This document shows, piece after piece, positions 1 through 42,973 of a stretch of DNA of 42,973 bases; the stretch's first letter is position 1; each line of letters starts with the position of its first letter. The position numbers and the translations under genes were made by a program. The notes beneath the pieces were generated by a model. The model saw only the letters and a list, made by a program, of their open reading frames with translations, was not told the DNA's origin and ran no database searches. Source of the DNA: Chiloscyllium plagiosum (lineage: Eukaryota); NCBI RefSeq assembly GCF_004010195.1, contig NW_025214398.1, positions 1-42,973 of the forward strand, given 5' to 3'.

Positions 1-321
1 CCTTCACTATCGCTGAGTCAACATCCTGGAATTCTCCCCCGAACGGCATTGTGGGTCAACCCACAACAGGTGGATTGAAGCAATTCAAGAAGGCAGCTCA
101 CCATCACCTTATCAAGGTAGAAGAGGTGACTAGTTCAGTTTAGGATACCTGGTCACCATTAACAAGTTGGATCAAAGGATCTGTTCTGTGCTGTATTACT
201 CTATTTGTCTGATAACAGTTATCCCACAGCAGATAGGACAGGAATTGCAAAAGCCCCATTACTCCTGATGCAACAGTCAAGAATGCAGAACACATATTGA
301 TAAAATAGTATCATTTGTCCA

Positions 322-1014
322 TGTACAATGTGGGATAAACCCTCCTGCTTAATTTAAACAGCAACACTGAAAAGATTTATCCTGTGCAGTAATCTGTGAA
401 AACTCGAGAGGCTAAGAACTATTTAAAGTAAAACTTAACAACTTTATTTATTAAAGTATAACAGAGAATAATTAACTCACAACTATTCATACCTCCTTTC
501 TCTAACCTATCTTTACCTTCCCTTCCATAATGTCTGATAAAACTCCCAATTAAGATTTACAGAAAAATTCAAATTTTAAAATCAGCCAGTGGTCGAATCT
601 TTACTTTTGTCTGTAGATTGGCTCTCCAGGTCAGCATTGAGGTTTTTCTCTGTGCAAACTCCTTCTCTAGACAGGTGCCTCCCAGAGAGCTCTGACTAGC
701 AGTCTACAGCTGTTGGTCTGGTGGCAGTTCTCCTCCTAACTGTCCAATTTTCCCTGGTCTTATACCTCAAAGCATCAGATTATGTCATTGGCTTTTAAGA
801 TTGTCAATATACTCAATTCAAACTTGATTGGAATTTGGTATTTTTCGGGGTATAATTTAAACTGATTAGCCTAATTTGAATTGGTTTTGTCGTTTCCAGG
901 CAACCAGCTACCCCAGGAGCACATGTTACATTGTTACCTTATTGATAACACTTGGTGCCGTCACTGCTAGCTTTTACTCTTTTAAAGGTATAGTACACCC
1001 ACATCTTCATAACA
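322..1014 (-). mobile_element. Solo LTR
   Basis: TG...CA ends with an exact 5-bp TSD GTCCA (317-321, 1015-1019). Minus-strand CCAAT boxes, TATA-like motif (~760) and AATAAA (~445). Confidence 0.8.
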
Positions 1015-1159
1015 GTCCATTAGCAGCATAGACTATAGTAGACTCACACATAGAAAGTATTTCCATTGTTTATTTTTGTTACAGTTTTGTTTTTACTTTT
1101 ACTTTCTAAGTAAATTATAGAACTCTGGTTTTACACTTCCTATATAACAGCTCAGGCAA

Positions 1160-1345
1160 CCCGAAACAAAAACTGAATTACTGGTAAAACCTGTCAGGTG
1201 GCAGCATCTGTGTTCTGATGAAGAGTCACCAGACTCAAAACTTTCACTCTGCTTTCTTTCCACGGGTGCTGTCAGACCTGACGAGTTTCACCTGTTTTTG
1301 GGTCAGATCACCAGCACCACACAGTTCTTTGCTTTATTTTTTGTA
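1160..1345 (+). mobile_element. Old Penelope-derived fold-back-type repeat with decayed HHR
   Basis: CTGATGA (1215-1221), A, GAGTC-ACCA-GACTC, AAAAC (GAAAC decayed), followed by the GCTGTCAGACCTG-type tail. Confidence 0.6.
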
Positions 1346-1905
1346 TTGACAACCGTCAGCCTTGCTCAGTGGCAGAACTCATCCTTCTCACTCAGAATGG
1401 ATATTCATATCTCATCTTGACATATAAATGCATAACATAGGTTGATAATTTATTGGAAAGCTTCCCTATTGGAAGGCTAGGTTGAAGTTGATATAATTAA
1501 GGGCGCACTTGTTTGGTAGCTAGGGAGCGAGCTAAAGCCACACATTTCCTTTTTATGGAGAAGCTCAGAGCATTAAGTGCCAAACAAGCAATTAACTGGG
1601 TAGCAGTGGACCTTACCATGATCATGGATCTCGGGACAGAAGCCCCACCCAGCCAGAGCTAATGATAGAAAGTCCTCATGGCTTGACAACACCACTGGGG
1701 AGGCAGTAATTGTTGCCACAGATACACTCACACAACGCCCACCATCACCTAGGGACCGGGGCATAGGTAAATGATGATATCAAAGGATCATGGCAGAGAG
1801 AGACGTCTGAAGCAAGGACTACCATTCTCAATACCAGATCTCTCATTAGGCACTGTGTGTCTTTGAACAATGGAGTCTTCTGGAAATCCTCAATCAACCT
1901 CAACA

Positions 1906-2218
1906 GGGTGGCACGGTGGCTCAATGGTTAGCACTGCTGCCTCACGGCACCGAGGACCTGGGTTCAATTCCAGTCTTGGGTGAATGTCTGTATAGAATTT
2001 GCACATTCTCCCCGTGGGAGTTCTGGTTTCATCCCAAAGTCCAAAGATGTGCAGGTTAGGTGGATTGGTCATGCTAAATTACCCTGTGGGGTCCAGGGAC
2101 ATGTGAGTTAGGTGGATTAGCAATGGGACATACAAGAGGTCGAGTGGGATGCTCTTCAGAGGGTTGGTATGGACTTAATGGGCTGAATGGCCTGCTTCCA
2201 CACTGTAGAGATTCTATG
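1906..2218 (+). mobile_element. HE1-type tRNA-derived SINE
   Basis: Box A TGGCTCAATGG, box B GGTTCAATTCC, core TTTGCACATTCTCCCCGTG, CR1-like tail ending ATTCTATG. Confidence 0.9.
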
Positions 2219-2789
2219 GCTGGATTTGTTTCTTGGGCTTCCCACACAGCCTGCCACTGTAATAAATACAAGTAAGGCCCTGAAATGGACATTAATTGTC
2301 TACTTATTGGGTATCCACTGAAGGTTGCCTGGGAAGGCAATTCATAACTCCTTCCGCCATGAGCTGAACTGAGCAAGAGGAGGAAAGTTTCCTCCTGCCT
2401 GATTAAATGCCCCATCACCAAATGCGCCACAAGGGACGGCATTAAATGCTATCCAGTTATGCTTTGGATGAGATAATAAACAAATGGCACACCCACCTGT
2501 TTAATGGTTGTAAACGTTTTCATGGAACTATTTGGTCAACACTTATCCCTCAACCAACATGACTGAAACAGATATTAACTGGTTACTGATTTATATCCCG
2601 TATGTGGACCTCTAATGTAAGTTGACTGTCCAGTTCTTCAAATTGTGACTGTTATTCAAATACATGTGAAGCAGGATAAAATATCCTAGCGTAATGAATT
2701 GTAGATGAAAATATTATAGATGTATCTACATCAACTTGGCATGCAATTTCCTAACAATTTACAATCTACAAGTGACACTAAAATGGACA

Positions 2790-3664
2790 GGGTCTAGATT
2801 AGAGTGGTGCTAGAAAAGTGGTGCTGCAGTTCAGGCAGCATCCGAGGAGCAGTAAAATTGACGTTTCGGGCAAAAGCTCTTCATCAGGAATACAGGCAGA
2901 GAGCCTGAAGGGTGGAGAGATAAATGAGAGGAGGGTGGGGGTGGGGAGAAAGTAGCATAGAGTACAATAGGTGAGTGGGGGAGTGGATGAAGGGGTCAGG
3001 GTGGAATGTGTTGGTGAAGTTGATGAATTGCTCAACCTCCTCGCAGGAGTGGGAGGGGGAGTTGAAATGTTGAGCCACGGGGCGGTTTGGTTGATTGGTG
3101 CGGGTGTCTCTGAGATGTTCCCTAAAGCGCTCTGCTAGGAGGTGTCCAGTCTCCCCAATGTAGAGGAGACTGCATCGGGAGCAACGGATACAATAGATGA
3201 TATTAGTGGATGTGCAGGTAGAACTTTGATGGATGTGGAAGGCTCCTTTAGGGCCTTGGATGGAGGTGAGGGAGGAGGTGTGGGCACAGGTTTTGCAATT
3301 CCTGCGGTGGTAGGGGAAGGTGCCAGGGCAGGAAGGTGGGTTGTAGTGGGGCATGGACCTGACCAGGTAGTCACGGAGGGAACGGTCTTTGCGGAAGGCG
3401 GAAAGGGGTGGGGAGGGAAATATATCCCTGGTGGTGGGGTCCGTTTGGAGGTGGCGGAAATGTCAGCAGATTATTTGGTTTATGCAAAGGTGGGTAGGGT
3501 GGAAAGTGAGCACCAGGGGCGTTCTGTCCTTGTTACGGTTGGAGGGGTGGGGTCTGAGGGCGGAGGTGCGGGATGTGGACGAGATGCATTGGAGGGCATC
3601 TTTAACTACGTGGGAAGGGAAATTGCGTTCTCTAAAGAAGGAGGCCATCTGGTGTGTTCTGTGG
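2790..3664 (-). mobile_element. Penelope-like retroelement, 5'-truncated (RT C-terminal linker, GIY-YIG endonuclease, terminal repeat with HHR)
   Basis: Minus ORFs give MASFFRERNFPSHVV...RTPLVLTFHP and CKTC...NIIYCIRCSRCSLLYIGETG...RFREH (GIY-YIG). HHR motif at ~2855-2893. Possible TGGACA duplication at 2784-2789 and 3665-3670. Confidence 0.9.
2855..2893 (-). ncRNA. Minimal hammerhead motif in Penelope terminal repeat
   Basis: Minus strand ATTC-CTGATGA-A-GAGC-TTTT-GCCC-GAAA-CGTC-AATT. One mismatch in stem II. Confidence 0.55.
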
Positions 3665-4093
3665 TGGACACTCATCCTCTTGATGGAGAACTACGTACAA
3701 ATTTACTGACCATGTTGTTAACGTATATTGAAATGTAAAAATGGACATAAAAAAGAGGAAACCAGTGCAAACAAAGTATGATGAAAGAACCAAACTTATG
3801 CCATATTTCTTTCCTGCATTTTTATTTATGCACAAATTTTAAGTTTAAAGCATCTGACCATTATTCATGCGCGGCAAGGATCAGCAAATCCAATTGGCTA
3901 GCTTTAGGTCTGAACACAGATTTTAGGTACACACCCACAGTAAGGTATGGAGAAAGGAGTGCTCGGAATGATATTTCAGTCATCTTGTCAGTAGGGCAGA
4001 CTTAATAGATTAACTGGTCTTTTCCAGCCTTTCATTTCTTTAAAAAAAAACATGGTGTTGAAAGGTTGGCATGTGCTAACGTTAAGCATGTTA

Positions 4094-4371
4094 GGGCGGC
4101 ACGGTGGCTCAGTGGTTAGCACTGCTACCTCACAGCACCAGGGTCCCAGGCTCAATTCCAGCCTCGTGCGACTGTCTGTGTGGAGTTTGCACATTGTCTG
4201 CGTGGGTGTCCTCCCGGTGCCTCCCACAGTCCAAAGGCGTGCAGGTCAGGTGAATTCGCCACGGTAAATTGCCCATAGTGTTAGGTGCATTAGTCAGAGG
4301 GAAATGGGTCTGGGTGGGTTACTCTTTGGAGGGTCAGTGTGGACTGCTTTCCACATTGTAGGGAATCTAAT
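4094..4371 (+). mobile_element. HE1-type tRNA-derived SINE
   Basis: GGGCGGCACGGTGGCTCAGTGGTTAGCACTG head, same core and tail as 1906-2218. Confidence 0.9.
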
Positions 4372-7300
4372 AACACTTTCCACCCAAACATATGTGAATG
4401 CTCACCCCAAAGGTCAAAATTCTGTGTAAGTATACATTTATTGATAGAACATGTTTTATGATTACACTATTAAAGTTGAAGCTAATGTTTTACTTATGTA
4501 ACCCTTAGATCATAATCTAAAGTTCTTTACACATGAATACAGGATGTTATTTTGAGGACTAGTGAGCAATCACTTCACTTATATTACATCTGACTTCACC
4601 AACAGAAGATTATCTTCCTCTAGCCCCTCTAAAGAGGTGAAGAGCAGGACATCTGTAATGGCTCAGAGGTAAAGTCAATGTGTCTGAGACAGTCAGATCA
4701 GCAATTTCTTAAGTTTAATGTAGTATCATTAACATTACCATTAAAACAGTAGGTAGTGGAATGTCAAATGAACATAATTTGAACTGAGGTACTAATTTTA
4801 AAAGAAATTAGGTTTGATTCTTTTAGCTCCTAAGTTATTGGAAACTAAAGAAGTTTTAAGGATGATTTTCTCTGGTTTCTTGATGGGGAAGTTTAACAAA
4901 ATATATTCCTGACAGGCAATCCCTTTTACGATAAGCAGAAATCGGGAATTCAGGAATGTGTTCTCATCCAATATTTGTAATGGCCAGAAAGTCATAGCAT
5001 GCCATACTAACCCATTGCAATTACTAATACGTGCTCCTGTATGTGGATAGTGGGAACATGGAGATGACAAGCCTCAATATCAGTACAAAAATAAACCTTT
5101 TGGTAGAAACCCAAGATCACCAGGGGCTTGATTCACCAGCTTTCTGACTGGGTTGCTTGATCTAATAGGAAGGCTGCTGACCTTAATCAAGTAGTGTTCT
5201 GATGAATGGACAACCTGAACCACTTAACTAACCATTCCTCTCCATTGATGCTGCTTGACCTGCTGAGCTTTTCCAGTTTCTTTTTGGTTCTTATTTCAGA
5301 TTTCTAGTATCTGCAATATTTTGATTATTCTTAATTTGATGGCACTCCTGGCAGCAGCCTCTTAATTTTGTGCCTGGGATCACCCTGCCCATCTGTGACT
5401 GGAACCTAAGTAACTGGAGCCTGAGTAGGGAAGCCACCATAGTAAGCACAGCAGGCAGAAGCAGGTTTATGTCTGGCTTGCAGAGATAAGAGGTCCTGCA
5501 AGCATTTATTTTTCTTTGAGGGTTTAGGAGGTTGAAGAACAATCCTCCCAGCCCCACAAGGAAAGTTGCAGTCTCCTCTGTGCTCTGGACCTTTCCATTT
5601 CCATTCTATAACATTTCTCAAAATGGTCACCCAATACTTCCCTACCATGGCCCCTCTTCACACTCTGAGTAACTATGGCGAAACTCGATAAACCTGCAAC
5701 AGCCACGAGTCTTGGATCAGGACCAATTGAACATTTTGCAATTGCATCACTTCCTGCATGTCTAAAACTTGCCAGAGTTAAAATTCGACCCCTGTGTCTT
5801 TCCTCTGACTCCAAAACTACTTAATCATTCCACATGTTTTCTCCAATCCGGTTTGCAGTTCTCAGCATTCATATCAATGAATGTAGAGGTTATAAGGTAA
5901 AAGCTGCATGCAAAGTCTGAAAGTCAACAGGGGTATTCAGTCCACAGAGAATTCACGTATTTCATCGAGAAGCGAAATTGTCCTTTACTGTGCTGTCAGC
6001 ACAAGCTGTGCAGGCATCTGAAATGAAGAAGACAATGCATAAGCAATATGTCACATCAGCACCTTGAGAGGCCTGTGCCATTGACTGAAAGGATATGGAT
6101 TTTCCTTAATTGCAACTACTTCCATTATACTTTCCCAATCTTACATGGCAGTTGAAGGGAAATGTAAACTTAGGGACTGAGATAATGGGCAATACAACAT
6201 AACTTTTAATAATCTCAATCACATTAATGTACAGTCTTTTATGCCCACTGCATCAGTCATGGTGACAGCAGCCCATTGTGCCTACTCTGTCAAACATGAT
6301 GCAGCTGCATCTCATCATGTCCATTCTGTCAATCAAAGTATTACCTCATTTAACCCCCCACAAACCTATTCACAGCCATCTGTCAACCAAGATCCTGTCT
6401 TGCTTATCATCTTCAATCTGTCAGACATAGAAACACCTGCCCCTGCAGGTCCACACTGTCAGTCGCAGTGCTATGCCCTCCTAACACTAAATCTGTCAAG
6501 CATGATGGTGTCGGCTCCTCAACATTGTCTCTCAATTATAGTAATCTTGCCCATCAAGGTGAACAATATTTACATTGAGAAATAATATGTTTTCACTTCA
6601 CAGCAGACAGAATGTCAGCATCAAGACATCACAGGTTAGTAGCACTTGGCACTACTGATTTCAGAGTAAACTTCTTGTAAACTATTCCTTTAGGCCAAGT
6701 TTAGGAGAGCACCCACTACTGCACCAATAAAATAGTCCTACTTCCATATTATCTTAAGTAAAATTCTTAAGAGACAAGTAAAATACAAGTAAAATTCTAG
6801 AAATTTTCAGCAGGTGTGACAGCATCTGCAAAGAGAAAATGTCACACAATGATCTTCTGTCAAAACTGCATGTTAGCTTACATTACATCGTTTTTAGAGT
6901 TCGCCAATTCATCAAATTGCCAAATTTCAATGCTTTGTCTGTGCATAATCAATATTATATTAATTTTGGCTGTCCTTAGTAATTCACTACTGAATATTTA
7001 CAACCAGTTGAGATAAATACTCCCATTTGATTTTCCAGTACTGGATTCAATCCTACAGCTAAAGGTTGTTGAAAAACTAACCCACAGTATCACTGGGAAG
7101 CCAGGCGACATCTGACCTAATCTATAATATCCAATATCACAGCCAAAATGTGACTATGGATTAAGTAACAATAGGGGAGAAAAACGTAAATATGACATGC
7201 TTTGAAAAAATGCTGTAAAAGTGACAAATGCAATGAAAGTTTACACTAGTGAAGATATAAATTGTACTGAAAATGTGAGATGCCAAAATAATTAATAATT

Positions 7301-8399
7301 TGGTATAAAAACACTGTAGAAAATAGAGTTTCACATTATTGTTTGATTGTTTTGGAAAGAATGTCTGAAATTCTGGAAGTATCACTCAATTGGTTATGCA
7401 CTAATTTTAAAATCTATTCCAGGGTTGACCAGACAATCACTGCATTGCAGTACTGACAGCATGTTGCTGCTCTTCAGAGAACACATTAAAGAAAGAAAGT
7501 TCACTTAAATAGCACCTTACACATCCTCCAGCTATCCAAACGTGCTTCACAAACACCAATACATTTTAAATTCTGGTCACTTTTATAAAATGGCAGTGAT
7601 ATTAGTTGAAGGAAGAATGTTCAGAACACTTCTCTTCCTTTGTTCCTCTTCCTCTATACTGCCATTTGATCTTTTATATCCGCCTATTAAAAAATGAGGG
7701 TCTCTGCTTATTGTCTAATGCAGAACACATCACATCTGTAATAATAGGTATAATTCTGTATTTCATCAAAATATAACCTGAGACTGTTCAAGTCTTGGAA
7801 TGATTTGTGAACCTAAGCTTTATGACTTATCTCATGAATGACCATCACTGGGTCAAAACCTACAAGCTGTTGCCTGTTAATATCCCAAGTGTTCCAGTGG
7901 GCTCAAAAGATATTAAGTTATAATTCAAAAAAGTAACGAGAAATGTCTCCACTGCCTGGCCAACATTCCTCTCACAATCAATATCACCTAAAACCAGATA
8001 TATCTTACAGATATTTGTAAGATTCCACTTCGGGCAAAATGATGATCGATGCACTTCGAAGCTGTTTGTTGTATGCAAAAGACCTTGAGACATTTATGAG
8101 TTATGACTAGGTGCTATAAAAAAGTATATTCTTTAATCATAAAATGGCGTTGAAGCACTTATTTTCCCCCAGGAGTCCTCATGCCTTTATGTTGCATTAT
8201 TTCTCCATCTGTTGGTCAGCATTAAGTATTACAGCATTAGACATATATTTAAGTCCAACTTTCAGTCACAATTTTGATATACTAACATGGCTTTTCTTTA
8301 AAAAAGAATCATTCAGGGGATGTGGACATTAGTGGTCAAGCCTGCATTTAATGCCCATCATAAGGTGGTGTCAGCTGCCTTCTGCAATCTGTTTGTTGT

Positions 8400-9375
8400 A
8401 TGTTGAAACAAAATGCCACTAGGGAGGTCACTGAACCAAAACCACCCTAACTTCTGTCCTCAAACTGCAGTATGCACATTCAGAAGTAAAACTACAAACC
8501 ATCATTGATGCATTCACTGAGAAATACGAGAGAATGGGTCTCAGACTAAACATCTGGGAAACAAAGTTTCTCCATCACCCCGCTCTTTCCACACAACACC
8601 ATCTCCCAACCATCAAAATCCACATTAGACCCCGGATCATTTCCTATACCTCCGGAGCCTCCTCTTGGTGTCAGCAGAAACTTATGATGAAATCCATTCA
8701 ACTCCAATGTGCCACTGCAGCCTTTGGATGCCTGAGGAACAGAATACGCAAAGTTTGTGACTTCAAATCTGGCACCAAGTTCATGGTGTACAAAGTGGCT
8801 ATAGTTTCTACTCTCCCATATGTATCAGAAACATGGACCATGTACAAAGCCACCTAAAATCCCTGGAGAGTTATCACTAGCACTGTCTTTAAAAACCTGT
8901 AATCCACTAGCAGGATAGGTGTACCAATGTGAGTGTTCTCTCCTAGGCCAATATCCTCAGTATTGAGGACATATGTGATTTATGTGGATTATGTTATCTG
9001 CATACTCAGCAAAAACTCCCCGCAAGTTCACATGCTCAAGTTCCATAATGGTAGCAATCAGGGGGAAGTCAGACCAAAGGACACTCTGAAAGCCTGCTGA
9101 AACAAATGCAACATCCCCACCAACACGTGGGAATTGCTTGTCCTGGAACTGGAGAAGAGGTATCTGCGAAGGCACTGAGTGTCACTGTGTGGAAGGCAAG
9201 TGAAAACAGTGAAAGGGTGCGCAGTATCCAGAGCATTCCACAAACCCACTTAATCAAAACAGCACTTACTCCATGTGGGGCACAGTTTGCAGCTCCAGGA
9301 TCAGACTATTAAGTTGCTGCAGAACCTACCCCCAGAATGGAAGCAGGGCATACTCAACCTGAGGAATTCCCAATC
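8400..9375 (+). mobile_element. RTE-clade LINE 3' fragment, degraded
   Basis: GLRLNIWETK, AAFGCLRNR and TKFMVYKVAIVSTLPYVSETWTMY resemble the RTE ORF2 C-terminal region. Confidence 0.8.
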
Positions 9376-9399
9376 CCATGCGTGACTAGGATGGTATGT

Positions 9400-10188
9400 T
9401 GTGTTATTTTGTTGTAACAGTAAAGTTACCTTTCACTTTAGTATGGAGCATGTAGCATTGATGCAACACAATTCCAGAAGACTGTAGCTATTGTTCAAGA
9501 GTAATGCTGACTGAGATGAGTGATGCACATGAAGTGGGAGATGGCAAGGGGCAGGGTGACACTAGGCACACGGACACACAGATGATCACTTGACACATAA
9601 GATGACCACTGGACCACAATATGGAGAGAAACAGCACAGCAAATACAGACACTGCCTGCGGCCACCAGAATGCCAACACGATGCACTCACAACCTAGTTG
9701 ATTAGTTTAAGCCGGGTGGGGGAGAGAATACACATGAGGAGTGTACACTGCCTGCCGAAGTGTCTGGGTCCAGCCAACACCTTTGATAGAAATGTTAATA
9801 ATTTGATACGGACTAAATACAGAGTGCTAACAGCCAGGGTTGCAGTAATCATCCTTCTCAGGAAGAGCGATTAGCGCCCATTACTTCAGTAATGGACTTC
9901 CGCACAGACACTGAAACTGACGATGACTGTATTGAAACTATCAACAATTCTGCAATGATTGCCATAAACAAATCATATTACAAAGATAATAATCCCATCA
10001 CTGACCTATTGTATCACAAGATGTATAAAAGTATCTTGACATGTGCTCTGGGTCAAGAGAGGACTCGCAGCTGACCACTGTGCTGTTGGTGTCTTTCTCA
10101 CCCGGAGCTCCGGTATTTCTTTGTACAATAAACTCTGTCATTGAACCCCGACTCTGACTCCGAGACTGGTGATTTTCCCCATAACACA
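9400..10188 (+). mobile_element. Solo LTR (Gypsy-like)
   Basis: 8-bp terminal inverted repeat TGTGTTAT...ATAACACA. Flanks TATGT/TATGA (4/5 TSD). TATAAAA at ~10024 and AATAAA at ~10126. Confidence 0.7.
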
Positions 10189-10576
10189 TATGACACCAAA
10201 AATTGACAGAATTGCTGACATTTCACCAAAAGCACATTACAGAAATACTGAAAAATGATGCTGAAAGATCAAAGTCTACATTTTAACTGAATTGGTACTT
10301 CAAAAAGAAACTAAGATCTTGTAAAAACTTGCTTTGTTGAAAATGTTAGCAGTGAATTGCAGAAAATATTAATGAGATAAAATATTGATTCAACTCTTTC
10401 ATCAATTGGTAAGGCCAAAATGTATTTGAGGTGAAACGCCACATGTATAATTTAATGAATGGCACAGACCATTCATCCTCCCTATATCAATTAAGACAGG
10501 TAACAGTGGCCAGTATGGCCATCATCAGCTTCGGGTGTTTAGTCACCTTCAACTGCTGTTTAATATCAGTCTCAGG

Positions 10577-11440
10577 ACATAGGGACACAGGAATTAGGAG
10601 CAGGAGTAGGCAATTCAGTCCTTTGACCCCACTCTGCTACTTAACATGGTCATGGCTGATCTTACCCTGGTGTCAGCTCTACTTTCCTGCTTACTTCCTA
10701 AAGCCCTTTATCCCCCTTTTCATCAGAAACATATCTATTTCTTTCTTGAATCTGTTGATTGATTCTGTCACCATTGCACTCTGGGGCAGTGTGTGTTACA
10801 GATTTGGAACCCTCTGAGAGAAGTAGTTCCTCCTCATCTGTTTTGAACCCACGACTGTATATATCTATGACCTGTCGTTTGAGGTTGTTCCACAAGGGGA
10901 AACATTTCCACCTTTAGGATTTTACATACCTCAATCAGATCCCCCCTCAATCTTCTGAACTCCAGTGTGTACAAGCTCAAGCTATTTAACCACACCTCAT
11001 ACGATACCCCATTCTTCCCTGGAATCAATTTGGAGAACTTTCTCTGAATTGCTTCCAGTGTCATTATATCCTTCCACAGTGAGGTGACCACAACTGAACA
11101 CAACACTCCAGGTGTGGTCTTACCAATATCTTATATATTTGTAACACCACTATTTTACTTTTGCAACCCAGTCCTTTTGCAATAAATGTCAGGATGCCAT
11201 TTGCCTTTCTTATTCTATGCTGCACCATTTGAATAATAACTTGCCCTTTTGTTTTTCCAGTCAAAATGGACAACCTCGTTGTTATCTACATTAAACTCCG
11301 TCTGCCAGATTCTGGCCCATTTTTCTTGCCTCTCAATATCCATCTGCAAACTCTTTATTTCCTTATCACAGCCTATCTTCCCACAAATGTTACTATGTTA
11401 CATTCTGTCCCTGCTTGCAGACCATTTATATAGATTGTAA
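10577..11440 (-). mobile_element. CR1-clade LINE 3' fragment
   Basis: Minus ORFs VLQIYKILVRPHLECCVQLWSPH and LYTLEFRRLRGDLIEVCKILK are typical of the CR1 ORF2 C-terminus. Confidence 0.9.
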
Positions 11441-11979
11441 ACCACTTAGCTTTAAACAAAACAGAATTTATCTACAAGAATACTGAATTAAACACAAAAG
11501 AAAACAGAATACCGAAAACTTACCCTATTCAAATATCTGACAGATCATCCCAACTTAATGATGCTGTTGCAAATTCCTGCAACAATCCCCATACACATCG
11601 CTTGGCACAAAAGGGAAAATCAAACACAGGGTCTTATAGGGGAGAGAAAGAGAGAGAGATGGCAGCATAGAATACCCTCTTTCATATAGCTGTTTCATGG
11701 ATCAGCAGCCTTGAACTATCTGACTGCCTTCAGTGAACAGCCAGACTGCCAAAACCAAACAAAACCAGAGTAAAATTGAGCTGGGAGAACTGTCCATTCT
11801 CCTTTCATTGTATAAGTGTTCCTTTAAACATGAAAGTATTTTTCCTGAGGCAGTATCTGTTAGCTATAACCAAAGTGGCCTAAAACCCTTCAAACCTAGA
11901 CTTTTCAGAACCTGTGTTTTTATGACGTCCTGAGAAGAACCAAGGAAAACATAACCTTGTTAAAGGAACAGCATCATCA
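11441..11979 (-). mobile_element. Probable LTR fragment nested in CR1
   Basis: Non-CR1 block interrupting CR1 sequence, with LTR-like composition. Boundaries approximate and no TSD resolved. Confidence 0.45.
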
Positions 11980-11984
11980 GTGTT

Positions 11985-12600
11985 CAGTTATCTCCTCAGT
12001 TAACTCCTCTGATACGATTGACTCCAGCAACATTCCCACCAGAGAGGTCAAACTAACTGGTCTATAGTTTCCCATTTCCCACTTTTTGCCTTTCTGCTTT
12101 TTTTGAATAAGGGTGTCACATTAGCATGTTTCCAGAATGCTGGGAATATCGGAATATCATCCACTATCTCTGTTGCTGTCTCCTTTAATTCCCTTGGGTG
12201 CAGGCCATCAGGTGACTCCCAGGGGACTTGTCTGCCTTCAATCCCAGTATTATAGTAATTCCTCGAGTTATAGTAACTTCACCAAATTCCTCTATAGTAA
12301 TTGCAGTTTATGGGAAGAAATTATTATCTGCCACTGTCAAAACAGAGGCAAAATATTGGTTTAGTGCCTCTGCCATTTCTGAGTTCCCATTATTATCTCC
12401 ACATTTTTGCCCTCTAAAGGTTCAACATTTACTTTCACAATTCTCTGCCTTTTTAAATACTTATAGAAGCTTTTTGTATCGGTGCTTAAGTTTTATGCTA
12501 GCTTCCTTTCATTTTTCATCTTAGCTCTTTTGATTTTGTTTCTAATAACGCTTTGTTAAGGTTTAAAGTTCTCCTTATCCTCCAGATTGCCACTAACCTT
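11985..12600 (-). mobile_element. CR1-clade LINE internal fragment
   Basis: Degenerate ORF2 remnants (MAEALNQYFASV-like, KSPGxDGLHP-like, NYRPVSLTS). Confidence 0.7.
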
Positions 12601-12749
12601 TGCAAGATGTGGGTGTCATTGGCAAGGCTGTCCTTCCTAGATGTTCTGAAGTGGTGGTGAACTATTGGTTGTACTTGTAATAAGACTGATTGGGTCATTA
12701 GAATATTTCAGTGTTGGACAGGAGTGACATATAGACTGGAATGAATAAG

Positions 12750-14515
12750 GATAGTGAAATAACTCCACAGAGGCTGGTATCCCATCACCAAGTCAGCCTT
12801 TATTTACATGTGGAAAGTCCTTGACACTGATCCAGCTCTGTCACAGCCAACTCTCAGGGTGAACAGAACCTCTGACACATTTCTTATCTGTCAGCCAGGG
12901 CTCCCTGGTTGGACAGGATTAACAGCCCCAATTGACAAACTCATGTTCTATGAGGCCCACCTGGCTGACTTCATTACAATCAATACACCCTTCCCACTCT
13001 GAGTCCAAGGACATAGGCCAGTTTTGTTTTGTAGCTCCTTCTGGGTCATTGGTTCCTCTGACTTTGCCTCTGATGTAGGAAGCATGTATTGCACAGTAAC
13101 TCATTTCTTGGGTCTGGAGCATCTCAGAAGAAATTCATTCTCCTCTTCAGGCGGCAAAGGCGTTGAGGTGATGACACCTGCTGAACCCATCTCAGATGCT
13201 GAGGTATCGTCAACGCTTGACAGACAGGGAGAACCCAAAGGTTCCAGAATAGTTGGAAAGGCTGTTGAGGAGCCGAGCACGTTCTGCTCCTGCACAGTTT
13301 GCCAGTTTTCTGCTTTCATATAGTCCACATGCTTGTTCAGGGGTTGGGTTGTACCTAACCCAATTTTATACGTCACTTGGCCTGACTTTGTGTTGACTAT
13401 GCTTCTTGTCCGTACAGATCCATTCCTGTGGTTCCTACACTAAGCTTTGTCCCCTGAAGCAAACTGGCTCTCTCGCTTAGTAGGGTCTTGTGTTTGGCAT
13501 TGGTGTTCCTGATACCGTTTCACTCTCCCACCCATGTCCAGGAAAATCAGATTTAAACTGGTATGTAATCTTCTTCCCATTAGCAATTCTGCTGGAGCTA
13601 CCAATGTAGTTGCATGAGGGGTGGCCCTATTATCAAATAGGAACCGGGGCAGTTTGGTATCTAGTGATGCTGTAGGCTGTTTCTTTTAGTCCACCTTCAA
13701 AGTTTGGTCTGTTCTTTTTACTAGACCATTGGATGATGGATGAAATGGTAATTTTGTACTTGTTGGCACTCTGGGCACTGCCCACCAATGCAGCTATGTA
13801 TGCATCCAATCCTGGACACCAGGCATAATGTCTTGGCAACATCTTCATTTCAGAAACTCCTGGATGACCCTGGTGGAATTCAGCCAGTATCTAGCAGCAA
13901 TGTTTGCTCAGGAAATCAGTCTTGTTCTCCAAAATAATATGCTGACCTCTACTCTGATCTGGTCTCTCTAGGTCCAAAGGTTTCAATTCTGATTGTCATG
14001 ACTATTGGAAGTTCCTCTCCATTGGGCCCCTTTGGGCTAATACTACCCCGATACCATATGGGCAGCCATTGCATGTCAATATCAGATCTCACTTGGGATC
14101 ATAGCATGCCAACACCTTTTGAGGATGATAGCTGTTTCTTCATTTCCCTGAGATCAATGGTTGGATATATGCATGCTTCCAAGGTGGATCGTTTTTAAAG
14201 AGTTGATGCAAAGTTGCCAGATGTAAGCCAGGTTATGTATAAACTTTCCCGAATAATTCACGAACCCAAGATCTAAGATCCAGTATGAGCTGGGACACTT
14301 TTGAATTGCCTCACTTTATCTCTCAACTGGTATAACCCAGTCTTGTTGACTCTGTAGCCCAAAGCAGTCACTTGAGGTGCCTGGAACACTTATTCTTTCC
14401 TTCTAAGGTGTACGCCCATCTGGGTGAAACACCTAAGGACAATGTCCAAGTTCTCTAAGTGGTCTTGACATCTAAACAAATGGCAACCTGAGGTAGAATT
14501 TGTAAAATACTTTCT
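12750..14515 (-). mobile_element. Gypsy LTR retrotransposon relic (3' LTR ~12750-12987, PPT, degraded pol)
   Basis: Minus-strand PPT TGGGAAGGG directly before the TGTATTG LTR start. Integrase Zn-binding remnant GHPG..MKMLPRHYAWCPGLD. RT remnant NLDIVLR...VFQAPQVTALGY at ~14350-14460. Many stops and frameshifts. Confidence 0.85.
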
Positions 14516-16850
14516 AACTCCACATACATGCACTTATCAAGGTTCATAACACTACATTCAAGAAAACATTTCCTATAGTTTTCCCATGTAGCTGTGTAAA
14601 TTTACCAACAAGAATTTTACACATGAAGAGACTTGTAAGTTCACGTTTCTGTCTTTCTAAAATGATCTTTTTGGATTTTCTATATAACACAATTCATCCA
14701 AATACCAAGGGAAAATAATTTTAAGAAGAAACTGCAGCAATTTGTTGCAAAGCAAAGCAACTATCTCATTTTATATCAAAAAAAGACCCTACAAATAATT
14801 GTTTGTTCACCAAATCTTGGATAGTCTCTGACGTTTTATGGTCTATTCCATTCTATAGCCTCAGGAGGTTCCTTTCACTTGGCTTTAATCTTATTCTCTC
14901 TTTCACACAGACAACTGCTAAAGCAAAAATGAAGAATTGCTTTGAACGGCTTTTGAAACTGTCAGCAATTTTGTGAATATTTTATTTTCATAGCAAAACG
15001 TATGGTCATCATTAAGTCTGACAGGATGATAAGCTGTGGTTTAATGCTCATGAATTGCAGCTTGCTATTGGCATTTGGCACCAGACACCATACTTGTATT
15101 GTCAAGTTAGTAAAGTCTGTCCTGAGCTATCAGCATATCTGATCTTTGCAAATAAGGGCAGGATTTGAAAGGAAAAAGTTGTAGCTGCATCAGTTTATGA
15201 ACAGGCAATGTTAAAAATTCAGACCCTTAGGAATTTTGCATAAATCTAATAAGTTTCAGCTGAAGTAATGAGCCACCCAAGGCAGTCAGATCCTACCATG
15301 GAGGCAGACAGAAATGACATAGGATTATGTTGGATATACAGCATTCAACCATTAACTTGAGCCTCCTTCCATCTTGCTTCATCTATACTAACATCATACG
15401 CCTCTATTCTCGTCTCCTTCACTTGCTTGACCTGCTTTCCTGTAAATGCATCTTTACCAGTCAATTTAACCACATCCTTGGTAACAAGTCTCACATTTCT
15501 ATCATTATTTAGATGAAGACATTTCTTCAGAATTTTTGATTGGATGCCTTGGTGATCATCCCATATAGGTGCTGTTTCGTTATGCTCTTCGTCATAAGTG
15601 TAAACATTCTCTCATAAATTTAAAGGCATTTATTTAACACTTCATCAAACTTCTTTTAAAACAAACCCCACCGCCAATCCTTCTTCATATATATTTCCAG
15701 TACCATTCTTACAAATCCACTCTGCATTCTTTTCAGTGCCTCGATTTTTACCATATGATCAGAATTGTAAGCCATGTTCTAAACTTGGTCTAACTAAGGT
15801 TCAATATAGGAGGACAATAACTTTTTAATTCTATCCTTGTGACAATAAATCTGAACATTAGGCTTTGATGTATTTTATTAACTTTTAGTTGTTGCTAGCA
15901 TTTGCAGAGAGAAACAAAATCCTTGACTGAGAATGCAGGAAGCGAAGGAACAAAGGAGATGTTCTTGGAAGGTGGGTGCATTGCATCATGTTTTTTTTCT
16001 GTAGACTGAAGATTGATTGTCCAGTTGAACTTTACTTTCTTTGCTCTGATCTACAAGAGGCTGAAGAAGTGGATATTTTTCATGGGATTACCCTATATTG
16101 TTCATTGCTGCTGCATAATGGGTTTGATTGCCAGACAACATTTTAGAAATGAGCAGGTGAAGCCCAATTTCAGAAGAACTGAAGATAAATAGTTTCATCT
16201 CCCATGTTTATTATTTTCTTGCTCCTGTACTTGGCTTTGTATGTACTCATCTCCAACATCTTCCAGTTCTTTTCAAAGATTATCAGCATTAAACTTTATA
16301 TATTTTTCTCTCTCAACAAATGTACCTTGATTTAATGTGTGTTTTCAGCTTGTTTTTGAGATATTTCAGTACAGTCTTTTTACCAAGAGAAATTTTAAGA
16401 GGGGGGTTGATTTCATGCCTTTAAAAGACACAATGTGCATTGAAAATTTCAGTTTTTATTATTCACTCATAGGACATGGACATTTCTGGCTGGATCAGGA
16501 TTTATTGCCCATTCCTAGTTGCTCGAGAGTAGATGATGGTGAGAATCCTTCTTCAACTGCTGCAGCCCATGTGCTCTAAGTAGACCCACAATGCCAGGAT
16601 TTTGACTCAGCAACACTGAAGGAACAGAAATATATTTCCAAGTCAGAATTGAGAGAGTATCTTGCAGATAGTGATATTTGTGGGTCTCCACATGCCCCAT
16701 GGAATTCTACTTAAGATATCTGCATGTCCCTTTTTACAAAGGCTGATTATTGCAATGACATATTCAAGGTTGTCAACATTTTCTATTTTTAAAGAACATC
16801 TCCTGAGATGTCAACCTTCAAGTCTTTTGCTCACACTATTAATGCTGATA

Positions 16851-17145
16851 TCATAGAATCTTAGAATACCTGCAGTGCAAAAGCAAGCCATTTGGTCCAC
16901 CAAGTCCACACCGACCCTCCAAAGAGCATCCCACCCAGATTGACTCCATCCTTATAGCTCTGCATTTCCCATGGCTAACTCACCGAGCCTGGACATTATG
17001 GGCAACTGAACATGGCCAATCCACCTATCCTACACATCTTTGGACTGTGGGAGGAAACTCACATAGACATAGGGAGAATGTGCAACACCACAAAGACAGT
17101 CACTCAAGGCTGGATGCGAACCTGGGGTCCTGGTGCTGTGAGGCA
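16851..17145 (-). mobile_element. HE1-type SINE, head truncated
   Basis: Reverse complement of the same family, lacking box A. Confidence 0.85.
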
Positions 17146-17629
17146 TTCAGGGATAACTGGTAAATTGTGTGTAATTGATACTAGATTCAGACTTTAGATA
17201 CACAAAAAGTTAAAAGAGATTTGTTCCAAAATATATATGCTTATTGCGATTGTAAAAGGTTTATAATATGAGATCATTTTAAACTATAAAGATTAACTCA
17301 ATAAACAAACACTTTACGATGTTAATAATACCAGCTGAGATGCTAAAATGTTCACATTCCAGATGCCTTGCATTCACTTGAGTCAATGCAGTTAAAAGTT
17401 CCCTTACAGCATTTGTGGCTTCAGAGACTTCCCATCAATATTAACTCTGCTTTCTTCCCACAGATGCTGTCCGACCTGCTGAATTTCACCCAAAATTTCT
17501 GTTTTTCTTCAAATGTCCAGAACTTTGTTTTACCTGAATTTCAACTGTTGGTCAGTCAGCATTTCATTCTGTGTAATTTTAGATTCAGTCAGCGAAAATG
17601 TTGAAAGAAATTCACAGCTTACTTGTCAA

Positions 17630-18022
17630 CTTAGAGTGTAAGGGTTTGAAGCAAATAAAAACTTAATCAGTTTTTTGTGAAACAGATAGAAGAAAATGAA
17701 AAAAATAGCTGTTTGTAGCAAAAGGGTTTCAAAAAAAAGAAAATTTAGTTATTTATAGTGAAAAGGTTTGAAGAAAAAGAAAAAATAGTTGTTTATAGTG
17801 AAAAGATTTGGAAAAGAAAAATTAGTTGTTTATAGTGAAAAGGTTTGAAGAAAAAACTTTATAGTGAAAGGGTTTGAAGAAAATAAACAGTTTATAGTGA
17901 CAGGGTTTTATGATAATAAACAATTATTCAGATTATAGTGACGGGTTTTAAGGTAATAAACAATTAACCAGTGTATAGTGACAGGTTTTGAAGAAAGTGA
18001 ATAATTGAGCTGTTTATAATGA
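17630..18022. repeat. ~40-bp minisatellite (core TTATAGTGAAAAGGTTTGAAG), ~10 degenerate units
   Basis: Core recurs at ~17753, 17793, 17830, 17859, 17892, 17933 and 17973, with decayed units at ~17633, 17673, 17713 and 18013. Confidence 0.85.
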
Positions 18023-18495
18023 AGGCAAAGAACTGCGGATGCTGACCACAGGAAATAGGTGTAAAACTGGAAAGTGCTGGGAAAACCCAGCAAGGTTTCT
18101 AATATCTGTGGAAGGTAAAACAGAATTAGGTTTAAAGTGTGACAGTCCACTACTGCCCTCTCTCCCTGACTCCAGAGAGTAACATCCGGGATATTCCAGG
18201 GCAGTGACCAACACGTGAGGCTGTGGGAAAGGTGAAAGGTCAGGCTGATCACGTGCTCGGGGTGAGAGGTCAGCGCCGTCTCCCACAACGATGGCTGTCC
18301 GAGGTCTGCAGCTGGCCGGATCCCGGTGAAGGAGGGTGTGGGGAAGAGGCTCTCGGAGCGGGCTGGGCTGGGCCGCGCCGCCGCAGGTTGAGCGGGGAGG
18401 ACGCGTCTGGGCCATGGGCTGCAAGCCCGGCGGTGCCTTCCAGGGAGAGGCCGGTGGAGGCTGTGCGGACCGGGGAGTGCAGTGAAGGCGGTGGG

Positions 18496-18636
18496 ATGTG
18501 GCAGCCAGCCAGCCGGGCTGGGTCCGGGTCCGGGTCCGGGTCCGGGCTCGGGCTAGGCGGCAGGAGCGAGGAGATCGGAGAGTTGATCGAACATTTCTCC
18601 AAACATCAATACCGGGCCAAGGAGGCCAATCCCAAG
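18496..18636 (+). CDS. MTMR14: MTMR14 coding exon 1 (MWQPASRAGSGSGSGSGLGLGGRSEEIGELIEHFSKHQYRAKEANPK)
   Basis: ATG at 18496 in a CpG island. IGELIEHFSKHQYRAK matches recalled human MTMR14 LGELLEEFSRTQYRAK. Donor AAG|GTAAAC at 18637, phase 0, 141 nt. The start codon choice is less certain than the 3' boundary. Confidence 0.88.
18520..18555 (+). repeat. Coding hexamer repeat (GGGTCC)4 + GGGCTC GGGCTA
   Basis: Direct reading. Encodes GSGSGSGSGLGL in exon 1. Confidence 0.9.
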
Positions 18637-19264
18637 GTAAACTTGAAGGAGGCTAACCCCGTGGAAATGACCGCGGAATATTCTGTCAAGTAGTAAACTA
18701 ATAATCCAAAACTGGTGTAAAAGCGTTCAGTAATCTCAACCCAAAGTGTTCGCCGAATAACCTAAGTAAGTGTCAAATAACCTAAATGCTTAAACATCTG
18801 GGCACGGAGTGACACTCTCTCGGGATCCACGCTCCGAGTGACCAGGTCAAATAATAGGTAAAATTAGATCAAGACCAGTAAATAATAGCCCAGAGGTTAC
18901 TGGAAGAATGCACGCCGCACCGAGTGTCATGGACTGAATGTGCTTCCTCGCCTTTCAAGCCCTCGCTATTCACACAGCAGGTTGCTGGGAAATGCTAATA
19001 GGACAACAGGTTGGCACCTGGGACCTCGTGAACTTTGCCCCAATTATCTATCACCTTAATTGACTTTAAGGATGGAAAAGAAATAATGGGAAACAGTTGA
19101 AGCTTAAAGAAGCAGAGTAAAGAAAGATGGAGGATTAAGGGAGGAGGGGGGGAAACATGCAAAAACGTTTCCTTCATTAAATCAACCAAATTCAAAGGGG
19201 AGTGTATCGAATTCTTTTTTGAAAAGAAAAGTTGGTGTTTGCCCCTAAGCAGTACTGCCACCTT

Positions 19265-19575
19265 AGGTCAAGCTGACACTCCATTCCAGTATTGAGGGCA
19301 TGCTACACTGTCAGAGATGCTATTTCTCAGAGAATTGATTAAACTGAAGTTAACCAAGCGATCCTGCCACCTTCTTGAAACAATGTAAAAAATGCCATGG
19401 CACTATTCAAAGAACAGAAGTTATTGCTAATAATTATCACACTGATATTGTAAAATTCTGATCGATAATGTGTGTGCCTGTTGACTGCCAATTTTGCAAA
19501 GTAATTAATTAGCTGTGATGTGCTTTTAACATCCCAGGTTCCTGAGAAATTGTATATAAATCCAGATTCTTACTT
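19265..19575 (+). mobile_element. Deu-domain SINE (SacSINE1/AmnSINE1-like), degraded
   Basis: GCTGACACTCCA..CAGTATTGAGGG..ACACTGTC...CCATGGCACTATT...TATATAAAT pattern. Related degraded copies at ~2450-2730 and ~7420-8135. Confidence 0.65.
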
Positions 19576-19960
19576 TGCACCTTGTCTGGTCTTCTATTGG
19601 GGTGTCATTCTTTCCTACAGGTGATATATTATAAGTTGACCACCTATGCTCTGGTGTGAGGTCCTCAATACTTCAAATGGAAAAAAAATGTACTAAATAT
19701 TCATGAGAAGTAACTGTTTTAATATATTTGTTACAACCAGATTTTGAGCAATTCCAAGCACTAGATTTATAATTTGGCCTTACAGGACATTAATTTTAGA
19801 CTGTGACATTTTATATCGAAATACATGTTTGAAGAATGAGCAACTCTTGATTTAGTTGTTCAACACTGAATGTAGAACAGTTTATTTAAGGGACTTTCAC
19901 TTCTGCAATATTTTTGTAAATGTACTTTAACAAAATGAGTTTTCTTAAATGTTAATCAAA

Positions 19961-20512
19961 TCATAGCGATGCACAGTATGGAAACAGACCTGATGGTCCA
20001 ACTTTTCCATGCCAACCAGATATCCTTAATTAATCTAGTCCCATGTGTCAGCACTTGGCCCATATCCCTCAACATCCATCATATTCATATACCCATCCAG
20101 ATGCCTTTTGAATATTGTAATTGTACCAACCGCCACCACTTCCTCTGGCAGCTCATTACATATATGCACTATGCTCTGTGTGAAAAAGTTGCCCCTTGGG
20201 TTTCTTTTATGTCTTTCCGTCTCACCCTAAACCTATGCCCTCTAGTTCTGGACTCTTTTTTTTGTTTTTTCCCCATACCTCAGGGAAAATACCTTGTCTA
20301 TTTCTCCCATCCATGCCCCTCATGATTTTATAAACCTCTATAAGGTCACCCCTCAGCCTCTACTCCAGGGAAAACAACCCCATCCTATTTAGCCTCTCCC
20401 TATAGCTCAAACCCTCCAACCCTGGCAACATCCTTGTAAATCTTTTCTGAACCTTTCAAGTTCACAACATCCTTCTGATAGGAAGGAGACCAGAATTGCA
20501 CACAATATTCTA
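19961..20512 (-). mobile_element. CR1/HER1 LINE 3' end
   Basis: CR1 C-terminal coding remnant (RGDLIEVYKIMRG) and a CTATGA-type tail. Confidence 0.85.
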
Positions 20513-21354
20513 ATATAATATTCCTCTTTAATTCACATCCATCTTTTGTGAAATAACTTGCTTTTTTTCAATCCCTTTGTTTCTTCCCCTGAAATTATCT
20601 TCTGGAACAAACATGATTTGATGTAGAATGTTATTGCTTTACCAACTCCACTTTTGGATTAATTCCATGTCCTTTTTCCTGCAACTCTGTTTTCATTTAA
20701 AGTTCTTGTATCAAGATATGCAGCTTAATCCAGTGCATCCTCTCAATGAATATTTGGAGGTGCTTCTGACTAACATGCAGCACAAAGCTGATGTGTCAAG
20801 AATGTGTAGAGTAAAAGCAACTTGACTGAGCTCAACTGAACTGCAAGTCCATCAAGCCTGCATCCTTAGTACACTTCTCCATAGGGATCTTGAAGCATGC
20901 TGATTCCATCAGTAAACACTTAATGCTAAACCAATAACATTTGAGTTGTCTTGACCACGTTTATTGGATAGACGTCCTCCATATATCCAAAGATTTTCTG
21001 CAGTGAATTGACCACTGAATCATAACTTCCTTTTTGCTACAAGGTTACCCGCAAGTGAAATATAAAGATGACAGACATTGAAACTGATGTGTAGAAAACG
21101 GTTTCTGATAATTGATCTCTGGAGTCTGACTGATTGGAAAGGTATTGAAAGGGGTGAGCAGAAATGATAAGCTCAGCTGTCTGAGAAGATGGTCCAGAGA
21201 AAAGAGCGTAGTGAATTGTGCACTTTGAGCCCACTGTCCTCTTCTGCAGCTAGTGTGTCAGGGCCAGAAGCCATCTTCTAATGAGAAGGAAGGCTGCCAC
21301 ATAGGTTACTACCCTTTATTGCACTGTCTTCTTGACACTGGGAATGTAAAGAAA

Positions 21355-21695
21355 GGTGGCATGGTAGCTTAGTGGTTAGCATTGCTGCCTCACCACACCA
21401 GAGACCTAGGTTCAATTCCAGCATCTGAAGACTGTCGGTCTGTGTGGAGTTTGCACATTCTCCCTGTGTTTGCATGGGTTTCCTCCCACAATCCAAAAAG
21501 GAAATATAGGTTAGCTGATTTGCCAATGCTAAGTTGTCCATAGTGTTCAGGGTGTGTAGATTAGGCACATTAGTCAGGGGTAAATGTAGAGTAATGAGAA
21601 ATGAGTTTGAGTGGGATACTCTTCGGAGGGTCGGTGTGGACTTGTTGGACCGAAGGGCCTGTTTCCACACTGTAGGGGTTCTATGATTCTATGAT
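21355..21695 (+). mobile_element. HE1-type tRNA-derived SINE
   Basis: Boxes A and B, core, TTCTATGATTCTATGA tail. Confidence 0.9.
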
Positions 21696-23429
21696 AAATA
21701 AAAGTTGTTAATTGGAATGTGTTGGTCTTCCTACTAGGAAACGAGCATAGCAAATGATTAAAACCAATCAAAAATTGTTATATAGGTATTGATTATATTT
21801 AAGGATGTTATGCAAAACATTGCCAAAGTTCCTATAGATTACTGTTTTTTTGCTGACCACAGTTTAAATTGTAGAGTTGAAAGAAATAAATATTTTAGTT
21901 TTAGTAAACATACCTGTTAATATTTAAACATGCAACTTATATAATTTTAATAATTTAAATGAGGGTACTTTTTTTAAAAAAATGTTTTCATCCCTATCTG
22001 GTGTGACTGCTATCAGGAGCTGTTTGAGCTTTCAAATTTTATGCTGTGGTATAAAACATGCCACCATGCTCAACATGTCACCCCAATATGCCCTCTGACT
22101 TAGATTTAAAAATTCATTCCTGTGTTTTGACTATTTGCAACCTGGTTAGCACTTATGGGCAGCTTGCTTTGTACTTTACTGCCAACTTCTAATGACACTG
22201 ATCATCTTTGAATTTCAACAGTGACTTATTTGCTAAGTTGGCCAGTCCCTCTTCAGAATCATGCAGCAGGCAAGAGATAAATCTTACGAATGTTATACAG
22301 AGCATTGAGAGCTCAGTTTGTGCTGTGGCACTGAGCCATGGATTTATCTTTAATTGTGCTTGGAATTTTGTCTGTCTTTGTGGTGTGAATTGTCACTAAG
22401 AAGTGCTAACTTCCATCTTTGACATATGGCACCAGATTGTGTGCTTTCTTCCTGCTCTTTCATAACCTACTAGCTAACTAGAAAATTACGTAAAATCTAA
22501 CTGGTAATGGAAGGAGTTTCACCTTTTTTTTATAGAAAAAGTAATCAACTGGCATTTTTGCACTTTTTGAAGAATGAGATTTCTGAACCTTATTTACATT
22601 TGCACTGGATTTTGCCAATGAATGTTGTGGATTGGAAGTTTATAATTTCAGCTGAGATGAGGTTGTACTAGATAATGTCAAATTTTCTTTCAAATCCCAT
22701 TCATCAGAGGATTTTGCTCTCCTTTTGAAACAGGAGCTATATCCACTTTGTGCAGGTTTTAGTTTCTATTTATGAATATACATTTTTGTTCAATTCTACT
22801 CAAAACATGCTGCACAAATAGTTCAACATGTCTTGAAGTGTAAATCAAATTCACCCATTAAGAAAAGAAATACACACTTAAAATAATTACTGAGCCCTGT
22901 CATAACTTTTATCATTTTTTTTCCCATGGGATATTGGTTACCCTGAGAATGTGGTGGTGAGCCACTTTCTTGAATTGATGCAGTTCATAGGTACAACCAC
23001 AGTATTGTTGGGAATGGAGTTGTAGTTTTTGACCCAGCATCAAAGAAGGAATTCAGTTGGTTGGAGACCTCACCTGTTTGCAATCCTGTCCTCCGACTAT
23101 ATCCACAAGTAATATTTTCCGGGAGGCATAGCAGTCAGGAGTAGGAACCTGAATGGTTTTCCTTTTCCTGGCATAAGTGTGCTGAGGCCAGTTTTGCTTG
23201 TTTCCAGGTACTTTACTGAGCTGTGTAGCTCACCACTTTAACCATCTTCGCAATTGGGGACTGTATTTAGCTATTTAAACTTTTGAAGGATAAATTGCAC
23301 AAGTCACATATTTTATCTTTAGAATATCCACATCTATGTAGGTTAGGCTTGGATGGATCATAATTTTAAACATTTCTCAGTCAGGTACATTCAACCCACA
23401 TTTAATGACTTCAATACATGATGTTGTTT

Positions 23430-23750
23430 AACATTTTGTGGTACAGTGGAAGTACTGTGCTGTCATGATTCTGTCTTTTGGATGAATTGCTAAACTGAAG
23501 CCCAATCTCCCTCAATGGTGAAATATTAATTTCCACTATTTACAGATGAGTGGGGGAATACTGTTGCTCTGTCAGCATTTAATCTTAAACCAAGAGTTTA
23601 TATGGTCATGTATCACGTTGTTATTTGTGGAGTCATGTTATGCAAAAGATTAGTTTTTATGCATTTGAAAGTATTTTCCTGACTGTGAAGTGCCTTGGGA
23701 TGTCCTGAGACTATGCAATATGTTCTACAAATGCAAGTGTTTTCTGTTCT
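23430..23750 (+). mobile_element. Deu-domain SINE, degraded
   Basis: Ends CTGTGAAGTGCCTTGGGATGTCCTGAG...AAATGCAAGT, the typical tail of this family. Confidence 0.6.
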
Positions 23751-23969
23751 TTATTTCATTTCATTAAAACTCCTCTATATCTCATGAGTTATATGTATAA
23801 ACTTCAACCATTGTCTGCCATCTCACTTAACTAAAGGATAGAATTTTGAGTTTAAAGTCTGTGTGGGGATAGTGACTGAATGCTAAAGTTCACTGGAAGG
23901 AATATGGGAACATTGGCAACTTAAGAGTTTTCATTATTTTAAAAAAGTGAAACCTTTTTCATTATATGA

Positions 23970-24327
23970 AATGTGTACAAAATAATGAGAGGAATAAATA
24001 AGAATCAATAGCCAGAGACTTTTTCCCAGGGCGGGATTGACTGGTACGAGAAGTCATAGTTTGAAGATATTAGGAGGAAGATATAAAGAAGACGTCAGAG
24101 GTAGATTCTTTACGCAGAGAGTTGTGAATGCATGGAATGCGTTGCCAGCTGTGGTGGTGGAAGCAGAGTCATTGGAGATATTTAAGTGACTGCCAGACAT
24201 GCACATGGATAGAAGTGAATTGAGGGGTGCATAGGTTAAGTTACTATATTTTGCATTAAGATTAAATCTCGGCATAACATCGTGGGCCAAAGGGCCTGTT
24301 TTGTGCTGTACTTTTCTATGTTCTATG
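23970..24327 (+). mobile_element. CR1/HER1 LINE 3' end
   Basis: YKIMRG..., FFTQRVVNAWNALP remnant, TTCTATGTTCTATG tail. Confidence 0.85.
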
Positions 24328-24452
24328 CAAGAGGGATATGCTTGTGGTCAGTTAGAAGAACTTGAAAAATGATGTCCTTCAGATGGTTTAAGATCAAGGT
24401 GGAAGAGTTTTCATTAATAAGGAAGTTGTTTATTTGGGTATATAAGAAGGTG

Positions 24453-24669
24453 CTGGAAATGTGTTGCTGGAAAAGCGCAGCAGGTCAGGCAGCATCCAGG
24501 GAACAGGAGAATCGACGTTTCGGGCATAAGCCCTTCTTCATTTCCTGAAGAAGGGCTTATGCCCGAAACGTCGATTCTCCTGTTCCCTGGATGCTGCCTG
24601 ACCTGCTGCGCTTTTCCAGCAACACATTTCCAGCTCTGATCTCCAGCATCTGCAGACCTCACTTTCTCC
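24453..24669. mobile_element. Fold-back Penelope-derived mini-element A with hammerhead motif
   Basis: Perfect 89-bp inverted repeat (24452-24540 / 24546-24634, loop TTTCC) plus a ~35-bp unique tail. 14-bp TSD TATATAAGAAGGTG at 24439-24452 and 24670-24683. Arms are homologous to the terminus of the Penelope fragment at 2790-2890. Confidence 0.9.
24541..24576 (+). ncRNA. Minimal type I hammerhead ribozyme motif (element A)
   Basis: CTGAAGA (24545-51), A, stem II GGGC-TTAT-GCCC, GAAA (24565-68), palindromic ACGT, GTC triplet (24570-72). Local stem I is only ~2 bp, so activity is unproven. Confidence 0.65.
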
Positions 24670-24851
24670 TATATAAGAAGGTGGAATTGAGGCCACAGTC
24701 AGATTAGCCATGATCTTACTGAATGGTGGAGCAGGCTAGAGGGGCCAAATGTCCTCTTTTTATTAATTTATCTCTTTGTATCTATGTGCAAGGGACTTAT
24801 CTCCAGGTTGACACCCTTCACTGTGGTAATTTGGACTGTCTCTGTTTACAG

Positions 24852-25000
24852 GTGGAAAAGATTGAGAATCGTTGCCTTGAATTGTTCAGGAAGGACTATG
24901 TTTTCAGTGTGATTCTGAATCCAAATGGAGAGCTTTGCGGACATTATCCCCGCCAAATCATCATTATGGAATATGAAAGTACGGAGGGTGACAAGGACAG
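24852..25000 (+). CDS. MTMR14: MTMR14 coding exon 2 (VEKIENRCLELFRKDYVFSVILNPNGELCGHYPRQIIIMEYESTEGDKD-R)
   Basis: Acceptor tctctgtttacag|G, donor CAG|GTAATG, 149 nt. Strong similarity to recalled human VERIEKRCLELFGRDYCFSVIPNTNGDICGHYPRHIVFLEYES. Confidence 0.96.
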
Positions 25001-26089
25001 GTAATGGGATTTAATCAAATAGTTAACATATTTAGCACCGTGTGACTATAGTTTGATTATTTATGTCTCTATTATATTTTCCTAGAGAATGTGCATATTA
25101 AATTGATTTGGAGATGGGTTGTCTGGCAGAAAAGAGTGGAGAGAGGGAGAGAGAATTTCATTTAGTTGATTCTGGCAATGAAGCTTTAATTGCTAACAGC
25201 AGACTGTCAATTTGAAGAAATTTTTGTCAGCGATTTCTTTTAGTGATGTTATCTGCATATGGCTTATTGAATATCCAGGTTATTTTTCTCTTTTTTTTCC
25301 TATTTTCAGTTTCCTTGCATCATGTGCCCCTTTCTCTTGCTGAGTCGATAGACAAACAGTCTCATTCTAAACCTCAGCTGGTGCAGCTATGTTACAAGTG
25401 GTTGTGGTGACAAAAACAAAGTGCAAGAGGTTATCAGAGTGGCATTTGTGGGTAAAAGAGTCAAGGTGATGATTCCGATTTAATCCTTCATCAGAACTAT
25501 AAGTAACTATAGATGAACTGCTTGTATAAAATAACAGAACAAAGGGAATGTAGTTGGAAAACTTGCCTGCTTTTTTAATATCCCAATATTTCTTTTGGAA
25601 AACAGTTTCATCTGAAGTTAGAAATTCTTTGAAGAGTAATTTGTCACATATTGCATTGAAACGACAATTACTGCTCTTGCATTGCTTTCCAAATTCACAA
25701 CCTCTACTAGCTAGAACAACAAGGGAAACAGACAGATGGGAGCCCTAACAAAAAGATCCACTCCGAGTAAGACACCATCCTGACTTGGAACTATGTCATC
25801 ATTTTTTCACTATCACTGGATCAAAATACTGGAACTCCCTTCAGAGCATCGCTGTGAGCACACGTACACCACGTGGATAGCAATGGCTTAAGAAAGCACC
25901 ACCACCACCACATCAAGGGCAATTAGAGGTGGCCAATAAATGCTTATTTTTACCAGTAACTTACTCAGCTCAAGAACTGATGGAAAAAGGGTTTTTACAA
26001 TTGTCAAGATGGCATAGCTGTCTCTTCATAGCTGGAAGTATGCTGCAGAATGCTGTGCAAAAATGGATTAACATTAAGAAACCTACATC

Positions 26090-26310
26090 ACAGAAGAATA
26101 TTGCTGATGCAGAAAGTCTGAAGTAAAACATAAAATGCTAGGAATTCTCAGCAAGTTGGATAGCATCTGTGGAGAGAAATAGGGTAAATGATTCAGGGAA
26201 GTGAAAGGTAATTGACTCAAGTTCTGTTTCTCTTTGCAGAAGCTCACTGACATGGCTGCAAATTTATAGTATTTGTTTATATTTCAGATTTGCAGCATCT
26301 ACAGTTTCCC
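26090..26310. mobile_element. Old Penelope-derived imperfect fold-back repeat
   Basis: Degenerate inverted arms (GATGCAGAAAGTCTGAAGTAAAACA... / ...TGTTTATATTTCAGATTTGCAGCATC). Central HHR is largely lost. Confidence 0.55.
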
Positions 26311-26713
26311 CTCTCTGAAGGAATTTCCACGTCTCTCTTCTACTTCCTTCACCTGAAGGATTAAGTTTACTTTCCTTTTTGCTGACAGTTCTCTTTAGTG
26401 AGGAGATGAGTATTTTTTCTTCCTTTCTTTAACAGTGGTGACAAAATTAGGAGAATCTTGCTGGGAGGTATTGCTGAGCTCTTTTGTGAATTGGGATCTG
26501 TCATGATGCATGTTATGGTTAACAACACATCAATTCAACTGCTTCTGCTGTACCCTTGGATTTTTAACTTCACCATCAGTTCACATCATGTTATTGCCTC
26601 TATCTCTATTCAAACCAAACTAATAAAGCCAAATAGACAAGAAAAACAAATCATCACTCAAATTATTTAAAAGATGGCCCAAATAGTGACATTCATTTTT
26701 AAGGACAAACTAT

Positions 26714-26955
26714 TATAGAGTCATAGAAATGTACAGCTCGGAAACAGACTCTTCGGTCCAACTCGTCCATGCCGACCAGATATCCTAAATTAATCTACTT
26801 CCATTTGCCAACACATGGCCCATATCCCTCTAGACCCTTGCTATTCATATATCCATCCGGGTGTCTTTTGAATGCTGTAATTGTATCAGCCTCTGGCAGC
26901 TCATTCCATACACAGGCAATCCTTTGCATGAAAAAATGCATCTTAGGTCCCTTTT
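26714..26955 (-). mobile_element. CR1/HER1 LINE 3' end fragment
   Basis: Similar to 19961-20200, with (ATAGAGTC) tail repeat. Confidence 0.8.
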
Positions 26956-27133
26956 TGTAGATTTTTTTTTCTATGCTAGAACTTAAAAATAACTAATGAA
27001 TTCCTTTTATGTATGATGTCAGCTACTGGCTTTTTTTATACTGTTGTGAGCTTTACTGGGGCCGGTAACTACTGTTCTGGCAGCAATAATGAAATCGCCA
27101 TATGCATTCAAAGTTATTCACTCTCGTGACACT

Positions 27134-27138
<5 letters not shown>

Positions 27139-27164
<26 letters not shown>
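27139..27164. repeat. (TA)13 microsatellite
   Basis: Direct reading. Confidence 0.95.
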
Positions 27165-27169
<5 letters not shown>

Positions 27170-27539
27170 ATATTAAGGCTGAAGATGTAATTGCAAAGAA
27201 TAATTGTCATAGTGTCTCTCCTGCAAATGCACTTAAACAGGAATGTGGTGCTGTTCAAATCATCATCGTGCATTCACTCCATATTGGAAGCAGAAGTGGT
27301 GCATTCTTTGCTTTCTCTCCCATTGCTGCCCTGTTTTCCATTCCTGTCGCTACAAAAGGCACAAAGCAATTTTTATCGGTGGAAATGGGCATTAGGAGTA
27401 AATACAATGAAACTCTAAGAGATCATTCTCTTGCAAGAGTTTAAAAGCTCACTATCTTTTTAGTGATTAGAGTCAATGTCGAAGGCCAGAAGATAGCAAG
27501 TGTGAGTTGTGCAGCAGGAGTGGCTGATCCATAAAGCCT

Positions 27540-27800
27540 AATTATTTTTTAACCATCATCCCCATAAACCTGGAAAAAAAAGTGAGCAGGAAGGCAAATA
27601 ACCAGGGTCGAGAAAAGATGTCTGGCAATGCTTTGAGATCCTCGCTGATCAGAAAGGAAGGTGCTGAGGATACAAGTGGGAATGGTAGGCCTAACTGTTT
27701 CCATTGTCATAAAGTGGAACACTTTTTTTTTGTACAGAATACTGGAGGATACAATGGAAGTCCAAGGAACTTATTGGGGTTCATAAGAGTGAGTCTGAAA
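27540..27800 (+). mobile_element. Possible Gypsy gag zinc-knuckle remnant
   Basis: CFHCHKVEH (Cx2Cx4H) followed by a frameshifting T run. Confidence 0.4.
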
Positions 27801-28479
27801 AGCGAACTCAAAAGGAAAATACTACTGATTTCAATGGTAAATGGCTGCATTTGAACTGTGACTTGCTGTCTAAAACAGTGGGATGAGAGTTATTCAGAAA
27901 TTAAGCATGGATGGATTTGACTTACTCTTAAACTGCAACTAGAAGATTTTGAATAGGAGATTATGGGGCCATATAAGGATAATTGGGAAGGTTAATAAAG
28001 TGACACTGCACTTTCATTATCAGGAGGAAATGGGATATACTCCTGTACATCCCAAGAGAACCTTCAGCTGTGACATCTCCATTTGAAGGCTATTCAATAT
28101 TTGCTGAGATGACTGCTTTAACTGAGCTTGCTGATGTATCTGTTCCTCTTCCTTTTTCCTTATGCCGTCATTGAACTGCATCAACAGTGATGACGTCTCC
28201 TACTGTGATCAGAAACAGGACGGATCTTGGGAATGCTGACTGCTCGCATAACTATCACACCCAAACAATGTTTAGCATTCTCCTCCATATAGTGGGACGT
28301 GGAAAGTCATGGAATGCCTCGACATGATCCTTTGATAGAGGAACCTTGTACCAATGAAAGTAGCACAAGTCATATCACATTGAGACAGGATGAGATTGAC
28401 AGTACTGAAGCCTTTGCCTCGCATCATTGTTTATAAGACCATATTGACAAGTTCTTACAGTTCAAGGTGAAAGGAAAGA

Positions 28480-28800
28480 GCTTCATTGTCCACATGGAGG
28501 CTGAGTTCTTGCATTATCTTTGTGCTTTGTCACTTGCAGGCCCCACTTTTTAAGGTTTCCTGTGAGTATCTCTGCTTCACAGATATAACTGTCTTCAATC
28601 TGCAGTGAAATGATCAAGATTGCTTGTGACCAGGATTTGCACACTTTGTGCATGTAAGATAAATGTATTGGACACTTGTGATTGCAGATGATTTCAACTT
28701 TACTATGTAAGTATGAGTAATGCAATTGCTGCTTGAAGAGTTTCATGTTGCTCACAAGTAATGTGCTCAGACAGGGGAATAAAGTCTCCACCCACTTTGG
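28480..28800 (-). mobile_element. Possible PIF/Harbinger transposase remnant
   Basis: HSKVEIICNHK...VC weakly resembles the HSxNVQxxCDH motif. Highly degraded. Confidence 0.3.
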
Positions 28801-30565
28801 CGTTGATCTCTACCATTTTCCATTTGCAGTGTGCATTTGAGTTGCAAAAGTATGGAAGGCACTTCAGGTCACGTTAGGCATTGTGAGTCTCAGGCTCAGC
28901 CTGGTCAACTCTCTCTCCCCCTATGTGTTTAATTATTCCCCCTTCACAATTATTGTCCTCTTTTTGTATCCCAGCATGTTGCCACTAATCCCCAGAACTG
29001 ATGTCTTCTGCTGTGCAGCTCCCTGACTGACTGACTGCAAATCCCCTGAGTGTTTGCAATAGACCTGTCAGACTGGCTGTGGCCCTTTTCTTTGGACTAT
29101 GTTAGTTAGCACAGCCTGACCTGACTGCCCTTAGCTGCTGACCAACTATGTCCAAGCCTGTGGACTGTGAGCGAGTGCTGCCCTTGACTGACTGTACCGA
29201 GGCTCCCTGATTAATAGTAACTATCCTTAACTTGACTGGGGACTGTTCCTCTTAGACGATGTAATGTGGCTAATACCCTTGCAGTGGTAGGGTGTTTTCC
29301 ACAAAGGTTGCTGTCACATGGTGCAGTTGTGAGATTGACATTGCATGTGCAGTGACGCTACATTCACCCCCTTGACTGATGAGTACTGATAATCAGGCCA
29401 AGGTACCTGGCTTTGTTTCTGTGCTAAATAGCAAGCTCCAGCTGAGGGGGCATGGTGAAAAATGGCAAAGCAAGGATACTGTGGGCACTTGAGTAGGCGC
29501 ATCGTGCATGGGCACTGAGAGCATGTGACCAGTGCTGAAATACACTTTGGTCCCATCCAGGAAATGGGTGCTTGACCGTACATACCAAGTGTCCTGGCAG
29601 TACCAAAGCAATGAAGGATGCCAGTTTGATCCAAATTTCAGCTTGAGTTGCAGTAGTGTATTGTATTTTGGGAATTATCCTCGCCTTGTTTCAATCTAGT
29701 GGGTGGGAGAATGAGAAACTTCATAAATGAGGTGAGTTTGCATAAAATGAAATACTAATACATGCACCCCTCATTACTCACTCTTATAAGTCTTGTCTCA
29801 CCAACCAGCACTTATTTGGAAAGGGGACTTTTTTTTTTGCTCTCAACATTGAGAATCTCCATGCTGGCCATCTTCTAATATCATTTTCAAATTTTCTGCC
29901 AATGCCTATACAAGGATGGAAAGATTCCATTCACAGATGCCAGAGACCAATATTTTGTGTTTATGTTCACTTATTTTAGTGATGCAATTGAGTAAGATTC
30001 AAACAAAAGTAAACTGTTTACTGCGTTTTCAGTCTTTTTGCTTTAATTTGTCTGGGTCCAATCTTTGACTCTAGTTGGGTGTGTTTGTAGGTATAGAACA
30101 GTATTGACCTCAGTCATGATGATTGTTGAATCAAACTCCTACTTGTCACTTACTGATACTTGTTCTTGAGGTTCATTGCCAAGTAATAACAAATAGGCAT
30201 CCTGTTGGAGAATACAGGACTAACAATCAGGAAGCTCTTGCAATGAGTGACTGTTCTCCAACAAGGTACTGTGCAATTAATTATGCCCTAGTTTTCTCAT
30301 TTTCTGTCAATTATAGTCTTTGTACAATACTTAGTGCTTGACACAGGGCCTTCATTTTACAAGCTAATAACTCATTCCATATGAACGGAATTCTTGTAAT
30401 TTATTTAAAGCGATCAAAAATTATGCTGACAATAGCAATTTTAAACTTTACAATTTCTTTATGAAACTTCACCTTTAAGAATGGTTGGTGTTTCCATTAA
30501 ATGACAAACTTTATTTTTCTCTTTAGTTATTTTTCAGTCTTCCAGGAGACACATTTAATCCATAG

Positions 30566-30644
30566 ATGTCACATGATGCCAGGTTTATAGCCCAATAGAT
30601 TTATTTGAAATTACAAGCTTTCAGAGTGCTACTCCGTCATCAGG
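30566..30644 (-). mobile_element. 79-bp Penelope-type terminal fragment: hammerhead motif plus AATAAA tail
   Basis: 12-bp TSD TTTAATCCATAG at 30554-30565 and 30645-30656. Minus strand C-CTGATGA-C-GGAGT-AGC-ACTCT-GAAA-GCTT-GTAATTTCAAATAAA. Confidence 0.75.
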
Positions 30645-32722
30645 TTTAATCCATAGTAAGGGGAAGGAAAAGAGTCGGTGAATTATTGTCATCTATTCAG
30701 TAGTTACAGGGTGCACTTGATGGAAGAATATTGACTTAAACTCATCACTCTTATTCATCATTAAGGAAAATATTGCAGAGTGTTTTATTTGTAGCTAGAT
30801 TGAAATCTTGCTTCTCTTGACTAACGTTTTTGTTCCAGGAATCTTCACAGCCGATCAAAGCTTTAACATCCTTGTAGATCATGTTTCCATTCACTTTACC
30901 TGTATTGAGTTTCCAATCACTGCAAATGTACCACAGTTGCATGTTTTATCAATAATTGCCATGAATGTGGTCAAATCAGTTCCAAGCCTCGGCTAAACAC
31001 AGCAGTCCATTCAAAAACTGAATCAATCTCTTTCATTGTATTCTGTCTTAATGTAGGATGAGTTGCTGAGCAAATAGTTGTTTGGGCTGCAAGAGTATAT
31101 TCATATTTAGAAATTTATGATCTCCTGATTCAAGAAAAATATTTATGGTTAAATCTGTGCTTTTTTTAAACTGTTTTTACTTCCTACTGTAATGTGCTAA
31201 TGGAAGTGACCCAAATTAGTGAGAAGTGGTTTACAGTAACCCACATGTTTATTTCATTACTGGCAGCATGATGGAGGTTGCTGCCTTTCTAATTTATTGC
31301 ATTATATTTTTCTAGATGTAGTTCTAATTCAGTTGCATTAGTAAAACTTCTTGAAGTACTGTTTTAAAGCAATGTTCCAGGCTTGCTTAAAGAGAAAAAT
31401 GGTTTCTCTGGTTTAAAATGCTTGCACTGTCAGCCACCAGTTGTACCTGTGCACACCCTCCTCCCACGCCCTAAAATGCCACAAGTGTTTCTCATGCGCT
31501 GATAAAACCTGCTGTGATAGCACTGTTACCTACAAACTTAATTGTTGGATCCACTTATTACAACTGATGTGATCAAATCTTTGTTATGTAATCACTTCTA
31601 AAAGATGCAGAAGGGTTTGTGAAAGTTGGTAGATGCATTCTTTGGGTGGTGATTGGTGAATGCTTTAAAAACAGCTGCTGAAGTGAAACAGTCCTAATGG
31701 CAGTCTGATTCTATATTTACAGGGATATTCTTTTTTTTAAATAATGATATTATTAACAGTGAAAAAGGGAAGGAAGTATTTTTCGTCGATTGAAAGTCTG
31801 TACATCTATTCTTCAAATGGAATCTGAGTTTTGAGCTACCTTGGTGAAGAATTGAATCCATTCATTAATCGTCTTGGATACAGGCTATTAAGGCCAGCTG
31901 GAATCTCCAGTTTAATTAATTAGTTAGCATCCAGGCTATTTACTTACACTATTTAGTGCATTGTACATATTTGTAGAACCCATTTAGTTGAAATATAGTC
32001 TGTACAACTTAGCTAGTAGAACACGTTTTGCTACTTGACGTTGCCTAAGGTTTAATTTTTAAACATCTAGCTATTAGATTCTATTTATAATATAGCAATT
32101 ATAACAAACTCAGGCGACTTAAACTTCCTGGTCTAGTGGTTTCCTGAGACAGTCATGTTTTAGAATTTGTGTGTGTGTATGTATGTTAGCGGAGTGCAAA
32201 TTAAAGCTTGTATGTCAGATTCCTGAGGGATTTCTTGTGCTACTTATCTGATTTTTGTTTTTAATTGAAGATATGATTGATACCTGCACCCTCAATGTAA
32301 AATAGTTTTTGTATCCATATGATTCGATCTTTGACATAGCTTTAGTTGCCTACAAAATTGATGTTGCTAACAGCCCTCACTGTGACCTGTAGATATGTGT
32401 TCTAAGTTACTCTGCCCTGTACAGGCTGCATTAACAGCAGTACTTCACACATTGACTCCACTTTGAAGAAGTTATGTTGTTTCTCTGTCTGATTAGACCA
32501 AATGATAACTGCAAAATACTACACCTTTTTTTAAAAAAAGTCTACACTTGTTACTCAATGCCAAATGAATATTGTTAGCATCACTGTCTCTGCCAACCTT
32601 GTGTAGGATTTAAGAGACTGCTGCATTTGATGTAGACATCACTTACTCGCAGAGACCTATTCTCTTGGGGTATTTTTAAAAATGGATGTTTTAATTTTAT
32701 ATTTGATACTTTTTTTTTGTAG

Positions 32723-32831
32723 GTTTGAGAGCACAGTTCAGACAAGCAAACTGCAGGATTTTGTGAGCCGTAGCAAGATGGCAAGATGTCGTAGTCGCTT
32801 TGTCTGCCCAGTCATCTTATACCATGGAAAG
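32723..32831 (+). CDS. MTMR14: MTMR14 coding exon 3 (FESTVQTSKLQDFVSRSKMARCRSRFVCPVILYHGK)
   Basis: Acceptor tttttttttgtag|G, donor AAG|GTATGA, 109 nt, continues phase 2 from exon 2. RSKMARCRxRFVCPVIL motif of MTMR14. Confidence 0.96.
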
Positions 32832-34239
32832 GTATGATTATTCTCTCTTTTTGTTTTGCGGGTGAGTTGATATATTAATTTAAAACTTCGAAGGTTGGAA
32901 CACACAGTGGTGGATTACTTTGTAACTTGAGCCTAATAAGCTTGGTTTGTAAGATACTTGATGGAAATTGGATCAGCAGAGAAGAGTATAGATAAGCTGC
33001 AAAAGTGCAGAGATGGCAAGTGACAATGTTTTATAGTATTTAGTTTAACTTGGCTTGAAATCAGAAGTGAACCAATTTATAGCTTTTTTTTTAAAAATGA
33101 GTAACCAAATTTTCAGACAAAGTTTATTCCATGAACCACTTGACTTTTTAAATTGAAGTACTTAGGCATTAGTCATTGTCGTCTTCTGATATGGTCAGTT
33201 TCTATTATCATATAGCAATCGCTCCTCTTGTATTCTATCTAAGATAGACCAGTTCTTAACATTCAGTGCTCCATAAATTATTCTACGCTGAACTACATCT
33301 GCCACCAGTTACGTAAAAATCCACCTCAGCAGAGGGATGTGGGCGCTGGGTTATCTAATAATTATGGTTATCAAACATGTTTTGCAAAGAAGCTATTGAC
33401 ACTGGTGATGAAAGGTTCTGACTTGAAATGTCAACTCCCCTTCTCGTCTGATGCAGCTTAACCTGCTGTACTTTTAATGGTGCTACTCTATCCACTAGTG
33501 ATAAGAGGAAATGTAGCTTGTTACCAGATATGCTTCAATAGCTTGTAAATTCATGATTAATTCTAAAGAATAAATATAATAGGTTATTATACAGAATGGA
33601 AAATGGTGAGCAAAATAAAGTGGGGCTAGCCAAACTAAATTACTTTTCAACTAGAAAATAAATAATCAGGCATGATTCAAAGGGAATTTTGACTGAGGGG
33701 GAAGTACTAATGTACCTGACTTGAAGTTCTTGTAATTGAGGTTTCAAATACTAGGCAATGTGCTAAAAAGTAGAATGTTAGCAATAAATAGTGAAATTAC
33801 AAAGAAGTAACAGACAAAGTGGGATAGATTGATTGGGAGTGCCTCCAAAATTTAAAAGAAATATCATTTGAGGAGTTAAACATTTATCTTATAACAAAAA
33901 AGATATTGAAGAATATAATGAGAAAGATTGAATGCAAACAGAAATATCGTTCTTGGATCTAATGGGATTTTACTTTCAAAAAGAAATTCTTAACTTTTGG
34001 TATCTACTGTCAGAATTTGCTCACCAGTCAGCTTCTCTGCTAAATGTTGGAGCTGTGCAACCTTAAAATAAAAGCCCTGGATTTTGCAGTAATATTGATG
34101 GCAAAATTGTTGAATGTTTTCTCATTACTCCGTTGAAGCTGACAGCAACGTCTAGAATCTGCATATTAGATGCAGAAGTCCAGAAGCTGCTTTTGGTGAT
34201 AATCTTCCCAAAGAAGGGTTTGGCTTGGGAAAAGGGGAT

Positions 34240-34525
34240 GGAGGAGCCAGAGTGATAATGTAACTGGGCGAGTAATCCAGAATCCCAGGTTAATGTTCTG
34301 ATGCAGGGTTTCAAATCCTGCCATGGCAGATTAATTAAATTCAGTAAAAGTCTGGAATAAAAAGCTAGCCCAGTGGCAATTGTGTAACTATTGCTCTTGT
34401 CATAAAGACCTATTGGTTCATTAATGTCCTTTAGGGAAGGAACCCTGCCATCCTTACCTGGTATGCCCTCTGGGCAATAAATGCTGGCCGATCCAGTGAC
34501 ACCCACATCCCACAAGTGGATTTCA
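34240..34525 (+). mobile_element. SINE with box-B-like head and GGGCAATAAATGCTGGCC...CCCACATCCC tail
   Basis: The same tail family is seen at ~1-118 (+), ~8315-8390 (-), ~16460-16680 (-), ~22925-23060 (-) and ~25770-25985 (+). Confidence 0.6.
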
Positions 34526-34773
34526 AAAATCAGAATGCAATGTTATATCCCTATGTGGCAATCAACTTCATGTGAATTCTCCTTTTCACAACGTTAATCT
34601 CAGAATCAAACAATGAGGTGTTCCAGAGCTTTTAATTGCATTATTTCATAACTACTGCTGAAAAATCTTTCTTACCCTGAGAAATGAATATTATAATTTC
34701 TAAAATGTTAGATTACAATACAAAGTTCCACAGTTTTGAAAAGTCTGAATCTACCTTAATTCCATGTGTTTGT

Positions 34774-34994
34774 GGCTGAAAATGTGTTGCTGGAAAAGCG
34801 CAGCAGGTTAGGCAGCATCCAAGGAACAGGAGAATCGACGTTTCGGGCATAAGCCCTTCTTCAGGAATGAAGAAGGGCTTATTCCCGAAACGTCAATTCT
34901 CCTGTTCCTTGGATGCTGCCTGACGTGCTGCGCTTTTCCAGCAACACATTTTCAGCCCTGATCTCCAGCATCTGCAGACCTCACTTTCTCCTCC
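34774..34994. mobile_element. Fold-back Penelope-derived mini-element B with hammerhead motif
   Basis: 90-bp inverted repeat (34774-34863 / 34868-34957, 4 mismatches, loop GGAA) plus the same tail as A. 14-bp TSD TTCCATGTGTTTGT at 34760-34773 and 34995-35008. Confidence 0.9.
34833..34868 (-). ncRNA. Minimal type I hammerhead ribozyme motif (element B)
   Basis: Minus strand reads ATTC-CTGAAGA-A-GGGC-TTAT-GCCC-GAAA-CGTC-GATT: intact core and stem II, weak stem I. Confidence 0.65.
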
Positions 34995-35720
34995 TTCCAT
35001 GTGTTTGTCCCAATCATCATTTTTCACTCTCAAATTCAATAAAGATGGAAGATAGTACTGCATTTTCTTACCTTTGATATCTGAGAGAATACTTGAACGT
35101 GAATGTTTGCCTCCCCCTTCTTGAAGACACCACTGTTACTGGATATTTGGAGATTTCCTTTAGTTGGCAACAAATTCAAACTAATATTTGGAAAGAAAGT
35201 TCTGCCACAGATATGGCTACATCTTTGTGGGCAACTTTATTTAAGCTCTGCAGCAAGCCCTGTTATTTTGCAGTTCATGGCCAAACTTATGGAATCATTG
35301 AACAGAGTGCTACAGGTGAGAATATGCTATATGTCTCCTTTGGGGTGATACTCTGGAAATCAGGCCCTGCTATTCCTGGAGTTGTCACAAAAGTTAGATT
35401 TTAAGAATACACAGAAGTTCCCAATTTACCTATCATTCAGATCCAGGTTTTCAGCACAAATCAGGTTTCTGTACTTTACAAGAATTACTACTTATTACAA
35501 ATAAATATATTCTAACTGCATATACATTTATATGAACAGTTGATGTATAACTTGAATCCTCTTATAACTGCATGCACATGTGCACACAGACTAACAAACT
35601 CAAACAGGAGAAAAAGACATGGGCAGTGGTGCCTGTTCACAGGGCTTTCTGAGGTGGTCCTTTTGTCTTATCCAGGCATTCTGCTCCTTGATTCTCCTTC
35701 TCCAAATACTTTCAATTAGC

Positions 35721-36069
35721 ATCATAGAATCCCTATAGTGTGGAAGCAGGCCATTCAGCGCATCGAGTCAACACCAACTCTCTGAAGAGCATCCTACCCA
35801 GTCCCACTCCCCTATCCTATCCCTACATTGTCTATGGCTATTCACGCTAGCCTGCATATCCCTAGACACTATGGGCAATTTAACATGGCCAATCCATCTA
35901 ACCAGCATGTCTCTTGTCTTTGGGAGGAAACCGGACACCCGGAGGAAACCCACACAGCCACTGAGAGAATGTGCAAACTCCACGCAGACAGCCGTCTGAG
36001 GGTGGAATCAAACTGTGAATCCTGGCACTGTAAGGCAGCAGTGCTAGCCACTGAACCACCGTGCCACCC
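35721..36069 (-). mobile_element. HE1-type tRNA-derived SINE
   Basis: Full-length reverse-complement copy. Confidence 0.9.
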
Positions 36070-36504
36070 ACCTGTCTTTGCAGAACGTACAGAATGACAG
36101 ATTCACGCTTATAAAGTCTCTGGCTTACTGGTTAAGAGTTACAGCTGATGGCAACTGCTGTGGGAAAAATAAACTTGCTTTCCTGGTGTAATGTCTCTTT
36201 CCTGTCCTTAAAAAAAAACTTCTTTCCTTGAGGCAATTTGATGGTTTCTCCCAAACATTCATATTCCTGACTTGTTCAGATATCCAGGAGCCAGTTACAC
36301 AGTTGTTGGCAGGCAGAAGACCTCCGTCATCAATAACTGGTCATTTATCCAAAGCTGTTTGTTGCCAGCCACAGCTCCATTTGTGCCCACCCCTTGGATC
36401 CAGCTTGTCTGCAAACTAGTCTTCCACTATTTCTTTAACTATCTGCTGTATGAACAAACAATGAGTGTCCCGTTACTTGTGTTTAAAAAGTGCAGCAATC
36501 TGTT

Positions 36505-37580
36505 AACAGAGTGATAAAACTTAGAAACAGGCTCTTCAGCCAACCATGTCTATGCCAGCCAACAACCACCAATCTACACTAATTCCATTTTCCTGCACTT
36601 GGTTCATAGCCTGTTAAGCCCTCTCATTTTAAGTGCTCGTCCAGATACTAAAACGTTGTGAGAGTACCTTGCTCCACTAACCTCTCGGGCACCACTGTCT
36701 ATGTGACTATTTCTATCACCCTTTGTGTGAATTTTCACCCAGAGGGTATAGAATTTTTTTTTTTAACCAGATCTGGTCCAAACTGCTTACTTCTCACCTT
36801 AAACCTTTGCCCTTTGGTCTTAGACACAAATGAAACTTTTACACCTTCACATGTGAAAGTTCTATTCACAGGAGTGGTGTAGTCCTGTCCCTCCTTCAAC
36901 CATATTTCAGTGACTGCAGCAATACGATATTCCCATGTGCTGAGTAATGCTGTAAACATATCCTTAGTTTTTAAAATAGTACTTTGTATTTTTTTATTGT
37001 GGACTGAAATAGGCATAGTCATAAAAGTCTACACAGAAAAAGGCCGTTTGTCCCATTGAGTCTGTGCTGGTCAAAAATAACCCCTAACTATTGTAATCAC
37101 ATTTTGCAATACTTGGCCCATAACATTATATGCCTTAGCATTGCAAGTGTGTGTCTAAATATTTCTTGAATGTTATGAGGATTACAGGCAGATTACAGGC
37201 AAATTCCCATAATGCTCAGTTTAAAGAAAAAGCTTCTTCACATTGCCTCTAAATCTGCTGCCCTTTATCTTAACTTTACGCCTTCTGGTCATTGATTCCT
37301 TCAAACAGGGGAAAATGTCCTTCCTGTCTATGCTCTTCATAATTTTATATATCTCAAACATGTCCTCCCTCAGTCTCCTCTACTCCAAGGAAAGTACCCC
37401 CGCCCCATCTGTCCGATCTCACTTCATAACTAAAGCTCTCTAGTCCAGACAACATCCTGGTAAATCTCCTCTGCACTCTCTGCAGTGTAATCATTTTTCC
37501 TATAATGTCGTTTCCAGAACTGCACACAGTACTCTAGCTGTGGCCTAACCAATGTTTTATACTGTTCTAGCAGAATCTGT
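36505..37580 (-). mobile_element. Cluster of CR1-clade fragments (two 3' ends plus an endonuclease piece)
   Basis: 3' ends at ~36505-36830 and ~37017-37580. IAAVTEIWLKEGQD (APE motif) at ~36880-36930. Confidence 0.7.
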
Positions 37581-37814
37581 TAAACTCTGCTTTACAGAAA
37601 ACTTAAAAAGCTACGGTCTTCATAACACAAATCTTTATTGCTTTGCTTTCATTCTCACTTTTATCAAAGGCTTCTATCCTCACTGGTTGAACTAAAACAA
37701 GTTAATATGCTATTCTCTTTAGTGTGCGCTAACAGGTTTTAAATTGAGTTATTTATTAAAGTGTTGTTGATTTTCAATTTCCAAGGTTTATCTTTTTTCC
37801 TCCTCCATTTGCAG

Positions 37815-37890
37815 CATATATGTCGGTCAGCAACCCTGGCTGGATGGGGGGAGTTGTATGGGCGCAGTGGATACAACTACTTATTCTCAG
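37815..37890 (+). CDS. MTMR14: MTMR14 coding exon 4 (HICRSATLAGWGELYGRSGYNYLFS-G)
   Basis: Acceptor cctcctccatttgcag|C, donor CAG|GTGAAT, 76 nt. Near-identical to recalled human HICRSATLAGWGELYGRSGYNYFFSG. Confidence 0.97.
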
Positions 37891-38496
37891 GTGAATAATG
37901 ATTTAATTCTTTAGAAATACATGTATATTCTGACCTTACTATAAAAGTAGTTGTAGGAGTATAAATAATTTGAATGGTATAGAATATTCTTTGTTTTTCC
38001 CTCCAAAACTGAATGCTATGGACAAAGAGACCTGGCTGTAACTTCATTCTTCTGCCTTGGCTTGAATTGGGTTGATTTGGCATTGCATTAATGCTACTTG
38101 GCTGGAGGTCAGTGTTCGCTCTGCATGGAGCAGAACTAGGCTGTGCCAGTATAAGATTGAAGTCCTCCTTGCTTTCTGACAGGGGCATATGCATAGTCTT
38201 GCGTAGTAATCGCAGCGTTGAAATGGACTATTTTAGCCCAGTTGTCTATGCCATGTATTTTTGCTGTAGCCGTATCAGAGCACTAGCTGATGACATATTG
38301 TTTTTAAAATCTGATTTGTACTAGAAGTGTAGCTATTGTATTGAAACCATATGCATTATTTTCTGAAATTGTTTAAGTTTCATTGACCTGTTAAGCTGAG
38401 TGCAGTCTGAGTTTGGGGGTAAAGAGAGCTTATATGAAGCTTCTGACAGTAATTGTTTAATTTCATCATGTATGCTTGTTTGATTCCTCCTCTTAG

Positions 38497-38554
38497 GAGG
38501 ATCTGATGATGCAGGAGCAGAGTCTGATGAAGTGCCTGATGATTTTGCAGTACG
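38497..38554 (+). CDS. MTMR14: MTMR14 coding exon 5 (G-GSDDAGAESDEVPDDFAV-R)
   Basis: Acceptor ttcctcctcttag|GA, donor CG|GTAAGT, 58 nt. Phase 1 in and phase 2 out bridge exons 4 and 6 exactly. Acidic linker resembling human GGADDAWADVEDVTEEDCALR. Confidence 0.9.
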
Positions 38555-38714
38555 GTAAGTGACATACTTCATGTTTGGCCTAGAATAGACTGATAACACA
38601 AAAACATGAACCTCGAGTATAGCCTCAGTGTCTTGAATTCATTTCTGTGTGATAGAATAGAAGTTTCTATTTCTTGTTTTCCTCACTTTTCTCTTTTTGA
38701 TTGCAGCTGATCCA

Positions 38715-39470
38715 ATTGTTTAGAAACAAGGCTCATAAATATGTGAATTAAAAGCAGATGCTAATTGGCTGCTCTCGCCTGCTCCACATTTCAAGATCAT
38801 GACTGACCTGGTTACTCCACATTTCTGTCTACCCATGATAATGTTTTTGCCCTCCTTGCTTATCAAAAATTTAACTGACTCTGCTTCCATCACCTTTTTT
38901 GAGGAAGAGAGTTTCAAAGGCAGTCAACCCTCTGAGGGCAAAAGATCTCCTTCCTGTTTTAAATGCGTGACTCCTAGTTGTAAAATCTCCAAGAAGAGGA
39001 AAGGCCCTTCTTTCCACATGCAGCTTGTCAAGGCCCCTTAGATATTCAATCAAGTTGCCTCTTACGCTTCTAAGGTTCAGTAGATACAAGTCTATCCTGT
39101 ACAAACTTTCCTCCAAGACAACGTTCCCATTCCATTGATCTAGTAAACCTTCTCTGAACTGCTTCCCATGATTTACATCTTCCCTTAAATAAGGAAGCTC
39201 AAGGTATGGTCTTATCACTGCCCTGTATATGGCTGCAACATGACATCCTTATTTTGGTATTCAATTTCTCTTGCAATGGCTGATTAGAATTTTATTAGCT
39301 TTCTTGATTACTTGCTGTTCCTGAATGCTAACATATTGCAATTCTTACATAATTCAAAGATCTGCAATCTCTCACCATTTTAGATAATGCTTTTTCATTC
39401 TTTCCACCAAAATGGACAATTTCATATTTCCCCACATCACATTGCATTAGTCAGATGTTTTGTCTACACG
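38715..39470 (-). mobile_element. CR1-clade LINE 3' fragment
   Basis: IRPYLE, VRGNLIEYLRGLDK remnants and a CR1-type tail. Confidence 0.75.
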
Positions 39471-39960
39471 TTTTGGCTATCTTCTGTAGCCTTCTTTCTA
39501 GATTCCATAAATGGTGACTTGTATAATGTAGAAAGGGAACCTAGGACAATGCAAATAGATTTATCTGTGAATGTTGGCTTTATGGTTCCTAGAAAAGTTC
39601 TGACAAACCTTTTTTTTTAAATCTACTGGGGATCAGCAGTGCATTCTTATTAATGGTTAATTTAATCATACTAGAGTTATTTCTCTCAAATCCAAATTGA
39701 ATGAACACCAGGACTGTTTAGCCCCAGTACAAAAACAATGTGCCTTTCTATCAGTATGTGACCCATACTTTGAAGGAATGATGCACTACAAAGAATGAGT
39801 GAGTAGAATATCAAATATTGGAGCTCAATCGTAAATTGTCTTCTCAGAAATATCTGGGCTTATGTTTTCTTAGTGTATATCTGTGGAGAATTTTAACTGA
39901 AGAAGACATGCGATCTTTGTTTTGTTCTGACCTTGCTTCATTTCTTTTTGATTATTCCAG

Positions 39961-40083
39961 GAATGGTGATTCACAGTTGTTTGATAAAGTCCGGGGTCAT
40001 GATATAAAACTGCTGCGCTATCTTTCTGTTCGTTACATCTGTGATCTGATGGTAGAGAAGAAGAAAGTTAAGTTTGGGCTGAA
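39961..40083 (+). CDS. MTMR14: MTMR14 coding exon 6 (NGDSQLFDKVRGHDIKLLRYLSVRYICDLMVEKKKVKFGL-)
   Basis: Acceptor tttttgattattccag|G, donor AA|GTAAGT, 123 nt. Matches recalled LFDKVRGYDIKLLRYLSVKYICDLMVENKKVKFG. Exon 7 was not found before the window end. Confidence 0.96.
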
Positions 40084-40099
40084 GTAAGTGGTTTCTGAA

Positions 40100-40600
40100 A
40101 TTATAAAGAGGAGTAGGCCATTTAGTTATTCGAGCCTTATCCACCATTTAACATGATCATGGCAGATCTAATATTTCAGTGCCTTTTACATACGCCCCAT
40201 TCCCATAACCCTGTATGCCACTGTTAAGAAGAAATCTATCAATCTCCACCTTATACAAATGCAAGCACTAAGCTTTCATAGCCCTCTGGTAAAGAATTCA
40301 ATAAGTTCCCTACCCTCTGCATAAAATAATTTGTCCTCACTTACGCCTTAAGTGGCATCTCCCTTATTTTAAAATTGGATCCCTGGTTCTATACTGTGGA
40401 ACCAGGGAGGCTGGTACAGGAACATTGAGCCAAATGGCTTCCTTCTGTGCCGTAACACTTCCGTGATTCTGAAACATCCTATTTGCATCTCTGCTGCTAA
40501 GTAGTTGGTAAGTTTCTGTGAGATCACTAATTATTCTTTGAAACTCTAGAGAATACAGACCCAATTTGCCCAATCTTTTTTTCATAGAGCAGTCCTGCCT
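40100..40600 (-). mobile_element. CR1-clade LINE 3' fragment
   Basis: RLGKLGLYSLEFQRIISDLTETYQLL remnant. Confidence 0.75.
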
Positions 40601-41519
40601 GATGCCTTGATAACGCTACAGATGTACGTGAGGAAGAGGCATATTAACAGTTATAAAACAAGGAACTCTGAGGGAGGAATGTGATAAATATTAGACTATC
40701 ATGTAGAATCAAGGTTATAATTTGCCTTTATGATCTGAATGCTCAACAATTTAGGATTGTCTCAACGTTTACAATGCCTACGAATGCTTCCTCCCAGACT
40801 TGTTTATTCCTCCTCAAGTAAAATATTCTTATTAATGCCTAATCATGAGCTAGCAACCCAGAGGTTGAGAGTTCAAACTCATCGATGCAAGGTGTGAAAT
40901 GAGTTCCATAAACCTGGTAATGTGTGGTAGCAGGCAGCAGAAAAATGACAACAACGTCTTCAGCATTGCTATACATCCTACTGATTCACTTCAGGAAGAG
41001 GAGTTCCCACCATTACTCTGTCTGTCCGACATGAGATTCTTGTCCCATCTTTGAATGCTAATACCTGCAGAATTTCGGATCGGCTGTAAATGCTGCTTTT
41101 GCATTATTGTATGCATCATAGGAAAAATATTCAGCTAATTTTTAAAATTCTTGTAAAACAAGTCTCCACCCATCATGTGAAGCATAAATGGCAGAGGTAA
41201 TGGAGGTGATTACCATTCCTTCATTGTAATTAATTTTTTAAACATAACATTCCAGCTTCAATAAGAAACCATGTACATGTTAGGAAAAAGAAGAAAAAAA
41301 AATATCCCATATGTTACTCTATCTTTTTTCCCTTTACTGTGCTGACATGTCAGCTTTACATAAATATTTATTGAAAATGCTTTGTATAATTGAGTCTGAA
41401 ATGGACACTTGGGGTATCATATGTCTAAATTGCTTCTGCTTGGTTTTCATTGTTTGAATCTAATGTATTTTCTGACATGTTTTTAGTTTATAATATCTCA
41501 AATTGTAGCATTTTGATTT

Positions 41520-41930
41520 GATTTAATTTATTGTTGTCACTTGCCCAGGTACAGTGAAAATGTTTGCATGCAGTACAGGCAGATCATTCCATACAAAGTG
41601 CATTAGGGTAATAGAACAGAGTGAAGAATTCAGTGTTACGGCTGCGGAGAAGGTACACAGAGTGAGATCAACATTAAATGTAAAATTTGAGGGGTCCATT
41701 CAGAAGTCTAGAAACAGTGGAGAAGAAGCTGGTCTTGAAACTATTTGTACGTGTATATGAACCTTTTATATCTTTTACCTGATGGAAGAGGATGGAACAG
41801 TGTAGAATTGGGGTAGAAGGGGTCTTTGATTATGGGGTTGCTTTCCTGAGGCAGTGGGAAGTATAGATGAAGTCAGTCAATAGGATGCTGGTTTGCATGA
41901 TGGATTGGGCTGTGTTCGTGGCTCTCTAGT
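41520..41930 (-). mobile_element. LINE 3' fragment, possibly Rex1/Babar-like
   Basis: AATAAA-type tail on the minus strand and a degenerate C-terminal coding remnant. Family assignment is from memory only. Confidence 0.4.
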
Positions 41931-42609
41931 GCTTTCACACATATCTATAATTGCCAGATTTCACCATTCATGATATTATAATCTTACTGTTGTGCATATG
42001 TATGTTTTGAAACAAAACTTGCAATCTCCATCTAAAGTCTCAGATTCGGTATTCATGGTTTGCACTTTCCAGAATGTATTCCAGCTTTATCTGACTGCTT
42101 GGTCAAGGCATGAAGAGAGCAGGTGTGCATTATGAATCTCAATAGTTATTGTATTCTATGGGTATTTAATTCTCAAATGCATAACATGAAATCTTCATTC
42201 ACATAGAATTAGCCTGTACAGAAATAGGCCTTTGGAGTAACGTGCTGATATTTATGCTCCACTTGAGATTCTTCCAAACTTCCTGTTTCTAACTTTATTA
42301 GTAACCATCTGTTCTTTTTCACTTTATATGCTTATCGCAACATGTCTATCTGTCAAAGTGAATCCCACATGCTCAAGTGCAATTTGTGGTTTTTCAACAT
42401 AGTATAAATGTAAGTGAAATACATAAATGAGTTCCTGAATCACCCCCTCATGTCTAATTAAAATTTTAAACCTGTATCATCCTATGTTGGGCTCCAATAG
42501 CAAATAGAATTTGATAGTTATCAGGGCATGCTCATGTTTGGTGGCAGATGTGTGTATTTTGAATTCAAGCACTGAAAGTTTGAAAATAGTCAATGTCCCA
42601 CTTTAATTT

Positions 42610-42973
42610 GCTCAATCATGTCAATTAAACTCCTTGCAGATGACACCAAAATTGGAGATGTAGTGGACAGGAAAGAAGGTCACCTCTGTACAATGGGATT
42701 TTGATCAGATAGGCCAATGGATTGAGGAGTGGCAGATGGAGTTTAATTTAGATAAATGTGATGTGTTACATTTTGGAAAGATAAATCAGGCCAAGACTTA
42801 TATACTTAATGGTAAGGTCCTGCGGAGTGGTATTGAACAAAGAGACCTTGGAGTGCAGGTTCATAGTTCCTTGAAAGTGGAGTTGCAGGTAGATAGCAAA
42901 GTGAAGAAGGCATTTGATAGGCTTCCTTTATTGATCAGAGCACTGAGTATTGGAGTTGGGAGGTCATTGTTGC
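42610..42973 (+). mobile_element. CR1-clade LINE RT fragment (runs off window)
   Basis: ADDTKIG, WQMEFNLDKCDVLHFG and EQRDLGVQVHSSLKV motifs. Confidence 0.9.

Follow-up and report, generated by a model that had tools for sequence, protein, structure and literature searches.

Body-less head-to-head Penelope-like insertions in Chiloscyllium plagiosum and their probable origin from two priming events

The window analyzed here is the whole stretch of 42,973 nucleotides of Chiloscyllium plagiosum DNA (assembly GCF_004010195.1, contig NW_025214398.1), which is one complete unplaced contig (C100993). It contains a short insertion, element A, upstream of a putative host exon, and a sister insertion, element B (Table 1). 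An exact 14-mer found at both sides of element A, taken as its target-site duplication (TSD), encloses a 217-bp insert whose two 89-nt arms are perfectly complementary (100%) across a 5-nt spacer; TSD and arm overlap by one base, since the final base of the left TSD doubles as the initial base of the arm (14 + 89). These dimensions had been given in the original prediction and were all recovered when re-measured. The RNA fold of element A has an energy of -202.8 kcal/mol (z -27), and none of 200 shuffles was equally stable. Its tail, a concept used for Penelope-like elements (PLEs) in the text of PMC11167929 and PMC3846280, is 35 nt long, unpaired and present at one end only, like the 30-40-bp one-end tail of EN+ PLE insertions. 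It had been described as unique; instead, its 30-mer has 30,440 exact matches in the genome (control, 0). Zero-mismatch arms are unexceptional among the sampled hairpins: perfect arms occurred in 4 of the 36 with arms of at least 60 nt, and the mean arm mismatch was 57/2762 sites.

Table 1. Coordinates of the features of elements A and B and their surroundings in the window
Feature	Position	Strand	Remarks
TSD, left copy, 14 bp	24439..24452	+	final base common to arm
Inverted pLTR piece	24452..24540	-	from the inner start site (35 nt before tail end) to just short of hammerhead C3
Apex junction/loop	24541..24545	+	parent sequence plus one additional T; 33 exact copies in genome
Minimal type I hammerhead motif (pattern-based)	24545..24576	+	core 24545-24551, helix II 24553-24564
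Predicted hammerhead cut of element A (pattern-based)	after 24572	+	
Direct pLTR piece (right arm)	24546..24634	+	94-95% to pLTRs adjoining RT-bearing bodies L213 and L217
35-nt Penelope tail	24635..24669	+	in the parent, tail continues into 5' leader and ORF
TSD, right copy	24670..24683	+	
Older interspersed repeat fragment, ~70 bp, LINE-tail-like	24684..24755	+	587 candidates in genome
Host exon, 149 nt, AG/GT bounded, open (putative MTMR14 exon 2, label of the original prediction)	24852..25000	+	
Element B, sister insertion (subfamily of element A)	34760..35008	+	14-bp TSD, 90-nt arms 96% complementary

Element A lies in a putative intron. It had been proposed that the insertion took place into an older repeat, a putative CR1 tail; the older fragment is indeed present, but element A lies at its 5' edge. 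The exon-like segment begins 182 nt downstream of the insert, as predicted. Its 50-aa translation had no informative match in Pfam, PDB or Atlas, and a phosphatase motif was absent from the six frames in which it was sought. Within the assembly, the region of the exon occurs once, and the left flank of element A is at single-copy depth; a search of the organism's own assembly for a second copy or an empty allele of the locus gave none, and elsewhere only the repeat fragment matched. The left junction (24304-24475) is crossed without differences by one contig from a DNA run bearing the same organism label, possibly from the source sample. A contig of organism B, from a related run, tracks the left flank to 24437 and continues for 51 further letters that were not placed on element A, a hint of a possible empty site. 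A>G differences to aligned contigs do not represent RNA editing; these contigs are DNA and belong to further members of the family. Taken alone, the locus is unremarkable transposon debris close to a splice acceptor (182 nt), and nothing about it points to a function.

The search for the parent followed the tail outward and led to a leader and the start of an ORF, with one piece giving an RT match. An RT query returned 29,772 candidates, 150 of them scored, and the pLTR was present in 9 of the 12 stretches fetched around long open frames. One of these open frames, in L213, has 893 codons (L213:2883-5561, - strand) and contains RVT_1 (E 6e-8) together with a C-terminal GIY-YIG (E 3.5e-4; its score of 21.2 bits is just below the curated cut-off of 22.6). 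It ends about 170 nt before a pLTR that is 94% like that of element A. Several tandem copies of a stretch of about 39 residues make up the front of this frame; RT and endonuclease are uninterrupted and the N-terminus is missing. L218 follows the order pLTR with tail, a damaged, gap-containing body of about 3.2 kb, and pLTR without tail, and the right arm of element A matches its 5' pLTR at 93%. In L213, L218 and L219, the pLTR is joined to an ORF that carries RT and, at its C-terminus, GIY-YIG. The protein of L213 (P0001) has the CX2-5CxxC linker, as in the Neptune clade, a motif that also fits Nematis; the linker is given as the Neptune/Nematis type in the text of PMC8557442. Judging from these sequences, element A is the pLTR (pseudo-LTR) of a Penelope-like element whose longer copies encode RT and GIY-YIG, in agreement with the Penelope origin first proposed for it. 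All that it contains is the first ~130 nt past the pLTR boundary, present as a forward copy that includes the tail and an inverted copy that lacks it.

Other traces of Penelope are present in the window. The apex of element B differs from that of element A, and an intact hammerhead core is found only in its inverted arm. An older related Penelope 3' end at 2798-3657 (- strand) has an intact hammerhead core and no tail; its GIY-YIG region is 73% identical to residues 626-834 of P0001 and its pLTR is 80% like that of element A. A pLTR-like fragment of 36 bp (89%) is located at 5241-5276, and close to it, at 5284-5315, is a tail-like sequence from a different subfamily, seen again at 26272-26303. 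An A-rich degenerate tandem array with a period of ~40 bp occupies 17613-18025.

The census of similar inserts covered the first 90 matches of the tail 30-mer by position in contig C1 (first 8.3 Mb), that is, one exact tail variant; after removal of three duplicates (L043, L067, L094) there were 87 inserts. An adjacent inverted, 5'-truncated copy in head-to-head orientation, as in EN+ PLE insertions, accompanied 50 of the 87, whereas 34 had none and three, at gaps, were unclassified, such that the predicted recurrence of hairpin inserts was borne out. Inserts with an inverted piece span 87-448 bp and form a continuum with the solo pLTR stubs, and the TSD was 13-18 bp in 41 of 49 sampled hairpins. 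The 40 best matches to element A were ranked by likeness and hence rejected as a census. Twenty different apices, some with templated additions, were found among 23 element A-like hairpins (identical apices in 3 of 23), with end positions blurred by microhomology. Genome-wide, the apex pattern had 7,678 and 7,661 matches in the two strands (control, 2), which corresponds to roughly 9,000 loci at the approximately 60 places per 100 listed apex matches counted by eye. The copies of element A's exact apex that were fetched, 25 of the 33 in the genome, carry five loop-II variants (10, 7, 3, 3 and 2 copies) and have the tail on the opposite side in 9 cases. Since this apex recurs across subfamilies and polarities, it arose repeatedly and was not inherited from a mini-master. 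Because some apices recur, minor secondary copying of hairpins may occur, and part of the apex diversity could stem from deletions after insertion. The same asymmetric 448-bp hairpin is found in L060 (C1:1.86 Mb) and L094 (5.37 Mb), with a shared flank and 99.5% identity over 572 nt, a pair that represents a segmental or an assembly duplicate.

The ends of the inserts fall at few places. Inverted arms begin at -43 to -24 from the tail end in 43 of 50 hairpins, and at the tail end in 3 of 50. A sample separate from the C1 census comprised 40 copies, taken from those listed first among the ones with upstream sequence; their right ends fall at -39 to -26 in 22 cases, at -1 to +14 in 17 and between in one. 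The outer ends of element A coincide with this pair of end positions, which are usual in longer copies. They are the ends by which the Penelope tail is defined, and they match the two internal RT start sites of an anole PLE, whose protein, in vitro, nicks and extends both strands and templates on uncut RNA, according to the main text of PMC11167929. At the other side, 21 of the 34 solo stubs stop at -130 to -121, and 74 of 134 ends are at -132 to -121, just 5' of the hammerhead core, with 6 of 134 near the ribozyme cut. Partial tandems in L163 and L174 jump onto the same point as the inner ends. A piece of 5' leader or ORF abuts the pLTR boundary directly in L152, L157, L163 and L174, as in an RT jump off the 5' end of an RNA. 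The inner-end cluster is likely the 5' end of the element RNA, at the foot of helix I, and this RNA is likely capped and uncut, all as judged from DNA ends only. A non-parental G before the inner boundary was counted 10,476 times vs 7,267 for A and T together, an excess that is confounded by junction microhomology (the G is also part of the TSD in 2 of 3 solo cases) and to which two common apices contribute a boundary G either way; as a possible cap signature it is suggestive only. Copies reading through the supposed start point number 36,144, and therefore read-through or jumped templates are also common.

The hammerhead predicted at the apex was located on the + strand as the core CTGAAGA-A-GGGC-TTAT-GCCC-GAAAC-GTC (24545-24572); the copy on the - strand lacks C3. 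Core, paired helix II and short helix I are, as a pattern, those of the minimal type I hammerheads of PLEs. Rfam gave nothing at gathering score over the window; for the arm, a hammerhead did not appear even at E<=10, where three chance matches were obtained, so that the ribozyme call rests on the pattern. Of 100 motifs, 97 have a completely paired helix II, whose loop occurs in 8 variants and whose stem hardly varies, leaving little covariation, and helix I has 2 standard pairs in element A vs 3-4 in the parents. The monomer fold of the sense arm showed helix II only, and is uninformative on dimers. Minimal hammerheads are described as having no activity as monomers and low activity as dimers in the text of PMC4209133, and the hammerhead motif of the anole PLE as requiring protein in that of PMC11167929.

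The original prediction also held that the fold-back masks the ribozyme and protects the host pre-mRNA. This is unsupported, as the sense core survives undamaged in 15 of 50 hairpins, is lost or damaged in the other 35, and is exposed, with nothing to mask it, in 17 of the 34 solo copies; in addition, an intact + sense core is missing from element B and the junction of element A shortens helix I. Considering the loss of the core and the weak activity reported, there is little to mask and no sign of selected masking. The arrangement of retrozymes, with hammerhead cut sites in a direct repeat, is not that of element A, whose motifs are inverted, and 6 of 134 ends lie near the cut. Head-to-tail units of ~190-340 bp were observed in L154-L156, L160, L162, L170 and L192, and in the genome (G000) at C8:24157648-24158508 (five matches) and C2:96929346-96929783 (three matches); they are composed of pLTR, tail, a short leader piece and a short 3'-end piece, with intact hammerheads in direct repeat. 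Compared with element A, such units are the better match for a dimer-competent, retrozyme-like non-autonomous derivative.

We consider it probable that element A is a body-less EN+ PLE insertion, likely generated afresh at this site through two priming events, and probably one that leaves no further copies. In such an event the endonuclease would nick both target strands about 14 bp apart, and one 3' end would prime RT at the outer start site, the tail end, while the other would do so at the inner site, on uncut RNA of one subfamily. Both cDNAs would extend for ~95-130 nt, reach the 5' end of the RNA, fail to jump to the remainder of the element and be joined head to head via microhomology, short stretches being added or templated at the junction. 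In this view the hammerhead would be a passenger, and the host pre-mRNA would gain dsRNA as a by-product, on which ADAR could probably act.

The hairpins could also be produced by fold-back self-priming, in which the cDNA, or else an antisense template, bends back at the apex and serves as its own template for the second arm, in one event per locus. Self-priming on an antisense template has been proposed for head-to-head junctions in the text of PMC3846280, and the apices do carry short palindromes and microhomologies. The arms share their subfamily in all informative hairpins but one (L079), which indicates one RNA or one source locus and fits two priming events, fold-back or later conversion. 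The arm geometry expected from fold-back occurs in 7 of 50 hairpins, but in 13 of 50 the inverted arm continues 5' past the end of the tail-bearing piece by 15 nt or more, thus carrying sequence missing from it, and in L048 and L059 the two pieces are nearly without overlap. Fold-back copying of the tail-bearing piece cannot produce these arms, and it leaves unexplained that the arm ends at the inner site used by longer copies. We regard fold-back as unlikely.

Much less probable is the origin favored in the original prediction, a non-autonomous MITE-like hairpin family, transcribed and re-mobilized as a unit, with the fold-back masking the ribozyme. The fixed outer ends and the size of ~220 bp in the 40 best matches would agree with it, as would the thousands of apex matches, and non-autonomous PLE derivatives are known from the text of PMC8557442. 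However, those 40 matches were selected for likeness, and the position-ordered sample is a continuum of 87-448 bp with 20 apices in 23 hairpins, instead of the uniform length and junction expected from a master. Heterogeneous junctions, which the prediction itself had named as evidence against it, are what the C1 census contains. The apex of element A is polyphyletic, no more than 15 of 50 hairpins retain an intact core, and an unpaired 35-nt tail takes the place of terminal inverted repeats at both ends. Moreover, the main text of PMC11167929 states that the anole protein requires RNA ~55 nt past the start sites, which, if extrapolated to this element, the inserts do not have. A MITE-like origin for the hairpin class is largely refuted.

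It is highly improbable that the hairpins are longer inverted Penelope insertions shrunk later by deletion at the center of the cruciform. Long palindromes are prone to deletion, and long inverted forms are present (L059, L060, L248, L258), but 21 of the 34 solo stubs, which lack an inverted partner, end at this same position, the apices carry added and templated bases, and near-perfect young copies are already short. An assembly artefact, either a long body collapsed between inverted pLTRs or arms homogenized by the assembler, is scarcely credible even for an unplaced contig of a gap-rich assembly in which no record spans the whole insert, given thousands of loci with different and often unique apex junctions and unequal arms, the exact TSD, and the left junction present in a contig of a run.

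The hairpins are close to several known systems. As in EN+ PLE insertion units described in the text of PMC3846280 and PMC8557442, element A has a head-to-head inverted pLTR, a tail of 30-40 bp, a TSD and a palindromic junction, and the inverted pLTR is shorter than the direct one, by ~35 nt here vs 37 bp in Adineta Pen2a. In contrast with the units presented there, the hairpins have no body between the repeats, have TSDs of 13-18 bp vs 8-10 bp in Adineta, and occur in thousands of copies, being the commonest form among tail-bearing inserts of this subfamily group (50/87). The inverted shorter pLTR, the tail and the TSD were already known from rotifer and other PLEs; searches of the main texts of open-access papers gave no account of body-less shark hairpins or of a two-primer origin. 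The Anolis Poseidon PAc, assayed in vitro, is alike in that two RT start sites delimit the tail, both strands are nicked and extended, the RNA template is uncut and no ends fall at the hammerhead cut; the main text of PMC11167929 does not derive hairpin inserts from the two start sites. The parent differs from this element in its CX2-5CxxC linker, of Neptune/Nematis type, and in an ORF that begins after the tail.

The hammerheads of metazoan PLEs, as presented in the text of PMC4209133, share with those found here the bulged base before helix II, the absence of helix III and the palindromic center. They are mostly single motifs from truncated PLEs, and pairs on opposite strands, 100-700 bp apart, were noted there in 2014; unlike these, the motifs of element A abut, one without C3 and the other with a shortened helix I. 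Vertebrate Eulor repeats were considered as further Penelope hairpins and discarded: in the passages of PMC5753468, only UCON13 is given as Penelope and the word 'hairpin' is absent.

The proposed joining of two primed pieces also resembles L1 twin priming. There, a second nick primes an inverted piece and the junction forms by microhomology, the pieces being non-overlapping and the second priming point variable. Here, the second priming point is fixed, and element A-like inserts copy the same ~90 nt twice.

Beyond the single locus, we tentatively suggest, at somewhat less than even confidence, that the hairpins record a missing step of Penelope transposition, in which nicks would prime at two start sites on an uncut, capped 5' leader, and the resulting strong-stop-like cDNAs would either jump, giving full copies, or fuse, giving hairpins, with an Alu-like ADAR load as the result. 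The 89-bp intronic stem of element A is a plausible ADAR substrate, as a by-product. Palindromic Harbinger and Penelope targets of ADAR (text of PMC5625713 and PMC10636886) are comparable in that a self-folding repeat of ~200 bp forms dsRNA without a neighbor, although Harbinger, unlike the hairpins here, is a DNA transposon with a palindromic consensus; Penelope repeats are described there as heavily edited in a lizard and a frog (X. tropicalis).

The origin of the inverted repeats and tails of PLEs is an open question in the papers cited here. The two-primer model can be tested directly in the existing in vitro system, given the thousands of young copies that share two fixed outer ends and whose inner boundary is the foot of the hammerhead. 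The population of hairpins matters here more than the locus of element A. Under the model, this animal should also harbor a large class of ADAR substrates that need no partner; if true, about ten thousand self-contained dsRNA stems would be present in the transcripts of this genome, from insertion chemistry alone.
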